From positions 31 through 64,030 of the forward strand of contig DASZRG010000039.1 in the NCBI GenBank assembly GCA_035549295.1: a stretch of 64,000 nucleotides of DNA. The letters are read 5' to 3'. Positions within the stretch are counted from its first letter, which is position 1. Each line of letters begins with the position of its first letter. Shown here piece by piece: positions 1 through 64,000 of this stretch. A program made the translations under genes and the position numbers. Below the pieces are notes generated by a model, which searched no databases, had not been told where the DNA came from, and saw only the letters and a list, made by a program, of their open reading frames with translations. The DNA comes from Patescibacteria group bacterium. GTDB taxonomy: Bacteria > Patescibacteriota > Microgenomatia > Levybacterales > GWA1-39-11.

Positions 1-469
1 ATAAGCGCAAGTTTGATGAGTACTATATAGTAACTTGTAAGTGATTCGGAGTATGGGTCATTTCTCGTTTTCCTATATGTTGGAATAAAAGATATAACTT
101 CAGAAATTGTAACAATAGCTAGCGAAATAACAGGAAAATTTCGGACTAACACATACGTTAAAACTCCAATTACTGAAATGCTTAGACAAATCTTGTCCAG
201 GAATACAATATCTTTTGTCCCGTATCGAAAACAATAAAACAGAATAACAATATCAATTAAGTCTCCTATAAATGTTGGAATTGCACCAACTCCAGCGCCA
301 CCAATTAGCTGGATATACGCAACTATTGAAGTTACAAGCACAATACTTACCCATGTATACAAATGTGGCCTATTTTTACCTCGGAACATATCAACCAAAT
401 AAGGAATGTATGCAACAACTGCAATCATCGAAGCAACACTAGAAGCAATAACCTTCAAATCAACATTCA
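1..469 (-). CDS. hypothetical polytopic membrane protein, truncated by the window edge
   Basis: Reverse-complement translation from the ATG at 469..467 reads MNVDLKVIASSVASMIAVVAYIPYLVDMFRGKNRPHLYTWVSIVLVTSIVAYIQLIGGAGVG..., which is strongly hydrophobic. It is absent from the ORF track because it runs off the window start. Confidence 0.4.
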
Positions 470-744
470 TACAACAATTATAGTGTAAACCCATCCACAA
501 TATTAACTCGTTAACCTACATTTTTATTATTTAAAGTATCTTTTGTTTAGGGTCTACTGTCTACCGACTACTGTAGACAATAAGCCAATATGCTTAATAC
601 TTTCTACTTAATACTAAATACTCGCTTATTCCATATTCACAATTATTTAGCTCGTGATACCCTTGATACCCTTGATACTTCTGATACCTTTCCCCTAACC
701 CCTTGTATCCTAATCGCATAAGTATGCTATGCTATTAACTACCT

Positions 745-2145
745 ATGAAATACATCGTATTCACATTTGATGGATCAGGTACGCCAGTTGCACAACATCT
801 TCAATTGGAGGGTCAAGATGTTGTTCTCGCCATGGTCGAGAACATGAGGACTCTCGCACCTGACGATGACGAATATGTTGAGGACAAAGCTGACAAAGAG
901 GCCAGACTCTCCATATTTGATGGTCTCATCAAGAAAAAAAGCGCAGAGGAAATTATCAAAGAAATGAAGAAATACAAAAATCCTCAGGACTATTTCTTGT
1001 ACTTTGATACTAATGGCCTCTATCCACTTGCAGAACAAGTCAAAGATCTTGGATTTCATGGTAATTTTCCAACTGAGGAAGATTATCAATATGAAGTTGA
1101 CCGTGACAAAGCAAAAGATTTTGTTAAAAAATATTATTCCAAACTCAATATCGCACGCAAGAAAGAATTTAAAAAGCCAGCTGATGCCAAAAAATTCCTC
1201 GAAGGCACTGATGAAGTATGGGTGCTCAAAGGAAATAGCGACGACTCAAATGCCTTTGTTCCTGACGTAGATGATCCAGTTCTTGCAGCCAAACAGGTGA
1301 TTGAAGCGCTCGACAAAGACTCAAGCACATATGAGTCTGAGGGATTTATTCTAGAACTTCTTATCCCATCAGTTATGGAAATTACGCCGGAGAAGTTATA
1401 TTACGACGGGGTACCAATCGCTATGTCGATTGATATTGAAAATAAGCCGATTGGCAGCGGAAATATTTCTGTCCAGACAGGATGCGCGGCAGATATGGTC
1501 TTCCCTATCGCAGAAACTGACCGCATCGCCCAAATTGCTTTTCCGCCAATCGTTGACGAGCTAGCCAAAAAACACAAAGGGTTATTCTACTGGGATGCTT
1601 CAATTCTGATCAACAAGCGCGACGGAAAAATGTATTTTGGGGAGTTTTGCCCTAACAGACCTGGCTACAATGCTTCATTTACCGAATTCGCCCAGTGTGG
1701 CAGCGTACACGATTTTTTTGAAAAAGTCTCACAGCAAAAAAACCCATTCACCCTTGGCACAGTAGCTACTTCTATACGTATATTTAATTTACACCGTGAT
1801 ATTGATACTCAACAAACACTTGGAGGTCTTGCAATTCATTTTGCCCCAGAAGTTGAGAAAGACATATGGCTTTGGGACGTAAAAAAGAAAGGACAAAAAA
1901 TGGTTAATATTGGGTACGGTGATATTATTGCCGTTGTTACTGGTACCGGCGACTCAGTTGAAGAGGCAGTCAATAGAATGTATCGTAATTTGGATAAATT
2001 TTCGTTCTTAGGGGCATATTACAGACCAAAAGCAGACTATGTATCACTTGGCTACTCTACTTCAATTCTTAATCGTTTAAATTACGGAATGGAACGAGGA
2101 CTTTACCAGATACCGTTCAAAGTTAAAGTAGGCAATCTTCTGTAA
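745..2145 (+). CDS. ATP-grasp protein, divergent PurD (phosphoribosylamine--glycine ligase)-like
   Basis: 466 aa. The N-terminal Rossmann-like segment reads MKYIVFTFDGSG. The C-terminal VTGTGDSVEEAVNRMYRNL resembles the PurD C-domain. Canonical PurD motifs such as RFGDPE are altered (here FCPNRPGY). Confidence 0.45.
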   Translation: MKYIVFTFDGSGTPVAQHLQLEGQDVVLAMVENMRTLAPDDDEYVEDKADKEARLSIFDGLIKKKSAEEIIKEMKKYKNPQDYFLYFDTNGLYPLAEQVKDLGFHGNFPTEEDYQYEVDRDKAKDFVKKYYSKLNIARKKEFKKPADAKKFLEGTDEVWVLKGNSDDSNAFVPDVDDPVLAAKQVIEALDKDSSTYESEGFILELLIPSVMEITPEKLYYDGVPIAMSIDIENKPIGSGNISVQTGCAADMVFPIAETDRIAQIAFPPIVDELAKKHKGLFYWDASILINKRDGKMYFGEFCPNRPGYNASFTEFAQCGSVHDFFEKVSQQKNPFTLGTVATSIRIFNLHRDIDTQQTLGGLAIHFAPEVEKDIWLWDVKKKGQKMVNIGYGDIIAVVTGTGDSVEEAVNRMYRNLDKFSFLGAYYRPKADYVSLGYSTSILNRLNYGMERGLYQIPFKVKVGNLL

Positions 2146-2146
2146 A

Positions 2147-2584
2147 TTATCTTACTTTCCAGTTCTTGTTAGATTTTCTAGCAATTTTTTTCTTTGAAGG
2201 CTTTAATTTAACCTCAACGTTATAGACCTCTTTTTGGTATTCTTTCCAATCTAGCCCCATATTTTCGATAAATTGGCGCTCTATGTTGTTGGCCATTCTG
2301 TGATATTTACAATATAGCTTATATTGCTCGGGATACTTTTCCTGAGTTGTCTCATTTGTATCAAAACCATCTATCATTTTGACAGGGATACCTGCTGACC
2401 TAATAAGCGTATACTCTATAAATTCATGAAGCATAATCCCATTGTTATAAATAGGATTCTTCATGTCATACGAAATAATCGTGGAGTCAAAATAGTCCCC
2501 GACGTCATCGTACCTCATCGATTTACTAACTTTGAATTTAATCTTAGAGTAATCCACTAATTTGGCTAGATCTTGCTTTTTCAT
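2147..2584 (-). CDS. hypothetical protein
   Basis: 145-aa ORF converging on the ATP-grasp gene with a 1-nt gap. No recognisable motif. Confidence 0.3.
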   Translation of the reverse strand: MKKQDLAKLVDYSKIKFKVSKSMRYDDVGDYFDSTIISYDMKNPIYNNGIMLHEFIEYTLIRSAGIPVKMIDGFDTNETTQEKYPEQYKLYCKYHRMANNIERQFIENMGLDWKEYQKEVYNVEVKLKPSKKKIARKSNKNWKVR

Positions 2585-2735
2585 AGGCTTATATTATACC
2601 TCACAGGCACGGAGTTGTAAATAAGTCATTTTTGAGGCTAGAAGGCCAATTTCTCAGATTTAAACCTATAGTTTAAGGCTGATAAGTCTTTTAGAAGCTC
2701 CTGGACTTTATCCAGGCACGAATTGAGGCTAAATT

Positions 2736-4097
2736 CTACTCCGTAGTTTCATTCTGTGGCTGATCAATTGTCCTATTTCTTCTTGCTCGATCCATAAGCC
2801 TTATGGCCATTTTGCCGTCGGGTAAAATTCCAAGCCAGATCTGCTCTATTGATGTTACTTCACGGCCTTTTACATACATCTTAACAGATCCACATATGTC
2901 TGTTGCACCTCTCATTGAAACCATCTCTACCTTCATTTCAACTTCATCTCCTGGGAAAATAAATCCGCCTTTTCCACCCCCTGTAAAATCAACCTCTCCA
3001 CTCAGGCCATCAAGCGTTGCAGCAGCGCCTACGGCGTCTGGCTCAAGTCCCATGAATAGAAGGCCGACTGCTTGCCCTGCCATTTCAATACGCTCATGTG
3101 CAGGTACCAGTTTCCCACCATATTCTTCTTTAAAATGGCCTACTGCATCCTCGTCACGTGCTGTATACCAGGCTGTTCCAGACATTCTGTCAGCTGACGA
3201 CTCCCACCTATCAACCATGACCCTATTTCTGACTGAGTTATCGTACATCTCAAGCTTTGCCTCAATTTGTGCTCTATCAAGGATTACTGGACCAATATGC
3301 TCAGGCGGAAGAGGTTCCGCATTGTCACCTCCAGCAAAATAGACCTCTCCAGAATCGTGAGCTGAAAGCAAAAACTCGCGAAGACTGTCCCCGGTCTCCT
3401 TAGGAGTAGGCGATTTACCCTCTCGCTCCTCCATTGCCTTCACACCATCTTTAGAAATGTGAGACATTACGGAATAAGCCCCAGTTTCAGATACAAGGCG
3501 GGTTGAAAAAACGCTTAGGCGGTTTCCTTTTTTAGCCATTTCGTCACGCTTGGCGAGAAGTGAATCCTCTCCTGCTCTTTTTGACCTTGCAATTTCTCGG
3601 TAGAAAGGCGGAATTCGGACTGCACCATATCCATGTGCCCAATTACTTGTTACTAAGACCGTATCAGAATCTGAGTTCATGTGAGGAAGAGCCTCGTCCA
3701 GCAAGTCTACCTGGGCATAATTATTAATAACGTCTGCATATCCGTAGTCCTTATCTTTTTCGAAACCACCAGCCGCATTCAGAACCAAAACATCTATTCC
3801 CTGTCCCAAATCTGTGGCGGCATTAACGAGTGCTCTTCTCCCGTCCGCAGTAGTTATATCTGCCCGAACGGATACAAACTTCCCACCCATTGCCTCAATC
3901 TCTGTTCCAAGCGTATTTTGACGCTTTTCACTACCTTCACTCACATAACAACCAACAACAGTTGCGCCGGCTTCAGCAAGAGACAATGCAGTACCACGGC
4001 CTATTCCACGAGAGGTTCCTGTTATTACTGCTACTTTACCCGCAAGAGGTTTTATTTCTTTTATATCTGGGTTGGGCGTTAATTCAGATTCTGACAT
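2736..4097 (-). CDS. SDR-family Rossmann-fold oxidoreductase domain fused to a C-terminal hotdog (MaoC-like)-type domain
   Basis: The N-terminal segment carries GKVAVITGTSRGIGRG and LVLNAAGG (TGxxxGxG and NAG motifs) and a Y-x6-K-like FYREIARSK. The C-terminal segment reads GGGKGGFIFPGDEVEMKVEMV...GSVKMYVKGREV, which looks hotdog-like. GC is clearly higher than the surrounding DNA. Confidence 0.5.
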   Translation of the reverse strand: MSESELTPNPDIKEIKPLAGKVAVITGTSRGIGRGTALSLAEAGATVVGCYVSEGSEKRQNTLGTEIEAMGGKFVSVRADITTADGRRALVNAATDLGQGIDVLVLNAAGGFEKDKDYGYADVINNYAQVDLLDEALPHMNSDSDTVLVTSNWAHGYGAVRIPPFYREIARSKRAGEDSLLAKRDEMAKKGNRLSVFSTRLVSETGAYSVMSHISKDGVKAMEEREGKSPTPKETGDSLREFLLSAHDSGEVYFAGGDNAEPLPPEHIGPVILDRAQIEAKLEMYDNSVRNRVMVDRWESSADRMSGTAWYTARDEDAVGHFKEEYGGKLVPAHERIEMAGQAVGLLFMGLEPDAVGAAATLDGLSGEVDFTGGGKGGFIFPGDEVEMKVEMVSMRGATDICGSVKMYVKGREVTSIEQIWLGILPDGKMAIRLMDRARRNRTIDQPQNETTE

Positions 4098-4169
4098 AAG
4101 AAGTTAGAATAAGTGCAATATACATCAATAGATTTTGTTATGCAATATATAACACTAATCTACTGGAGG

Positions 4170-4769
4170 CTAAGAGTTTATATCGTGGGTTTCGACATTT
4201 CCTGCACGTCTGTATTTTGCGAAAATTACACCAGTTGGAGTTACTTTCGATTCTAAAAGCTCAAAAGCATAAGGCTTGGTACCATCCTCGAATAGTCTTT
4301 TCCCACTCCCTAGAGTGATAGGAAATGTTTTGAGCCAAAACTCATCGATTAAATCATGCTCCATGAGTGTCTGGACTAGATTTGCGCTTCCATAGACCTG
4401 CAAATCAGGACCATCAGAATTTTTAAGCGCTTTAAGTCCCTCAACATCCTTTATCACTTCTGTATTTTTCCATTTCGGGTCTTTCAGAGTTGAAGAAACA
4501 ACATATTTAGTAATTTCATTTACCTGAGGCCAGGATTCTGTGTGTGTCGGCCAAAAATTAACCCATATGTCGTAAGTTTTGCGCCCCAAAAGCAGTGCTG
4601 CAGTCGCCTTCATTTGCTCATCCATCTCCCGTCCTCCTACTTCCCCTTCAAAAAGTGGACCCATCCACCCACCGTATTTGAAACCCTCAGCTGCATCTTC
4701 ACGTGAACCACCTGGCGCTTGGATAACGCCGTCAAGGGTCATGAATTCTAGAACAAAAATCTTTCTCAT
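4170..4769 (-). CDS. dihydrofolate reductase family protein (RibD C-terminal domain type)
   Basis: MRKIFVLEFMTLDGVIQAPGG...FKYGGWMGPLFEGE...LLLGRKTYDIW...LQVYGSANLVQTLMEHDLIDEF is the typical RibD_C / YwjB-like signature. Confidence 0.7.
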   Translation of the reverse strand: MRKIFVLEFMTLDGVIQAPGGSREDAAEGFKYGGWMGPLFEGEVGGREMDEQMKATAALLLGRKTYDIWVNFWPTHTESWPQVNEITKYVVSSTLKDPKWKNTEVIKDVEGLKALKNSDGPDLQVYGSANLVQTLMEHDLIDEFWLKTFPITLGSGKRLFEDGTKPYAFELLESKVTPTGVIFAKYRRAGNVETHDINS

Positions 4770-5111
4770 TTAGTCTATTCTCTTGTGCTGCTCAGGATAC
4801 CATGCGGGTGAGCAAGAAATAATGAGCGTAAAATCCCCTTCCCAGGAGAATTTCTCACCTGGCTCGATTAGGACTTCTGAACCTTCATTAAGCTGGTATT
4901 CTTCGCCTTCCACGAAAATCTTACCAGACCCTTTTAAAACATATGCAAGTTCTTTGCATACGGTGTTCATAGCAGATCCACTCACGGGATATTTACCAAC
5001 CACCTCAACATAAGCGGCATCTATGTCCTTTTCGCCCAATGGATATTCATAAGCAACAACCGTCTCTCCGTTTTGAAGCTTTTTAGCCTGATCTTTTGAT
5101 GCAATCTTCAT
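4770..5111 (-). CDS. cupin domain protein
   Basis: 113 aa with a small cupin beta-barrel pattern (G-x5-E...G...P.G-like segments: VLKGSGKIFVEGEEYQLNEGSEVLIEPGEKFSWEG). It lies 0 nt from the upstream gene. Confidence 0.55.
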   Translation of the reverse strand: MKIASKDQAKKLQNGETVVAYEYPLGEKDIDAAYVEVVGKYPVSGSAMNTVCKELAYVLKGSGKIFVEGEEYQLNEGSEVLIEPGEKFSWEGDFTLIISCSPAWYPEQHKRID

Positions 5112-5140
5112 TTTTTTGTTTCAAAATTCATTCTACCGCT

Positions 5141-5512
5141 TTATTTAAAACTTTTCCACACGGGCCTCATAGCTAAATATAAGATTCCTAACACAATAAC
5201 GTTTACCCCCAGAACGAACAACAAACTTTCAGATACTATGATTATATTCGAAATGATATTCAACTCATTTATTGCCGTTACTAAAAATATTATAACTGCT
5301 GAAGATAGGTAAAGAGTAACACCGATCTTTTTCCACATGAAAAGCTGAACTATCGCATAAATTTGCACAAAACCGGCCGCAATTCCGAAAATACTTATAT
5401 AGTTTTTTGTCAAACTTATAATAGGAAGATATGTGAGGGAATCAATCGTGATTGCTACTGAGAAGAGAAGTATTAAAACCAACCATGTTGTTAAAAAAAG
5501 TGATCTTTTCAT
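5141..5512 (-). CDS. hypothetical membrane protein (4 predicted TM helices)
   Basis: 123-aa hydrophobic ORF overlapping the next gene by 4 nt (operon-like). Confidence 0.35.
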   Translation of the reverse strand: MKRSLFLTTWLVLILLFSVAITIDSLTYLPIISLTKNYISIFGIAAGFVQIYAIVQLFMWKKIGVTLYLSSAVIIFLVTAINELNIISNIIIVSESLLFVLGVNVIVLGILYLAMRPVWKSFK

Positions 5513-5898
5513 ATGTTTTTTGCTTTCGAATTCATCGCAACCGTTTCTCGTATAAGTTCTTTCAAACTCACCTCATTAATTGCATCATTCTCAGAAAAGT
5601 CTATTGCTCGAACAGATTTACTATCTAGTCGTGTATTGAACAGTTTTTTGGGATCTTTTATTAATGCACCTTTGGGAAACGTCAGACGCACAGCGCTTTT
5701 TAACGCCTCACCAATACAGATTATTCCGTCGTGGGACCAAACTGGTACTCCTTCGGGCTTTGAAGGCTTCTTCCATTTCACTTCCTCTATCAACTCTGGA
5801 TCTGCATCGTTAATTATTGTGCGGAGCTGCGACAACCTTTCGCCCCGCCAGTCGCTCATATTCTTGATGATGTTGTCAATTTCTTGAGAGGCACTCAC
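5509..5898 (-). CDS. DUF1801 (YdhG-like) domain protein
   Basis: WKKPSKPEGVPVWSHDGIICIGEALKSAVRLTFPKGALIKD matches the DUF1801 core by memory. Confidence 0.5.
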   Translation of the reverse strand: MSASQEIDNIIKNMSDWRGERLSQLRTIINDADPELIEEVKWKKPSKPEGVPVWSHDGIICIGEALKSAVRLTFPKGALIKDPKKLFNTRLDSKSVRAIDFSENDAINEVSLKELIRETVAMNSKAKNI

Positions 5899-5925
5899 AA
5901 ATTTATTATAGCAAATGAGGCCAAA

Positions 5926-6114
5926 TTACCTAAAGTGAATAAAACTATAAATTCCAATAGCAACTATTTCAATTAGACTGATGAAAAATATCAATAGTCC
6001 TCGCGAGTGAATCCTCGCATTCTTTCCACTGTTTTGAATAGCACGATACAAAACGAAATTATTAATGGATATGACAAGAGCGGCAAAGAGGATAAGGCTT
6101 GTTCTAGGATCCAT
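5926..6114 (-). CDS. small hypothetical membrane protein
   Basis: 62 aa with two hydrophobic helices. Weak support. Confidence 0.25.
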   Translation of the reverse strand: MDPRTSLILFAALVISINNFVLYRAIQNSGKNARIHSRGLLIFFISLIEIVAIGIYSFIHFR

Positions 6115-6115
6115 A

Positions 6116-6487
6116 TTATTTGAAGTAATTCATTTCCGGCCTCATGTCGATAAGCTCAAAAGCATTTTTCATCTCATCCGGAGTATTGATGCGGATGATT
6201 CTAAATTTACCCGATGTAGTTTTTTTAACATAATCCAGAGTAGTCTCGAGGACATGGACCAAGCCCCAATATATCCATTTTCCATCTCTGTTCTCAACGA
6301 AAAAATTTCTTGTTGGTGGTGTTTTATAAACTCTAATGTCTGGCTTATCGTGAAATTCAAAAATTTTATCTTTGAACTCCTCAAGGGTGTAGGGTTTATC
6401 TAGATGTTTCTCTAAAACGAGCTCTGATGGAAACCCTTGGTCTGAAGTCAACTGAAGCGTATCATTTAACTCTATAAAACTCCCCAT
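6116..6487 (-). CDS. hypothetical protein
   Basis: 123-aa ORF with good coding appearance and no recognised motif. Confidence 0.35.
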   Translation of the reverse strand: MGSFIELNDTLQLTSDQGFPSELVLEKHLDKPYTLEEFKDKIFEFHDKPDIRVYKTPPTRNFFVENRDGKWIYWGLVHVLETTLDYVKKTTSGKFRIIRINTPDEMKNAFELIDMRPEMNYFK

Positions 6488-6608
6488 AACATATTATACC
6501 AGTTTCGGATATCTACCTCGCTGGATATGTTGAACGCATTCGAAGCTATATTAATAAGCAAATTGAAGCCGGCGAGGTTTTTTTATATAATGTAACGCGC
6601 TGCCACAT

Positions 6609-6679
6609 TGCTGAATCGTCTAATGGTAGGACAACGGACTTTGGATCCGTTTATTCTGGTTCGAATCCAGGTTCAGCAG
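6609..6679 (+). tRNA. tRNA-Gln (anticodon TTG)
   Basis: Hand-folded cloverleaf. The acceptor stem TGCTGAA/TTCAGCA is 7 bp with U1-A72, as in bacterial tRNA-Gln. The D-stem is GTCT/GGAC. The anticodon stem is ACGGA/TCCGT with loop CTTTGGA. The T-arm is TCTGG-TTCGAAT-CCAGG. The discriminator is G. Confidence 0.65.
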
Positions 6680-6723
6680 CAATGTAAAGGTGTATAATCA
6701 GAGATGGTAAATGGTACCTTTTT

Positions 6724-8103
6724 ATGGCGGATAAGAAAATTACTTCAATTAATCCTTCAACCTACGAAACCCTCGGAGAGGTAGCTTACACTTCGGAAGA
6801 AGAAATCAAAAATATAATTGCAAAGGCTAATCAAGCACGAAAGGAATGGAAAGAATTAGGTCTTGGGGGAAGAGTAAAAGCATTAAGGAAAGTGTCAGAT
6901 AAATTAACTGAGAAAAAGGATGAACTAGCTAAATTAGGTGCTCAAGAAATGGGTATGCCCATTTCCCAAAGTAATGCAGATGTTCAAGATGGAATAAATT
7001 TCTTCAACTGGTATCTCGATAACGCATCAAAATACTTATCTCCAGAAGTTGTATATGAAGATAACAAGATTACTCAAACTGTCTACTATGAACCGATAGG
7101 GACAGCCGCCGTTATTACTCCTTGGAACTTCCCTGTATCAAATTTCGTTTGGGGTGCAGGGCAAAACCTGATTGCAGGGAATACGGTTATTTATAAGACA
7201 TCTGAAGAGTGTCCTCTATTTGGCAAGCTACTTGAAGAAACAATTAACAGCGCTGGGTTACCCGAAGGCGTTTTTTCAGAAATTTATGGTGACGGAACTG
7301 TGGGAGACTTCCTTACTCATCAAGATATAAATCTTATCAGCTTCACTGGTAGCACGAAGGTTGGTAAATACTTATATCAAGTGGGGGGAGAAAAATTCAT
7401 TAAAGTTGTCTGTGAGTTGGGTGGCTCTGCTCCTGGCATTGTTTTTTCGGATGCTGACCTGGATGAGGTAATTGAAGTTATCTATGGAAACAGATTCACT
7501 AACTGTGGACAGATGTGCGACGCCCTTAAGAGACTTATTGTTCATGACAGTATATTTGATAAAGTAGCAGAGAGATTAAGAAAAAAACTGGAATCTCTTA
7601 AAGTTGGAAACGCAGAAGATGAATCCACAGATATTGGACCATTAGTTGCAAAGAGACAGCTCGAGTTACTGGAGGAACAAATACAAGATGCAGTAGACAA
7701 GGGAGCAAAAGTAATAATTGGTGGTAAGCGACCTGAGGGTCTGAATGGGGCATATTACGAACCAACTATTTTAACTAATGTCACAAAGGAAATGAGAGTT
7801 TGGCAAGAGGAAGTCTTTGGCCCAGTGCTTCCCATCGTAGCCTTTGATACAGACGAGAAATCAGTTAAGATGGCAAATGATACAAACTATGGTTTGGGTT
7901 CTTATATTTACACAAAAGATAAAGAAAAAGCTCTTAAAGTGGCAACACAAATAGAAGCAGGAATGGTCAGTATTAATACTGCCAGCTACATTAACGCTTG
8001 CAGTCCATTTGGTGGATATAAAGATTCAGGTATAGGGCGAGAGCATGGTAAATTTGGATTTGCTGAATTGACTCAAGTTAAAGTCGTAGCAATAGAAAAA
8101 TAA
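6724..8103 (+). CDS. NAD(P)-dependent aldehyde dehydrogenase
   Basis: ELGGSAPGIVFSDADLD (catalytic Glu region) and FTNCGQMC (catalytic Cys). The length fits the ALDH family. Confidence 0.85.
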   Translation: MADKKITSINPSTYETLGEVAYTSEEEIKNIIAKANQARKEWKELGLGGRVKALRKVSDKLTEKKDELAKLGAQEMGMPISQSNADVQDGINFFNWYLDNASKYLSPEVVYEDNKITQTVYYEPIGTAAVITPWNFPVSNFVWGAGQNLIAGNTVIYKTSEECPLFGKLLEETINSAGLPEGVFSEIYGDGTVGDFLTHQDINLISFTGSTKVGKYLYQVGGEKFIKVVCELGGSAPGIVFSDADLDEVIEVIYGNRFTNCGQMCDALKRLIVHDSIFDKVAERLRKKLESLKVGNAEDESTDIGPLVAKRQLELLEEQIQDAVDKGAKVIIGGKRPEGLNGAYYEPTILTNVTKEMRVWQEEVFGPVLPIVAFDTDEKSVKMANDTNYGLGSYIYTKDKEKALKVATQIEAGMVSINTASYINACSPFGGYKDSGIGREHGKFGFAELTQVKVVAIEK

Positions 8104-8168
8104 ATTAACCCTTAAGAACCAACAGGGTATCTGTAGAAGTTATCCTATGAGTGAGACAATTTATCGGG

Positions 8169-8534
8169 CTATTTTCTGAGGATTTTGGCCATTTCTTTTC
8201 CGCGCGCGAGCTCATCGATGAGCTTATCTATATATCGAATTCCCTGCATAGTAGGCTCTTTTATCTCTTCTACTCGAACTCCGCAAATAAGACCCGTGAT
8301 AAGTCGTCTATTGGGATTCAACTTAGGAGCATCACTCAAGAACTTTTCAAAAGTCGTTTCTTTTTTAAGTTCCGTCTCAAATTGCTTTTGACTATACCCT
8401 GTTAACCAGCAAATAACCTCGTCGACTTCCCCTTTTGTCCGGCCTTTCTTCTTAGCTTTCGCAATATACAATGGATAAACGCTCGCCACACTCATCCCAT
8501 AAATCCTTTGCCTATTCTTATCATCTCCGCTCAT
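8169..8534 (-). CDS. DUF2200 domain protein
   Basis: [33 protein letters not shown]...[22 protein letters not shown]...[13 protein letters not shown] matches DUF2200 family members from memory. Confidence 0.5.
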
Positions 8535-8597
8535 ATTGACATTTTATCATTTTGTTTATGCATCAAATAGCTTAAGAACTTTTGATATACTTCAGTA

Positions 8598-9038
8598 ATG
8601 TCTGATGTGAAACGTTTTTTGCTTAGATCTGCGGTTTACCTAATTCCAATCAAAGACAATAAGATTTTACTTGCGAAAAGATTTAATACTGGATGGATGG
8701 ACGGAATGTATAGTTTGATCTCTGGGCATCTAGATGGAAATGAATCTGTGACTTCTGCGATTATTCGAGAGGCTTACGAAGAGGCAAAAATTAAAGTGGC
8801 GAAAAATGATTTAGAACCCGCCACAGTTCTCCACAGGAAGTCAGATCAAGAATACGTGGACTTCTTTTTTGTCACAAAGCGTTGGGACGGAGAACCATCC
8901 ATTGGCGAACCAGATAAATGCGACGACTTAAGATGGACATTAATAAATGATCTTCCAGATAATACTCTCCCATATATAAAAGACGTTATAGATAATTACA
9001 GAAATCGTGTTGCGTTTTCAGAAAGTGGCTGGGAATAA
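8598..9038 (+). CDS. NUDIX hydrolase
   Basis: Nudix box GHLDGNESVTSAIIREAYEEAKIKV (G-x5-E-x7-REUxEE). Confidence 0.7.
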   Translation: MSDVKRFLLRSAVYLIPIKDNKILLAKRFNTGWMDGMYSLISGHLDGNESVTSAIIREAYEEAKIKVAKNDLEPATVLHRKSDQEYVDFFFVTKRWDGEPSIGEPDKCDDLRWTLINDLPDNTLPYIKDVIDNYRNRVAFSESGWE

Positions 9039-9113
9039 ACTCTTACAAAATCGATCATTTTGATATATCCTGCAAAATCTCATTTTTATATATCGTCTTG
9101 ATATACTATAGCT

Positions 9114-10892
9114 GTGAGCAAAGAGTTTAAAGAAATTCTGATTGGTATAAGAAGGGCGATTAGCCTTCTCAGTGCTAGAGAAAAACGGAGTCTGTATATC
9201 GCAACGGGTCTGATGCTTATTATTGGTATACTCACCAATCTTCCAGCAGTCATATTGGGAAAACTCGTCGACACTCTTACGGGCACGAAAACAATTGATT
9301 TTAGCTTAGTAACACCCTTTGTCACGTTTATTGTTGTCATTATTCTTATACGTGAGAGTCTAAACGTTGTAAGAAAGTACCTCATCGAAAATATAGCCAC
9401 GCAAATAGATAAAGAGCAGACAGTAGAACTTATTGGAAGATTACTAAAAACTGATATTCGAGGATTTCTACAAGATCAACAAATTGGCGCGCTGCATGGA
9501 AGAATTTTCCGTTCTATGCAGGGTCTCATCTGGATTATCAAACTTACTTTCAACGAATTTGCGCCAATCTTTTTTAGTGCTTTGGCGGCAATTGCTATTG
9601 CTCTTTATCAGAAACCTCTTATTGCAACAATTATGGTTTTGGTCATCCCTTCAGGACTTTACCTTATTGTGAAGCAAGTGTCATCTCAAAAGGGAATACG
9701 AGTTGCTTTACTTCGTGGTAAAGAAAAGGTGGATGGAAAAGTTGTAGAAATGCTTTCTGGAATAGAAACAATTCGCGTATTGGATACTGTGGACTATGAA
9801 ATGCAGAAGGTAGAAGTCATAACTGAGCAACAAAGAAAAATTGAAATACGACATCACATTTATATGGCTTTATTCGACGCGGCCAAATATCTCAATGAAG
9901 GGTTTTTTTATATCTTTGTTATTGTTCTTTCCATCTTTCTTGCATCAAAGGGAATTATTACCAAGGGAGATATTCTCGTGTACTCGATATTGTTCTTGAG
10001 TATTACTGGTCCACTCCGAGAGATACACCGCATTTTAGACCAAACACATGAAAACTCTATAAGAGTAAATGACCTGTATGGCATGCTTCACGAACCTATT
10101 GACGAGGCATACAAGAATGGTAGAGAAACCCAGAGCTTGGAAAATGTCTCAGAAATTGTAAGGACAAAAGACCTCTCTTTTTCTTATGGAAATGAAACTG
10201 GTGGCTTGCTAGATAAAATAAACATACATATTAAACAGGGGCAAAGTATTGGTATCGCAGGTGCTTCAGGTTGCGGTAAAACAACATTTATACATATCCT
10301 TCTAAAACTTATTCACGGATACAAAGGAGATGTATTACTTTTCGGAGAAGATCTACGTGATATTGGCAGAAATGAAATTGCTCAAAAGATCGCTTACGTA
10401 CCACAAAGTCCTTTTATTTTTTCTGGGACAATCAGGGAAAACATAACTTATGGAGTGCAACGAAATACAACAGAGGAAGATATAGTCCATGCCGCAAAAC
10501 AGGCACATATCTACGATGAAATACTAAAGAGCCTTGGTGGCTTAGAAGGAAAAGTCACTGAGGCGGGAGGTAATCTAAGTGGAGGACAAAGGCAGAGACT
10601 TGCCATTGCTCGCGTGATGCTTTCATCAGCAGAGCTTCTGATATTTGACGAAGCCACATCTGCTCTTGATAATACAAACGAAGCAATTATCCAAGAAAAT
10701 ATTGAAAAACAGTTTAAGGATAAAACTATTATTACTATTGCACACAGGCTGACGACTTTAAAAAACAGCGACAAAATATTAGTTTTCGATAGAGGAAAAG
10801 TCGCCCAAGAAGGAAGCTTTAAAGAATTATCAAGCAAAAAGGGTCTCTTTCAAGATTTCCTTCTACAGAAAGCAGAAAGAAACCAAAACTAA
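9114..10892 (+). CDS. ABC transporter permease/ATP-binding protein (type I exporter, MsbA-like)
   Basis: Six N-terminal TM segments. Walker A is GASGCGKTT, the ABC signature is LSGGQRQR, and Walker B is LLIFDEATSALD. The start is probably GTG at 9114. Confidence 0.85.
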   Translation: MSKEFKEILIGIRRAISLLSAREKRSLYIATGLMLIIGILTNLPAVILGKLVDTLTGTKTIDFSLVTPFVTFIVVIILIRESLNVVRKYLIENIATQIDKEQTVELIGRLLKTDIRGFLQDQQIGALHGRIFRSMQGLIWIIKLTFNEFAPIFFSALAAIAIALYQKPLIATIMVLVIPSGLYLIVKQVSSQKGIRVALLRGKEKVDGKVVEMLSGIETIRVLDTVDYEMQKVEVITEQQRKIEIRHHIYMALFDAAKYLNEGFFYIFVIVLSIFLASKGIITKGDILVYSILFLSITGPLREIHRILDQTHENSIRVNDLYGMLHEPIDEAYKNGRETQSLENVSEIVRTKDLSFSYGNETGGLLDKINIHIKQGQSIGIAGASGCGKTTFIHILLKLIHGYKGDVLLFGEDLRDIGRNEIAQKIAYVPQSPFIFSGTIRENITYGVQRNTTEEDIVHAAKQAHIYDEILKSLGGLEGKVTEAGGNLSGGQRQRLAIARVMLSSAELLIFDEATSALDNTNEAIIQENIEKQFKDKTIITIAHRLTTLKNSDKILVFDRGKVAQEGSFKELSSKKGLFQDFLLQKAERNQN

Positions 10893-10934
10893 TATCTCCA
10901 AAACTTTATTTAAACACTTTGATATACTCAAAAT

Positions 10935-11780
10935 ATGGGTTGGCTTTATCTTACGCTTCTGAGCGTGGTTATTACTGCGTTTGCAAACATTCTTCAACGA
11001 GTGCTAATGAAGGATGACAAGAGCAATCCCTATTCATACGCTATTGCCTTCCATCTAGTTGTCACCGTTTTCTATTTTGCATTCTCTTCTATAAACGGGT
11101 TTTCTCTACCTGCTTTCAGCATCAAGTTTTTATTCATGCCACTTGCCTCAATGCTTTGGGGACTTGGAACGGTTTTTTTGTTTAGAGCCCTTAAATTGCT
11201 TGAGATATCAGAAGTTACCATAATTGGCTCGACGCGTACGTTAGTAACTATTGTTGGTTCTGTCCTTTTTCTAGGAGACACCTTTGGTTTCCAAAAAATC
11301 GTAGGTACGGCTATCATGTTCCTATCCGTCTTCCTAGCAACCAATCTCAAAAATGGTATTAAGTTCAATAAGGGCATCACGTATTCATTCGGGATGGCAA
11401 TTTGTTATGGTCTAGGACTAGTCTTTGATGCATTCAACATCAAATCATTTGATCCCATATCTTATCTTGCGATAGGAAATTTAATGATAAGTCTATTTTT
11501 ATTGCTGTTATTCCCACAAACAGTTAAGGCTTGGAAAGAATACGTCAACCCACCATTCCTTAAGAAAATGCTTCCGCTTGGGATCTTAAGCTCGACACAA
11601 GCCGTAGCATATTATTTTGCAATAAAATATGGACCAACATCCCAAATAGCATCCATTAACCTTTCACTCATTATTGTTACGGTATTACTTGCAGCCATTT
11701 TGCTAAAAGAAAGGGACAACCTTTTCAAAAAAATTATCGCTGCACTGTTAGTTACTCTTGGAATATTTCTTCTGAGATAA
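10935..11780 (+). CDS. EamA/DMT family transporter
   Basis: Ten predicted TM helices in two repeated halves, with an N-terminal MGWLYLTLLSVVITAFANILQRVLMK EamA-like segment. Confidence 0.6.
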   Translation: MGWLYLTLLSVVITAFANILQRVLMKDDKSNPYSYAIAFHLVVTVFYFAFSSINGFSLPAFSIKFLFMPLASMLWGLGTVFLFRALKLLEISEVTIIGSTRTLVTIVGSVLFLGDTFGFQKIVGTAIMFLSVFLATNLKNGIKFNKGITYSFGMAICYGLGLVFDAFNIKSFDPISYLAIGNLMISLFLLLLFPQTVKAWKEYVNPPFLKKMLPLGILSSTQAVAYYFAIKYGPTSQIASINLSLIIVTVLLAAILLKERDNLFKKIIAALLVTLGIFLLR

Positions 11781-11840
11781 ACCTACGAAAAAGAGGCATC
11801 TCGATCCGAGATACCTCTTTACACAGTAATTTTTTTAAAA

Positions 11841-12179
11841 TTACATTGGTAATGCTTCGTAGACGCGGACTGCGCCTGTGTTTTCTTGAGCTAAAGGACA
11901 ACCTTTCGCAATTTCAACTGCATCATCCATGCTATTCGCGTTGATGATGGTATAACCTGTTGCAGGTGTCATTTCAGCTGAAACTGTCTCGACGCCCTTT
12001 GAAGTCACAGACTTTCCGCTTGGCGCAAATGGATTTCCGCCATCGACCATTTTGTCGTGGAATGTTCCAAACCATGCCATCCACTTGTCTTTTGAGGCTG
12101 CCATGACTTCTGAGCTAGCATTAGCATCAACATCGCTCCCATGATATACAAATACAAATTTCTTCATCTTTTTATTCAC
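11841..12179 (-). CDS. YciI-like / DGPF-type small domain protein
   Basis: 112 aa. KFVFVYHGSD...DKWMAWFGTFHDKMVDGGNPF...GCPL resembles the YciI family. Confidence 0.4.
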   Translation of the reverse strand: MNKKMKKFVFVYHGSDVDANASSEVMAASKDKWMAWFGTFHDKMVDGGNPFAPSGKSVTSKGVETVSAEMTPATGYTIINANSMDDAVEIAKGCPLAQENTGAVRVYEALPM

Positions 12180-12359
12180 CTCCTTTCGTTAGAATTTGTT
12201 TACGAACTTGTGAGTAATTACAAATTCTTACGTCCGCCAAAGCGAAGTTTCGACTGCATGGATGTAACCCATGAGGCGAACCTGAGCGACGGCGGAACAC
12301 TTTCATTTTTCTTAAGCCTCGCCACGGTCCCATTTGACGGGATGAAGGCGGTCACTTAA

Positions 12360-12713
12360 TCACTTCCCATTTTTCTTCGAACTCTTTAGAAACGTTGTGT
12401 AATTTTCGAGCGTTGCATTGTTACCGCCCCAATACGTGTGGTACTGAGCAAGCCAATCTTGCAATATGTGAAGGGTTATTTTGTTGAGTGTCAAAAAATG
12501 AGTTCTACCAATCTTTTTGTCTTGTACCAAGTTCGCAGTTTTTAGTATTCGGATATGCTTGTGGATGGCCTGAAGTGATAAATCTCGCATTGATGCAAGC
12601 TGGTGAACTGAATAGGGCTGAAGCCCGAGGACATAAACAATGTCTCGCCTATGCTCGTTTGCAAGAGCTTCAAAAATAAGATTTAGTTCGTTTGGAATAT
12701 GTTGGTCTGGCAT
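12360..12713 (-). CDS. ArsR/SmtB-family winged-helix transcriptional regulator
   Basis: ALANEHRRDIVYVL...SVHQLASMRDLSLQAIHKHIRILKTANLV is the ArsR HTH signature. Confidence 0.6.
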   Translation of the reverse strand: MPDQHIPNELNLIFEALANEHRRDIVYVLGLQPYSVHQLASMRDLSLQAIHKHIRILKTANLVQDKKIGRTHFLTLNKITLHILQDWLAQYHTYWGGNNATLENYTTFLKSSKKNGK

Positions 12714-12827
12714 AAACTTAACTCAGAAGTTAAGTTTACAACCAAAAAATATTTCTGTCAATCTTTGGAATTTATTGTTCAACTGACTCACAGTCCCACA
12801 GCGTTACGTTTCACTGAATTAGGAGAT

Positions 12828-15800
12828 CTATTTCTTCTCTGTCGTAGGAGTTACCACTGGAGTTTCTGTGGACGCCATTGTTGGCGTCGCCGCGGGTGTC
12901 GGGGCTTGGGCCTGTCCTGATATTGTCGGGGTCGGTATTGAAGTCGGAGCTAAGGTCGGAGTTGGCGTAATTTTTTGTGTTGGAGTTGGAGTTGAAGTCG
13001 GTGACTGTGTCGGTGTATTAACCACGCTTTGAGACATCGCTGGTGCTTGGGAAGGAATTGGCGTCGCAACAGGTGTTGTTGCGGGAAGCAACAAGCCTTG
13101 ATCAGAACACCACGTAATTTTTCCAGCAGAAATTGTTATATCATTCTGCCAAGAAGCTGTTTGCCCCTCTGTGTTAGAGTTTTTTATTGACGCCCCAGTT
13201 GTCGTACTTCCAGTACCACAATCTGTTTGCTTCCATCCCCCTGTCAGACCATTTTCATAAACAAGTATCCCATAATTACCTGCAGGAATTTGGTCAAAGA
13301 AAACCCACCCATCATCTGTACCGACAGTTTTTGAGGTAGCTGTCTGAATAACAGTATTTCCTGTAGTGTCTGTTAGTTTTGCCGTTGCACCATTTACATA
13401 TTTACCATCTGGCGAACCATTGCTCCCAATTTCTCGGACTCTAAAATGGATTCCACCTGCTGCTTGTGTATTTGGATTTTTGAGACCTACATCAGAACAC
13501 CACAAGATGTCGCCGCCAGGAATATGCAAATTTGATTGCCAAGCTGCTGTTTGATTTTCAGTGTTGTCGTTTTGTATGGTAACTGAATTCGTAGTGCCAC
13601 TATTGTTGCAGTCTGTTTGTCGCCAATATCCTGTGTACCCTTTTAAGTAAGTTGCGGCTCCATAGTATCCAGCCTGCACATTATCAAAGAATACCCAGCC
13701 ATCCTCACCATTCACTGTTTTTGAAGTTGTTGTTTGAAGCACGGTGTTTCCAGTTGTATCAGTCAGCTTCGCCGTTGCACCATTTATATATTTCCCAGTC
13801 CAATTTCCCGAACTATCAAATTCCTTTACTCGATAGTGAACTCCCCCATTACCGTGGAATCCAAGGTCGTAGCAATAATTTGTAACTCCTGCAACAATAA
13901 CTACACTATTATTCCATGCAGCCTTATTGTTCTCAGTTTGTGAATTTTGAATAGAGGCATTTGGGTCTGATGCTCCTGCACAGCTTGTCATTTTCCAAAA
14001 TCCTTCAAATCCCGCCTTGTACGCCATAAGGCCATAATTTCCAGCTGGAATATTTTGGAAAAAGGCCCATCCATCTTGACCATTGGATGCTTGAGTTGTT
14101 GTGCTTTGGATGACAGTAGAGCCTGTTGGATCGGTGAGCTTAACCGTCGCACCGTTCACATGATCTGTTGCAAGATACGATTTTGGAACATTTGGATCAT
14201 TCTCTATTAGATCTACTCTCATCGCCAAATTTCCAGATGTAACCGTTTGCAACCCCTCATCAGAACACCACGTTATTTGATTTGGCATAACTTTCAAATT
14301 ATTCTGCCAAGCAGCCGTGAAATTGTTCGTATTTTGATTTTTAATATTTGCGCTTTGCGTAGTGCCTGCGCCGTCACAAGTTGTTTGTTTCCAAGCGCCT
14401 ATCGAATTCCCTTTGTAAGTAAGTGCTCCATATTGGCCGGATGGTACATTGTCAAAAAATACCCAACCATCTTGCCCATTTACTGTTTTTGAGGTTGTTG
14501 TTTGAAATGCAACAGTACCGGTAGTATCAGTCAAAACCGCCGTAGCATCGTTAACAAACTTTCCAGTTGGATTACCATTTTTGTCTATATCCCGAACTCT
14601 AAAATGTATGCTTCCATTGCCAGTTGGCGTTTCGGTGAAACTAACAAGATATGCAGAGCTTGTCGCAGGAGTTGTGAAGTTATGAGACTGAGCGAGTTTG
14701 TCAGACCACGCGTTAAAGTTATAGTTAAAACCGTTCAGCGTTTGAAGGTTTGGAGTATCAAGACCGTGTATAAAACCTACAACACTTTCTACATTATACG
14801 GAGTGCTATGCGGGATACCATCTAGCATAAAAGTAAGACCGCTTACCGGGTAGCTATCAAACGTAAGATTAACCGTGTTCGGAGAAATAATCCTACTTGT
14901 GGTTGCTGATAGACCTGACGAGTCAACTACAGTTAGTATTATTTCATAACTTGTCTCGGCTGATGGCTCGCCAGTATTCGGAATTACAAAAGTTCCATTT
15001 TTAACTCCCTGTATTTGGTCTATGAATGGATGAATATGTGTTTGATGATGAAAAATAACACTCCAGGTGAAATCACTTGCTGGTAGGTCTCCGTCTTGCG
15101 CGTCGTTTGCTTCTCCGGAAAACGATATTGTATCTCCAGCGTTATAATGTGTCCCGTCAATCGGTGTGTCTATCTTTGGCACAGGAAGAGTCTTGCCGAC
15201 TGTTATTTTAGTGCTAGCGTTTGTCTTGCCTTTTGCATTACTAACCGTGAGTACAACTGTATATGTTCCATTGTTTTGATAAGTATGGGTAGGATTGGCT
15301 GATGTTAACTTTGAACCATCTCCAAAATCCCAGGAATAGGTAAGATTTCCACCTAGAGGATCGCTTGATCCTGCACTCGAAAAGGTTACTTTCAAAGGAG
15401 CAAGTCCGGCAATAGGATTTGCCGTAATTGCCGCAACGGGGGGAAGATTTGTTGCATTGTAAGTAATTTTGTACATTGATCCGGTATTTGAGCTAAAAGT
15501 CGAGTCAGCAACAGTTACGAAATACATGTTGCCATCTGGCCCATTCATCAAATCAACAACCTCACCAGCAGCATCATCAAAAGCATTGTCAGAAATAAAA
15601 TCTCCCTCAGAGTCAATTTTTAGGTATCTTATAAACCCCTTTGCGTAATCTCCATAAAAATAAACGCCTTGCATACTAGATCCAAGACTAGTCGACGAGT
15701 TAACATATCCACCGACAACTGCTGCCGATCCACCGTTATGCTGATAAGTAAAGAGAGGATCTATATATTTTCCGTTCGGAGGCGTACACGGACCCTCACA

Positions 15801-16556
15801 ATCAGGCCATCCGTAGTCTCCGCCTTTTTGAATTATATTAACCTCCTCAGTCGTCGCCTCACCGACGTCTCCAACAATTGGTCTACCATCAGGCAAAAAG
15901 TTAAATCTAAAAGGATTTCGAAATCCATATGCCCAAATACTTGCCTGTCCACCAGCAAGGCCGTAGAATGGATTGTCAGTTGGTATAGACCCATCAGAGT
16001 TAATCCTCAAAAGCTTTCCCTGTATATTTGATAAATCTTGTGAATTGGCGTTATTCGCGTTATTTCCAACTGATACCCAAAGCTTTCCATCCGGACCAAA
16101 GCGAAGTGTCCCTGATATATGATAAGTATTTAGTGTCTGAGTCGACTTTAGAAGAATCTTCTCGCTTCCAGCATTTATCGTATCCCCTGTTACAGTAAAC
16201 CTTGAAACTCTAAATTCATTAGGGGAAGCATTTACATATGCGAGGTAGACATAGTTGTTTGACGCAAACGATGGATCAAAAGCTATACCAAGCAGCCCAT
16301 GTTCTCCATTAGCATCAACGGGAAGTGTTATAGCCGGTGTTGCAGCAAGCGTTCCATTTTTATATATTTTGACCTCACCTGTCTTTTGAAGAATAAATAT
16401 CCGCCCATCAGGCGACTGACCCAATGCGTCTGGAAAGTTAAGACCTGAGACTACAGTGCTTTTTTGAAAACCTGTAGGTAATGCCGCCTGTACCTTTGGT
16501 ACAAAAAGCAATGACAAAAAAACTAAATATACTAGTACAAATAACTTCTTGAACAT
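12828..16556 (-). CDS. secreted 1242-aa multidomain surface protein: signal peptide, glucose/sorbosone-dehydrogenase-like beta-propeller, PKD domain, four ~128-aa Cys-containing CnaB-like (SpaA/carboxypeptidase-regulatory-type) repeats, and a Pro/Thr/Ser-rich C-terminal tail
   Basis: The signal peptide is MFKKLFVLVYLVFLSLLFVPKVQA. GLNFPDALGQSPDGRIFILQKTGEVKIY is the SGDH-type propeller start. LTYSWDFGDGS...HTYQNNGTYTVVLTVSNAKG is a PKD signature. Four repeats match the pattern HFRVRDID.NGNPTGKFVNDATA.LTDTTG..V.QTTTSKTVNGQDGWVFFDNVP.G.YG......W.QT.C......WCSD.GL. The tail is ...TPTQSPTSTPTPTQKITPTPTLAPTSIPTPT... Confidence 0.7.
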   Translation of the reverse strand: MFKKLFVLVYLVFLSLLFVPKVQAALPTGFQKSTVVSGLNFPDALGQSPDGRIFILQKTGEVKIYKNGTLAATPAITLPVDANGEHGLLGIAFDPSFASNNYVYLAYVNASPNEFRVSRFTVTGDTINAGSEKILLKSTQTLNTYHISGTLRFGPDGKLWVSVGNNANNANSQDLSNIQGKLLRINSDGSIPTDNPFYGLAGGQASIWAYGFRNPFRFNFLPDGRPIVGDVGEATTEEVNIIQKGGDYGWPDCEGPCTPPNGKYIDPLFTYQHNGGSAAVVGGYVNSSTSLGSSMQGVYFYGDYAKGFIRYLKIDSEGDFISDNAFDDAAGEVVDLMNGPDGNMYFVTVADSTFSSNTGSMYKITYNATNLPPVAAITANPIAGLAPLKVTFSSAGSSDPLGGNLTYSWDFGDGSKLTSANPTHTYQNNGTYTVVLTVSNAKGKTNASTKITVGKTLPVPKIDTPIDGTHYNAGDTISFSGEANDAQDGDLPASDFTWSVIFHHQTHIHPFIDQIQGVKNGTFVIPNTGEPSAETSYEIILTVVDSSGLSATTSRIISPNTVNLTFDSYPVSGLTFMLDGIPHSTPYNVESVVGFIHGLDTPNLQTLNGFNYNFNAWSDKLAQSHNFTTPATSSAYLVSFTETPTGNGSIHFRVRDIDKNGNPTGKFVNDATAVLTDTTGTVAFQTTTSKTVNGQDGWVFFDNVPSGQYGALTYKGNSIGAWKQTTCDGAGTTQSANIKNQNTNNFTAAWQNNLKVMPNQITWCSDEGLQTVTSGNLAMRVDLIENDPNVPKSYLATDHVNGATVKLTDPTGSTVIQSTTTQASNGQDGWAFFQNIPAGNYGLMAYKAGFEGFWKMTSCAGASDPNASIQNSQTENNKAAWNNSVVIVAGVTNYCYDLGFHGNGGVHYRVKEFDSSGNWTGKYINGATAKLTDTTGNTVLQTTTSKTVNGEDGWVFFDNVQAGYYGAATYLKGYTGYWRQTDCNNSGTTNSVTIQNDNTENQTAAWQSNLHIPGGDILWCSDVGLKNPNTQAAGGIHFRVREIGSNGSPDGKYVNGATAKLTDTTGNTVIQTATSKTVGTDDGWVFFDQIPAGNYGILVYENGLTGGWKQTDCGTGSTTTGASIKNSNTEGQTASWQNDITISAGKITWCSDQGLLLPATTPVATPIPSQAPAMSQSVVNTPTQSPTSTPTPTQKITPTPTLAPTSIPTPTISGQAQAPTPAATPTMASTETPVVTPTTEKK

Positions 16557-16646
16557 GAAACCACATTATATTATAGGTTTATACATTTTACAACAATCCG
16601 ATGTATACTCAGCTAAAATTAAGGTATATGGTAGAACTATAGGGGA

Positions 16647-17222
16647 TTAAATACTGACTGGCTTTCCAACTGCAACAAACCTCTGCGTATCAAGAAATCC
16701 CGTACAAGTGTATATAGTAATTCTTGCATCCCCTGTCGAGTCCAGAATACTGGTATTACTAGGTGCAACAACCGTCGTATAGACAATTTTAAATGTCTTT
16801 TTAGCACCATTCGTATAGGTAATATCGACCAAATCGCCAGGCTTAACGCCCGTAAGCGGTCCTAAAAGACTTGTCCAATTATGACCGTAAAGCACACTAT
16901 TTCCAAGCATTCCTGGAATAGGTGAGCTAATAAGATATGATACGCCACTTGTTGTTGCCTGCCATGAATTGTTCTGTATTTGAGCAGGATATATCGGAAG
17001 ATTGATTTTGACTTTCTTTATGACTATCTGGCGTGGAAGCGTACCTGTCGATACGCTAGGCGTCTCCAAAACATTTTCAAAAGACAGATTTTGGGGACTA
17101 TATCGCTGAACCATCAAAAAACTGCCGAATGCAATAAGTAGGATTCCTATAAATAATGAGGTTTTCGCGAAAAAGCGCATAAGTGCTCCTTTACTTGTTT
17201 TCGCGGGATTTAAGAAGACCAA
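16647..17222 (-). CDS. sortase (class E-like transpeptidase)
   Basis: N-terminal TM anchor. The active-site His is in VLYGHN, the Cys is in the TLxTC motif (ITIYTCTG), and the Arg is in RFVAVGKP. It overlaps the upstream LAXTG substrate gene by 32 nt. Confidence 0.8.
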   Translation of the reverse strand: MVFLNPAKTSKGALMRFFAKTSLFIGILLIAFGSFLMVQRYSPQNLSFENVLETPSVSTGTLPRQIVIKKVKINLPIYPAQIQNNSWQATTSGVSYLISSPIPGMLGNSVLYGHNWTSLLGPLTGVKPGDLVDITYTNGAKKTFKIVYTTVVAPSNTSILDSTGDARITIYTCTGFLDTQRFVAVGKPVSI

Positions 17223-17823
17223 TTACTACAAAGAGTATACCCGCTCCAAAAATAGAAGCTATGAACTGCAGATTACCTGTGTTAGCAAGTCCAAATGCAG
17301 ACGCACCTAGAACCGCGTTGTCTGATCGGCCATCTGAGCGACCGTCTGAACGACCATCAGAAAGGCCATCTCCTGGACCGCCAGGGTTGCCGCCCCCTAC
17401 TTGTGGGTCTCCACATGTAAAATTGGCATTTTGGGCCAAATATGGCTCAGGTTCAAGACCCCATGCAGATCCATCTGGAACATATATCCAACCTTGACTT
17501 GTCATGACCTGAATTTGAGCAGGATCCATATTGCCGACTTTTTGCCAGTTTGTCTGAATACCTGCTCCATTGTCTGCACAGAAACATTGCATTAGATTGC
17601 CATCTGAGAGTGTATAAACAGTATCTTTTCCTGTGTGAGTCGCAGAATCTCCTACGATACCGTGAGTACCCGAATCGAAATTCTCTTTTACAGTTCCTTG
17701 AGGATTAACACAATTAGGGAAGTCAGCGTTCGTCGCAGCTGAGGCATGGCTTACTGCGCTTATCAATAAAGCTATATTTAGAAGTCCAATTTTTATACCG
17801 TTTTTAATATTCATATTAGGCAC
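17191..17823 (-). CDS. LAXTG-type sortase-anchored surface protein
   Basis: N-terminal signal peptide, a Cys-containing domain, a Gly/Pro-rich linker with (SDGR)x3, then the sorting signal LANTG, a hydrophobic segment NLQFIASIFGAGILFVVIGLL and a positive tail KSRENK. Confidence 0.7.
   Translation of the reverse strand: MPNMNIKNGIKIGLLNIALLISAVSHASAATNADFPNCVNPQGTVKENFDSGTHGIVGDSATHTGKDTVYTLSDGNLMQCFCADNGAGIQTNWQKVGNMDPAQIQVMTSQGWIYVPDGSAWGLEPEPYLAQNANFTCGDPQVGGGNPGGPGDGLSDGRSDGRSDGRSDNAVLGASAFGLANTGNLQFIASIFGAGILFVVIGLLKSRENK
17321..17368. repeat. in-frame 12-bp tandem repeat x4 (tctga-cg-cc-) encoding the (SDGR)n linker of the LAXTG protein
   Basis: Units are tctgatcggcca / tctgagcgaccg / tctgaacgacca / tcagaaaggcca. 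Confidence 0.6.
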
Positions 17824-17899
17824 AAAAATGTGTAAGAGTAGTATTATAATATATTATTATAGGTTTGTCAATAGGCATGCCGATACCTAGACTTTAGGT

Positions 17900-19150
17900 T
17901 TATTTTATGCCTAAGAAGAATTTACGGAGCTTAAATATAATATCCTCTTTTTCGCGTTTAAGGGTGATCGTCTGCTTACCGGATGGTTTGACTGAAATAG
18001 TCGTTCCGAAGTAGTTATCAGCCTCAACACGTGCACTCTCAGAGACTCCCACTATAGGTACTGTAAACATACCATTTTTATCAGTAAAGTATGTTTTATC
18101 GCCAATTATTATATATGCATTTGAAATACCATCTCCTAACTCATCAGAAATAACGCCACTCGCATTCTCAGGATTATAGGCTGTTTTGATAACTTCGGAA
18201 ACAGATCTTGCAGTTCCATTATCATTCCAGATAGATGTCGTACTGCCAATATTTGTCCAGTAGTTAACTCCAATAAGCTCTGGAGTACTTATTAGCTTTG
18301 AAAAAGCATCTGCGACCCACTGTTTTTGCTGTTCATCAGTCATATCTCCATTTATGTCCGGTATTGGTGCACCAAATTCACCCAAAACTATGCTCCCACC
18401 TGATTCTGCAGAAATGGCCTTTATATCTGACGTTAACTTTTCGGGAGTCGAAACGTAATGGTCAATAGTTACTACTCCATCCATTGCGGCTGTTGTCGCA
18501 TGATCCATAACAGCTCGAGCAACATCCCCGTTCATCGAGTCATAATTTGAAGCCACATTTTTGCCTATTGAGTGAAACGCTGACTTCGTAACCTTATATT
18601 CATCGATCATAAACTGTCGAAAACCATCAATGTCTCCTGTTTGTCTTGGGTCACCCGGTCCTCCATTCTCACACTCAGGACATGCAGTAAATATGTCTCC
18701 ATTTTCAAAAATGTCAGGGTGTTTGAGTATGAAGCTTTTCGTCATACTCATATGCTGTTCTCGAGTAATTTTGCTGTAGTTAAACCACCCTTCCCACCCC
18801 GAAAAATTACCTCTAAACCAAACATTTAAGTGGTATTTTCGCGCAGCAGCAACCCAATGCTCGAGCATGGGATAAAACTCCTCGTCATATGGCGTCGCAA
18901 TCGCGACATGTGTCGCGCCTAGATCTGCAATATTTTTAACCTGAGCATCAATTGTCGCCATAAAAGCTGGGTCGTTTAGCTTTTCGCGCGAAAGGTCACG
19001 AGAAAACTTCATCGTATCAATCGACTGGAATCTCCACCAACGCGTCACTGGACTGGAGGAAGCCCTATGACTCGTAAATAGTACAATTAAAAATATGATT
19101 GGAACGATAATAAGTAATTTACTTTTCATTTTTCTGAGTGTTTTCTTCAT
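17900..19150 (-). CDS. secreted putative glycoside hydrolase (clan GH-A-like TIM barrel) with a C-terminal beta-sandwich domain
   Basis: N-terminal TM/signal region. A candidate acid/base Glu lies in PECENGGPG and a candidate nucleophile in VLGEFGAP (xxExG), as in GH5/GH113-type enzymes. The C-terminal YIIIGDKTYFTDKNGMFTVP is carboxypeptidase-regulatory-like. The family assignment is tentative. Confidence 0.4.
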   Translation of the reverse strand: MKKTLRKMKSKLLIIVPIIFLIVLFTSHRASSSPVTRWWRFQSIDTMKFSRDLSREKLNDPAFMATIDAQVKNIADLGATHVAIATPYDEEFYPMLEHWVAAARKYHLNVWFRGNFSGWEGWFNYSKITREQHMSMTKSFILKHPDIFENGDIFTACPECENGGPGDPRQTGDIDGFRQFMIDEYKVTKSAFHSIGKNVASNYDSMNGDVARAVMDHATTAAMDGVVTIDHYVSTPEKLTSDIKAISAESGGSIVLGEFGAPIPDINGDMTDEQQKQWVADAFSKLISTPELIGVNYWTNIGSTTSIWNDNGTARSVSEVIKTAYNPENASGVISDELGDGISNAYIIIGDKTYFTDKNGMFTVPIVGVSESARVEADNYFGTTISVKPSGKQTITLKREKEDIIFKLRKFFLGIK

Positions 19151-19167
19151 ACTCTATAAATTAGTTT

Positions 19168-19230
19168 TTAGCGTTTAGCGTTTGGCACTTATTTAAAGCT
19201 ACCAACCCCCAAGAGCTAACAGCTAACTCC
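19168..19230. repeat. dispersed ~70-bp intergenic element with inverted ends (TTAGCGTTTAGC ... ACCAACCCCCAAG ... GCTAACAGCTAA), copy A
   Basis: ttagcgtttagcgtttggcacttatttaaagctaccaacccccaagagctaacagctaa. Confidence 0.55.
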
Positions 19231-19231
19231 A

Positions 19232-20863
19232 TTACTTCTGGTACCCAAGCGTCGGTTTGGTGTTTATGGTTTTAAGAAACTGTGGCTTGATCTCATAGAT
19301 ATCGGCAAACGGATAGTGATTGACAAGTGTATAATCCCCATTTTTATATGCCGCCGTTTTACTCACGAGCTTAAAAGTTTGGTCGTTATTGTCATTTGTA
19401 CGCATAACTATCCATCTAGCCCACCTGTCGGGAGCAGTTGTCGCACTTATCCAGTAGGCGCCCGTTCCTTCGTGTATAAATTTACTCATTGGCAAACCAG
19501 ATGAGAAGATAATAGCATCGTGGGATGCGGCAGAGATCAAAACAAATCCAGGCTTATTTTTAGCATTAGCAGCAAGCCACCCAGAAACCTCAGTAACGTT
19601 TTTCTGACTTGAACCAACTCTCGCATCGTCAATAGTTACTGCATCGGCATTCGCAAATGAAAAGTAAAGAACAAACGCAAGAAGCGCAATAACAATAATC
19701 TTTAATTTATCAATTTTTTGAGTAAGATAGCCTATAAATATGGCAATCGAAGGCATCATGAGAATGCCGTATCGAACATTAAACCAGGTGTTTCCTGATA
19801 AGCCCTGAATAAACAAAACTGATTGTCCAGCATAGAGGGCTATTACGTTAAAAACAAGAGGCACAAAGAGTGCTGTGGCCGCAATTTTTATGTCAGTTTT
19901 TATCTTCTTATCAAGCCACAAAAATGCCGCACCTATTACCGAAAGAACTGAAATAAACGCGTTTGAGTTATATGCAAGTGCAAAAAGATAAACTTTTATT
20001 GAAAATAATAGATCGCCTTTTGTAGGTAGATTTCCAGCCTCAGAAAGCTGCGATTGTTGAGTCGCAGCAGCATAAGGTCCAAAAATAAAGTATAGAGGAT
20101 CTTTGAAGATCAAAAGATTCCACAAGAACCAAAGAGCTATTCCAAGCCCTGCAAGCGTACAAAAAAGAATAACGGTCCCCTCAGCTGCTTTGTATCCCTT
20201 TTTACGGAAGACTTGCAAAGCGATTAGACCGCTTGAGAAAACGAACAAAAACCAACCATCATAACGAATAAGGGTTGCGAGCATAACAAAGAACGCTGCT
20301 TTTATAAGGTGGAGAGTGTCGTCATATTTGAACCATTTAAGAAGCTGGTATATAGACGCCGTCATAGTTGCAATGAGGAGAAGTTCTGTCATTGCGGTCG
20401 ACTGAAGGTAAAGGACATTTAAATTTGCAGCAAAAACAACTACTCCCACAACTCTACCTAGAATTCCCACTCCAAGCTCCTCCAAGAATTTATATATAAG
20501 AAGTCCCGTTGCGACAAAAGATATCATCGAAACAATCGCCCCAGATAAACCTGAATGCCACATAAAATCATTCCAGATAGTCAAAACCATTAGTATGTGC
20601 GGCAAAGGAAGCCACACTGATCCAAGCTGAGCAGCACCAGGTTTCAAACCTTCGACAACACGACGTCCTATATCAAGATGTGACCTTGCATCGTTATATG
20701 CGAGACCTAATCCGTTTTTCAAGAAGAATAAGTAGTAAAATGTTGCCGCTGACACTAGAAGAAAAAGCAAAGCTTCAAATGTATGCTTTTGGACAAACTT
20801 ATTAATCGTACCAATGGTACTTTTATTAAACTCAAACTCTGATAAAAATTTATTCATTTTCAT
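19232..20863 (-). CDS. GT-C fold membrane glycosyltransferase (ArnT/PMT, GT39/GT83-like)
   Basis: About 12 TM helices with an N-terminal loop DARSHLDIGRR and a C-terminal periplasmic domain. The start probably lies at internal Met codons near 20863/20857 rather than 20908, which gives minimal overlap with the upstream ORF. Confidence 0.45.
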   Translation of the reverse strand: MKMNKFLSEFEFNKSTIGTINKFVQKHTFEALLFLLVSAATFYYLFFLKNGLGLAYNDARSHLDIGRRVVEGLKPGAAQLGSVWLPLPHILMVLTIWNDFMWHSGLSGAIVSMISFVATGLLIYKFLEELGVGILGRVVGVVVFAANLNVLYLQSTAMTELLLIATMTASIYQLLKWFKYDDTLHLIKAAFFVMLATLIRYDGWFLFVFSSGLIALQVFRKKGYKAAEGTVILFCTLAGLGIALWFLWNLLIFKDPLYFIFGPYAAATQQSQLSEAGNLPTKGDLLFSIKVYLFALAYNSNAFISVLSVIGAAFLWLDKKIKTDIKIAATALFVPLVFNVIALYAGQSVLFIQGLSGNTWFNVRYGILMMPSIAIFIGYLTQKIDKLKIIVIALLAFVLYFSFANADAVTIDDARVGSSQKNVTEVSGWLAANAKNKPGFVLISAASHDAIIFSSGLPMSKFIHEGTGAYWISATTAPDRWARWIVMRTNDNNDQTFKLVSKTAAYKNGDYTLVNHYPFADIYEIKPQFLKTINTKPTLGYQK

Positions 20864-22334
20864 AATCTTTTTTAGGTGTAAAAATAAAATACGCACCTGC
20901 TGCAACAACCAAAGCTAAAATAACGAAGTAATAAGCGACGGCTGGGATGCTTTTTTGCAAAACAAAGTTATAGAAAAATGAGTCAAGCTCACCCTTCTGA
21001 AGCATTCGAATGTTGATTATGTACCACGAATCAAGATTGATATATCTAGCCTCAACGTAAGGTGGAATAACATTTGTTGTCAGGGGAGCAAGGAGCGAAA
21101 TAGCTGCGCTGTATGTAAAGACCACGATGTATATAATTTTTACTAAAAGATTTTTTGCAAAACGCTGCAGTCCAACCCCAGCAAGAATACAAAGCTCGGG
21201 AAGTACTGCGATCATATATCGAGATCCAAACGCCCATCCACCATATGGATCTCCAAACATTGAATAAAGGACAAGACAAGTTGCAGGTAGAGCGAGTAAT
21301 CCTGCCTCCTCCCATTTTTTACTTTTTTTCAGATACCCTACTCCAAAAATAAATAACAAAACAACTGGTGAGTAAACCAAGATCCCACGGTCATGACTAA
21401 CTGTGAAAGAAGTAAGTCCATTCAGCAAATTCCTAGTTCTCAATGCACCCGTCGCATCAGTTCCTGATTCAGGAGCTGAAAGGTCAGTATTTTTAAGATC
21501 TTTTACTCTTGGAATGGTATTACTAAATTTAAGAGGGCTTCCGAAATGAATATAGTTGTAGTAACCATAAACAGTCATGAGTGCAAGAAATATAATCGGC
21601 GCAAAGATTACAAACCAATTTATTTTTATCTTAAATTTCTCTTTAAACTCTGTAATATTTACCATCTTGAGTGTTGCAAGCCCAACGATAGGCAAGAATA
21701 TAAATAGATTTGGAAAATCGACAAATACCGCCATACTATACAAAAACCAAGCGAGAATAGCCTTTATTCCACGCTTTTTGTCATCAAGCGGCAACACGAC
21801 GAAAAGCCCCAATAAGAGTAGAAATGCTGAAACTAAATGCGCATATAACGTAACCGAATAACCCCACGCGTTTGTTGCAAACCCAAATGCTACTGCTGCA
21901 AATGCTGATATGCTCCAGTGCAAACCAAGTCTCTTTGAGAACAGAAATATCATAATAATTGTCAAAAAGGAGAATATCGTTGAAATTGAAAAAGTGAATA
22001 TCTGAGCTGCTCCAAGTTGAGTTCCCAGAATATACAAAGGAATGGCCATCATAGATACGGCAGGCGGGAAAAAAGAGTAATAGTGACCTTTTAATGCACC
22101 AATGTCAGGCGTTCCCATTGAGGCATAGTTGTCTATCGCAAAAGAATGGTCATTGATAAGTGATAAAATTATTGCGTATCTAGACCTCTCCTGGGACGTT
22201 TCAAAAGCTTGACCAGAAGAATTCTCCTCAAACTCAATTTGATGCGGCGTAGGATTACCTGCTTGTCCACGAAAAGTAAGCGCAAATAAAAACAACGAAA
22301 ATACAACTAAAAATGGAAAAATATACTTTTTCAT
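20850..22334 (-). CDS. GT-C fold membrane glycosyltransferase (ArnT/PMT-like), second paralog
   Basis: 494 aa with many TM helices and a first-loop acidic motif (NDHSFAIDNYASMGTPD), in the typical GT-C arrangement. Confidence 0.45.
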   Translation of the reverse strand: MKKYIFPFLVVFSLFLFALTFRGQAGNPTPHQIEFEENSSGQAFETSQERSRYAIILSLINDHSFAIDNYASMGTPDIGALKGHYYSFFPPAVSMMAIPLYILGTQLGAAQIFTFSISTIFSFLTIIMIFLFSKRLGLHWSISAFAAVAFGFATNAWGYSVTLYAHLVSAFLLLLGLFVVLPLDDKKRGIKAILAWFLYSMAVFVDFPNLFIFLPIVGLATLKMVNITEFKEKFKIKINWFVIFAPIIFLALMTVYGYYNYIHFGSPLKFSNTIPRVKDLKNTDLSAPESGTDATGALRTRNLLNGLTSFTVSHDRGILVYSPVVLLFIFGVGYLKKSKKWEEAGLLALPATCLVLYSMFGDPYGGWAFGSRYMIAVLPELCILAGVGLQRFAKNLLVKIIYIVVFTYSAAISLLAPLTTNVIPPYVEARYINLDSWYIINIRMLQKGELDSFFYNFVLQKSIPAVAYYFVILALVVAAGAYFIFTPKKDYENE

Positions 22335-22336
22335 AT

Positions 22337-24118
22337 TTATGCAAAAGAACTTTTCAACTTTAATAATCTCATAAAATTACTATTGAAGAGAAGTCCCAAA
22401 TCTGATATCAAAGTTTGAAACTGGCGAGTATCAACTCTGCCTTCAATACAAATTCTATCGATCGTAAATTTGTCAGCATCTGACACTTGTCCACCATCCG
22501 TTGAAAATGCCGCTTCAAATCCAGCTTTCTTAACTACTTCTTTTACCTGGTCTGTATACTCACCCATAGGATACGCAAAGTATTTGAGTTTAAAACCAAG
22601 CTTTTTTTCAAGTCTTTTTTTGCCATCAATTATCTCTGATTTGAGTGCGGCAGCAGATAATGCCGAGAGCTTCGCGTGCGTGCTTGAATGGAAACCCACT
22701 TCCCACCCCATAGATTTAATCTTCCTCATATCCTCAATGGACATAAGCTCTTTTGTGTTTGCAAGAGTCTCTCGATTCGGCTCCTCGCTCGCTCCGAGGA
22801 CGAAGATCGTCCCGACAACACCTTCCTTTTTCATAATAGGGAGGGCGTCTGTCATGAAATCACGATATCCATCGTCAAATGTAATAGCTATGTTTTTGGT
22901 ATTATTTGGTTCATTAAGCATCTGATCAAGACTTACAATGTCTCGCATTTTTTTGATATATGCTATTTGCTTTTTAAAATTGTCTTCATTAACCGAATAC
23001 CTCCAACTATCATTGCTAATTGAATGGTAGCAAAGAATCGCAGGCTGCTCTGAAGCCTTTGACTTAAGAAGATTGTTGAGAAAACTTAAAACATTTAGAC
23101 CGCCAAAATAAATTTTTTCACCAAAGGTTGTTTTGTTAATAACTCCAAGATCAACTGCAACAGATTCCATATGCTTTTTAAGGAAGTTTTCCGCCTCGAT
23201 ATAATCTGGGTCGTTTTTTGCTCTAATCGCCATCATTTGAATAGCGTAATAGATAGATAGAGCGACAAATTTTTTCTTTTCTTGAGGTTTATCAAAAAAG
23301 CTACCGAATAGCTCGACCAAAGTTTTATGAGGTAATTCTTCAGAAAAGTATCGAACTGAATGAGCTGCATCTGTTTCAGGATCTGCTAGAACACAAATTT
23401 CAGGGTCAATAACATAAGCTTTTTTTCCTTTTATCAAAATATTTTGTGAATGTAGGTCTTTATGAGCTAAAATGTATTGCGTTCTAAATATAGAAGAATT
23501 TGCATATAGGCTCAAAAAACTACGCAAGTAAGAAAAATAACTCTTTATATTTTTAAAATCTCGCAATGTAACAAGCGTCAAGAATACTGGAAACGTCAAA
23601 GTTATTTGTAGTGAAGATCTCTTCGGAAGTTTTCTTAGCGTTTCAGAGGGTATATTTTTTGAGATATTTTTAAAGTCCTCGAGTATTCCTTTTATTGTTA
23701 CAACTTTTACCTTTTCGCTTACTTTGACAAGCGGTGTACCGTCAATTAACTCTGTCACAAGATGCAGGCTCGCAATGTTTGAGATAAATTCAAGAACTTT
23801 TGGAAAGGCTACTGTTTTTTTACCAGGTAGATTAGATAGTAGCTTGAGCATGTTACCTTCATTTAAAAGCTGTTCGTAAGCAAGATTTTTAGCACCAAAT
23901 TCAACAGTTTTTATAATAGCTTTTTTATTTTTTTTAGAACTAAATACTCCAACCGAAGTCCAACTTTCATCATTCTGCGCTTTTATAAGGTTGACAAGCT
24001 TATACCCGGCAACGCGATTAACATCTGAGGGTCTAGGGCTCTTCTTGAAAAGTCTTTCGTAAGCACCCATTATGCTACCTTTTAAGTAGTATTTTGCTGT
24101 TAAAAAATGCTCTTCCAT
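22337..24118 (-). CDS. bifunctional protein: N-terminal protein-kinase-like/APH-fold domain fused to a C-terminal polysaccharide deacetylase (NodB/CE4) domain
   Basis: The kinase-like catalytic loop is ILAHKDLHSQNILIKG (compare HGDLHPGNIL) plus a YVIDPE metal-binding-like motif. The CE4 motifs are ITFDDGYRDF, FHSSTHAKLS and YFAYPMGEY. The probable start is an internal Met at 24118. Confidence 0.55.
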   Translation of the reverse strand: MEEHFLTAKYYLKGSIMGAYERLFKKSPRPSDVNRVAGYKLVNLIKAQNDESWTSVGVFSSKKNKKAIIKTVEFGAKNLAYEQLLNEGNMLKLLSNLPGKKTVAFPKVLEFISNIASLHLVTELIDGTPLVKVSEKVKVVTIKGILEDFKNISKNIPSETLRKLPKRSSLQITLTFPVFLTLVTLRDFKNIKSYFSYLRSFLSLYANSSIFRTQYILAHKDLHSQNILIKGKKAYVIDPEICVLADPETDAAHSVRYFSEELPHKTLVELFGSFFDKPQEKKKFVALSIYYAIQMMAIRAKNDPDYIEAENFLKKHMESVAVDLGVINKTTFGEKIYFGGLNVLSFLNNLLKSKASEQPAILCYHSISNDSWRYSVNEDNFKKQIAYIKKMRDIVSLDQMLNEPNNTKNIAITFDDGYRDFMTDALPIMKKEGVVGTIFVLGASEEPNRETLANTKELMSIEDMRKIKSMGWEVGFHSSTHAKLSALSAAALKSEIIDGKKRLEKKLGFKLKYFAYPMGEYTDQVKEVVKKAGFEAAFSTDGGQVSDADKFTIDRICIEGRVDTRQFQTLISDLGLLFNSNFMRLLKLKSSFA

Positions 24119-24119
24119 A

Positions 24120-25013
24120 TTATTTGGTACTTGAGATCTGTGACCATGAACCACCTATTTTTCGTGGGCTTATAAATGAGACTAAATGCACATAAACTTG
24201 CACAAGTAAATATGCGAGAGAAACAATTAGATCTTTATTAAAGTAGATCATAAGAGTTCGAATTTTTTGGACAACTGTGAAGTGCGGACGCTTGTTTGGC
24301 AGAAAATCTAGCTCTTGATCTGATATATGACGCGATAAATAGCGACTCATTTGTTTTACATAATCTTTTAAATTTGCGGGTAACGAAAAATATACAACAG
24401 CACCCTTTTCAAACCCTATTCGTTTTCCAAGACTTTTTGCATAAAGGTAGTAAAACTCGTCATGCATATAGTTATATTTTTTAATTCTTGCTTCTGGGAA
24501 ATCTGCAATTCTGAGTATAATAACTGGGTCTGAACTTCGAAAAAACATTTGGTCTACTTTTGCTTTTTGCACCATATCTTCCCAGACATAAAACCCTAAC
24601 TGGCCAATTTTTTGTGCCAAGTTTTCAGCTTTTATAGGCTTTGCGAAGCCAGATACGGCAATCAGTTGGTTATTTGCTGTAATTTTTTTGAACAGCTTTG
24701 AAACAATTAAGTTCGATTTTATTTGAAGGTCTGCATCCAAAATTACCAAGAAGCTATATTTTTCGGTTTTTGCCTTTGAGATTAAGGCTTTGATTGCGGC
24801 GGTTTTGCCAACCTGTTTTTTTGATTCGATAACCTCAACGTATTTATTTTTGATATTTTTTATAATCTCAACTGATTTATCACGACTTCCATCCGAAAAA
24901 ACAGCAATTCTCCTATCAAAATTGCCCTTCTGGGAAAGCGCAGACATCACAACGCTCTCGATCGAACGTTCTTCGTTGTAGGCTGGAATTCCAATTAAAA
25001 TTCTTTTTTTCAT
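24120..25013 (-). CDS. family 2 glycosyltransferase
   Basis: ILIGIPAYNEERSIESVV...VFSDGSRDKSVEI...ILDADL (GT-A DxD). Confidence 0.75.
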   Translation of the reverse strand: MKKRILIGIPAYNEERSIESVVMSALSQKGNFDRRIAVFSDGSRDKSVEIIKNIKNKYVEVIESKKQVGKTAAIKALISKAKTEKYSFLVILDADLQIKSNLIVSKLFKKITANNQLIAVSGFAKPIKAENLAQKIGQLGFYVWEDMVQKAKVDQMFFRSSDPVIILRIADFPEARIKKYNYMHDEFYYLYAKSLGKRIGFEKGAVVYFSLPANLKDYVKQMSRYLSRHISDQELDFLPNKRPHFTVVQKIRTLMIYFNKDLIVSLAYLLVQVYVHLVSFISPRKIGGSWSQISSTK

Positions 25014-25019
25014 AACGAG

Positions 25020-25628
25020 CTAAATTGATGCAGATAAATTAGAAATTCTGTTGAAAAATATCATTCTCTGCCTCACGTATTGCCTAACAGACGAACCATT
25101 GAGTTTCTTTTTCATTTCCACATACTCCCTAAGCAACTTATTATTTGACTTTATTAGCTGATCTTGCTTTATCGTACTTGAAAAGCTTCTCAGGGATGGA
25201 TCAGCAAGCAAAACTTCTACTTTTATGTTATTTCGCATGAATTTCCACTCAACAAATCGTTTTCTTTCTTTTGTCGGTTCTCCAAACAGCTTACTAAGCT
25301 TAGGTGTATACTTTTCAAACTTTTGCGGTGGGCAAGCGATCAAGAGGTCCACATCATTAAGGCCAAGTATTTTATAACTGGCTGAGCCAACAAAATACAC
25401 TTTTAGAGTTGGTGTTATGTGCTTAATTTTAGCTATAATCTTCTGACCCGTTGTTGATAAATCTTTTCTGAAAGGCTTCATTACAACACGTCGCTTATTC
25501 GAATACGTATATAGATATAAATAATCTTTTGGAGATTCACATAAAAGTTTAAGATCAACCGCCACGTACTTAGCCAAGCTATTGAATCGTCTAATTATTT
25601 TTGAAGTAAAGCCTGCGATATTTTTCAT
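25020..25628 (-). CDS. nucleotidyltransferase-fold protein (GrpB / aminoglycoside-lincosamide NTase-like)
   Basis: YFVGSASYKILGLNDVDLLIACP fits the pol-beta-type GS-x9-DxD pattern. The start is taken at the internal Met (25628) to avoid a 50-nt overlap. Confidence 0.4.
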   Translation of the reverse strand: MKNIAGFTSKIIRRFNSLAKYVAVDLKLLCESPKDYLYLYTYSNKRRVVMKPFRKDLSTTGQKIIAKIKHITPTLKVYFVGSASYKILGLNDVDLLIACPPQKFEKYTPKLSKLFGEPTKERKRFVEWKFMRNNIKVEVLLADPSLRSFSSTIKQDQLIKSNNKLLREYVEMKKKLNGSSVRQYVRQRMIFFNRISNLSASI

Positions 25629-25632
25629 AAGC

Positions 25633-27633
25633 TTAAATCTCCACGATAACTTTCGTGCTCGTTGCAATCTCCCACATTCCATATGAATTTAAGCTGTCTG
25701 TGTATGGAGTGATTTTTAATATTAGGTTTAGCGCTACTGCCAAAGGTACATAGACTGGGTTTTTGAAAAGTGTTTTAAAAAGTCCTCGTAGCTTGTACAC
25801 CATTGAGATGTCGTGCAACTTCTCTACATCTTCACCAAAATATTCAACAAGTACGTCGCGTTCATTAAGAAACCTCTTGCCTTGCAATACAACTTCGCGC
25901 ACGTTTTCCGGTGTTTTAAAGAGAATTGAAACATTTTTAAGGAATCTAAATCCATTTTTCTCTTTCGCTTTTACATATAGATATTCTTCATCGCAGGTAA
26001 TATCTGAAGGATAAATGAAAGATTTTGAAAACTTTTTTCTTAGCATGCTCGCTCCTCCATAAAGGTTTGCGATATGATCCCCGCCGTTTATATCTTCCCT
26101 TGTATTATTCCAGAGCAAATTGTTCGCATAGATTATGCGACCCATCACGCTTTTTGCCTTAGCGGGAATAAAATTGCCTGCTGCAACTTGTGCTTTTTTA
26201 TCTTTTAAAAACACTTCAACCATTTTACCGAGTGTTTCCTCGTCCCTTAAATAAACATCGGCGTCAAAAGTTGCGAGCAAATCACTTTTGTTTATTTTGT
26301 AGATTTCATTTAAGCGGTGCGGCTTCCCACGCCTTACTATTCCCCCCATTACTTTTATTCGCTTATCACTTTTTGCGAGTTTCTTTGCAACCGACAAGGT
26401 TTTATCACTCGACCCGTCAATATTTATATAAATTCTTTCAAGTCTGAAATTTGAATTTTTCTGCTTTTTAATTGAAGCGATTAATTTCGACAAGTTACCC
26501 TCTTCGTTATATGCTGGAATGCCAACGCTTACAGAAACTGTATTTGACTTTATCGTATCTAAAATAACGTTTACTATCTTTCTGATTGTTTCCATGTTTA
26601 TGTCGTGAAACATAGGAAGACAGAGGATCCTCTTTGCAACTGATTCAGAAACAGGACAAGCTACATACTCAACATAAGGCATAGTGTTAAGTGATGGATA
26701 GAAATACCTTCTTGGAAATATGTTTTCTGCTTCAAGAGCTTTCTTAACAAGAAGAAGCTCTTCTTCACTTTTAAAAACAACTGGGAAATATGAGTAATTG
26801 TAAATAACGCTATTCAAATACTTAATTTCGTGAAGACCACTGTCCTTAAGAAGCCTTTTATACTCGTCGTACGCACGATTTCTAACCTCACGTATGGCAG
26901 GTACATATTTTAGGTTAGCAAGACCCATTGCAGCGTGCATTTCAGAGTTTTTAGCATTAATACCAAGTTCTGTTGGAAAACCTTCACGAGAAAGCCCAAA
27001 ATCACGCATTCTACGCACTTTCTTGGCGACTTTGTCGTTATCTGTTATTACAAATCCTCCCTCAACTGTGTGGAACAATTTTGTTGCATGAAGACTCAGC
27101 GTTGAAACATCACCGTATTTAAATATTGATCTGCCGTTAATTTTTACCCCAAACGCATGTGCCGCATCGTATATAACCTTGAGATTGTGCTTTTTAGCTA
27201 TTTTTTCAATTTTTTCAACGTTACAGGGATATCCAAACACGTGCACCGCAAGAATAGCTGTTGTTTCAGGCGTTATAGCAGCTTCAATCTTTTCCTCATC
27301 AATTGTAAGATCGTCTTCTTTGATGTCGACAAAAACAGGCTTACAATTCTCCCATACAATTGATGTAGTAGTCGCAGCAAATGTAAAAGGTGTAGTTATG
27401 ATTTCTCCACGAAGATCAAGCGCGCGTATTGCAAGTTGTATTGCAACTGTACCGTTTGTAACAAAAAAAGCATGTTTAACTTTTAGGAGCTTTTTGATGT
27501 TATTTTCAAGCTCCTGCGCGAGCACTCCGTGATTTGTAATCCAGCGAGATTCCCATGCACGCTTTAAAATCTTTTCGTACTCCTCAAAAGGTGGAAGAAA
27601 GGTCCTTGTAACTAATACTTTTTTACTTTGCAT
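25633..27633 (-). CDS. fusion: DegT/DnrJ/EryC1/StrS-family PLP-dependent sugar aminotransferase (N-terminal) + family 2 glycosyltransferase (C-terminal)
   Basis: The N-terminal segment carries FFVTNGTVAIQLAIRAL...AILAVHVFGYPCN...DAAHAFG (DegT). The C-terminal segment carries VSVSVGIPAYNEEGNLSKLIASI...YINIDGSSDKT...ATFDADV (GT2). Confidence 0.65.
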   Translation of the reverse strand: MQSKKVLVTRTFLPPFEEYEKILKRAWESRWITNHGVLAQELENNIKKLLKVKHAFFVTNGTVAIQLAIRALDLRGEIITTPFTFAATTTSIVWENCKPVFVDIKEDDLTIDEEKIEAAITPETTAILAVHVFGYPCNVEKIEKIAKKHNLKVIYDAAHAFGVKINGRSIFKYGDVSTLSLHATKLFHTVEGGFVITDNDKVAKKVRRMRDFGLSREGFPTELGINAKNSEMHAAMGLANLKYVPAIREVRNRAYDEYKRLLKDSGLHEIKYLNSVIYNYSYFPVVFKSEEELLLVKKALEAENIFPRRYFYPSLNTMPYVEYVACPVSESVAKRILCLPMFHDINMETIRKIVNVILDTIKSNTVSVSVGIPAYNEEGNLSKLIASIKKQKNSNFRLERIYINIDGSSDKTLSVAKKLAKSDKRIKVMGGIVRRGKPHRLNEIYKINKSDLLATFDADVYLRDEETLGKMVEVFLKDKKAQVAAGNFIPAKAKSVMGRIIYANNLLWNNTREDINGGDHIANLYGGASMLRKKFSKSFIYPSDITCDEEYLYVKAKEKNGFRFLKNVSILFKTPENVREVVLQGKRFLNERDVLVEYFGEDVEKLHDISMVYKLRGLFKTLFKNPVYVPLAVALNLILKITPYTDSLNSYGMWEIATSTKVIVEI

Positions 27634-28750
27634 AAGAAGCCTCCTTTTTTAGAACCATGTAGAAAAATTCTTCAAATTCGCTTGCAACGCGTGACCATGT
27701 GAACTTTGCAGCGTATCGACGAGCTTCTTTTCCGAGCTTGCCGTTTTGGTTTTTTTTGACTGCATCAAGCAACAGGCTTGCATACTCGTTTACATTGAAA
27801 GCTTTAGCCTTTGATGCAACATTGTCGCCTGTCCAAGAAATTCCTGGTATATCAAACGCAACGAGTGGAAGCTGTGAAGCCAAAGCTTCTAGTGCAAAAC
27901 ATGAAAATGTTTCATTTCTTGAAGGAAAAGCAACAAAAAGTGATTCTGACAAATATGCGGCTTTTTTGTCACCATAAGTTGGACCGACCATCGAAACTTT
28001 ATTTTCGAGTTTCAATTTCTTAATAAGTTCGGCAACCTTCTTCTCATCGGGACCATTTCCTGCTATAACAAGCGGATATTTAACTTTGTTTGCTATTTTT
28101 GCATAAGCATGGAGAAGCAGATCGATTCCTTTTTGATCCATATCAAGTCTGCCGAGAAAAAGAATATGCTTTGAGCGCTTTTTCTTTATTTTGAAGAATT
28201 CTTCACCGACACCTTCTGGTATAACTGTTGAGATAACTTTTGGGTTGGAAACCTTCATTTTCTTTTCAAAAAATATAGTCAACGCTACAAAATATTTGTA
28301 AAAACGAAGCCCAAAACGCTCGACTAGATAAAATGGAAGGTGGTACATTTTTGAAAAACGATCCGCTTCAAAAGACGTTGAAAGACCAACGACAGGAATA
28401 TTTGTAAACAAAGGCGAAAGAAGCGTTGAAACAGGAGCCGTAAAGCACTCGAGAATAACATCTACATTTTTGAGGCTTGTTACGGCAAGCGGTGCAGCAG
28501 CAAGATATGCGAAATTATTTACCTTAATGTTGCCCGTGCCAATACCGATATGCTTGTAATAAATTCCATTCTCAAATCTATCCTTATACCCTGGGTACTT
28601 TGAGCAAAGGACTGTGACTTTGTGTCCTTTCTCAACCAGACGACCACCAACCTCATAAGTTGCCCTTGCTTGGCCACCGTTAAGTATTGGATTTTTAACA
28701 TCATCAAGATCCAAAAACACAATATGCAGTCTTTTATTTATTTTCTTCAT
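27623..28750 (-). CDS. family 4 (GT1-clan) glycosyltransferase
   Basis: N-terminal LHIVFLDLDDVKNPILNGGQARATYEVGGRLVEKGHKVTVL. The C-terminal E-x7-E-like region is FPSRNETFSCFALEALASQLPLVAFDIPG. Confidence 0.7.
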   Translation of the reverse strand: MKKINKRLHIVFLDLDDVKNPILNGGQARATYEVGGRLVEKGHKVTVLCSKYPGYKDRFENGIYYKHIGIGTGNIKVNNFAYLAAAPLAVTSLKNVDVILECFTAPVSTLLSPLFTNIPVVGLSTSFEADRFSKMYHLPFYLVERFGLRFYKYFVALTIFFEKKMKVSNPKVISTVIPEGVGEEFFKIKKKRSKHILFLGRLDMDQKGIDLLLHAYAKIANKVKYPLVIAGNGPDEKKVAELIKKLKLENKVSMVGPTYGDKKAAYLSESLFVAFPSRNETFSCFALEALASQLPLVAFDIPGISWTGDNVASKAKAFNVNEYASLLLDAVKKNQNGKLGKEARRYAAKFTWSRVASEFEEFFYMVLKKEASYAK

Positions 28751-28751
28751 A

Positions 28752-31241
28752 TTAAAAAAGTGAGATTATTCGAGAGAATGCAGTTGTTGCTTTCGCAAAT
28801 GAAAATCTTGATTTTCTGGCCTCAACTTCCTCATAAGCGGTTAGGTAGAAGCTGTTTGCGCTATTTTTCCAGTTAAATTGCTTCGCCCACTCAAAGGCAT
28901 TCTTAGAAGTGGTATTTCTAAAAGATTTGTTTGTCAAAATTTTGTTAAGAGCTGCTGCAAATTCATTAACGTCCCCTACGCGCGCAAGAAGTCCAGTTCG
29001 AGTGTCAATTATCGAATCCCTCAACCCATTTGTGTCAGATGCAACGACAGGAGTCTTACACGCATTTGCCTCGATAACAGTTATTCCCCATCCCTCAACC
29101 TGTGAAGGCTGCACAGCAACCCATGCTTTTGACATAAGCTCGATTTTCTTAGAATTTGTGACTTTACCAAAGAACTTTACTTTTTTGGTAAGACTTTGCT
29201 CTACAACTATATCCCTTAGAATATCTCCCATATCACCTTCGCCTACGATCCAAAATTCAGCATTTTTAAGACGTTTTAGAATTTTTTTGAACGCATGGAT
29301 TGCAACATCGATATTTTTGTATGCCTTGAGTCTGCCAACATACACAACAGATGGGTATGTTGTTTTTTTGTATTTCCTGGAAGGAAGATCAATTCCTGGG
29401 TTGATTATTTGAATATTTGCCTCATTTGCAATTCCATTTTTTACTATTTCCTCTTTTGTCGAGGAAGAAACCGTAATCACTGTTCGGTTGCGATAGACGA
29501 ATGGCATTATTTTGCCCTCGATAAATCTTCCGATATATGAAAGGGGGAACTTCATTTGCGAAATAAACACGTCTTGGTGCACGTGATGGATCAGAAGAAG
29601 CACTGGTTTTGTTGAAAAAAGCGGTGTAAAAAATGGTATTCCATTCTCAGAGTCAACAACTACATCAAAATTTTTTCTAAATTTAAATATGTAGTAAAGC
29701 GCGGCCCAAATATATACCGTGTAAAATCCACCACGTCTTATCACTTTAACTCCATCGACAGTTTGGTTGCGTGCGCTCTTGCGATCATTCCCACAAAATA
29801 AAGTGACCGAATTACCCTCTTTCACCCACTGTTTTGCAAGTTCATGCACATATACTTCTGCGCCCCCTGCCCACATGTGCTTTGTGTCGCGCCAATTAAA
29901 TATCAGAATTCTAAGTCCGCGAGTATTTTTTTGGTTTTTCCATGGCAAAAACGCCTCAAAAAAGTCGTAAAGGTTGATTGCAACTGTTTCATATGTTGAT
30001 TCAAACATATATAAAAGTCCCAAAACAACAAGGTTTACAAAACCCATGACAATCATAACGTTTGCAATAGCAGCCATTGAATTGTGGTAAAGATTTATTC
30101 CAAGAATCTGAACAAGCGCTAGAAGAAAGCTTACAATTGGAAGTAAATGCTTACCTTTGATCTGCTGGAAAGCTACGATATTCGTTGCAATTGTAAAGGC
30201 AACCATAGATAGTGCGTATCCCGAGATTAGTGGCACAATAGGAAGCGCCTTACTTCCAAAAACAAGCGGCATTGTGATAAAACCAAGAGCTCCGAAGAGA
30301 ACATAGGCAGCGAAGCTTGAAACAAATGATGCAGCAAGAAGTTGATAGAAGACTTTTCTCGAGCTTCCACCCGCACCCTCTTTGTGGCTGACTATAGGTA
30401 AAATAAACTGGGCAAATAAATATCCAGCAAAGAAAACCATCTTACCTGAGAGAGATAAAAGTGCATAAAGTCCTGCTTGCTCTTGAGACAAAAAGTGCTT
30501 TGCAAGAACAACGTCAATCGAAAGATAAACAACTGTTGAAATTCGAGTCAAGGCTGAGGACAAATAAAAACCTGCTGGAAATTTTTCTTTTGCTTTAGTT
30601 TTAGCTTTCTCTGGAACTACTTTTACCCTCTGCGCGGCTATTGTAATCAATGAAAATGAAACAAATGTAGAGAAAACTACGGCTGCATATACATACTTCT
30701 CAAAGCCTAAAATAACCAAAACAAATGAAGCAACAAATTTTACAACAGACTCAATTACAGCGATTGTCGCCAAATAGTTAAACTCCAAATTTCCTGTTAG
30801 ATATCCTCCATCAACTGAAGCAACTATCGTGAAGAACCAGATTGGCGTAAATGCCAAGATAGGAAGTACACTTCCAATATTAAAAAAGTTAGCAATTTGT
30901 GAAGCAATAGCGAGCCATGCAACAGTTATAACTACTGCTAAAAGTATTGACCTGCCTCTAAGGTACTTCCAAAACCGCGTCGCAGGCTGCTTATACTTTC
31001 CAAATAAATATGCACTTTTATAAGTAACTGTTTTACCAAGGGCTCCTATTGGAATATCTGACAAGCTCAGGATACTTCCAAACAACGAAATTAAGGCGAA
31101 GTTCTCGATACTTATACTTCTTCCAAGATATGCGTTGTAAAGAAGGTTAAAAAAGTTTGAAAACACAGCTGCGCCGACAAGGTACGCACCTCTCTTTTGT
31201 GTTTTATCAGCATTTAAGATTTTTTTTGCGAATGATTTCAT
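28752..31241 (-). CDS. fusion: polysaccharide-biosynthesis/Wzx-like multi-TM flippase domain (N-terminal) + GT4 glycosyltransferase (C-terminal)
   Basis: About 12-14 TM helices in the first ~480 aa. The C-terminal segment carries RILIFNWRDTKHMWAGGAEVYVHELAKQWVKEGNSVTLF and EGWGITVIEANACKTPVVASD (GT4). The start is taken at ATG 31241 (MKSFAKK), 1 nt after the upstream stop. Confidence 0.6.
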   Translation of the reverse strand: MKSFAKKILNADKTQKRGAYLVGAAVFSNFFNLLYNAYLGRSISIENFALISLFGSILSLSDIPIGALGKTVTYKSAYLFGKYKQPATRFWKYLRGRSILLAVVITVAWLAIASQIANFFNIGSVLPILAFTPIWFFTIVASVDGGYLTGNLEFNYLATIAVIESVVKFVASFVLVILGFEKYVYAAVVFSTFVSFSLITIAAQRVKVVPEKAKTKAKEKFPAGFYLSSALTRISTVVYLSIDVVLAKHFLSQEQAGLYALLSLSGKMVFFAGYLFAQFILPIVSHKEGAGGSSRKVFYQLLAASFVSSFAAYVLFGALGFITMPLVFGSKALPIVPLISGYALSMVAFTIATNIVAFQQIKGKHLLPIVSFLLALVQILGINLYHNSMAAIANVMIVMGFVNLVVLGLLYMFESTYETVAINLYDFFEAFLPWKNQKNTRGLRILIFNWRDTKHMWAGGAEVYVHELAKQWVKEGNSVTLFCGNDRKSARNQTVDGVKVIRRGGFYTVYIWAALYYIFKFRKNFDVVVDSENGIPFFTPLFSTKPVLLLIHHVHQDVFISQMKFPLSYIGRFIEGKIMPFVYRNRTVITVSSSTKEEIVKNGIANEANIQIINPGIDLPSRKYKKTTYPSVVYVGRLKAYKNIDVAIHAFKKILKRLKNAEFWIVGEGDMGDILRDIVVEQSLTKKVKFFGKVTNSKKIELMSKAWVAVQPSQVEGWGITVIEANACKTPVVASDTNGLRDSIIDTRTGLLARVGDVNEFAAALNKILTNKSFRNTTSKNAFEWAKQFNWKNSANSFYLTAYEEVEARKSRFSFAKATTAFSRIISLF

Positions 31242-31242
31242 A

Positions 31243-33603
31243 TTAGATAAGAACGGACATAGCGAATTTAAGCGGCTTTTCAAAAGTTCTCCATCCAAAA
31301 TTACCAACGACATAAACAGCACGCACAGGTGCAGCTGCAACGCTTCTAACACTAATGCTTGGAAGTGCAGGAATATCAATCCAACCAAAAGTTTTTCTAG
31401 GTTGTTCGTCGACCTTCTTCTCAGGTTTCGCAGCAACTACCTGAGGCTTGGTCTTGAGAAGATGCAATCCGTGAACAGTCTTCTCCCAGTAATGAGGTTT
31501 GAAAAGAAGCTGGTACAATGCAATAAACGCTGAAATACTTATCATGATCCAGTAAATCGGGATCAAGTAAACATATTTCATGAGACTCCACTGACCCTTT
31601 TTTGCAACTCCGATCATGTAGTAATACAAGAACATGAAATTACCAAACACGAGTGAAAATACAGCCATATAGAAAACTGCGCTTGGGTAAAGAGCTTCAA
31701 TTTGTGGCCCTACGTAAGCATAGAGCGCAAAATATGCAATTGTTGCAAGCCATAAGAATGGATTTATCAAGACGAATGCAATTTTTCCACCGATAAGAAG
31801 CTGGAACATCAGTGAATGCTTCTGGGTCATTCTTGATTCGGATGGTCTCGTGTGAACGAGATATGTCTGCATGTAACCCTTGATCCATCTAGACCTTTGT
31901 CGCAACCAGTTACCAAAGCGGCTATTTGCTTCCTCAAGTGTTACAGAATCAATAATCGCAGTTTTAAAACCCTTCTTAAAAAGCCTTACACCAAGATCGG
32001 CGTCTTCAGTAACATTGAACGGATCCCATCCTTCAACGGCGCGAAGACTTTCTATCTTAAAGTGATTTGACGTACCACCAAGAGGAATAGTCGTATCGAC
32101 CGACTGTAATCCAGTAAGTGTTACATCAAACCAAAGCGAATATTCGGCTGTAAAGAATCGAGTTAGTAAATTTTGGTTAGGGTTGTAATAATTAAGTTTT
32201 GCCTGAAGACAAATAGTCTCGGCTGATACTTTCGAAAAGGCAACATATGCTTTTTTAAGCTGAAGTGGGTCAGGCATATCCTCAGCATCATAAATAACCA
32301 AATATTCACCCTTTGCATGCGATAGACCATAATTACAAGCCTTTGGTTTTGTTTTTGGTGCGGAATCAGGAACTATAAGAGTTCTTACGTATGATGGTAA
32401 GCTCATTTTTTTAACTGCCTCAATTGACTCTTGGTCGTCTGCTTCAAGAAGCAAGATCACGTCTAGTTTTTTCTTAGGCCATGAAATCTTTTCTATGGCG
32501 CTCATAAACTGAGGTATAACGTGAGCCTCTTTATATAGCGGACATAAAATCGTGTAGATCGGTAGATCACGATCATTAAGTCTTGCAATCTCGCTTTTTG
32601 TCGATGTAATCTCCTGTGGGTGTGCCAAACTTTTACCGATAAGGTACATGTTGAAAAGTACGTCGGCAAAATAAATCGAAGACAAGGTTGCAACTACGAT
32701 CTGTAAAGTTAGCTTTGTATTAATGTAAAGCCCAAGTAAAACGTCAAGAATTATAAGTCCTGAGATGATCTTTTGAGCAAGTGTAAACGTCGTAAGAGCT
32801 GATGCATCATGCTTTATCGTTGTGTGCGTTGTGTACTTTCTTTGTTTGTATCCAATACCCGCACCAACCATAGCCTGTCCAGTAGGCGCAAAATGAATAG
32901 GTTCTATTTTTTTCGCACGAACTCTTATTGCATTTATTCCTATCTCAAGAGTCTGTTTAACAAAGTTCATCTTTGACTCGCCATTTACACGAGGAGCAAA
33001 AGTAATATTCTGGTTGACTATCTTGAATCCCGCCTCTTTTGCACGGTGAAGAAATTCAAGATCAAAAGTCCAAGGAGACGTTGGGTCAAACTTGACAGAA
33101 TCAACAACTTCTTTTTTGAAAAGCTTCAAACCTGACTGGATATCATGTTTTAAGTTAAATAGAGTGCTTCCGAAGACAAATCGAAACACACGGCTAAAAA
33201 CTCTTCTCGAAACGGAATCTTGGTAATTCTTCCTGTTTGTGACAACAATATCTGCAGTATTTAACTTTTCAATCATTTCAGGCAACGCCTCAGGCGGATA
33301 TTGCAAGTCAGCATCAATCATCGCAACGCTTTCGTATTTCGCGTGACGCATACCCTCATAAATTGAATATGACTTACCTTTTTTACCCTGCTTGAGAAAA
33401 TATGAGACAGGATAAAACATCGCCATAGCAGAAATAGCTGAAAGCGTACTGTCTGTTGAATGATCATCAATGAAGATGATTTCGTATTTTATATTTCTTT
33501 TTGACAAAGTTTTGTGAACGCGCTTTATAAGATTCTCAACGCTTCCTTCTTCGTTGTATGTTGGAACGATAATTGAAACTGATTTTTTAAGTGTTTTACC
33601 CAT
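31243..33603 (-). CDS. dual glycosyltransferase: N-terminal GT2 (DPM1-like) + membrane-embedded processive GT2 (cellulose/chitin-synthase-like, QxxRW)
   Basis: The N-terminal segment carries VSIIVPTYNEEGSVENLI...IFIDDHSTDST...IDADLQY. The C-terminal segment carries TEDADLGVRLFKKGFK and the processive-synthase motif QRSRWIKG, with several TM helices. Confidence 0.65.
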   Translation of the reverse strand: MGKTLKKSVSIIVPTYNEEGSVENLIKRVHKTLSKRNIKYEIIFIDDHSTDSTLSAISAMAMFYPVSYFLKQGKKGKSYSIYEGMRHAKYESVAMIDADLQYPPEALPEMIEKLNTADIVVTNRKNYQDSVSRRVFSRVFRFVFGSTLFNLKHDIQSGLKLFKKEVVDSVKFDPTSPWTFDLEFLHRAKEAGFKIVNQNITFAPRVNGESKMNFVKQTLEIGINAIRVRAKKIEPIHFAPTGQAMVGAGIGYKQRKYTTHTTIKHDASALTTFTLAQKIISGLIILDVLLGLYINTKLTLQIVVATLSSIYFADVLFNMYLIGKSLAHPQEITSTKSEIARLNDRDLPIYTILCPLYKEAHVIPQFMSAIEKISWPKKKLDVILLLEADDQESIEAVKKMSLPSYVRTLIVPDSAPKTKPKACNYGLSHAKGEYLVIYDAEDMPDPLQLKKAYVAFSKVSAETICLQAKLNYYNPNQNLLTRFFTAEYSLWFDVTLTGLQSVDTTIPLGGTSNHFKIESLRAVEGWDPFNVTEDADLGVRLFKKGFKTAIIDSVTLEEANSRFGNWLRQRSRWIKGYMQTYLVHTRPSESRMTQKHSLMFQLLIGGKIAFVLINPFLWLATIAYFALYAYVGPQIEALYPSAVFYMAVFSLVFGNFMFLYYYMIGVAKKGQWSLMKYVYLIPIYWIMISISAFIALYQLLFKPHYWEKTVHGLHLLKTKPQVVAAKPEKKVDEQPRKTFGWIDIPALPSISVRSVAAAPVRAVYVVGNFGWRTFEKPLKFAMSVLI

Positions 33604-33605
33604 AG

Positions 33606-33836
33606 TTATTTATTTTTTTTGTTTTTTACAATATGGAATTCGATGAATTTAGAAAGAGAGGATTTTCCGATACGGTAGTGACCGCCAAATTCAATGGCTT
33701 CAAGTTTTTGAGCTCTGATATACTTATATATAGTGAGCTCGGATAGCTTCAAGAGATTCGAGACGTCCTTAACAGTAAGGAAGTCGTTTTCGTTATAATA
33801 TCTCATAGTTTTGGCAAGAATTGTCATATATACCAC
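33606..33836 (-). CDS. excisionase/Xis-family helix-turn-helix DNA-binding protein
   Basis: 76 aa. LTVKDVSNLLKLSELTIYKYIRAQKLEAIEFGGHYRI is a MerR-like HTH_17/excisionase-type domain. It is the first gene of the long minus-strand operon. Confidence 0.55.
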   Translation of the reverse strand: MVYMTILAKTMRYYNENDFLTVKDVSNLLKLSELTIYKYIRAQKLEAIEFGGHYRIGKSSLSKFIEFHIVKNKKNK

Positions 33837-34043
33837 ACTTTTCTCACCTTGTCAATACTATGAGTTACTTTTGTAGGCTATTTTGTTATCTTATAATCTG
33901 CAATTAATCTGAGTTATATTGGGTGATATGAGGTGATGTTGAGTAGTATTTGTCGAAAGTATCACAAGATAGAGATTGCGAATAATGAATAAAGAAGAAT
34001 GAATAATGAAAATGCGATAACTCGTTAACACGCCCACTAGCTA

Positions 34044-34110
34044 TTAGCGTTTAGCAGTTAGCTTTTAGTTAAGAATACCTACCAACCCCCAAGCGCCAAC
34101 CGCCAACCCC
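34044..34110. repeat. same element, copy B (divergent promoter region between the Xis-like gene and typA)
   Basis: ttagcgtttagcagttagcttttagttaagaatacctaccaacccccaagcgccaaccgccaacccc. Confidence 0.55.
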
Positions 34111-34116
34111 TTACAC

Positions 34117-34147
34117 CTGATACCCGTTTTGGGCGATCTGTTATAAT
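34117..34147 (+). promoter_or_regulatory. putative sigma70-type promoter of typA (TGATAC -35-like ... TATAAT)
   Basis: cTGATACccgttttgggcgatctgtTATAATat with ~18-nt spacing, 40 nt upstream of the typA ATG. Confidence 0.35.
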
Positions 34148-34187
34148 ATAGGTCAGCACCGCATTCGCCCATCGCGGTGTTTTATTT

Positions 34188-36002
34188 ATGATAAATATAC
34201 GAAACGTTGCCATTATTGCTCACGTTGACCATGGAAAAACAACCTTGGTTGATGCGCTTCTTAAACAGTCAAAGACGAAGATGCATAAGGATACCGCGGA
34301 ATCCCTTATCATGGACTCAAATGAGCTCGAGCAGGAGCGTGGTATAACCATTTTTTCTAAAAATGCGTCAGTCGTTTTCAACGATACAAAGATAAATATT
34401 ATTGACACCCCAGGCCATGCCGATTTTGGCGGAGAAGTCGAGCGTGTATTAAAAATGGCAGATGGGTGTCTATTGTTGATAGACGCCAAAGAAGGGCCTA
34501 TGCCACAGACTCGTTTTGTTCTCAAGAAGGCTCTTGAAATGAAACATAAGATAATAGTCGTTGTTAACAAAATAGACAAGCCAGACGCAAGAATTCACCA
34601 TGTACTTGATAAGACCCTTGAGCTCTTTTTTGATCTAGGTGCGGATGATGAGGCTGCCGACTTTCCTATAGTCTACGCATCGGCCAAAAACGGCGTCGCC
34701 GGGCTTGAGCCTGATATATCTACGATGTCTGACATAACTCCCGTTTTTGATGCCATTTTGAGCCAAATCCCGGCTCCTACAGGAGATCCTGAAAAACCGC
34801 TTCAAATGCTTGTCACAACACTCTCCTCAGACTCTCACCTTGGGAGAATTGCTATAGGGCGCGTCTATAATGGCCGCATGCGTCAGAGCCAGGAAATCGC
34901 CCAGATTACACGTGAAGGTAATATCAATAAATTCAAGGTAACGTCCCTCATGACCTTTGAAGGTCTAGATCGAGTAACAACCGAAGAGATTAGCGCAGGA
35001 GACATAGTCGCAGTTGCTGGGGTTGCGGATCCTGTCATCGGAGAGACAATTGCCGACCTTCAGAATCCGATTGCGCTTCCGCTTCTTAATATTGAAGAGC
35101 CTACAATTCGTGTAACATTTACGGTTAACAGTTCACCATTTGGTGGTCGTGAAGGTGAATTTAAGACTTCAAGACAGATTGAGGAGAGACTATATAAAGA
35201 GCTAGAGACAGATATGGCGCTACGAGTTGAAAACAATCCCTCGGGTGGATGGACAGTGTCTGGACGTGGAGAGCTTCATTTGGCCATACTCATGGAACGA
35301 ATGAGGCGCGAAGGATATGAATTCCAAGTCGCAAGACCTCAAGTTATTGACCGAGTAATTGATGGTAAGACACTTACGCCGTACGAAAAAGTCTACATCG
35401 AAGTGCCTGAGGAATTTTCGGGAGCGGTTATCCAAAAAATGGGGGAGAGACGCGGAGATTTGAAGGATATGAAAAATGAAAATGGGATAGCATTCATGGA
35501 ATTTGTTATCTCAACTCGTGGTTTATTTGGTTACAGAAGTGAGTTTGTAACCGACACACGAGGTCTGGGAATAATTAACACTCTCTTTTTCGAATACGCT
35601 CCGGATAATGGATTCTCTTATGAGCGCCAACAAGGCTCCATCACAGCATTTGAAACAGGAGTTTCAAATGGTTATGCGATTACGAGCGCCCAAGACCGCG
35701 GTCAACTCTTTATAGGACCTGCTGAAAACGTATATAAAGGTCAAGTTATAGGCCAGAATGCTAGAAGCGAAGATATATCTATTAATATATGTAAAACAAA
35801 AAACCTCACTAATATGAGATCGAAAGGTGAAGGCGTGAATGTCCACGTGAAAGCGCCTCGTCGCATGGGTTTAGAAGACGCATTGGAATATATAGCGGAT
35901 GATGAGCTTGTTGAAATCACTCCAAAGAGCATCCGCATACGAAAAGTAATTCTCGATGAGAATGAAGCACGCCGCCTCAGATCGCAGGGAAAACAAGTAT
36001 AA
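34188..36002 (+). CDS. typA: translational GTPase TypA/BipA
   Basis: VAIIAHVDHGKTTLVDALL, DTPGHADFGGEVER and NKIDKP. 604 aa with EF-G-like domain order. Confidence 0.9.
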   Translation: MINIRNVAIIAHVDHGKTTLVDALLKQSKTKMHKDTAESLIMDSNELEQERGITIFSKNASVVFNDTKINIIDTPGHADFGGEVERVLKMADGCLLLIDAKEGPMPQTRFVLKKALEMKHKIIVVVNKIDKPDARIHHVLDKTLELFFDLGADDEAADFPIVYASAKNGVAGLEPDISTMSDITPVFDAILSQIPAPTGDPEKPLQMLVTTLSSDSHLGRIAIGRVYNGRMRQSQEIAQITREGNINKFKVTSLMTFEGLDRVTTEEISAGDIVAVAGVADPVIGETIADLQNPIALPLLNIEEPTIRVTFTVNSSPFGGREGEFKTSRQIEERLYKELETDMALRVENNPSGGWTVSGRGELHLAILMERMRREGYEFQVARPQVIDRVIDGKTLTPYEKVYIEVPEEFSGAVIQKMGERRGDLKDMKNENGIAFMEFVISTRGLFGYRSEFVTDTRGLGIINTLFFEYAPDNGFSYERQQGSITAFETGVSNGYAITSAQDRGQLFIGPAENVYKGQVIGQNARSEDISINICKTKNLTNMRSKGEGVNVHVKAPRRMGLEDALEYIADDELVEITPKSIRIRKVILDENEARRLRSQGKQV

Positions 36003-36293
36003 AGTATTAAGCAATTACTTTTTAGTGATTAAGACTAAAGGAATTAGTGATTAAGATAATTGACTAATCACTTTAATCTTTTAATCCTAATCACTAGTAG
36101 AGACTTCTAGTATCTCGCATTCTCTTTATTAATTTAACCTAGTACATAAGGACCTAGTACTTAGTGCGCAGTTAAGTACAATAATTAACTACGAACTATG
36201 TTCTATTTCCTGCGTACTAGAGAGTTGCTCTTGATACTTTTGATACCCTTCACTATACTCTCCTTATACTTATCCGAGAGGAGGTGATATTAG

Positions 36294-36503
36294 ATGAAAA
36301 TACTACACATCGCTTCATACATTTTAGTCTTTATCGGCGGTCTTAACTGGGGGCTTATGGGATTGTTCAATCTTAATTTAGTCGACGCATTGATTGGCTC
36401 AGCTCCTCAGGTTGAGAAAATCGTATATATCTTGGTAGGTGTTGCTACAATATATTTGATCGCAACTCACAAGACATACTGTAAATACTGCAGTACAAAA
36501 TAG
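36294..36503 (+). CDS. DUF378 family small membrane protein
   Basis: GGLNWGLMGLFNLNLV matches the DUF378 signature. A strong RBS (gagaggaggtgat) lies upstream. Confidence 0.6.
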   Translation: MKILHIASYILVFIGGLNWGLMGLFNLNLVDALIGSAPQVEKIVYILVGVATIYLIATHKTYCKYCSTK

Positions 36504-36543
36504 CTTTCCAAAGTAATATAATTGTAGCCAGTTTTATTACGCT

Positions 36544-37446
36544 ATGGCAAGGAAGCGCAAAATAGACGAAAAAGGTTCTTCGTATTATTATTATCTTGGT
36601 ATCGTTATTGGTTTGATCATTGTTGTATGCTTCTCTCTTTTATTCATAACCAAACTCTCGGAGAGAAAAGCTCGCTTGTATTTCGCACTACGTAGTCAAC
36701 CAACTTTAATTACATTCAATAATCCACGAAATTTTAACATTCCTATACTTCTTTACCACTACATAGAAATTGTGCAGGATCAGAATGATACTATAAGAAA
36801 ATCCCTAAACATCCTTCCTTATACTTTTGAAAATCAGGTTTCAACCCTCAAAAATGCAGGCTATACATTTCTAACTCCCGCCGATATTAATTCTATTCTT
36901 GAGAACCATATGAGTATCCCCAAAAAACCAGTCATACTCTCCTTCGATGATGGGTATGGAGATTTTTATACAGACGTGTTACCTATTCTAAAAAAATACA
37001 AGGTTCGCGCTGTGGAATATGTTATCTCTGGCTTTTTGGACCACCCTAATTATATGACTCGAGATCAGGTACGGGAAGTTATAGACAGCAAATTGGTAGA
37101 AATCGGCTGTCATACAGTAGACCATCCTGCACTTAAAACGGTTTCAGCAGAAGATGCTACGCGAGAGATAGAGGGTTGCGAGGAGGATATAAATCGAGAT
37201 TTTGGATTCAGACCTGTTTCATTTGCGTATCCTTATGGCTCATATGCCGATTTTCTTTTTCCGATTCTAGCAAAGGCTGGTCTTAAAAATGCAGTAACTA
37301 CAGATTCAGGGACAGAAATTGCATCAACAAGTCTTTATGCAATACCAAGAATAAGGCCTGGAGAAAGAGTAGGGATTGAACTGCTAACTTACCTTACGAG
37401 CGAAATCGCCCATATCCAAAAGGACCTATCGATCGTCGTAAGATAA
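36544..37446 (+). CDS. polysaccharide deacetylase (NodB/CE4), membrane-anchored
   Basis: N-terminal TM helix. VILSFDDGYGDFYTDVLPIL, IGCHTVDHPAL and FAYPYGS are CE4 motifs. Confidence 0.7.
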   Translation: MARKRKIDEKGSSYYYYLGIVIGLIIVVCFSLLFITKLSERKARLYFALRSQPTLITFNNPRNFNIPILLYHYIEIVQDQNDTIRKSLNILPYTFENQVSTLKNAGYTFLTPADINSILENHMSIPKKPVILSFDDGYGDFYTDVLPILKKYKVRAVEYVISGFLDHPNYMTRDQVREVIDSKLVEIGCHTVDHPALKTVSAEDATREIEGCEEDINRDFGFRPVSFAYPYGSYADFLFPILAKAGLKNAVTTDSGTEIASTSLYAIPRIRPGERVGIELLTYLTSEIAHIQKDLSIVVR

Positions 37447-37674
37447 AGAATGTATCACGAGTTTAATACTACAAATAAGCAAAGTTCAATTAAGCAAATT
37501 AATCTATAAATGAATCAATGGATAAATTTATATTTAGAATTTTATACATTTAACAATTTAGAATTCATTTGAACTTTATCATTTGCATATTTGATTACTA
37601 AGATTGGCAGTGTTACCCATCTTAACTTTCTCCCCCGCACCTTTTCCAAAACCCTAGTATCTAATATCTAGTTT

Positions 37675-37902
37675 CTAGTCCCGCGTCTTACGTTTGTCGA
37701 CCTCTCCTTTGAGTATCTTAGTTACCCGTTCAAAATCTTCTTTTCTCACGTTCAATCTAAATCTCGCCGGCACACCATATTTCTGGATAGGAACACCTTC
37801 GAAATTATCCTCGCTTATGGACGTTTCAACTCCTAACTTTTTCAAAACTTCTTGAGCCCTTTCCGCCTCTATCCTCGTCCTAAATATCCGTATCCACACC
37901 AT
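37675..37902 (-). CDS. small hypothetical protein (DUF2007-like)
   Basis: 75-aa ORF ERAQEVLKKLGVETSI...FRLNVRKEDFERVTKIL. Weak similarity by memory. Confidence 0.3.
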   Translation of the reverse strand: MVWIRIFRTRIEAERAQEVLKKLGVETSISEDNFEGVPIQKYGVPARFRLNVRKEDFERVTKILKGEVDKRKTRD

Positions 37903-37991
37903 AGAGAAATTATATCACCCCCCAACCTCCCAAACTTCCCCAACTACCCTAACTCTTGAAAATAACCTCTTCGGAAATGTAGAATCATAAT

Positions 37992-39212
37992 ATGCTGGTG
38001 AGACGTATCAAAAACATCGCACATGGTGTTGAAGCGGAACTCGCAAATGCAATCTACGGATTTGGAAGAAAACAAATTCCAACAATTGGTGTCACCGGCA
38101 CAGATGGTAAGACGACTACAACTAGCCTTATATTTCATATTTTAAAAACGGCAGGATTTAATCCCGCTATGGTAACAACAGTCGGAGCACAAATTGGCGA
38201 CACAACATATGAAACAGGACTTCACACTACAACACCGTCACCGTTTGCTTTACAGAAATATATCAAGAAAGCATCGGATGCTAACTGTGACTATCTAGTT
38301 TTGGAAGTTACATCTCACTCGCTTGACCAGAATAGAACTCGAGGCGTTGACTTCAAAATAGGAGTGCTCACCAATATCACACATGAACATCTAGATTACC
38401 ACGGAACTTACGAAAAATATGCTAGAACAAAAGGGAGACTATTCAAGCGATCTGATATTTCACTTATTAACAAAGACGATGACTCATATAAATTGCTTAA
38501 GCCACTCCTCTCAAACAGAAATGTACTCACATACTCCATAAAAGGTCCCGCTGATTATACGAGTAAGTCAGTGGGGATTAAATTTCCAGGTGAGTACGAT
38601 TTTAATTATGAAAATTTTTTAGCAGCCGTCTCGACTGCCGAGATTTTGGGGATAAAAAAAGAAATGGTACAGAAAGCTTTAGAGACATTTAAATTTCCCA
38701 AAGGCAGACAAGAAATTGTTTATGACCGTGATTTTCGGGTGATTATAGACTTTGCCCACACCCCAAATTCATTTGAACGGATTTTGCCTACGTTAAAGAA
38801 AAATACGAAAGGAAGACTAATTCATATTTTTGGCGCTGCGAGCAAGAGAGACGCTACCAAGCGTCCTCTCATGGGCCATGCATCAGCTTCCCATTCAGAT
38901 ATCATTATTTTGACAGCAGAAGATAGTCGAAACGAAAAAGTTCTTGATATTAACACCCAAATCAAACTCGGCATAACGGGATTTGAAGAGATTGATACCG
39001 AAGAGGCAATTCAGAAGAACAAAAAATTGCTTTTTGAAATATCAGATCGCGCGCGGGCGATTGAGTTTGCCGTTTCGATTGCCCAAACAGGTGACACAGT
39101 TGCTATTACTGGAAAAGGGCATGAACAATCCATGAATCTAGGACACGGTGAAATCCCCTGGAGCGACCACGAAGCCGTTGAAAAAGCAATCAAATTAAAG
39201 TTAACGAGTTAA
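37992..39212 (+). CDS. Mur ligase family protein, MurE-like but lacking the N-terminal domain
   Basis: The P-loop IGVTGTDGKTTTTSLI sits at residue ~33. THEHLDYHGTYEKYARTKGRLF matches the MurE catalytic region and DFAHTP the C-terminal domain. Confidence 0.55.
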   Translation: MLVRRIKNIAHGVEAELANAIYGFGRKQIPTIGVTGTDGKTTTTSLIFHILKTAGFNPAMVTTVGAQIGDTTYETGLHTTTPSPFALQKYIKKASDANCDYLVLEVTSHSLDQNRTRGVDFKIGVLTNITHEHLDYHGTYEKYARTKGRLFKRSDISLINKDDDSYKLLKPLLSNRNVLTYSIKGPADYTSKSVGIKFPGEYDFNYENFLAAVSTAEILGIKKEMVQKALETFKFPKGRQEIVYDRDFRVIIDFAHTPNSFERILPTLKKNTKGRLIHIFGAASKRDATKRPLMGHASASHSDIIILTAEDSRNEKVLDINTQIKLGITGFEEIDTEEAIQKNKKLLFEISDRARAIEFAVSIAQTGDTVAITGKGHEQSMNLGHGEIPWSDHEAVEKAIKLKLTS

Positions 39213-39371
39213 CGCGTTTGCGTGTTAACGAGTTCAATATTTAAAAATTCCAAATTTCTAATAGCTAGTTACTAATCAAGTTTTAATAAATTAACAAATT
39301 ATCAATTTCTATTTTTTAGAAATTAAAAATTAGTAATTAGAAATTCCAACGATGCTCTGATACCCTATGAC

Positions 39372-40388
39372 CTATACCTTCCTTATCTTCCGTCTCAATT
39401 TCTCAAACCAATAATCCACAAGGTATCTCTTACCCTCTACTACCAAGTCTTGTGCGGGCAAATACGCAACGTCTTGTCCTCCAAATCCCCTCTTAAAGAG
39501 AGAGAGTCCTGCGAACCTGTGGTCCTTTGAGCCTTCAGGTGAGACTCCCCAAAAGTTATATCGACTCATTCCTCTTTTTTTTGCCTCGCATATTGCCTCC
39601 CACTGGAGAAGGTATGCTCCAGGGTATCTGCGTCCATCCTCAGTACTTGCCCCATAGTGATATACGGCTTCTTGCCCATAAAAAATAATGAAGGCTTGAG
39701 CTAGTATTTTTCCTTCAAATTTTGCAGTATAAAGGATTGCTTTTTCGTCTTTAATAAAGATATCGAATTGGTTCAAAAGAAATTTCTTAGAAAATGGGAC
39801 AAATTTTTGACGATTTGCAGTTTCAATTTGTAGATCGTAAAACTTTTCAATATTTTTTTCTCCATTTTTCTCAATTTTTATTTCTAACTTTTCTGCTTTT
39901 TTGACCTCGTATCGAGTTGCTTTTCGCATATTAGCGAGTAGCTCTTCTTCGCTTTTTGTTATATCAAGCTGACGAGTAAGCTCAGCATGAAGATACATCG
40001 GAGCAGGCTTAAATCCCAATTTATTAAACGTTACTTGTGAAAAATTATCATCCACGAGTTGCGGACGACATCTTACAAAAACGCATGAATTATCACTTGC
40101 GATTTTTCTAAGTTCCTCGGCAAACTTTTTTAACAAATCTTTGTCTTTCCAATCAACGATGGGGCCTCCAGGAACAACTAGAAATTTACCACGTTTTGAA
40201 GTTTCAATATACGCAAACATCAGACCAAGAAGTTTTTGATTTTCAAAAAAACCAACTCTAAATATTTTTCGAGATAGAGAGGCCTGGAAGTCTCCCCAAA
40301 GCCAACTTTGTAAAAAATTAGCCTCAGTGTGATCGTCCAAAAACCCCTCCCAAGTATTTTTCTCAGATATCTCCCTTGATTCAACCAT
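39372..40388 (-). CDS. FemAB-family peptidoglycan interpeptide-bridge aminoacyltransferase
   Basis: 338 aa. FLQSWLWGDF...AVYHYGASTEDGRRYPGAYLLQWEAICEAKKRG...FKRGFGG is FemX/FemAB-like. Confidence 0.65.
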   Translation of the reverse strand: MVESREISEKNTWEGFLDDHTEANFLQSWLWGDFQASLSRKIFRVGFFENQKLLGLMFAYIETSKRGKFLVVPGGPIVDWKDKDLLKKFAEELRKIASDNSCVFVRCRPQLVDDNFSQVTFNKLGFKPAPMYLHAELTRQLDITKSEEELLANMRKATRYEVKKAEKLEIKIEKNGEKNIEKFYDLQIETANRQKFVPFSKKFLLNQFDIFIKDEKAILYTAKFEGKILAQAFIIFYGQEAVYHYGASTEDGRRYPGAYLLQWEAICEAKKRGMSRYNFWGVSPEGSKDHRFAGLSLFKRGFGGQDVAYLPAQDLVVEGKRYLVDYWFEKLRRKIRKV

Positions 40389-40395
40389 ATTTTGG

Positions 40396-40466
40396 TAGTG
40401 TCATTCTGAACTTGTTTCAGAATCTCATGTCTGAAACCCCGGATCAAGCCCGGGGTGACAAAAAGT
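40396..40466. repeat. dispersed ~65-bp hairpin element, copy 1 (gtcattctgaa..ttcagaatctcat..cccggatcaagcccggg..tgaca); supplies the stop codon and last 4 codons (SPRA*) of the DegT gene
   Basis: Near-identical to copy 2 at 41617-41685. It has nested inverted repeats. In gene-sense RNA it forms CCCCGGGCUUGAUCCGGGG followed by UUU, which is terminator-like. Confidence 0.6.
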
Positions 40467-41610
40467 TATTAATAATTGTGCAGATACGCATCGCATCCTT
40501 TTCCCGCACATTAATATGCGTGGGCAGGTTGACTATTATTTTCGAGTCGGCAACGGCGTTTGGACATTCTGGTGCAACATCAACATACCAAATATCCTCA
40601 AGATAAATCCCCTGCTCTTTTAGTTTTTTTAGGAGTTTGCTTCTCTGTTCGACAAAAATTGGGAACCGCAAGTTTGATGACAGCTTAACTGCTTCCAAAG
40701 TTTTTTGCTTGTCAAACATAAACATGGAGTCAGAAAGCTCCTCGACATATATCGAAGCAATTTTTCTTCTATGCGATAACTGCTCTGATAGCGTCTTAAA
40801 CTGAAATACCGCAAGTGATGCATTCCATGAAGGCAACGAATAATACTCATACAGAGATTCATCCATGATATTTGATAAAAATCCCATTTTCTTTAACAAA
40901 AAATGATAAGCCTTACCAAGCCCCACACCATACATTTCCCTAATTTTGTAAGTAAAACTAGGATAAAACCTCTCCCTTAATCCGCCTGCATTTTTTTGAT
41001 ATTTGATATTTGATATTTGATATTTGATATTCCTAACAACTACCGCTCCTCCCGATACCGCATCAATTATCTTGTCTTGGCTAAAAGAAAGGACTACAAA
41101 ATCGCCAACAGTCCCCGCCTCTTTTCCATTTTTATACTTCGCGCCAATACAATGAGCAAGATCCTCTATCAAGATCAGCTTATGCTCTTTACATATTTTT
41201 TGAATTTCCTCAATATTACATGGGTATCCAAGCGTATTCTGCACAACAACCGCCTTTATTTTTTTATTCATCCTTAAAGACTTCAGGAGACCTTCAGGTG
41301 TGAAATTTAAACCACCGGTCTCTTCTAGATCGATGCAAACAGGCTCAGCTCCCGCGGTTCTAATAGCATTAAAAACCGCAACGCATGTAAAGCCATTTAT
41401 CGCAATTTCAGCATCTTCGGGTAAATCGAGCGCTTTGATTGTTGCCGTTAAAGCCTCTCGCCCCTTGTAAAACAAAGTGGCTTTCCCGCCATATTTTTCC
41501 TCAAGAAGATTTGTAAGCTTGTTTTTATCAGAAGCAGAACCAACGGTCGCAAGGGACTTTAGAACATATGATAAATTGTAATTTGATCCTAACGAATTAA
41601 ATATCGCCAT
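40444..41610 (-). CDS. DegT/DnrJ/EryC1/StrS-family PLP-dependent aminotransferase
   Basis: GFTCVAVFNAIRTAGAEPVCIDLEE...LAHCIGAKYKNGKEAG...DFVVLSFSQDKII. It contains an internal 7-bp tandem repeat and a repeat-derived C-terminus. Confidence 0.75.
   Translation of the reverse strand: MAIFNSLGSNYNLSYVLKSLATVGSASDKNKLTNLLEEKYGGKATLFYKGREALTATIKALDLPEDAEIAINGFTCVAVFNAIRTAGAEPVCIDLEETGGLNFTPEGLLKSLRMNKKIKAVVVQNTLGYPCNIEEIQKICKEHKLILIEDLAHCIGAKYKNGKEAGTVGDFVVLSFSQDKIIDAVSGGAVVVRNIKYQISNIKYQKNAGGLRERFYPSFTYKIREMYGVGLGKAYHFLLKKMGFLSNIMDESLYEYYSLPSWNASLAVFQFKTLSEQLSHRRKIASIYVEELSDSMFMFDKQKTLEAVKLSSNLRFPIFVEQRSKLLKKLKEQGIYLEDIWYVDVAPECPNAVADSKIIVNLPTHINVREKDAMRICTIINNFLSPRA
40998..41031. repeat. heptanucleotide tandem repeat (gatattt) x~5 inside the DegT coding sequence
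   Basis: The DNA reads tttttttGATATTTGATATTTGATATTTGATATTTGATATTcc. It encodes NIKYQISNIKYQ on the minus strand. The 7-bp unit is not a multiple of 3. Confidence 0.7.
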
Positions 41611-41616
41611 ATTTTA

Positions 41617-41685
41617 GATGTCATTCTGAATTTATTTCAGAATCTCATTATCGAGATCCCGGATCAAGTCCGGGATGACAGAAAA
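41617..41685. repeat. dispersed ~65-bp hairpin element, copy 2; supplies the stop codon and last 4 codons (SSRT*) of the alpha/beta hydrolase gene
   Basis: atgtcattctgaatttatttcagaatctcattatcgagatcccggatcaagtccgggatgacag, in the same orientation as copy 1. Confidence 0.6.
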
Positions 41686-42398
41686 CCATTTACTATCTCA
41701 AAAACTTCTTTTGTATTTGTAAATTGAGGAGAATGTTTAGCATTGTCAATAACGAATAGTTTAGACCCGCTAATTAGCTTATTTATTTTAATTCCTCCTG
41801 AAAGAGGAGTAAGCTTATCTTGCTTTCCCCATATTATTAAAGTAGGTGACTGAATTTTTTCGTAAAATTGACCACAATCTATTGAAATCAGATTTAACAT
41901 TGTCATTTTCACTATCGGATTAGCTTTTTCATAATCGTGTTCACCGGCCAGTCTGTAAACCAATTTGCGCAAAATTGGAGCCTGCGTAAACTTCTTGCCA
42001 GATTTAGCCAATATTTTAAAGAAGTTCTTTCTGAATGTTGTAGCTAAATCTTTTCTAAGAATTCCTGCCGCACCAATAAATATTATCTTCTCAACTTTTG
42101 CGGGATATTTAGAAGCAAAAGCTGAAGCAATTCTTGCTCCATTTGAGTGTGCAAGTAGAATGATTTTCTTTTCGCTCTTTGTTTCGCTAGTGAGCCATTC
42201 AACATAATCGTTAATTTCCCAAACAGTATCAAGTGGCGCTGTTAGACCTGGAATCTTGAGCATTTCATAATCCGTTTTATTTTTATCGAGCAGGTCCAGA
42301 AATGGTTTCCATTTTTCTGTTGAGTAAGACCACCCATGCAGTATATATACTTTGATATTTTTGCCTATAGTCCCCATTGTTTTCTTCTTATTTCCCAA
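41664..42398 (-). CDS. alpha/beta hydrolase fold protein
   Basis: GxSxG nucleophile elbow ILLAHSNGARIA. 244 aa. Confidence 0.6.
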   Translation of the reverse strand: MGNKKKTMGTIGKNIKVYILHGWSYSTEKWKPFLDLLDKNKTDYEMLKIPGLTAPLDTVWEINDYVEWLTSETKSEKKIILLAHSNGARIASAFASKYPAKVEKIIFIGAAGILRKDLATTFRKNFFKILAKSGKKFTQAPILRKLVYRLAGEHDYEKANPIVKMTMLNLISIDCGQFYEKIQSPTLIIWGKQDKLTPLSGGIKINKLISGSKLFVIDNAKHSPQFTNTKEVFEIVNGFLSSRT

Positions 42399-43630
42399 AT
42401 CTTTTCGCGACGAGATAGCTTTGACGCTTCCTGCTTGTTTTTAAGGATATTTTCAATAATACCCTCCATAAATCGAGCTCCTTTGAAAAGTATAGTTTCT
42501 CCACCTTTTATATTTACCGTCAGGTAATCTAAGACATCCTTAGGTGATACAAATGAAACAACATTTTTCCCATAGTGGTTTTCGAGAATTGAAAAACCAT
42601 GCTTTTTAATTCTAGGACCTAGCAAAATTACCTTTTCGTAATCTGACTTAACGACAAGTTTTGCCAATTTCTCATGCTCCTCTTTTTCTTCCTCTCCTTG
42701 CTCAAGCATGTCTCCAATAACAGCCCATTTGTTATCTGCCTTTATTAGATTGAACATGTTGATGATCTCAGTTGCCGAGGAAAAGCTTGAATTGTAGCAA
42801 CTATCGACTATCGTTGTATTTTTTACACCTTCAAATATGCTGCTTCGACCTGGCGGAATATCAAATTTGTCAAACTTATCATCAAACGAAAAACCAAGAT
42901 AATTTGTTAATTCCAATATTGCCGATATGGAGTATGAAATTGCCCTGGGAAGTAAAAATCTAAATTTGTATATATCATTTTTAAGCTGATATTCTGTTCC
43001 ACCCGTCGAAACCTTGTAGCTTTTTAGACTTTTTTCTGTGACTTTAATTACATCTGCTTTACTTCTAATAAGTTGCGACATTATTAAATCTGAATCAGAA
43101 TTAATAATTACAAGCTTTGATGTATTTTCTAGGAAATATCCGTATTCGTACGCAATAGCTTCTTCAACATTTTTAAACTTACCAGATGAAACTAAATAAT
43201 CAAAATTCATGCTGTGCGTTCTAGATGAGGATAGCCAAATTGTCACTTCGGGTTTTAAGAATTCTGAAAGAAATATTCCTTCGTTAGGTCTATCACAATC
43301 TGCTTCCACAACATATATTTTCTGTCTCGGAACACTCGAAAAAGCTTTAATTGGTGCGCTCAAAAAAATATTAATCCATTCTAACTTCTGTAAGGTTTCA
43401 CGATGGATTCCAAGAATATTAAATGGGATACCAAATGAGCTGTTCGCATGATGAGAATAAGTAGCGTTTTCCCTCAACTGCGCAATAGCAAGATTCATAG
43501 TTGTCGTTTTACCTGCTGATCCAGTAATAACAACGACTCGCGGCTTCCACCGTGCGAGTTTTATCTTCGCAAAGAAGCGAAAATACCCCGCGATCGGAAA
43601 ATACAATAATTTCTTTATTGATCCCAACAT
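42365..43630 (-). CDS. Mur ligase family protein, MurF-like
   Basis: P-loop VVVITGSAGKTTTMNLAIAQL. The C-terminal DSCYNSSFSSATEIINMF resembles MurF DDSYNAN. Confidence 0.5.
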   Translation of the reverse strand: MLGSIKKLLYFPIAGYFRFFAKIKLARWKPRVVVITGSAGKTTTMNLAIAQLRENATYSHHANSSFGIPFNILGIHRETLQKLEWINIFLSAPIKAFSSVPRQKIYVVEADCDRPNEGIFLSEFLKPEVTIWLSSSRTHSMNFDYLVSSGKFKNVEEAIAYEYGYFLENTSKLVIINSDSDLIMSQLIRSKADVIKVTEKSLKSYKVSTGGTEYQLKNDIYKFRFLLPRAISYSISAILELTNYLGFSFDDKFDKFDIPPGRSSIFEGVKNTTIVDSCYNSSFSSATEIINMFNLIKADNKWAVIGDMLEQGEEEKEEHEKLAKLVVKSDYEKVILLGPRIKKHGFSILENHYGKNVVSFVSPKDVLDYLTVNIKGGETILFKGARFMEGIIENILKNKQEASKLSRREKIWEIRRKQWGL

Positions 43631-44073
43631 TTGAATTTATTATACCAAGAACTACTAAAACAATGTCATTGCGAGCGAGCAAACGAACGCAGTGAAGTAC
43701 AGCGAAGAGAAGCAATCTCAGGTTATTCGATTTTCGGTTACGATGCCAGTATCGTTAGCAGGTCTACGTTAAACGTATGACTTAACCGATACGGGCCTCG
43801 CTACCTTACACCACAACCAATTAAAATTAGCCCGTAATACACGTGATACCCGTTATGCACTTGATACTCTTAATCACTTATTCTTTTACTGGTATACCGG
43901 TATATAAGTAATAAATGTGACCCAGCCTACAAATATATTTTAATACTAGTATACATGTATACCTGTGGCAATTAGCTCATGATACTCTTGATACTCGTGG
44001 TACCCTTGATACTCTTGGTACTTCTAAACTCCCTCTTGATTTACTCCCCGCGCTTCAACTATATTAGATACTT

Positions 44074-44598
44074 ATGAATGACGAAGATGTTGTAGCGGCC
44101 GAAGAAGAAATAGAGACCCAAAGCGATACAATCGAGACTCCAGAGGAAATGATTCAAGAAGGCCAAGTTGTTGGAGCTGATATCCCAGATTCAACTATGA
44201 CGGGCTCCTCAAGCGCAATGGTACTTGAAAGCCTTGAAAGCCTTATTCGCGAAAATCTGGCTAAAACTGACAAGCTCAATATCGAGCTCAATCAGCAGAA
44301 AGAAATGCTTGACTCGGTCCTTGAGAATGACGAGACATACAAGCTCCATTCAGAAGCCGCCAAGCAAGCTGCAAAGGTAAAAAGCTCAACAAAAAGTGAA
44401 ATAATAAAAAGGCCAGAAGTTGCTCATGTTGCTAGAAAAGTTCAAGATATTTCAACCGAAATTAAAGAAATCAAAGATTCGATGAATTCCTATCTCCAGG
44501 AATACCAGAGACTCTCAGGAAGCAATGAGATAGATGATGCCAACGGTGAACCAATGCAAATCATCTCCTCCGTTAAATTAGTTAAACGCCGCCCATAA
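44074..44598 (+). CDS. hypothetical acidic coiled-coil protein
   Basis: 174 aa, with an N-terminal Glu/Asp-rich low-complexity segment and a heptad-like middle region. Confidence 0.3.
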   Translation: MNDEDVVAAEEEIETQSDTIETPEEMIQEGQVVGADIPDSTMTGSSSAMVLESLESLIRENLAKTDKLNIELNQQKEMLDSVLENDETYKLHSEAAKQAAKVKSSTKSEIIKRPEVAHVARKVQDISTEIKEIKDSMNSYLQEYQRLSGSNEIDDANGEPMQIISSVKLVKRRP

Positions 44599-44603
44599 TT
44601 TTT

Positions 44604-44672
44604 GCATTTAGCAGCTAGGGGTTGGCAGTTAGTTTTATTACTAACACCCAAAAGCCAAGCGCTAAACCCTAA
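44604..44672. repeat. same element, copy C (inverted orientation; convergent gene ends)
   Basis: gcatttagcagctaggggttggcagttag...ccaagcgctaaaccc contains ggggttgg, the reverse complement of ccaacccc. Confidence 0.45.
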
Positions 44673-44675
44673 AAA

Positions 44676-45266
44676 TCATTTTTTTGCGAGTACAAGCGTC
44701 CATGCGAAGGGGGCTTTTGACGCAGAAATTTTGTAGTGGTTTTTCCTCAAAAAGCTTTTAAACCCAGGGTTGGTCCAATGGTTAATATGCTCGGGATGAT
44801 TTCCGAATCTTGTTATATATTGACCTCGGGCAAGATGAGCAAGCATGAAAAACGGTTCGTTCGGAACAGAGAACACAACATATTTACTCGTTACACGCCT
44901 CAACTCTTTTACCGCGGCGGCAGGATCTTCTAAATGCTCCAAGACTTCCGTGCAGATAAGTAAATCAAATGAATTGTCTTTATAAGGAAGCTTGTAAATG
45001 TCTCCAATTTTTATGTTTATATTCGGATACTGTTTTTTACCTATCTTTATCGCATCTTCAGAATTGTCTACACCCTCATAGCTTTTACCAATTTTTGCGC
45101 GAGATAGCCTCACAATCGTGATGCCCTCCCCGCAACCAACATCCAGGATCTTGACAGGCCTTACGGGTTTTAAGGTTTTGAAAAGTTGACGGTAGAAATT
45201 GTCAATAAGAAGACGCTGAATTGGGTTCTTGGATGAGTGTTTTGTGTAGTTTGTCGTCTCAGGCAT
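44676..45266 (-). CDS. class I SAM-dependent methyltransferase
   Basis: Motif I is KILDVGCGEGITIV and the post-I acidic residue is in YEGVDNSE. About 196 aa. Confidence 0.7.
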   Translation of the reverse strand: MPETTNYTKHSSKNPIQRLLIDNFYRQLFKTLKPVRPVKILDVGCGEGITIVRLSRAKIGKSYEGVDNSEDAIKIGKKQYPNINIKIGDIYKLPYKDNSFDLLICTEVLEHLEDPAAAVKELRRVTSKYVVFSVPNEPFFMLAHLARGQYITRFGNHPEHINHWTNPGFKSFLRKNHYKISASKAPFAWTLVLAKK

Positions 45267-45312
45267 ATAAAGTATAGATTATATATGAAAGAAAGTTTAT
45301 TATATAGTACCA

Positions 45313-46260
45313 ATGAAAAAATTAGTGCTGCTCATTTTGCTAATTATTACAGCAGCAGGCCTTGTATATTTTCAAAACCCCAAACCTAAAAACTTTAATA
45401 TAACTTCACCTCTCCCCGACCTTCTAACACACGCTTTTCCAAAAGTGTTGGGTGAAGAAAATATTTGGAAACCAAGGGATATAACGATCGCATCAAGCAT
45501 AAAACAGCCTGATTTGACTGCCAAATCTGCAGCCGCATATGACATTACCACAAACCAATACCTATATAAAAAAGATGTCGACACAAAAAGACCAATAGCC
45601 TCACTTACCAAGATTATGACGGCTATTATTGCACTCGAAAACGAAGACATAAATAAAGAATTTACTGTCAGTCATGCAGCAGCAAATATTGGCGAAGATT
45701 CAATGGGCTTGTCGGAAGGCGAAAAATTTGCTCTAAGCGACCTACTTTACGGTCTCGTTCTCAATTCAGGAAATGATGCAGCTGAAACAATTGCACAAGA
45801 TTCACAATTTGGCCGCGCCAACTTTGTATATCTCATGAACAAGAAGGCAGAAGATCTAGCGCTTTCTGGAACCCATTTCACCAACCCCACCGGTCTTCAG
45901 GGGGATGGCAATCAATACAGTACTATTTCAGATTTGTTGTCGATAACTCACTATGCACTCCAAAATTCTACTTTTGCAAAAGTTGCAGCAACATATGAAT
46001 ATGATATTCCAGAGTCGTCCACTCACAAGGCATATACTCTGTATAATGAGACAAACCTACTTACAACCTACCCAGGCGTTAAAGGTGTTAAAACAGGGTT
46101 TACTGACGAGGCTGGCATGTGTCTTGTGACATATCTTGAATATGACGGGCATAAGATCATAGCAATCGTCTTAAACGCAGAAAACAGACGCGAAGAAATG
46201 AAAGAACTCCTCGACTATTCACTCAAAACAGAAGGCATCACCCCACCACCGCACGATTAG
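45313..46260 (+). CDS. D-alanyl-D-alanine carboxypeptidase (PBP5/S11 family)
   Basis: Signal/TM N-terminus. SxxK is in ASLTKIMTAI, SxN in LNSGND and KTG in VKGVKTGFT. Confidence 0.75.
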   Translation: MKKLVLLILLIITAAGLVYFQNPKPKNFNITSPLPDLLTHAFPKVLGEENIWKPRDITIASSIKQPDLTAKSAAAYDITTNQYLYKKDVDTKRPIASLTKIMTAIIALENEDINKEFTVSHAAANIGEDSMGLSEGEKFALSDLLYGLVLNSGNDAAETIAQDSQFGRANFVYLMNKKAEDLALSGTHFTNPTGLQGDGNQYSTISDLLSITHYALQNSTFAKVAATYEYDIPESSTHKAYTLYNETNLLTTYPGVKGVKTGFTDEAGMCLVTYLEYDGHKIIAIVLNAENRREEMKELLDYSLKTEGITPPPHD

Positions 46261-46300
46261 CGAACCTGTCAGGCATAATACTCCTGTCATTTCCGCGCAC

Positions 46301-47791
46301 GTGGGAATCCAGAGTAAATTTTTCCAATATCTAACTTTGAATCAGAATTGGTATTGCTGTAAAATCGCACTTATGGCAACTTATGAATCCGAAACTCAGG
46401 TAACCGCCGAACGAACAGCCGAACAAGACGTAAAGTTTAATGTTGTTCGTAATCTAAAATTTGGCAGTTTACTTCCACTCCCCAACGGGAAACCATTCGG
46501 TGGGGAGACTGTCACTGCATACAGATATCAACAAGGCGCCAGAACGGAATACCTCATCGTTTTTGGTCCACTTAGTGGGTATCAATTATACAAGAGACTA
46601 AATGACGTAGCACGCGTAAAAGACGAGTTTGATGGTGTAAGAGCCGATTTCAGTGGAATTCTTTCAAGTGCAGAACTTTGGAAGCGACACAATGCTGACA
46701 TGCCAGAAGCGTGGGCAGAATATGCGTCCTCAATTCAGCGTCAAAATGATGTAATGCAAACATTCAAACCTAGCGGGCTGCCTATTATACCCCACCAAGC
46801 ATATATGCAATTGGAGAGAGCCAGGAACTCTTACTCAGCACTTGCGGAACACCAATCACAAGCTGACAACACAGTCGATAAAGCTTACAACCAAGCAACT
46901 AGAATGCTTTCTGGAGATATGCCTGTAGATATTCAATTTATCTCCCACTTTCTTCAAATTAGTAGCAGCGACATTGGAATGCGAGGGGTTAGTAGGGGGG
47001 ATTTTACCAGATTAGTAAATGGGTTTGGATCACCTAAAATTAGAGAACAATTCCTTAATCGTTTCAAGAAGGTAGTTGCAGAAAAGTCGAGGGACGAGAA
47101 TGGTGATTTGGATAAAACTAAATTAAGAAGTTACGCAGAACAAACGACCACAACACCCAAAGGCCTAATTAGGAAAAAAATTGACGACAAATATTTCTTG
47201 TATCCTACACACCTCGAACCATATTTAAATTCCTGGCATGTTCAGCAAATATCGGGTGTACAACTTAATGAGAATGGGGAATTCGTTATTCCACCTGATG
47301 CCAAAGAGAAAGTAGATGCAGAAATCAAAAGATTAGACGGAGATATTTTAAGAAAGCGTTCAATAATACCCATAATTCGCTTTGCAGAAACAGATCAGGG
47401 AGTTTCGGGTTTTGTGTTTAGTCATTCTGAAGCAAGTACGCCCCTGCCTTCATCTGTTCTAAAAGACATTGATAGCTCTACTGCCCGAGAAGCTTTGGAT
47501 ACAGAAGAATTTCACGAAGGCTGGCTATCAGGCGCAGTAGGAAATTTACTACTCATAGGTAGTCATCCCAAAATTAAGGAAATTAATGACTCTTGGAGCA
47601 GAATTTGGCAGAGAACTATGATTAGACGATCAGAAGCGGCTGGGCTTGATTCTACACTCCACGAACCACTGAATATTAATGGGCCTGTTCAAGTAGGTCT
47701 TATAGCAACCGTTGCACTCGCAAGATATCCCCAACACTTCAACCACTTTAAAGAAGCAGTCAAGAATCAGTTTGGAAGAATTAGAGATTAG
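46301..47791 (+). CDS. large hypothetical protein with no recognisable domain
   Basis: 496-aa ORF. The real start may be the internal Met near 46373 (MATYESE). It ends 53 nt from the 3' end of the tRNA-Leu. Confidence 0.4.
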   Translation: MGIQSKFFQYLTLNQNWYCCKIALMATYESETQVTAERTAEQDVKFNVVRNLKFGSLLPLPNGKPFGGETVTAYRYQQGARTEYLIVFGPLSGYQLYKRLNDVARVKDEFDGVRADFSGILSSAELWKRHNADMPEAWAEYASSIQRQNDVMQTFKPSGLPIIPHQAYMQLERARNSYSALAEHQSQADNTVDKAYNQATRMLSGDMPVDIQFISHFLQISSSDIGMRGVSRGDFTRLVNGFGSPKIREQFLNRFKKVVAEKSRDENGDLDKTKLRSYAEQTTTTPKGLIRKKIDDKYFLYPTHLEPYLNSWHVQQISGVQLNENGEFVIPPDAKEKVDAEIKRLDGDILRKRSIIPIIRFAETDQGVSGFVFSHSEASTPLPSSVLKDIDSSTAREALDTEEFHEGWLSGAVGNLLLIGSHPKIKEINDSWSRIWQRTMIRRSEAAGLDSTLHEPLNINGPVQVGLIATVALARYPQHFNHFKEAVKNQFGRIRD

Positions 47792-47843
47792 CTCGTGATA
47801 CACTTGGTACCCTTGATACTCGTGATGCTTTTGACTAACTCGG

Positions 47844-47958
47844 TGCCTGGGGTGGGACTCGAACCCGCATGACGTAAGTCACACGCTCTTAAGGCGTGCG
47901 TGTATACCATTCCACCACTGGCCCAATTCTGCTGGATGGATTATTCCACCACCCAGGC
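47844..47958 (-). tRNA. tRNA-Leu (anticodon TAA) with a ~33-bp insertion/duplication in the D-loop region (possible pseudogene)
   Basis: Hand-fold. The anticodon arm is CACGC-CUUAAGA-GCGUG. There is a variable-arm hairpin UGAC-UUAC-GUCA (type II). The T-arm is GCGGG-UUCGAGU-CCCAC with one C-A mismatch. The 3' acceptor strand is CCCAGGC+A. A perfectly matching 5' acceptor GCCUGGG-UG-GUGG-AAU exists only at 47943-47958. A degenerate duplicate (GCCAGUG-GUGG-AAU) lies at 47909-47922. Confidence 0.5.
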
Positions 47959-48011
47959 TAGTGTGTCCAAACATTTTATCTCAAAGTAGTTCGGTAGACA
48001 ATATAAAGCTT

Positions 48012-48875
48012 TTATGCCGCTGGAATTAGTATTTCAACGTCCACGGTAGACTTTGGAGCATTGGGGTTTTTGAGCATCCCGCCTTTTTTAGCAAAAAACA
48101 TAATAGCAATATTATCCTGTTGATGTTCAGAAAACTTGGGATAAATTTGCCGATTGATGCGAAGCGCGCTACTTCGCAGCGCTCCATGATGACTCCTGAC
48201 ATCGTCTTCAGAGTAGTAACCGTACACATACTTTATTAAATTAGGGTAAGGAACAATTACCCCTTCATTAAGGGAAAGTATTTTCAATAATCTACCATCT
48301 ACTGGTGCCACTTTTACCTGAGTCTGATCTTTTCTAGTAAGAACCCTCAATTCTTCGTTGTAAGTGAAATCAGGATGATAGTAAATATTATCATCTAGAT
48401 TATGCGTACTCTCCTGGAGCACGTTTAATCGTTCATCAATGAATCTGTACCCACTTTCTCTTACCGTTTCTATCGGATTTGAGTCAAATCTAACAATCTT
48501 ATCTCTAACTTTACACACTACTGTTCTAACTGTCGCGTGGTCATCTTCCAACATATTTTCACTTTCCCAAAGCGCAAATGCAATCTTTTTAATAGGTGTC
48601 ACTCTGTTTGGTCTAAGCTGTAACTCATGCAGGACCTTTGCTTCAGTTTTAGTTAAGTGAATTTTGTTTAAATGATTACCGCTTTCATCTTCGCCTTTAT
48701 ATAACTCGCTTGTATTTGAATTTGGGTTGAATTTGAAACTATAGCTGGGATAGTGCCAGGTTACATTAGGTTGTTCCGAAAGATATTTTCCCGGTGGAAT
48801 TGAATTCGGGGTATTTAAACCTCGCGGTCTCTGAATTTCCCTTATCCTAGGGACAGTTTGTAGCCGCTCACTCAT
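48012..48875 (-). CDS. putative transcriptional regulator with two tandem OmpR/PhoB-type winged-helix (trans_reg_C-like) domains and no receiver domain
   Basis: LTKTEAKVLHELQLRPNRVTPIKKIAFALWESENMLEDDHATVRTVVCKVRDKIV...IETVRESGYRFI matches the OmpR C-terminal domain. A second, weaker copy is LTRKDQTQ...LLKILSLNEGVIVPYPNLIKYVYG...ALRSSALRINRQI. Confidence 0.5.
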   Translation of the reverse strand: MSERLQTVPRIREIQRPRGLNTPNSIPPGKYLSEQPNVTWHYPSYSFKFNPNSNTSELYKGEDESGNHLNKIHLTKTEAKVLHELQLRPNRVTPIKKIAFALWESENMLEDDHATVRTVVCKVRDKIVRFDSNPIETVRESGYRFIDERLNVLQESTHNLDDNIYYHPDFTYNEELRVLTRKDQTQVKVAPVDGRLLKILSLNEGVIVPYPNLIKYVYGYYSEDDVRSHHGALRSSALRINRQIYPKFSEHQQDNIAIMFFAKKGGMLKNPNAPKSTVDVEILIPAA

Positions 48876-48946
48876 TTTAGAAGCATATTATCAAAATCTA
48901 AATTGAGTATCAATATTTTAGGCAGATACATCTGTTAAAATGGGCT

Positions 48947-50872
48947 ATGACCGATATTGTCCTATTAAAAAATGCCACCGAAGTTGGAACTTTTGGAGGC
49001 AAGGCAGTGAATCTTGCAAAACTATTGAACGCGGGACTTCCTGTACCAAACGGTTTTGCGGTTGGACTTGGCGCATTCGGACCTGATGGCAAACTGTTCG
49101 CTGGGGCTAAAGAAGAAATAAGCAAACTTACCAAAGACCAGCCTTATGCAGTTCGATCTTCTGCTACTGCTGAAGACGCTGAAAATTCTTCCTGGGCCGG
49201 CCAATTCGAAACATTCCTCAATGTAAAGCCAAGTGACTTGATTTCAAATATCGAAAAATGTCACGCATCGGCAAAAATAAGAGCTAAATCATACGCAGAT
49301 CAAAAGGGTGAGAAAGCAGTATTCCAAGTTGCCGCTGTAGTACAAGAAATGCTAAATCCTGAGTACGCTGGCGTACTATTTACCAAAGACCCTATCTCAG
49401 GCGAGAGTAAATTTGCTACTGAATATATCGAGGGTCTTGGCGAGGAATTAGTAAGTGGTCGAGCTGACCCAAAGCAAATTAGTTGGCAGAAAGACAAAAT
49501 GCCTGACGCACCTTTTGATGTCAAGCAATTGAGCGAATTGGCTAAAAAGACAGAGAAACTCTTTGGCGAGCCGCAGGATATAGAATGGGTTTGGGCGGAT
49601 AATAAAATTTGGCTAGTACAGGCTCGTCCAATTACAACAAAAGGGGGAATCAACAATGGTTATTATCTAGGTGAACCAGATGATCTTTTTTACTGGGGAC
49701 CATCCCGAGCAAAACCACTCTATATGAGCGACTACATGCAAGCAGTTGAAAATTTTCTTCTCGAGTCGTCATTTCATAAAAACTTACCCAAACCACCCAA
49801 GACACTAGTTTTATTCCATGAGGGAAAAATGGTATGGCTAAATAATGCACATGCATTTGTCGAATTTGTAGAGAAGGTCTTCGAAGCCTATGAATTAAAA
49901 AATCGAATTGAAGAGGATATAAAAGCATGGCAAAATTCCATCGAAATATTGCCAACTCTAAAAGGTGAACACTTCAAAAAAGAGCTACTAAAGGCATGGA
50001 AATTGACTTTATTTGCGGAATTTTCGCTATATGGCGCAGATAGCGTGATAACCAGACGCTTAAGTCGCTTCGATGTTGCAACTCGACAAAAAATTTTTGG
50101 GACTTTTACCATACCAGATAAACAAACATTTCTGACCAGGATTGATGAAGAGTTACTCGAGTCGAAAGATCCACAAAGCCTATCCAAGAAGTACCCATGG
50201 ATAAATGACGGTTATGATGGTGTACACGATACTGCCGAAAGTTATTTTGCAGATAGACTCAAGATTTTGCTTCAAGATAACACGAACAGCCATCTATCAA
50301 AACCAGATAAGTCGGCTCTCGAACACGAATTTTCTTTAAGCGGTGAAGAAATTAAGGTTTTGACTCTAACAAGAAGGTTAGCAGAATTTATGGATGATAG
50401 AAAGGAGTGGATGATGAAAACACGCAGATTAATAGAAGAGTTTTCGATATACATTGAGCATGGATGGATGCTTGACGACGGTAAAGCATCAAAAATAGAT
50501 GAAGCAAATACAACAGACCTGTGGCAACGCTATATAAATTTCAAAGGGTCTACAAATGCAGTTACCGGCATCGTTGCGAGCAATGGAGGACGACATTTTG
50601 TAACGGGTGAGATTGTGATCGTTTCAGGTCCGACAGATACGGTTGCAAGCGGCATGATTCTAGTCGTTCCATCTACAAGCCCAAGCTATGTCCCCCTTAT
50701 GAGGAGTGCAAAAGCACTTATCACAGACCATGGCGGCATGATGTCTCATGCGGCTATTGTCGCGCGCGAGTTCGGTCTACCATGTATTGTAGGCACAAAA
50801 CACGCAACAAAAGTCCTAAAAACAGGCGATAAAGTAGTCCTGGATCTCGTCAAAGGCGAAGTCAATAGATAA
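48947..50872 (+). CDS. PEP-utilizing enzyme (PEP synthase / rifampicin-phosphotransferase-like: N-terminal ATP-grasp PPDK_N domain + C-terminal phospho-His swivelling domain)
   Basis: N-terminal segment GGKAVNLAKLLNAGLPVPNGFAV. C-terminal segment GGRHFVTGEIVIVSG...DHGGMMSHAAIVAREFGLPCIVG. Confidence 0.75.
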   Translation: MTDIVLLKNATEVGTFGGKAVNLAKLLNAGLPVPNGFAVGLGAFGPDGKLFAGAKEEISKLTKDQPYAVRSSATAEDAENSSWAGQFETFLNVKPSDLISNIEKCHASAKIRAKSYADQKGEKAVFQVAAVVQEMLNPEYAGVLFTKDPISGESKFATEYIEGLGEELVSGRADPKQISWQKDKMPDAPFDVKQLSELAKKTEKLFGEPQDIEWVWADNKIWLVQARPITTKGGINNGYYLGEPDDLFYWGPSRAKPLYMSDYMQAVENFLLESSFHKNLPKPPKTLVLFHEGKMVWLNNAHAFVEFVEKVFEAYELKNRIEEDIKAWQNSIEILPTLKGEHFKKELLKAWKLTLFAEFSLYGADSVITRRLSRFDVATRQKIFGTFTIPDKQTFLTRIDEELLESKDPQSLSKKYPWINDGYDGVHDTAESYFADRLKILLQDNTNSHLSKPDKSALEHEFSLSGEEIKVLTLTRRLAEFMDDRKEWMMKTRRLIEEFSIYIEHGWMLDDGKASKIDEANTTDLWQRYINFKGSTNAVTGIVASNGGRHFVTGEIVIVSGPTDTVASGMILVVPSTSPSYVPLMRSAKALITDHGGMMSHAAIVAREFGLPCIVGTKHATKVLKTGDKVVLDLVKGEVNR

Positions 50873-50890
50873 TATGCGTCAACTCAGCTC

Positions 50891-50956
50891 TTAGCGTTTA
50901 GCAGTTAGTAAAATCACCAACCTGCTGCAAGTACCAATCGCAAACCCTTAACAGCC
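50891..50956. repeat. same element, copy D (convergent gene ends between the PEP-enzyme gene and rarA)
   Basis: ttagcgtttagcagttagtaaaatcaccaacctgctgcaagtaccaatcgcaaaccc. The first 18 nt are identical to copy B. Confidence 0.55.
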
Positions 50957-51019
50957 AGGAATCTCCCTAATACCTTATACCAGACACTTGATACCCACGA
51001 TACTGAATACTGATGCGGC

Positions 51020-52267
51020 TTACTTCCAGTCCTCCTTATAGTACTTCTTCCCCACAAGATTCTTTGGCATATATTCTTGATCTACTTTTTCACCAGTCTC
51101 GCGTTCTACTTTCCAGGTATACCTAATGTGCCCCTTTCCGTAGTCGAGCTTTTTCATAACTTTGTTTGCCGCGTTTCGTAGGTGAAGAGGTATAGGATCC
51201 AAATTTTCTTCGTCGATGTCAGCCATCGCCTCACCTATTCCGACAGTCGATGCAATAGACTTTTTGGCAGTAGCAAGGTATGTTGCTGTTTGGGCCAGAA
51301 TGAGCTGCGCCTCAGGCATTCCTATCATGTTTACCGCTTGCATACATGCTGTTGCAAGCACCATTGCGGTTGGCTGGGCATTCCCTACATCTTCAGAGGC
51401 AAAAATAAGCATACGTCTTGCAATAAACATCGGGTCTTCGCCAGCCTTCAACATACGAGCAAGATAATGAAGCGTGGCATCTGGCTGACTGCCACGCATT
51501 GATTTTATAAATGCTGATATAGTGTCGTAATGCCAATCCCCTTTTTTGTCATAAAAAATTGCTTTTTGCTGAACAGCAAGTTCTGCTGTCTTGAGATCTA
51601 CCTTTTTACTTATCGATGCCGCGAGCTCTACAGCATTTATAGCTGTACGAGCGTCACCATTTGACTGATTTATAACGTGAGCAATAGCATCCTTGGACCA
51701 TTTTGATTTGGTTTCCCTTATTGCGCGATCAACTATTGCTTCAAGCTCTTCGTTCGATAAAGAATTCAGAACATACACCTGCGAACGAGAAATAAGGGGA
51801 GCATTTACACGAAATCCAGGATTTTCTGTGGTTGCTCCAATCAAAATTATCGTGCCATCCTCAACGCTTGGCAGAAATGCATCCTGTTGAGATTTGTTAA
51901 AGCGATGTATTTCGTCAACAAACAATACGGTCTGCTGCTGCTCGAGTCCACGTCGAAGATTTTTTGCATCATCTATCACGCGGCGGACATCCGCCACTCC
52001 ACTCGTAACAGCTGAAAAGGATACAAATGCAGCATCAATATAATTGGCGATAAGTGATGCTAGGGTCGTCTTACCAACTCCAGGAGGTCCCCAGAGGATC
52101 ATGGAGGTAACTTTTCTGTTCTCAATCATCCGCCTAATAGGGCGCCCTTCACCCAACAGATGTTGTTGCCCAATATAGTCTTCAATCTTTTGTGGCCTCA
52201 ATTTTTCGGCGAGAGGAACTGTTGTATTTGTCATCCTGGATACGTATATTCTAACATGCATGCTCAA
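51020..52267 (-). CDS. rarA: replication-associated recombination protein A (AAA+ ATPase)
   Basis: Walker A is ILWGPPGVGKTTLASLIA and Walker B is LFVDEIHRFNKSQQDAFLP. MgsA C-terminal region (~415 aa). Confidence 0.85.
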   Translation of the reverse strand: MSMHVRIYVSRMTNTTVPLAEKLRPQKIEDYIGQQHLLGEGRPIRRMIENRKVTSMILWGPPGVGKTTLASLIANYIDAAFVSFSAVTSGVADVRRVIDDAKNLRRGLEQQQTVLFVDEIHRFNKSQQDAFLPSVEDGTIILIGATTENPGFRVNAPLISRSQVYVLNSLSNEELEAIVDRAIRETKSKWSKDAIAHVINQSNGDARTAINAVELAASISKKVDLKTAELAVQQKAIFYDKKGDWHYDTISAFIKSMRGSQPDATLHYLARMLKAGEDPMFIARRMLIFASEDVGNAQPTAMVLATACMQAVNMIGMPEAQLILAQTATYLATAKKSIASTVGIGEAMADIDEENLDPIPLHLRNAANKVMKKLDYGKGHIRYTWKVERETGEKVDQEYMPKNLVGKKYYKEDWK

Positions 52268-52305
52268 CCCTACTCCAAATGTAAATATGGGTTATAATTC
52301 GCACC

Positions 52306-53112
52306 ATGACAGTTGAAACAAGAAATCCTAAATTCTTTCCAGGGATTCGCCGTACACACAACCCAATACCTTTTAACCCAGAGGACCCAACCTCAACACT
52401 ACCAGATTATCGCAGGTTCCACGCTCTTCCACGTCTTGACTTTATGAACGATTATACATATGGGGATTTACAAACTTTGAGAAGAATTGCTGAAGAACTC
52501 GGCAAGGGAGTCCCACTTGATGAAATAGGCCGTGGGGAAGATATGGCAGCATATTCTCGTGCTGACTTAAATTTCATAGTTAAATTTCCTTACGATGACT
52601 CTACCTGGCAACCAACAACGTTTAATTACAGAATGAACTATGGATACAGCATTTCAAAAGAATATTTAGGAGAACTTTTTGTTCCAAGCATGGATGTTTA
52701 TGGAAAATTCACAAATTATCGCGGCGAAGAACAAAATGTATTGGCGATAGTTCAACATAAGGTGCAAACAGTCGCGAAAGTATTATCTCAGCTAAGAAAT
52801 GAAGGTAATGAGGATAGAATTAAAAAAGTTAAACAAGATTTTTTAGATTTCAATCGACGAGCCTGGGAGTTAGGAATACTTGATGCTGATAGCAACTGGG
52901 AAGAAAATTATGGATACATGAGCGACGGGTCATTCAGATTAATCGATTTCGGAAGAATAACAGACGACCCTGCGCAATTTGCTTTTTTTGAAGGCCTACC
53001 CCGCACCAGTCAGTACGAAAGAGACCTTAGAGATTATTTTACAAATGAAAATTTCATGAAATTTTTTGGTTCACGCACCAGCTCACGCACTAGATCTTCA
53101 AATCCAAAGTAA
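52306..53112 (+). CDS. hypothetical protein (possible minimal atypical kinase-like fold)
   Basis: 268 aa. A DFG-like motif GSFRLIDFGRI lies near the C-terminus. No other canonical kinase motifs were verified. Confidence 0.3.
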   Translation: MTVETRNPKFFPGIRRTHNPIPFNPEDPTSTLPDYRRFHALPRLDFMNDYTYGDLQTLRRIAEELGKGVPLDEIGRGEDMAAYSRADLNFIVKFPYDDSTWQPTTFNYRMNYGYSISKEYLGELFVPSMDVYGKFTNYRGEEQNVLAIVQHKVQTVAKVLSQLRNEGNEDRIKKVKQDFLDFNRRAWELGILDADSNWEENYGYMSDGSFRLIDFGRITDDPAQFAFFEGLPRTSQYERDLRDYFTNENFMKFFGSRTSSRTRSSNPK

Positions 53113-53446
53113 TCCTCTCGTTAACAATAATTTGATATATTTATTTCCCAAATTATTTTGTTACAATGAACTTAGTTTTGGGCTACCGTAGAAAAATTTA
53201 AAAGATTTTTCTATAAATTGTTAACAACACCTTAGGATGTATCTGTTCAGAGAGTCTGCAGGCTCTTTGGACAAGATTTAACAAACAAATCTCCGCTACA
53301 AACGGCTTGCTTCTTTAGTATCTTTAAATATTTTCTGATATAATTTTCTGAAACTTGGAGGGGTTTACCACATGAAAATGTAAACATTTTCAGTGCGAGC
53401 CTGAAAAGTTTTAAATAAGTTTACATTTAATTTTGTAAACTTTTGA

Positions 53447-53519
53447 GGGCCTATAGCTCATTTGGTAGAGCGCCTGCATGGCATGTAGGAGGTGAGGGGT
53501 TCGAGCCCCCTTAGGTCCA
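53447..53519 (+). tRNA. tRNA-Ala (anticodon GGC)
   Basis: The acceptor GGGCCTA/TAGGTCC carries the G3-U70 Ala identity pair. The D-arm is GCTC-ATTTGGTA-GAGC. The anticodon arm is CCTGC-ATGGCAT-GTAGG. The T-arm is AGGGG-TTCGAGC-CCCCT. The discriminator is A. Confidence 0.8.
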
Positions 53520-54650
53520 CTAATCTTTTTTTGTAGGTTGTCTACTTCTTTTGAATTCCACGGCCACCATTGAGGCAATGAATGTAACAATTGGTACGGC
53601 AAGTATGAGTCCTAGCGATCCTGCAACAGTTGACACTATTTCTCCACTTATTGTCTCTGTATTAAATATTACCCAGTATGGCACCTTCCCTGGATTTAGC
53701 ACTAAGAATATAAAAATGAAAAGAGACGAACCGGCATATGCTAATACCAACGTGTTTACCAGAGACAAAATGTGCTCGCGCCCCACATTAAATCCTTTTT
53801 TAAAAAGATCATAGGCTTTTATTTTTTCGTGAGCTTCTGCAAGCTCAAAAATAGTTGCGGATTGGCTTATTGTTACGTCATTTAAAGCACCAAGTGTACC
53901 AATTATAATTCCGCTCAAGAAAAGCCCTTTCAGATTTATGATTTTTGTCGCGCCAATCGCAAGTTGTGCTATGTCTTCATTCCCTACGCCTGTCAATGTT
54001 GCGAAATCTGTAAAAAGCATCGCTATTACTGTCGCAATAAGAAGAGAAATAAACGTAGACGCTAGTGCTACGCTTGTTTTTTTACTAATTCCGTGTGCTA
54101 CGTATGTACTTATGATAAGTATTATCACCGCCCCAACTAGTGTTACAACGAGTGGACTAACCCCATTTAAAATATTAGGAACAATAAAGAACAGAATCAC
54201 AGATAGACTTATCAAAAGACCCAGAAGCGAACCTAATCCCGCAACACCCGTTACAATAAGCAACATAACAACAAAAACAGCAAGTATTATAAAAATATTC
54301 ATAGATCTATATTTGTCGTACACCGAATAGACTGTTTTTCCATTCATTGTTTGCCTCAATAGCACTACCGTATCTCCTTCTGAGACTTCATGGTCGAGAG
54401 TTAAAGTGTCAGGGTCGCCAATATGAATATTTAGTGTTTTATTTTCTTCGCTGCCACTAAGGATCTTAACTTTTAAATCTTGATAGTAATTAGTCTGACC
54501 AGAGGAAACTACTTTTCCAGAATCGACAACACTAACAATCTGTGCCTTTGAATACTCTTCTTTTACTGAAGGTGATTGAGCAAATGCGCGAGGCGAGAAA
54601 ATGAGTATAAATAAAAACAGCGAGAAAAAGATTCTCTTCAAACGACCCAT
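53520..54650 (-). CDS. YibE/F-like polytopic membrane protein
   Basis: Signal peptide, a ~110-aa extracytoplasmic segment, then ~8 TM helices. The family call is by memory and tentative. Confidence 0.4.
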   Translation of the reverse strand: MGRLKRIFFSLFLFILIFSPRAFAQSPSVKEEYSKAQIVSVVDSGKVVSSGQTNYYQDLKVKILSGSEENKTLNIHIGDPDTLTLDHEVSEGDTVVLLRQTMNGKTVYSVYDKYRSMNIFIILAVFVVMLLIVTGVAGLGSLLGLLISLSVILFFIVPNILNGVSPLVVTLVGAVIILIISTYVAHGISKKTSVALASTFISLLIATVIAMLFTDFATLTGVGNEDIAQLAIGATKIINLKGLFLSGIIIGTLGALNDVTISQSATIFELAEAHEKIKAYDLFKKGFNVGREHILSLVNTLVLAYAGSSLFIFIFLVLNPGKVPYWVIFNTETISGEIVSTVAGSLGLILAVPIVTFIASMVAVEFKRSRQPTKKD

Positions 54651-54673
54651 AAGGGTAATTTTATATTTTCCTG

Positions 54674-55429
54674 CTAAACAAATCTAGTGACTGTAAAAAT
54701 AAAGATAACTCCAAGAATTGTAAGTCCAATCATTTTGTAAGAGCTATGTTCAGAATGGGCCTCTGGAAGCAGATCGCTTGCTCCAATATAAAGTAAAAAT
54801 CCTGCGAAGAACCCAAGATACGAAACAAGCCATGCCTCAGGAATTTTAAACACAAATGTCGATAAAACTCCAAGGATTGGTGTTACTGCGTCCAGTAGCA
54901 AAAACTTAATAGCACGCTTATTACTGTTTTTGTTGGTTAAAAGAAGTGTGACCGTATTTAGTCCATCTGAAAAATCATGAGCGATAACTGCAAAAGCGAT
55001 TAGCAAACCCACATGAGGATTCACCTGAAATCCAAGCCCAATTCCGACGCCATCAAGAAAACTATGAAAAGATAGGCCAGATGCCCCTAGAATGCCGATT
55101 GATGGGTGTTTATGGCTTGCGTACTCATCTTCATGCGCATGGTGAATAATGATAGTCTTCTCAAGAACATGGAAGACTAAAAAGCCAATAACTGTCGCGA
55201 TAAGCATTTGAGTTACATCAAGGTGACGCTCAACTACCATTTCAAAAGCCTCAGGCATGATATCAAAAAAGCAGACAGCTAGCAGAACCCCTGCCGTAAA
55301 ACTCATGATATAGTGCAGCTTGCTTTTATTCTTGAGTGCGAACAGTCCACCGGCGGTTGTCGATAAAAACGTAAAAAATGACAATAAAATCGCTTCCATA
55401 TTAATTCTGGCAAGTATTACAGAGGCCAA
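54674..55429 (-). CDS. ZIP family zinc/iron permease (ZupT-like)
   Basis: HSFLDGVGIGLGF, HDFSDGLN and a His-rich loop HHAHEDEYASHKH. Confidence 0.8.
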   Translation of the reverse strand: MASVILARINMEAILLSFFTFLSTTAGGLFALKNKSKLHYIMSFTAGVLLAVCFFDIMPEAFEMVVERHLDVTQMLIATVIGFLVFHVLEKTIIIHHAHEDEYASHKHPSIGILGASGLSFHSFLDGVGIGLGFQVNPHVGLLIAFAVIAHDFSDGLNTVTLLLTNKNSNKRAIKFLLLDAVTPILGVLSTFVFKIPEAWLVSYLGFFAGFLLYIGASDLLPEAHSEHSSYKMIGLTILGVIFIFTVTRFV

Positions 55430-55820
55430 AAAACTCTATATTGTGTTTTTCTATCGTAAATTTAGTATTCGTCTGAATCTTTTCTTCTTGCGTTTTAAAA
55501 ATAAAATCAAAATCATCAAGGTCCTCTACTCGTCCGCAACTCAAACACACTATATGGTGGTGATGGTTTTTTGTTTTTAGCTCATATCTCTTTTTACCAT
55601 CGCCAAACTCTATCTCAATCACAATATTCTGACACTTCAGAAAATCTAGTTCACGATATATGGTTGTTTTATTCGCTGAAAGATCTTTCTTGTAAAGATT
55701 AGTGATGATCTCACTAACAGATAGTGGCTTTTGGGTAGAGTTTAGAATTGAAAGTATCGAATCACGAATCTTGGTAACTCTAAATCCTTTATTTTTGAGA
55801 TCAATGCTGTTTTTATTCAT
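55401..55820 (-). CDS. Fur-family metalloregulator (Zur/Fur-like)
   Basis: RVTKIRDSILSILNSTQKPLSVSEIITNL...TIYRELDFL...HHHHIVCLSCGRVEDLD...CNTCQ. The start is taken at the internal Met (55820) because the upstream palindromic operator would otherwise lie inside the ORF. It overlaps the ZIP gene by 29 nt. Confidence 0.7.
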   Translation of the reverse strand: MNKNSIDLKNKGFRVTKIRDSILSILNSTQKPLSVSEIITNLYKKDLSANKTTIYRELDFLKCQNIVIEIEFGDGKKRYELKTKNHHHHIVCLSCGRVEDLDDFDFIFKTQEEKIQTNTKFTIEKHNIEFFGLCNTCQN

Positions 55821-55821
55821 T

Positions 55822-55862
55822 TTGCAACTTGGTTGCATTTAGTATATGCAACTCAGTTGCAC
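55822..55862. promoter_or_regulatory. two tandem 7-3-7 palindromes (TTGCAAC ttg GTTGCA / ATGCAAC tca GTTGCA), candidate Fur-family operator
   Basis: They lie directly upstream of the inferred start of the Fur-family gene in the fur-ZIP-yibEF operon. Confidence 0.4.
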
Positions 55863-55986
55863 TTGTCAACCCGCAATTCATAATGGCGCCTTGAGTTCGA
55901 GTATGAAAATAGTTAAAATATACAATCAAGCTTTTTAGAAGTTTGGTTAGTTTGTTGTTTTCGTTAATTTGTTAATTGTCGGACTA

Positions 55987-56058
55987 CGGGGTGTAGTTCA
56001 TCGGTAGAACGCTCGCTTTGGGAGCGAGAAGTAGCAGGTCCAATTCCTGTCACCCCGA
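55987..56058 (+). tRNA. tRNA-Pro (anticodon TGG)
   Basis: The acceptor is CGGGGTG/CACCCCG. The D-arm is GTTC-ATCGGTA-GAAC. The anticodon arm is CTCGC-TTTGGGA-GCGAG. The T-arm is GCAGG-TCCAATT-CCTGT. The discriminator is A. Confidence 0.75.
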
Positions 56059-56082
56059 CAAACAAGTTCAAGATGATAGTTT

Positions 56083-56640
56083 TTATACCTCTTCCGATCT
56101 TCGAGGAATAAACCTTGATAGAATCAATCCGTTTTGTCCAGCCTGCATGCTAAGATTACTCACCCTTGGCAATCCAAATCTAACGGGCGCCACGTAACCC
56201 TCGCCCTCCCAAAAGCTTTGTAAAATTCCCATACCGTAAGTGACGTTGTAAGAAACAACGTCTTCTGGTTGATATCGATCTGATTTTAAGTCTAGTGCTA
56301 ACTGTTCATTCGGCGCAAGACAAACAATTTCTAACTCCCCAGCTTCAGCATCTATGCTGAATCTTTCTGGATCATATTCACGTCTAGTAACCGGGGCATT
56401 CAATCCCACTTCTATAATAAGGTTTGGAAAAGTTGTCGAACCCAAAAAAGTTCTTGGATTTTTGCCATCATCCTTTTCAGAGGCAACTTTAAAATCTTTA
56501 AAACCAAAATAATGAGCTTTCACATTCGGTACCTTGGGAATCATAGGCTCTTTTACTCCCAAGCCGTCAGGTCCTGGAAATCCGTTATACTCAACGACTA
56601 ATTCTTTTTCCGGTGCAAAAGACTCTGTTTCAGTTGCCAT
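56083..56640 (-). CDS. hypothetical protein
   Basis: 185-aa ORF lying between tRNA-Pro and tRNA-Gly. No recognised motif. Confidence 0.35.
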   Translation of the reverse strand: MATETESFAPEKELVVEYNGFPGPDGLGVKEPMIPKVPNVKAHYFGFKDFKVASEKDDGKNPRTFLGSTTFPNLIIEVGLNAPVTRREYDPERFSIDAEAGELEIVCLAPNEQLALDLKSDRYQPEDVVSYNVTYGMGILQSFWEGEGYVAPVRFGLPRVSNLSMQAGQNGLILSRFIPRRSEEV

Positions 56641-56740
56641 AGAGTGTATCTTAATAGCTTGCAGGAATCATGTCAAATAAGACGAGGAGCGGGCAGCCCA
56701 CCTTTGGTGTCTAGCTTCGCTCAAATTTTTGAACAATTTG

Positions 56741-56812
56741 AGCGGGATACCGGATTCGAACCGGTGACCTCCTCCTTGGAAGGGAGGCATTCTACCACTG
56801 AACTAATCCCGC
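56741..56812 (-). tRNA. tRNA-Gly (anticodon TCC)
   Basis: Reverse complement GCGGGAU-UA-GUUC-AGUGGUA-GAAU-G-CCUCC-CUUCCAA-GGAGG-AGGUC-ACCGG-UUCGAAU-CCGGU-AUCCCGC-U. The discriminator is U, as is typical for tRNA-Gly. Confidence 0.8.
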
Positions 56813-56904
56813 AATAGCATAACATTATATCAGTTAGGAAAGCCCACCTCAAGAAACTCAAACAATTCAGATTATTTGCTTATTAAGTTTGCTATACTTT
56901 TTCC

Positions 56905-58020
56905 ATGGGGAAGGAGTTTAAGAATTTATTTCTCTTCTATACTTCTTATCAGTGGTTTAACAGGATTAGCACTGCTATTCTGCCTACTATATTTCTGGCC
57001 TCAAATCTTACACTTCAAGAAATGGTCTTTGGTATTGCGCTCTGCTTTACTGCTCAGTCCCTCTTGCTTCTATTTGTTAGAAAGCTTTCTTCAAAACTAT
57101 CTTGGAAGATTGCCCTTATTTGTGTTGCTATATATATCTGTCTAATTATATCCATCAAGTCGCCGCTTCAATTCTATCTGGGCTCATCTATAAATGGCTT
57201 TGCGTTGTTTTTCTTTTTTGTTGTCTACAACATTGCTCATTTTGCAAATACGCCAAAACGCAAGCGCGGTCACAGCTCAGCCCTTATGTTTGCAATTCCA
57301 AGCGCAATTGGTGTAGTCGCGCCAATTATTGCAGGGTTTTTCGCGCAACTTAACGTCACTTATCTCTGGGCCATTTCTTTAGCATCCTTCATCCTTTCCT
57401 TCTCGTTTATAAACAGACAAGAAGATTTTAAGGTCAATATTGATATTAGAAAATCTCTCAACTCTATTGAGGCAACTAGGGCTCTAATTTTCATAGAAGG
57501 CGTATGGGAAGCTTTAATATTCGCAGTGATACCCATTTACACACTGTATTTTATCCAAAAACCCCTTAACTACGGAGTCTTTGCTTCATACCTCGCTGTG
57601 CTCAGCGTTATCGCAAACCTAACACTTGGAAGATTGACGGACAAGCTTCAGAAAAGAAGTGTCTTCTTATTTCCTCTGACAATCATCATGGGAGTGGCAA
57701 CCACACTCTTCGCTGTATTTCCACAAAACCTAACCTATTGGATAATAATGACTGGTGTTATTCAATTTCTGCTTCCTCTTTTCTGGAATCTTACCATGGC
57801 TATGGTTGTCGATTCTCACGCAAATCTTAAATTAGCCATTCCGGGACGTGAAATTTTACTTGCAGCGGGGAGAACACTAGGCGCAAGTTTTGTAATAGTG
57901 AGTCTTTGTCTTGAACCCTACCCTCACTACATTTTTATACTACTCGGTATTATCATGTTCGCATTCACAGGAGTTCTGTATTACAACAAGCACCTCACAA
58001 AACGCCACAGCTACCTTTAA
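56905..58020 (+). CDS. MFS transporter
   Basis: 371 aa with ~12 TM helices in a 6+6 arrangement. Confidence 0.55.
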   Translation: MGKEFKNLFLFYTSYQWFNRISTAILPTIFLASNLTLQEMVFGIALCFTAQSLLLLFVRKLSSKLSWKIALICVAIYICLIISIKSPLQFYLGSSINGFALFFFFVVYNIAHFANTPKRKRGHSSALMFAIPSAIGVVAPIIAGFFAQLNVTYLWAISLASFILSFSFINRQEDFKVNIDIRKSLNSIEATRALIFIEGVWEALIFAVIPIYTLYFIQKPLNYGVFASYLAVLSVIANLTLGRLTDKLQKRSVFLFPLTIIMGVATTLFAVFPQNLTYWIIMTGVIQFLLPLFWNLTMAMVVDSHANLKLAIPGREILLAAGRTLGASFVIVSLCLEPYPHYIFILLGIIMFAFTGVLYYNKHLTKRHSYL

Positions 58021-58154
58021 TAATCAGTAACCAAATTCCAATTAACAAACCAATTTTTAAAATCAAAACTGAAAAAACGATTTCTTAATTTAGAATTGAA
58101 AATTTGTTAATTGGTTTGATCAATTGGTAACAGGATATTGGTAAATTCTAGCTA

Positions 58155-58331
58155 CTAAATTCCGAGTGCTCCTGTCACGAGGAAATGATAGAGGATGTAA
58201 GCAATTGCTATCAGAACTACAGCTATCAATATGGGGCGAATAAAGTCGACGAGATATGTGAAAGCCATAAAAAGAAGGCTTATTATGACAATAATAACTA
58301 TTACTCTCAATAAATTCGGATCAATGATCAT
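58155..58331 (-). CDS. small hydrophobic membrane protein (58 aa, below the ORF-track cutoff)
   Basis: Reverse-complement translation MIIDPNLLRVIVIIVIISLLFMAFTYLVDFIRPILIAVVLIAIAYILYHFLVTGALGI*. Confidence 0.25.
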   Translation of the reverse strand: MIIDPNLLRVIVIIVIISLLFMAFTYLVDFIRPILIAVVLIAIAYILYHFLVTGALGI

Positions 58332-58374
58332 TGGTATTATTTAACACAAATTTACAAACTAATGTCAACTGGGG

Positions 58375-58440
58375 TTAGCATTTAGGTTTTAGCTCTTGGT
58401 TCAATTTCTAACACCTAACCCCCAAAACCCAACGCCAAAA
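58375..58440. repeat. same element, copy E (upstream of gdhA)
   Basis: ttagcatttaggttttagctcttggttcaatttctaacacctaacccccaaaacccaacgccaaaa. Confidence 0.5.
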
Positions 58441-58459
58441 TTTCGCTCCGGTTTTCCCC

Positions 58460-59779
58460 TTGCATCTTGTCTCCAATCATTCTAAAATATTTTGTTCAAT
58501 GGATAAAAATTCACTTTACAACGCAAGCGCGGACCAAATCAGAGAAATAGCAAAAAAATTTAAACTCCCCAAAGACAAGGTCGATAACTTCTTAAAACAC
58601 GAAAGGATAGTCGAACTCAATATTCCTTTTACTAATGCTTTGGGAAAAACGGAAAAGATCCCAGGATACAGAATACAGCACAATAGTAAGCTTGGCCCAT
58701 ACAAGGGGGGCATCAGATTTCATCAAAATGTCACTCGCGATGAAGTTATGGCGCTTTCTCTCTGGATGAGTCTCAAATGTGCGGTTGTAAATATCCCCTT
58801 CGGCGGTGGAAAAGGTGGGGTCACAATCGACCCAAAAAGTCTTTCAGAGGAAGAGCTCGAAACTCTTTCACGTGCTTATTCAAGAGCAATTTATGACATC
58901 ATAGGTCCTGACATAGACGTTCCAGCACCTGATGTTAACACTAACGCGAAGATCATAAATTGGATGACAGATGAGTACATAAAAATCGCAAAGAAGAGAA
59001 AAGAATACACCTCCAAAAGTATAGGGACATTTACTGGAAAGCCTGTTAAAAAAGGTGGTCTTGAAGCTCGCGAAGAAGCAACTGGTTTTGGTGGCGCTGT
59101 AATTCTTGATCACCTTGCAAAACAACTCAAACTAAAACCCGAAAAGACAACAATTGCTGTTCAGGGTTTTGGGAATGTCGGGTATTTCTTCGCCCATCAT
59201 GCAGCTGCACGTGGCTTTTTAGTTACCGCACTTTCTGATTCAAAGGGAGGTATCACCAAAAAAGGCACAACTGCAACAGTTTCGCTTGATATAGAAAAGG
59301 TGATGGAATGCAAAAATGAACAAGGATATCTCGCTGGTTGCTACTGCGTCGGCGGCGTTTGCGATATAAGCGAGGGGCGCGTGATAACCAACGAAGAATT
59401 ACTAGCACTTCCAGTTGATGTACTCGTCCCGTCAGCACTTGAAAATGTGATTAATAAAGACAACATGAAAAATATAAAAGCCAAAATTATCATAGAGATG
59501 GCAAATGGTCCCGTTACACCTGAGGCTTATGACTATCTCACCAAAAAAGGAGTAATCATAGTTCCTGATATTCTTGCAAATGCCGGTGGAGTCACAGGAT
59601 CATGGATCGAATGGAAGCAAAACGTAGAGACTAAAAACTACACCAAAAAACAAGGACTCGATCTTCTTGATAAAAAAATGGAGACAGCATTTTCTGAGAT
59701 CTGGTCAACAATGAAGAAAAACAAAAGCACAATGCGCGAGGCAGCACTTCTTGTTGCACTTGCTCGCTTGATGGACTAA
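58460..59779 (+). CDS. gdhA: Glu/Leu/Phe/Val-family dehydrogenase (glutamate dehydrogenase)
   Basis: KGGIRFHQNVTRDEVMALSLWMSLKCAVVNIPFGGGKGGV and GFGNVG. The start may be the internal Met at 58499. Confidence 0.85.
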   Translation: MHLVSNHSKIFCSMDKNSLYNASADQIREIAKKFKLPKDKVDNFLKHERIVELNIPFTNALGKTEKIPGYRIQHNSKLGPYKGGIRFHQNVTRDEVMALSLWMSLKCAVVNIPFGGGKGGVTIDPKSLSEEELETLSRAYSRAIYDIIGPDIDVPAPDVNTNAKIINWMTDEYIKIAKKRKEYTSKSIGTFTGKPVKKGGLEAREEATGFGGAVILDHLAKQLKLKPEKTTIAVQGFGNVGYFFAHHAAARGFLVTALSDSKGGITKKGTTATVSLDIEKVMECKNEQGYLAGCYCVGGVCDISEGRVITNEELLALPVDVLVPSALENVINKDNMKNIKAKIIIEMANGPVTPEAYDYLTKKGVIIVPDILANAGGVTGSWIEWKQNVETKNYTKKQGLDLLDKKMETAFSEIWSTMKKNKSTMREAALLVALARLMD

Positions 59780-59788
59780 CATACGTCT

Positions 59789-60985
59789 ATGGGCGTCAAC
59801 GAAGACTCGGTCAAACTCCACCAGAAACTCCACGGAAAACTCTCTGTAAAGCCGAAGATAAAAGTTAAGACAAGAGAAGATCTTTCACTTGCCTACACTC
59901 CCGGTGTCGCTGAGGTCTGTCGAGAAATTAAAAATGACCCTGATCAAGTTTATGAACTTACAATCAAACGAAATTCGGTCGCCGTCGTATCTGACGGGTC
60001 GGCTGTACTTGGCTTGGGAAATATAGGTGCAAGTGCAGCAATTCCGGTTATGGAAGGGAAAGCACTACTTTTCAAAGAATATGCGGATATTGACGCATTT
60101 CCTATTACTGTCGAAACTCAAAGCGCATTTGAAATAATCAGTCTTGTCAAAAATATTGCTCCAGTTTTTGGAGGGATAAATCTTGAGGACATCTCAGCTC
60201 CAAGGTGTTTTGAAATAGAACAAGCTCTTCAAGATATTGGTATTCCGGTATTCCATGATGACCAACACGGTACGGCGATTGTCATCCTCGCAGCACTTAT
60301 CAATGCCTGCAAACTTACAGACAAAAAACTTACAGATTTAAAAGTAGTTATACTGGGAGCAGGAGCGGCAGGCACAGCAATCGCGAATCTCCTACTCTGC
60401 GTTGGGCAGGATAAAAAAGTGTGCGAACCAGTTCGCGAAGTTATAGTGGTCGATTCCAAAGGGATTATCAATCGTAGTCGTCCAGACCTTCTGAATAATT
60501 CATCAAAAATGAGACTTGCTGGAATTACCAACAGGCAAGATACCACAGGATCACTTGAAAACGCAATAGTTGGTGCTGATGTATTTATTGGAGTCTCATC
60601 TGGTGGTAAATTACCAGGTAGGCTTATCAAGAAAATGGCAGAAAAGCCAGTTATTCTAGCGATGGCCAACCCAACACCGGAAATAATGCCGGATGAGGCC
60701 CTCAAAAATGGCGCTTATATCGTTGGGACAGGCCGATCTGACCTACCTAATCAGGTTAACAATGTTCTCGCATTTCCAGGGGTTTTTCGAGGCGCTCTTG
60801 ATGCCCGGGCCAAAATTATAACGAGTGGGATGAAGATAGCAGCGGCGTTTGCTCTAGCCAAATCAACCAAAAATTTATCGATTAATAATATCCTACCCTC
60901 TCCTCTCGATAAATCAGTACCAAAGCAGATAGCAAAAGCTGTTCAGAAGACCTACTTGACCGAACAAAAACTCTACAACCTCTAG
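59789..60985 (+). CDS. NAD(P)-dependent malic enzyme (short form)
   Basis: LSLAYTPGVAEVC, VVSDGSAVLGLGNIGA, FHDDQHGTAIV and ILGAGAAGTAI. Confidence 0.8.
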   Translation: MGVNEDSVKLHQKLHGKLSVKPKIKVKTREDLSLAYTPGVAEVCREIKNDPDQVYELTIKRNSVAVVSDGSAVLGLGNIGASAAIPVMEGKALLFKEYADIDAFPITVETQSAFEIISLVKNIAPVFGGINLEDISAPRCFEIEQALQDIGIPVFHDDQHGTAIVILAALINACKLTDKKLTDLKVVILGAGAAGTAIANLLLCVGQDKKVCEPVREVIVVDSKGIINRSRPDLLNNSSKMRLAGITNRQDTTGSLENAIVGADVFIGVSSGGKLPGRLIKKMAEKPVILAMANPTPEIMPDEALKNGAYIVGTGRSDLPNQVNNVLAFPGVFRGALDARAKIITSGMKIAAAFALAKSTKNLSINNILPSPLDKSVPKQIAKAVQKTYLTEQKLYNL

Positions 60986-61701
60986 AATCTGACAACGACT
61001 GCTGTTGCGTCATCGTTTGAAAATCCAAATTCAGCTGCTTCTTTCTCCGATCGTGTGGCGGGCTGAATACTACCCAGACCAATGCCAATTCTTCTTCTGG
61101 CAGCATTTACAATAGCGGCTGCGGGATCATCTTCGATCATGCATCTCTCTATTTCTTCTTGAGTTAAATTTCGCCAAATCCCATCTGTAACTAGCACAAG
61201 GCGATCCGCAGGTTTTATATCCAAATGATTAAACTTGGGCTGTAATTGTGCTTCATGACTTCCCAACACGGGTCCAGCTGAGCTATCAATGGCTTCAAAA
61301 AAACATCCGTCAGACAGTAGATACGCTCGGGCATCTCCAACATTTGCCAAATACACATCATTACATGCACTTGACGGGTGGGCGCTGTTGGGTTTTTGCA
61401 CTAGCGCAATCAGACCAGTTGACTCGCCACCCTCGGATAATTTTGAAACTATTGTAGATACTTTATTTAGAACACCTTTAAGACTGTCACGCTCCGAAGT
61501 ATTGAATAGTCCGACAAAACTATCTGCAGCAACATTCGCTGCAAGTCGACCCTCACCATCTCCTCGTCTTCCATCAAATACTCCATATATTCCCAAAAGT
61601 CGCGCGTCAATAAATCTATCTGCGTTTGTCTCTGGACCATTTCTACCCATACTACTCGCCCAAGAATTTATTTCAGGAAGTCTCTCCAATCTTTCTCTCA
61701 T
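60982..61701 (-). CDS. PP2C-family Ser/Thr protein phosphatase
   Basis: GVFDGRRGDGEGRLAANVAADSF (GVFDGHGG-like) and LVLVTDGIW (DG metal-binding motif). Confidence 0.55.
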   Translation of the reverse strand: MRERLERLPEINSWASSMGRNGPETNADRFIDARLLGIYGVFDGRRGDGEGRLAANVAADSFVGLFNTSERDSLKGVLNKVSTIVSKLSEGGESTGLIALVQKPNSAHPSSACNDVYLANVGDARAYLLSDGCFFEAIDSSAGPVLGSHEAQLQPKFNHLDIKPADRLVLVTDGIWRNLTQEEIERCMIEDDPAAAIVNAARRRIGIGLGSIQPATRSEKEAAEFGFSNDDATAVVVRF

Positions 61702-61739
61702 AGATATTAAGCAAGTAAAACTTTAAGGTACTAAGAGGA

Positions 61740-62261
61740 TTATATCTCAAAGACAGTAAGTTGGGAGTGACCATCGTAAACAATTCTTCTATGATTCATT
61801 TTTCTCCTCATAAACATTCTTTCGTAGTTTGATCGATGCCCCGGATTATTTGAACCGCGTTCTTCATAAGTAAATATATCATCACCCTCCACCGACTGCA
61901 GGCTTACTGATTCCGCTCCGGCCCTGACTACTCCAGGATTGTCCATTACGAAATTATGCTGCGCAATATCTACATTTCTCCCAACAGTTAGACCATACTG
62001 AGTATTACCACCAGCGTATTGAAGAACATAGAATTTACCATCAGTTGATATTCTCTCGACATACTCTTGCCCAGCGAACCTTCCTTTATGCTCCGTAGAA
62101 ACATCGACGTATCTCATTCCAGACTTTTCGTATTTAAATCCGTACTCATTAGCCTTTCCGGTCGGATAATTTGGTTCTCCACCAATCTTATAGCTCTTTC
62201 GTCTTGATTCGGCAACGAATTCTTGCACATCCTCTGGTACAGCTCTCAAAAGTTCACTCAT
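61740..62261 (-). CDS. hypothetical protein
   Basis: 173-aa ORF with GC somewhat above the window background and no recognised motif. Confidence 0.3.
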   Translation of the reverse strand: MSELLRAVPEDVQEFVAESRRKSYKIGGEPNYPTGKANEYGFKYEKSGMRYVDVSTEHKGRFAGQEYVERISTDGKFYVLQYAGGNTQYGLTVGRNVDIAQHNFVMDNPGVVRAGAESVSLQSVEGDDIFTYEERGSNNPGHRSNYERMFMRRKMNHRRIVYDGHSQLTVFEI

Positions 62262-62558
62262 TCCGGAATATTATCAAACAACTATTCTTAAGTCAATGCT
62301 ATAGGCCTCTATATTTTTGGTAATAGCCTAAAGCCATAGTCTCCCTCTCCTTATTTATTGTAATGACTTAAACATTGATTTCCTTCTCCCTGGAGGGGAG
62401 AAGGTTAGGATGAGGGTGGGCGAAAATACAATGCAAATTAGGGAGAGGATTTGATGAGGTAAGAATAACTTTCGAAGCTAATACTGGCAAGGACGGACCC
62501 TACCACAGATGGGCGGTAGTTTTACTATCCTATAGCGGTTTGGTATAATTCATGCCAT

Positions 62559-63233
62559 ATGGGTTGCGAACAGGAAGCATTTACATCGATTGCCAGTGGT
62601 CTACAGAGTCCTGGAGTCAAAGAGGCATTTTCTTCGGCTGCCGCAGGCAAAGGCGAGATAAATCTACCTCAGGAGCTGAGGGTTATTAATAGATGCTTTG
62701 AAAAGGTAAATGTGATGCTCGCAAGCACAGATCCTATTCACCGCGATTTTGCCGGAGTTAGAGACACAAAAATCTTGCTGCAGATAAACAATACTACCCC
62801 GGCCATACTCCCCAACCCATTTGCTGGAACTGATTCAAGAAGAACTTGGATTCTAAACTGGTCCGAAACTCTTAATGAAACTATCAAGACAGGTAATGAA
62901 GAAATTAAGCCAGCTGGGACGGTATACATGGATCCTTCTGAAATAAATGGCGGAAATCCACTGAGCGTATTTGAGTGGTATCTCTACGATGGTGCGGCTC
63001 GCATGGTCGCAATTCACTTAGGCTTCCAAAATAAAGATCAAGAGCAAGAAAATGCAGGAGACTCAATCGCATGCGCACTTACTGAGGCGGCTGTAGTCCT
63101 GGCAGAAGAGGGGGATTCAGAAGCACGCGATGTAGTCAAAAACATGCTTGATATGAAATTTATTGTTCACGATTGGGCTTTCGCCCATGAACTAGTTGTG
63201 CGCGCTGAAAAAGTTGCTAATAGTCAAACCTAA
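62559..63233 (+). CDS. hypothetical protein
   Basis: 224-aa ORF preceded by TTTACT-17-TATAAT promoter-like elements. Confidence 0.3.
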   Translation: MGCEQEAFTSIASGLQSPGVKEAFSSAAAGKGEINLPQELRVINRCFEKVNVMLASTDPIHRDFAGVRDTKILLQINNTTPAILPNPFAGTDSRRTWILNWSETLNETIKTGNEEIKPAGTVYMDPSEINGGNPLSVFEWYLYDGAARMVAIHLGFQNKDQEQENAGDSIACALTEAAVVLAEEGDSEARDVVKNMLDMKFIVHDWAFAHELVVRAEKVANSQT

Positions 63234-63651
63234 AGTTTTCCAGAAGTGTTCTTCCGTCATTTGAGAGATTGAGTTCCAAAGCTTGATCTTTACTCATCCA
63301 CTTATATTCATCGTGTTCCCAATTGAGCACCACTTCTTCGGAATCAACTTTACATCTGTAACCAACAATTAAAACGAAGTCATTATCCCGGTTTGTGTAT
63401 GTGTGTAGAAAATATGGAGACAGGTCAGCGACAGAAAGCTGAGTCTCCTCTTCTATTTCACGCTTCACAGCCGCATATGGCTCTTCGCCGTTTTCAAGAG
63501 ATCCACCAGGTAGTGACCATTTGCCTGCCCCACCCACTTTATCTGATCTCAAAAGAACCAAGATTTGGTTTTTACTGTTTAGAATTATCGCCTTTTGCCC
63601 TATGAGTGCGAAGTCTTTTTTGTGGACATGATTTGGATCATAGTCATTCAT
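63217..63651 (-). CDS. NUDIX hydrolase
   Basis: Nudix box GGSLENGEEPYAAVKREIEEETQL. The start is taken at the internal Met (63651), 2 nt after the upstream stop. Confidence 0.65.
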   Translation of the reverse strand: MNDYDPNHVHKKDFALIGQKAIILNSKNQILVLLRSDKVGGAGKWSLPGGSLENGEEPYAAVKREIEEETQLSVADLSPYFLHTYTNRDNDFVLIVGYRCKVDSEEVVLNWEHDEYKWMSKDQALELNLSNDGRTLLENFRFDY

Positions 63652-63652
63652 T

Positions 63653-63994
63653 TTAAGCTGCGCTCGGCACTTGGAGGACCCAATTTTTTGAGACGCGGGG
63701 ATCACTGCATAGATTTCGATTGAAGCAGCACGGTCTTCGCATGCCTTTATTGAGCTTATCAAGCATCACATCGAGGTGTTTTTGGCGAGTCTCCTCAGTT
63801 TTTACAGCGCGCACCCATCTTACCCAGTCCCAGTGCGCAAGCGGCGTTGTATCGTCCCATAAAGCCTTGGCTTTAGGAGAAGTTTCAAGTGCTTTCTGCA
63901 TGTCGACTGGAACTTCTGGCTCAACCCAGTCTTGAGTAGGCTCTAGTGAAACCTTAACTGTATCACCCTCTTTTGCCTTGGCATCGACAAGCAA
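63653..63994 (-). CDS. YdeI/OmpD-associated family (DUF1905-type) protein
   Basis: ALWDDTTPLAHWDWVRWVRAVKTEETRQKHLD matches the YdeI-like C-terminal signature. Confidence 0.45.
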   Translation of the reverse strand: MLVDAKAKEGDTVKVSLEPTQDWVEPEVPVDMQKALETSPKAKALWDDTTPLAHWDWVRWVRAVKTEETRQKHLDVMLDKLNKGMRRPCCFNRNLCSDPRVSKNWVLQVPSAA

Positions 63995-64000
63995 TTTTTT

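Follow-up and report, generated by a model that had tools for sequence, protein, structure and literature searches.

Results

The DegT-like gene and its neighbours

The window, that is, the whole 64,000-nt stretch of DNA analysed here, carries on its minus strand an intact gene for a DegT/DnrJ/EryC1-family PLP aminotransferase-like protein of 388 aa (40444–41610). On the same strand, a FemAB/FemX-like gene lies immediately downstream (39372–40388) and an alpha/beta-hydrolase gene immediately upstream (41664–42398), followed by a gene for a MurF-like Mur ligase (42365–43630); all three are conserved neighbours. MurE, which scores above the TIGR01085 cut-off, is encoded on the plus strand (37992–39212) and is convergent with the FemX-like gene. 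The gene order MurD-like, MurF-like, hydrolase, DegT-like and FemAB recurs in many related contigs. A previous sequence-only reading of this DNA had called the DegT gene standalone, but it is instead part of a conserved cluster of MurE, FemX-like, DegT-like, hydrolase and MurF-like genes. The MurE, MurF-like, FemX-like and hydrolase neighbours point to the cell wall, and the cluster looks like core murein-peptide synthesis.

The 388-aa ORF matches PF01041 over residues 49–380 (E = 4e-38; 131.9 bits against a gathering cut-off of 19.8). The PLP lysine is Lys180, in the motif SFSQDK; this lysine is invariant in a 32-sequence alignment of homologues and aligns with the lysine of SFNGNK in the DegT structure 7b0m. 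The best Foldseek matches of the AF2 model (pLDDT 89.3, pTM 0.90) are DegT-family crystal structures (probability 1.00, TM 0.67–0.75), and on this model the protein is predicted to have the architecture of a fold-type I aminotransferase. It thus resembles the DegT/DnrJ/EryC1/StrS sugar aminotransferases, such as PseC, ArnB, perosamine synthase and WbpE, in the PF01041 domain, the PLP lysine and a TM score of about 0.7. However, it scores far below the cut-offs of all characterised NCBIfam equivalogs, and none of these (PseC, LegC, WecE, ArnB, DesI) could be assigned, the best scores being 66–123 bits against cut-offs of 375–650. Since no characterised DegT equivalog was matched and the gene lies in a Mur-type cluster, the former description of the product as a surface-glycan-modifying enzyme is not supported. 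The family has features of its own, namely a conserved N-terminus (IFNSLGSNY), a hypervariable linker, synteny with Mur ligase and FemX genes, and a clade in which the gene is two ORFs. The nearest homologues of the protein are from Levybacteria. An identical protein is annotated in the Patescibacteria MAG GCA_964570355.1, and the NCBI record also contains the repeat tract described below. The 90%-identity clusters of the window protein and of the proteins of two comparison loci, L017 and L022, are singletons.

A heptamer array within the coding sequence

The DegT-like gene contains an uninterrupted tandem repeat. Tandem Repeats Finder placed it at 40995–41031 (37 nt) with a period of 7, 5.3 copies, 100% matches and a score of 74, which is the maximum of the window; on the coding strand, the minus strand, the unit is AATATCA. 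The plus strand from 40991 to 41031 reads seven T, four units of GATATTT and a final GATATT. The 7-bp GATATTT repeat that had been noted in the gene was therefore read as described, and its coordinates, 40998–41031, are those of the GATATTT-phased portion of the maximal tract. The coding strand reads AGG AAT ATC AAA TAT CAA ATA TCA AAT ATC AAA TAT CAA AAA AAT and encodes R-N-I-K-Y-Q-I-S-N-I-K-Y-Q-K-N, of which N-I-K-Y-Q-I-S-N-I-K-Y-Q is the array proper. In the translated protein the context is ...RNIKYQISNIKYQKN....

For three units with at most two mismatches the expectation is 0.01 per shuffled window, whereas three overlapping matches were observed. Likewise, 10 perfect period-7 arrays of at least three copies were observed against 0.1 expected under an order-3 Markov model (595 kb of the window and related sequence). 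The other 58 kb of the window, outside the cluster, contain no heptamer array.

Directly 3′ of the array in the gene is a run of seven A on the coding strand (T7 on the plus strand, 40991–40997). It overlaps the first three bases of the maximal 37-nt tract on the plus strand, that is, the last partial unit in the gene, and is a second, weaker slippery tract beside the heptamer array. The T7 tract to which the sequence-only reading drew attention is real and adjoins the array, but it is unremarkable: runs of seven or more number 50 in the window (35 of T and 15 of A), and we rejected it as a special feature.

Consequences of unit number for the reading frame

The window allele has five units and is in frame (ON), with a full-length product of 388 aa. 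When the gene was rebuilt with 0 to 9 units, 2, 5 and 8 units gave proteins of 381, 388 and 395 aa, and all other counts led to a stop at aa 201–226. As had been pointed out, the repeat lies in coding sequence and the length of its unit is not divisible by three; with one or two units more or fewer, the protein ends at aa 201–226. Even a single-unit change alters the frame and removes the full-length product, and it is reversible by the same mechanism.

In the C-terminal frame there is no ATG, GTG or TTG in the sequence before Met226, and Met226 lies beyond the invariant residues Y216 and R224 of the (K/R)(D/E)RxYP...KIR segment. Because no canonical restart precedes Met226, an out-of-frame allele should yield the N-terminal domain only, and the truncated product would probably have lost its function. 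For the same lack of ATG, GTG or TTG, we rejected the idea that OFF alleles could start translation anew at the C-terminal domain in the manner of the split-gene clade described below.

The array lies in a hypervariable inter-domain linker

The 32-sequence alignment and the predicted coil define a hypervariable inter-domain linker at codons 193–209 (40984–41034, minus strand), flanked by a conserved GGA(L/V)V(V/I)R strand and a (K/R)(D/E)R(L/F)YP motif. In the alignment, the region after ...SGGALV(V/I)RN(K)KY and before (K/R)DR(L/F)YP is the only hypervariable, indel-rich part of the protein. In the model (overall pLDDT 89) the linker is a coil between strand 188–192 and helix 210–227. Its length from RN to RER in the window protein, 17 aa, is within the range of the orthologues. 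The linker joins the PLP-binding domain to the C-terminal domain and tolerates almost any sequence.

When the N-terminal 200 aa were used as a query, a clade emerged whose DegT-like gene consists of two ORFs, broken exactly at the linker. The ORFs are in different frames, the N-terminal one encoding 183–198 aa and the C-terminal one 156–190 aa, and the junctions are an ATGA overlap (L082), a Shine-Dalgarno sequence plus ATG (L091), and TTG (L093). One of the split forms recurs unchanged in 16 contigs (9 of them read), which shows that the fission is stable rather than a passing OFF state. Since the gene is split at the linker in a separate clade, the linker is dispensable as a covalent connection.

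Recurrence of heptamer arrays in related loci

The comparison set comprised 182 loci (904 kb), nearly all within this one gene cluster. Its first round consisted of 80 orthologous loci from GTDB species genomes, which together with the window gave 81 DegT-like genes. Perfect heptamer arrays of varied units, with 4.1–5.6 copies, were found at the same linker in eight other species. Among the first 80 loci these are AAAATTC x4.9 (L017), AATCAAA x4.4 (L022) and TTTCCAA x4.1 (L040), and further sampling added AATTCAG x4.6 (L096/L099), ATCAAAG x5.3 (L153 and, likewise x5.3, L179), AAATTTC x5.6 (L180/L181) and AAATTTC x4.9 (L182). Nine species therefore have a perfect heptamer array in the linker, and none has one elsewhere in the gene. 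No other repeat (unit 2–12, at least 3 copies and at least 16 nt) was present anywhere in the 81 DegT-like genes. It had been proposed that the switch idea would fail if the repeat were absent elsewhere and the encoded segment conserved; the reverse was found, with arrays in eight other species and the segment being the least conserved part of the protein.

Decayed remnants of arrays occur in the linkers of L032 and L071, that of L032 being a decayed copy of the L040 array, and about 90–95% of the orthologues have no array. A 7-aa periodic linker signature was found in 13 of 120 L022-type homologues, compared with at most 3 for any other offset; among the 120 closest homologues of the window protein, only the query itself carries it.

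In the 904 kb, the perfect repeats of at least three copies with a unit of 5–12 nt were 23 heptamer arrays and 3 pentamers, the latter at chance level, and no such array had a unit of 6 or 8–12 nt. One array was counted in both L180 and L181, so that 22 of the 23 are distinct. Nine of these lie in the DegT linker, four in a loop of the MurF-like protein (near aa 350, after MGPR..KYTYP), four at the N-terminus of the hydrolase (just before ILHGW; the start codon may instead be downstream of the array), one in a hydrolase loop and four in non-coding DNA. Two to four arrays occur within 3 kb in L071, L153 and L180. The coding arrays are 25–39 nt long (3.6–5.6 units) and none falls in the next in-frame class (6.6–8.6 copies), while non-coding arrays reach 15.7 units (TAACTAA in L127). 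All 14 coding arrays examined in this respect are stop-free in all three frames. On the coding strand, the units at the different sites have in common a core that is A-rich and resembles TC(A/G)AA. We rejected this similarity as a sign of a sequence-specific element, since A-rich composition and the need to avoid stop codons account for most of it.

Evolution of the arrays

L153, L179 and L180 represent related species whose DegT proteins are 71–78% identical. L153 and L179 have an identical 37-nt DegT array, although elsewhere 31% of the codons for identical amino acids differ and the flanks have diverged by about 15%. In the MurF-like gene, L153 has AAGTCGA x4.6 and L180 has AAGTCAA x4.6, so that the same G/A difference is found at the same position in all four units, with flanks that are 85% identical. 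At the DegT site, on the other hand, the units of L180 and L179 differ (AAATTTC and ATCAAAG, respectively). L022 and P0214 are 89.7% identical, yet their linkers are unrelated, this segment having been wholly replaced. The maintained purity, the concerted change of units, the rapid replacement and the decay in L032 together indicate repeated contraction and expansion. The arrays are thus probably mutationally live, the concerted unit changes indicating slippage on evolutionary time scales. Building or homogenising an array by 7-nt steps would pass through out-of-frame intermediates, and this would imply either appreciable slippage rates or tolerance of transient nulls.

Pure arrays of non-3n units that persist over about 15% nucleotide divergence are what would be expected from selection for mutability. 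Pure mutation pressure may therefore be an incomplete account of the arrays.

Copy number and frame in populations and relatives

All of the 18 coding arrays in the 904 kb are in frame. The DegT loci were ranked by full-length similarity, which is a bias against OFF alleles; five of the 18, however, are internal to the MurF-like or hydrolase genes, which were not used in locus selection, and if frames were random P would be about 0.004. The L099-type protein occurs in six variants that differ by 1–3 residues, in at least 21 contigs of one species, and its repeat peptide is uniform; the copy number is likewise uniform in the L153, L104, L103 and L126 clusters, the last being a hydrolase cluster of 9 contigs. 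An all-against-all megablast of the loci gave three pairs of near-identical contigs with identical arrays (L096/L099, L115/L116 and L180/L181) and no near-identical pair that differed in unit number. No orthologue among the loci was split by a frameshift at the array.

The search with the N-terminal 200 aa revealed no truncated heptamer OFF allele. The truncated matches that it returned were rejected as OFF products because they belonged to the stable split-gene clade, to contig-end fragments or to chimeric contigs; the last (L095, L177 and L178) break at the linker and have no heptamers. An exact-flank, variable-gap scan of JGI metagenomes, aimed at copy-number variants of the window locus, gave no matches. 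Between strains of the array-bearing relatives, copy-number polymorphism was not found, near-identical contigs and strain variants being in agreement, and the sequenced genomes contained no OFF allele, although the ranking by full-length similarity disfavours OFF alleles of DegT. The comparison with orthologues that the sequence-only reading had suggested thus reveals heptamer arrays in eight other species but shows no change of copy number within a species. Its main proposal, the behaviour of a contingency locus, is not borne out by these data: none of the 18 coding arrays is out of frame, the number of units is constant within species and even between two species, and the searches yielded no OFF allele.

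Discussion

The tetranucleotide contingency loci of Haemophilus influenzae, such as the lic and mod genes, are non-3n simple sequence repeats (SSRs) in envelope-related coding sequence that cause reversible frameshifts by slippage. Their tracts are typically much longer than the heptamer arrays described here and vary between strains. The DegT-like array differs from them in its unit of 7 nt and in that no copy-number polymorphism was seen among the relatives compared.

A closer parallel in unit length is neuO, the O-acetyltransferase gene of the CUS-3 prophage in Escherichia coli K1, which is phase-variable through an AAGACTC heptanucleotide in its coding sequence (PMC13001214). Among 64 genomes, neuO has 3–53 units in its 5′ coding region and 65.6% of the genotypes are OFF, and minority repeat lengths are measurable within a culture (PMC13001214). 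As in neuO, the unit of the DegT-like array is 7 nt and lies in the ORF of a cell-envelope-related enzyme, with a full-length product in one of three copy-number classes, and strand slippage, the mechanism of neuO, is the one proposed here. Unlike neuO, however, the DegT-like and related arrays have 3.6–5.6 units, are ON in all 18 coding cases and are invariant within species, and the array in the DegT-like gene occupies an inter-domain linker, not the 5′ coding region.

According to passages of PMC4679880, which summarise Mrazek et al. (2007), heptanucleotides are the commonest class of long SSR in most prokaryotic genomes examined, and a polymerase-related slippage bias has been proposed as the cause. 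TAACTGA direct repeats in Beggiatoaceae and cyanobacteria are also described there. The heptamers found here agree with this picture in being the only units of 6–12 nt with at least three perfect copies; the preference for 7 nt is thus, on that account, not itself new. The same passages state that long heptanucleotide SSRs of prokaryotes are mostly intergenic, often with stops in all frames, and that 3n units predominate in coding DNA (PMC4679880). In contrast, 18 of the 22 distinct arrays in our comparison set are coding, stop-free and located at three recurrent protein positions.

We favour, with confidence a little above even, the interpretation that the DegT-like gene contains a live heptanucleotide microsatellite at a permissive hot spot, which is held ON by purifying selection. 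Slipped-strand mispairing would have made the tract in the coil between the PLP-binding and C-terminal domains. The linker, the MurF-like loop and the N-terminus of the hydrolase would be recurrent hot spots at which arrays arise, are homogenised by slippage and later decay, and heptamers would be the characteristic long repeat class of these genomes. Five units would keep the frame and give the full enzyme, while a change of one or two units would leave a truncated protein without the C-terminal domain, so that reversible null variants should arise at an elevated rate. Slippage is presumably ongoing in the population from which the window comes. The arrays are in frame in the consensus and short (25–39 nt), which fits purifying selection on the ON state and not a free-running switch of the neuO kind. 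Such an array would have a latent switching capacity, and adaptive on/off switching of the DegT-like gene is possible.

Such switching is the core of the alternative that the gene is a contingency locus, in which second-order selection keeps the array and reversible frameshifts of the DegT-like gene give subpopulations that differ in cell-wall chemistry. In other genomes the same switching would then apply to the hydrolase and MurF-like genes, and an episymbiotic bacterium might gain from it by evading phages or by attaching to a host. It agrees with this proposal that the units are non-3n while 3n units, which are better tolerated in coding sequence, are absent; that the arrays are perfectly pure and evolve in concert across species; and that one cell-envelope cluster holds three recurrent hot spots, with 2–4 arrays within 3 kb in three of the loci. 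OFF states, moreover, terminate quickly, and the growth of short seeds to 4–5 units by 7-nt steps would need out-of-frame intermediates. Nevertheless, we regard this alternative as doubtful, though the most serious of those considered. All 18 coding arrays are ON, as opposed to the largely OFF genotypes and long tracts of neuO (PMC13001214), and they are short. The copy number does not differ among the six protein variants and at least 21 contigs known from one species, nor even between two species whose proteins are 76.5% identical; the search with the N-terminal fragment gave no truncated heptamer allele; and the cluster looks like core murein-peptide synthesis.

The invariance of copy number in every same-species comparison would also be explained if the array were an inert relic: a one-off, in-frame expansion by 21 nt (three units) of the two-unit seed AATATCAAATATCAA, which encodes the conserved RN-K-Y-Q motif, would have lengthened the linker by 7 aa, and the tract would now mutate no faster than other sequence. 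The coding arrays, all of 3.6–5.6 copies, would each correspond to a seed plus three units, with none of 6.6–8.6 copies, and the 17-aa linker of the window protein is of ordinary length among orthologues. However, a two-unit seed should not be able to misalign by three units in a single slippage event. In addition, repeated homogenisation is needed to account for a pure array that is identical in two species although its flanks have diverged by about 15%, and for the concerted substitutions in all units. Nine arrays within a single 60-nt site, whether independent or persisting, also require a process that recurs. We therefore consider an inert relic improbable. The perfect conservation of sequence and copy number between L153 and L179 despite divergent flanks, together with the TC(A/G)AA-like, A-rich core shared by units on the coding strand, might instead suggest a cis-acting nucleic-acid element, for example sites for a heptamer-binding protein, or a functional peptide of 7-aa periodicity. 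Against this, close relatives have different units at the same site (AAATTTC and ATCAAAG; AATTTCA-type and AAATGGA-type), about nine in ten or more orthologues lack an array, the split-gene clade lacks the linker altogether, and the shared core follows from A-rich composition and the need to be stop-free in three frames, which makes such a function very improbable. Finally, the source is a metagenome-assembled genome, but nothing specific points to an artefact of assembly or sequencing. A single read is longer than the tract, the conserved gene around it is intact and in frame, and the NCBI record contains it too. Analogous arrays are found in independent NCBI, ENA, JGI and Logan assemblies; the chance that the tract is an artefact is negligible.

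Coding heptanucleotide SSRs and SSR-mediated phase variation are already known. A full-text literature search found no paper on SSRs or repeat-mediated phase variation in Patescibacteria, and its only match for the phylum was a 9-mer, in-frame hypervariable protein repeat. The papers it gave on phase variation by heptanucleotides all concerned other bacteria. The unusual features of the present arrays are the inter-domain location, the three hot spots in one murein-peptide cluster, the concerted evolution and the gene fission at the same site. The interest of the arrays lies in how the envelope might vary in Patescibacteria, whose members are ultrasmall, uncultured and for the most part episymbiotic. 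The general idea that Microgenomates-type Patescibacteria use heptamers at three positions of the murein-peptide cluster as reversible frameshift switches that diversify cell-wall chemistry seems to us rather unlikely, slightly more so than a contingency role of the DegT-like array itself. If it is true, the switches at the three hot spots would be the first contingency loci to be reported from the Candidate Phyla Radiation, and switching arrays would provide a population-level mechanism for varying cell-wall chemistry.

The recurrence of heptamers at three fixed protein positions and their concerted evolution stand even without switching. Whether or not the arrays switch, they offer a natural example of the cycle of microsatellite birth, homogenisation and decay inside essential-looking genes. 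The results also show that insertion, replacement and even gene fission are tolerated at the DegT-like linker, and frameshifting in this linker may have been the route to the two-ORF split in the sister clade.

Heptamer arrays in the gene cluster

Besides the linker of the DegT-like gene, two further fixed positions in the same cluster carried recurrent perfect heptamer arrays: a loop of the MurF-like protein and the N-terminus of the hydrolase. Among the related loci compared with the window, perfect heptamer arrays were located in L071 (1971-1997, 2247-2278 and 2959-3001), L081 (2454-2479), L103 (818-842), L104 (811-844), L115 (179-211), L126 (766-790), L153 (398-429) and L180 (2085-2116). 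In L071, about 1 kb holds three heptamer arrays and one remnant, and AAGTATT x6.1 directly adjoins the DegT start codon. At 450 aa, the DegT orthologue of L153 (1501-2850) carries about 35 additional residues inserted into its C-terminal domain. Its C-terminal tail contains TCAAAAA x2.7, and the peptide encoded by this repeat resembles that of the linker array in the same locus.

Split genes, a possible variant and breakpoints in the DegT gene

In one Patescibacteria clade the DegT-like gene is present as two ORFs in different frames, and the split point is exactly the linker position of the window's heptamer array. Such split genes were found in L082 (2501-3657), L091 (2501-3638) and L093 (2501-3599), and one identical split form was shared by 16 contigs. 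The two ORFs meet at an ATGA overlap, or at a Shine-Dalgarno sequence with ATG, or at TTG.

A tandem duplication of about 70 nt lies at about 800-900 in the DegT gene of L096, a short JGI contig. It disrupts the frame downstream of the heptamer array and leaves the array itself intact. The duplication is absent from L099, which is 99.8% identical to L096; either the variant is genuine or the assembly is in error here. Three contigs follow the DegT gene through the linker and directly thereafter continue as inverted or unrelated sequence, with divergence points at about 2582 in L095, about 640 in L177 and about 1380 in L178. Up to aa 194, L095 matches another locus, L044, with 100% identity. 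These assembly breakpoints could stem from linker heterogeneity among strains.

Intergenic repeats

Eight period-7 arrays were detected by Tandem Repeats Finder in the window against 1.5 expected, indicating that the heptamer propensity extends beyond the DegT gene. Intergenic, degenerate heptamer arrays with 75-85% match are located at 552-622, 33980-34108, 37654-37679 and 39316-39345. In L127, the contig end (1-110) is non-coding DNA composed of TAACTAA x15.7 with a gene downstream, and this array is similar to the intergenic TAACTGA heptamer repeats of Beggiatoaceae and cyanobacteria.

The window also contains intergenic tandem 9-bp arrays with the consensus CTC(T/G)TGATA, at 651-677, 36228-36245, 43976-44041 and 47792-47827. 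With one mismatch at most, the consensus occurs 62 times against 27 expected, a count reached in 0 of 100 shuffles. These arrays may serve as a leader element or as clustered sites for a regulator. Three of the four precede plus-strand ORFs (starting at 745, 36544 and 44074) by 30-300 bp, and the fourth starts immediately past the stop codon of the ORF at 46301-47791.

Follow-up and report, generated by a model that had tools for sequence, protein, structure and literature searches.

A tRNA-Leu(UAA) gene with two tandem 5′ ends in a Patescibacteria group bacterium

Within the 64,000-nt stretch of Patescibacteria DNA analyzed here (the window), a tRNA-Leu(UAA) gene on the minus strand has two tRNA-Leu starts in tandem, 18 nt apart, and only the distal one is cognate. 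The gene lies between mgsA and a gene for a D-Ala-D-Ala carboxypeptidase (PBP). The features of the locus are given below by window position; L numbers are our handles for the other contigs and loci compared.

45313..46260, plus strand: gene for the D-Ala-D-Ala carboxypeptidase (PBP), the syntenic anchor on the 3′ side of the tRNA gene, with 51-73% identity to its counterparts in L035, L046, and L029
46373..47791, plus strand: open reading frame between the tRNA and PBP genes, 472 aa in the NCBI call and 496 aa from a GTG start
47844..47908, minus strand: body of tRNA-Leu, comprising the D loop and 3′ D stem, the anticodon arm, the long variable arm, and the T arm
47909..47918, minus strand: direct repeat copy 2, GTGGTGGAAT, which runs into the D loop
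47918..47924, minus strand: non-cognate acceptor-like strand GGGCCAG, which does not pair with CCCAGGC and together with TGGTGGAAT forms another tRNA-Leu 5′ end
47925..47942, minus strand: 18 nt of no traced origin, AATCCATCCAGCAGAATT, with no second copy in the window at up to three mismatches
47943..47952, minus strand: direct repeat copy 1, GTGGTGGAAT
47943..47958, minus strand: outer cognate 5′ segment, composed of GCCTGGG (47958-47952), U8 and G9, and GTGGAAT, which pairs 7/7 with CCCAGGC at 47851-47845
47973..48001, minus strand: promoter-like site TTGTCT-17-TAAAAT, 5′ of the outer cognate end (consensus scan, 9/12 matches)
48012..48875, minus strand: gene for an OmpR-type winged helix-turn-helix (wHTH) regulator (Trans_reg_C match) between mgsA and the tRNA gene, missing at this place in L035 and L046
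51020..52267, minus strand: mgsA, the syntenic anchor on the 5′ side of the tRNA gene, 72-79% identical to the mgsA beside the intact tRNA-Leu(TAA) of L046 and L035

Read along the minus strand, the promoter-like site is followed by GCCTGGG-TG-GTGGAAT (47958-47943), by AATCCATCCAGCAGAATTGGGCCA (47942-47919), by GTGGTGGAAT (47918-47909), and by the remainder of the gene, GGTATACAC...CCCAGGC-A (47908-47844). The 10-mer GTGGTGGAAT has two exact occurrences in the 64 kb, where 0.11 are expected, and the start-to-start spacing of the two copies, 34 nt, sets the length of the insert at 34 bp, made up of 24 unique nt and the repeated GTGGTGGAAT. The duplicated segment corresponds to tRNA nucleotides 7-16 and thus to the 5′ side of the molecule. 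In the body, the anticodon UAA occupies 47891-47889, the 3′ strand of the acceptor stem occupies 47851-47845, and the discriminator base A73 is at 47844; CCA is not encoded. The anticodon arm, the long variable arm, the T arm, and A73 are all present, with the sole exception of a C:A mismatch in the T stem, flagged by Rfam, in which A64 (47853, minus strand) opposes C50 (47867). Position 64 is a G in 58 of the 59 matches from the genome collection, the only other A being that of L036, a truncated 3′ tRNA fragment; A64 and the variable arm GACUUACGUC are the private marks of the window gene. In the minimum free energy (MFE) fold, the first 10 nt of AATCCATCCAGCAGAATT form a hairpin with U8-A14 of the outer copy, and the 61-nt insert region folds no better than shuffled sequences (z = 0.13).

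A second promoter-like site, TGGACA-18-AATAAT (47940-47969, minus strand), was made by the insertion; it has TG before the -10 element and 10/12 consensus matches. Transcription from this site would start within the insert and leave out the cognate 5′ strand.

As the gene stands, no contiguous cloverleaf with a 7-bp acceptor stem can be drawn. In the ARAGORN call, a tRNA-Leu(taa) at 47842-47922, only 5/7 positions of the acceptor stem pair (A:A and U:C are mismatched) and the D arm is poor, and the Rfam tRNA model (RF00005) scores the contiguous reading 47922-47844 at 33.9 bits, against a gathering score of 29, with three nonstandard acceptor pairs. With the same model, the four remaining tRNAs of the window reach 59-73 bits. 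Removal of the 34 nt in silico, and only that, restores a class II cloverleaf in ARAGORN with a 7/7 acceptor stem. The locus is therefore an annotation hazard, as ARAGORN and Rfam each still report a tRNA and start it at the wrong 5′ end.

For comparison, one genome per species was scanned for the T arm plus acceptor strand, which yielded 59 loci, three of which carry an intact tRNA-Leu(UAA): L029, L035 (Levyibacteriota), and L046 (Parcubacteria). These orthologues score 59.7-59.8 bits with Rfam, compared with 33.9 bits in the window. The first 16 nt of each are identical to the outer 16 nt of the window gene, and the window gene minus its 34 nt is identical to all three over the acceptor 5′ strand, the D arm, and the anticodon arm, including a 39-nt stretch containing the D arm that is identical across CPR phyla. 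The identity of the deletion product to the intact genes indicates that the 34-nt register is not due to chance. Relative to these genes, the structural lesions in the window are the 34-bp insertion and the G64A substitution. The first-pass annotation had taken the gene to be interrupted by a short insertion with a duplicated segment on either side, with a cognate 5′ end lying further out and a strand next to the D arm that could not pair with the 3′ acceptor strand. All of this holds: the relatives are intact and lack the 34 nt; deletion restores the cloverleaf; the distal end pairs 7/7 with CCCAGGC, whereas GGGCCAG does not; and ARAGORN finds no normal cloverleaf from the inner 5′ end. Its insert length of 33 bp and its position for the inner repeat, 47910-47919, are corrected to 34 bp and 47909-47918.

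The position of the gene is conserved as well. Searches with the window proteins (tblastn) give the order mgsA, tRNA-Leu, PBP, methyltransferase, and h174 in L035 and the order mgsA, tRNA-Leu, and PBP in L046; in L029, tRNA-Leu adjoins a PBP fragment at the contig end. This shared mgsA - tRNA-Leu - PBP order identifies the locus as ancestral. In addition, a -35 TTG, a -10 TAAAAT, and a leader GACAC.C are common to the region upstream of the outer 5′ end in the window and the region upstream of the intact gene in L035. As judged from the sequences of these relatives, the gene originally began at the outer 5′ end, and the 34 nt were a later addition.

Two further observations concern the relatives themselves. 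The direction of the tRNA gene differs between L035 (737-818, plus strand) and L046 (1395-1476, minus strand) inside the conserved mgsA - tRNA-Leu - PBP neighborhood, which indicates that the tRNA gene was inverted or re-inserted in one of the lineages. L029 is labeled Gammaproteobacteria yet has a CPR-type tRNA and PBP, and is probably mis-binned.

The insert is also found outside the metagenome-assembled genome (MAG). A Logan contig of run SRR12170510 (L002) is identical to the window and continues unbroken from the regulator gene through the outer 5′ end and the whole insert into the inner copy. Logan contigs are the product of a k=31 assembly made with a different assembler (PMC12424806), and two assemblies thus contain the insert. 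The two that meet in the tRNA gene end exactly at the edges of the 39-nt stretch (47918-47880), which shows that the sample also contains a tRNA-Leu(UAA)-type gene whose flanks differ from those in the window, although this second core may be that of a different organism. It also leaves the join across the core ambiguous at k=31, and in this ambiguity lies the case for an assembly error or an inter-genome chimera, misjoined via a core that is common to many CPR organisms and is shared by at least one other gene in this sample; moreover, the MAG and the Logan contigs probably derive from the same reads. An artefact, which had been raised as an explanation at first, is nevertheless highly improbable. 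The insert and both repeat copies lie in one unbroken Logan contig that is continuous with the regulator gene, and the 24 unique nt, which must exist in reads, cannot be produced from a 10-nt repeat at k≥31. Ordinary reads easily span a 39-nt core. A correct join predicts the synteny that is seen across it, from mgsA at one end to PBP, methyltransferase, and h174 at the other, and we accept the join of the MAG because the ancestral gene order is kept on both sides. The continuity of L002 further indicates that no other locus in the sample shares ≥31 nt with the insert, which argues against a recent donor copy in the same genome, and it argues likewise against a common intact allele of the same locus in the sample.

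The end of the insert and the repeat together read GGGCCAG-TG-GTGGAAT, which looks like the opening 16 nt of a tRNA-Leu whose acceptor stem is not that of the window gene. When viral contigs were scanned for GGGCCAGTGGTGGAATGG, two matches emerged, one of which is the exact 5′ end of a phage tRNA-Leu(TAG) (L185, 9209-9292) that starts with GGGCCAGTGGTGGAATGG and has the 3′ strand TTGGCCC. The inner 5′ end, GGGCCAGTGGTGGAAT, is thus a genuine tRNA-Leu start that occurs in nature. The 18 nt AATCCATCCAGCAGAATT and the insert as a whole have no other copy in the window at up to three mismatches and no exact copy in the viral contigs, and nothing significant was found when the insert was compared with phage records. 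Variants of the tRNA with a 5-35-nt insert between exact flanks are absent from the JGI metagenomes, which marks the insertion as a one-off and not a conserved feature.

A plain tandem duplication, also considered in the first-pass annotation, does not account for the insert: the 24 nt resemble neither flank (8/24 matches to the upstream 24 nt, by eye) and end in the strand GGGCCAG of another tRNA-Leu. A group I intron or a member of another Rfam family was likewise rejected, as the Rfam matches are to tRNA only. The single 12/13 match to the insert in the window pairs 47597-47609 (plus strand) with 47921-47933 (minus strand), AGCAGAATTTGGC against AGCAGAATTGGGC; it is inverted, lies 311 nt away inside the 472-aa open reading frame, and is of a kind of which we estimate about 0.9 would occur by chance in 64 kb, which leaves its proximity as the one remarkable point.

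Together with the conserved ancestral locus, this anatomy leads us to favor, if only with moderate confidence, a reading in which recombination or template switching with another tRNA-Leu gene left a nonfunctional gene that is backed up elsewhere. The insert consists of the 18 nt and the 5′ end of a second, non-cognate tRNA-Leu (GGGCCAG-UG-GUGGAAU), which would have been acquired by illegitimate or homology-facilitated recombination or by a replication template switch. The partner may have been another tRNA-Leu gene or incoming DNA, with nucleation at the D-arm sequence that tRNA-Leu genes have in common. In the product, the distal GCCUGGG end retains the match to the 3′ strand and the ancestral promoter, and the proximal end is continuous with the D loop and unable to form an acceptor stem.

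Sequences of this kind were sought elsewhere. A looser scan, which required a spacing of 14-44 nt between two copies of TGGTGGAAT and GGTA directly after the second, returned at least 120 loci; the matches listed are mostly satellites and coding repeats and include seven tRNA-Leu genes preceded by the 9-mer. The viral version of the two-copy scan found only coding repeats. By our estimate, about a hundred occurrences of the 9-mer upstream of a tRNA-Leu gene are expected by chance in the collection, and only longer matches were counted. At least five metagenome contigs extend beyond the 9-mer (L094, L119, L125, L169, and L174), and each has 15-25 nt of a tRNA-Leu 5′ end and, 12-35 nt downstream of it, an intact tRNA-Leu; wherever the fragment is readable, its acceptor strand differs from that of the intact gene. 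The occurrence in five unrelated contigs indicates that non-cognate 5′ fragments beside tRNA-Leu genes are rare but recurrent, which fits recombination at the D arm. In all five, the inner gene is intact; the window shows the reverse arrangement, with the inner start mismatched to the 3′ end. Taken together, these 5′ fragments and the nested genes described below, all in unrelated contigs, point to the tRNA-Leu D arm as a recurrent recombination site.

In L119 (about 393-523, plus strand) and L169 (about 3966-4088, plus strand), a 25-nt 5′ fragment comprising the acceptor strand and the whole D arm lies 18 nt and 12 nt, respectively, upstream of an intact tRNA-Leu with a different acceptor stem, in surroundings of housekeeping genes (enolase in L169).

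The remaining three contigs show nested genes, in which a complete tRNA-Leu (TAG or CAA) bounded by 10-12-nt inverted repeats sits in the broken D loop of another tRNA-Leu gene or pseudogene: L125 (3363-3627, plus strand), L094 (about 2413-2178, minus strand), and L174 (about 10064-9930, minus strand). The flanking repeats compare with best values of 4-7 nt in nine ordinary control tRNAs; they vary from locus to locus with complementarity kept, and L094 and L125 have a GCCCCG/CGGGGC core in common. In L125, the outer 5′ fragment GCCTGGGTGGTGGAATGGTATA and the distal 3′ end ...CGAATCCTCTCCCAGGCACCA are 7/7 complementary, and in L094, 37 nt of the inner gene recur in the outer 3′ half. No integrase is obvious near the nested loci, which could be read as tRNA cassette insertions or as processing stems.

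The scan for the T arm and acceptor strand also returned 3′ fragments of tRNA-Leu that run from the anticodon loop to the 3′ end and lack the 5′ half (L006, L013, L031, L036, L042, L043, L054, and L059). Such 3′ fragments, here of the same tRNA-Leu type as the window gene, are what integrase-mediated insertion classically leaves behind, and they contrast with the 5′-side duplication in the window. In L021 and L024, too, the 5′ half is missing, but in these two the stored sequence ends at the match.

The genes that separate the tRNA from its syntenic anchors are lineage-specific additions, in keeping with the first description of the neighbors. The 472-496-aa open reading frame has no Pfam or NCBIfam match. 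The only relative of the OmpR-type wHTH regulator found by tblastn is 25% identical and lies in L029, and a word-indexed protein search found no homologues. A PEP-utilizing enzyme (PPDK_N and mobile domain, 641 aa) also lies between mgsA and the tRNA gene and together with the regulator spans 48012-50872. Compared with L035 and L046, genes have thus been gained on both sides of the tRNA, without a recognizable mobility gene. All of these lineage-specific genes are outside the conserved tRNA promoter, which argues that they were not inserted at the D arm.

This setting bears on the proposal, also made in the first-pass annotation, that the locus is the footprint of a mobile element or integrase: an element would have entered the D arm, with a target duplication or att core of 10 bp, and would later have been deleted almost completely, leaving 24 nt behind. 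Such a history would explain why foreign sequence is flanked by a 10-bp exact direct repeat, and it would suit a neighborhood that has taken up DNA, with lineage-specific genes on both sides that are absent in L035 and L046; the nested tRNA-Leu genes of L094, L125, and L174 resemble cassette insertions into the same region of the D loop. We nonetheless consider it unlikely. Inspection of the 24 nt showed no terminal inverted repeats, the window contains no second copy of them (≤3 mismatches), a second and imprecise deletion is needed, and the lineage-specific genes lie outside the promoter and not at the D arm. No integrase or transposase domain was found in the open reading frames of 36-60 kb, and no other 5′ or 3′ fragment of tRNA-Leu occurs in the 64 kb. 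The duplicated part is furthermore the 5′ side, whereas the known integrases that target tRNA genes reportedly duplicate the 3′ part (anticodon loop, T loop, or 3′ end). Two specific versions were rejected on these grounds: an att-site duplication by an integrase, as the copies are 24 nt apart, the 5′ side is duplicated, and no integrase or element lies between or beside the repeats; and an IS or MITE with target-site duplication, as there are no terminal inverted repeats and no further copies in the window or in viral contigs.

If recombination or template switching with another tRNA-Leu gene is indeed the origin of the insert, the product would be a nonfunctional or badly impaired tRNA in which decay is beginning, as suggested by C50:A64. 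On present sequence evidence, the gene is likely a pseudogene, and the T-stem C50:A64 mismatch points to relaxed selection. UUA codons are in use in the long open reading frames of the window (14.2 per 1000 codons). By established decoding rules, UUA is read only by tRNA-Leu(UAA), and no second gene for this tRNA is found in the 64-kb window; since UUA is in use, a working copy should exist somewhere, and on this reading a second tRNA-Leu(UAA) gene, beyond the window on a different contig, would decode UUA. Several observations count against this reading. The gene is unblemished except for the insert and one substitution, which implies either that the event is recent or that selection is still acting; it sits at the ancestral locus and so does not look like a spare copy; and UUA is in use with no second tRNA-Leu(UAA) in the 64 kb. 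The unbroken course of L002 through the insert, the lack of a donor for the 18 nt in the window, the viral contigs, and the phage records, and the chance that the second core of the sample is from a different organism also weigh against it.

These same facts invite the question of whether the gene works. In that case the outer 5′ strand would pair with the 3′ strand, and the 34 nt would be excised like an intron, be cut to give a two-piece tRNA joined through the acceptor stem, or be tolerated as a hairpin at 7/8 or in the D loop. The ancestral syntenic locus with its conserved promoter and the use of UUA speak for this, as do structural features: the outer 7/7 acceptor stem forms in the MFE structure, folds that are compatible with a cloverleaf and loop out the insert cost about 5 kcal/mol above the MFE, and a register resembling a bulge-helix-bulge (BHB) motif can be drawn with a 5′ cut after G6 and cuts that exactly bound the 34 nt. 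This register combines an outer helix of 5 bp with a central helix of 4 bp (GCCU/GGGC) and two bulges of 3 nt each (GGG and CAG); it has no inner helix, was found post hoc, and is equaled by 1-2% of shuffled inserts. PMC10714607, citing PMC9297842, describes the removal of insertions from rRNA by CPR bacteria, which we count in favor of a functional gene. Overall, however, a functional gene appears improbable, as it is a single instance with no conservation or covariation and no insert-bearing relatives, the BHB-like motif lacks its inner helix and has an outer helix that competes with the tRNA fold, and the T stem carries an extra mismatch. We know of no bacterial BHB endonuclease and of no natural tRNA with a 34-nt insert at 7/8 or 16/17, and nothing on short tRNA introns or BHB splicing in CPR/Patescibacteria was found in the literature. 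The stronger form, in which the insert-bearing gene is the only tRNA-Leu(UAA) gene of the cell and still yields a working tRNA, whether by excision of the 34 nt, as a tolerated hairpin, or in two pieces, is more doubtful still, and we regard it as distinctly improbable. It would be the first short, nonribozyme intervening sequence in a bacterial tRNA, and it would extend the removable insertions of CPR rRNA to tRNA, as a new kind of bacterial tRNA processing.

Should recombination or template switching with a backup gene elsewhere be correct, the locus would capture tRNA gene turnover as it happens in a streamlined CPR genome, in which an essential, ancestral tRNA was damaged by recombination at a sequence that is identical across phyla and its function presumably moved to another gene. 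It is thus most likely a curiosity of tRNA gene turnover and not a new system, and this is also how it compares with the systems that are known.

The group I intron of tRNA-Leu(UAA) in cyanobacteria and plastids interrupts the same tRNA species, but that intron is a ribozyme of more than 200 nt in the anticodon loop, whereas the insert described here measures 34 nt, lies in the D arm, and matches no Rfam intron. Archaeal BHB introns, which include D-arm introns, and split tRNAs resemble the window gene in that a short sequence interrupts the D arm and a normal tRNA results when precisely that sequence is taken out, and a BHB-like register can be drawn here. Archaeal tRNA introns carry no exon copy. 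The window gene differs further in its bacterial host, its missing inner helix, and the fact that nothing is conserved; an archaeal-type conserved intron was rejected, as the insert is absent from the relatives. The partial tRNA duplications at integrase att sites (attL/attR) of prophages and islands resemble the locus in that part of a tRNA is directly repeated next to lineage-specific genes, but in the window it is the 5′ part that is duplicated, the copies are 24 nt and not an element apart, and there is no integrase.

Two known classes come closer. Homology-facilitated illegitimate recombination and microhomology-mediated template switching join a homologous anchor, here the tRNA core, with a short homology and leave an insertion bounded by a short duplication, as is seen in the window; the likeness is limited to the outcome, as such a mechanism is only suggested for the window gene and a donor was not found in the window, the viral contigs, or the phage records. 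Disrupted tRNA genes and tRNA pseudogenes of bacteria share with the window gene a recognizable tRNA with an acceptor lesion in the contiguous reading, a low covariance score, and an extra stem mismatch. The window gene stands apart from these in that it occupies the ancestral syntenic place of an essential, single-function tRNA and in that its lesion is nonrandom: a second 5′ end has been placed in tandem with the first, and exact removal of 34 nt restores the gene.
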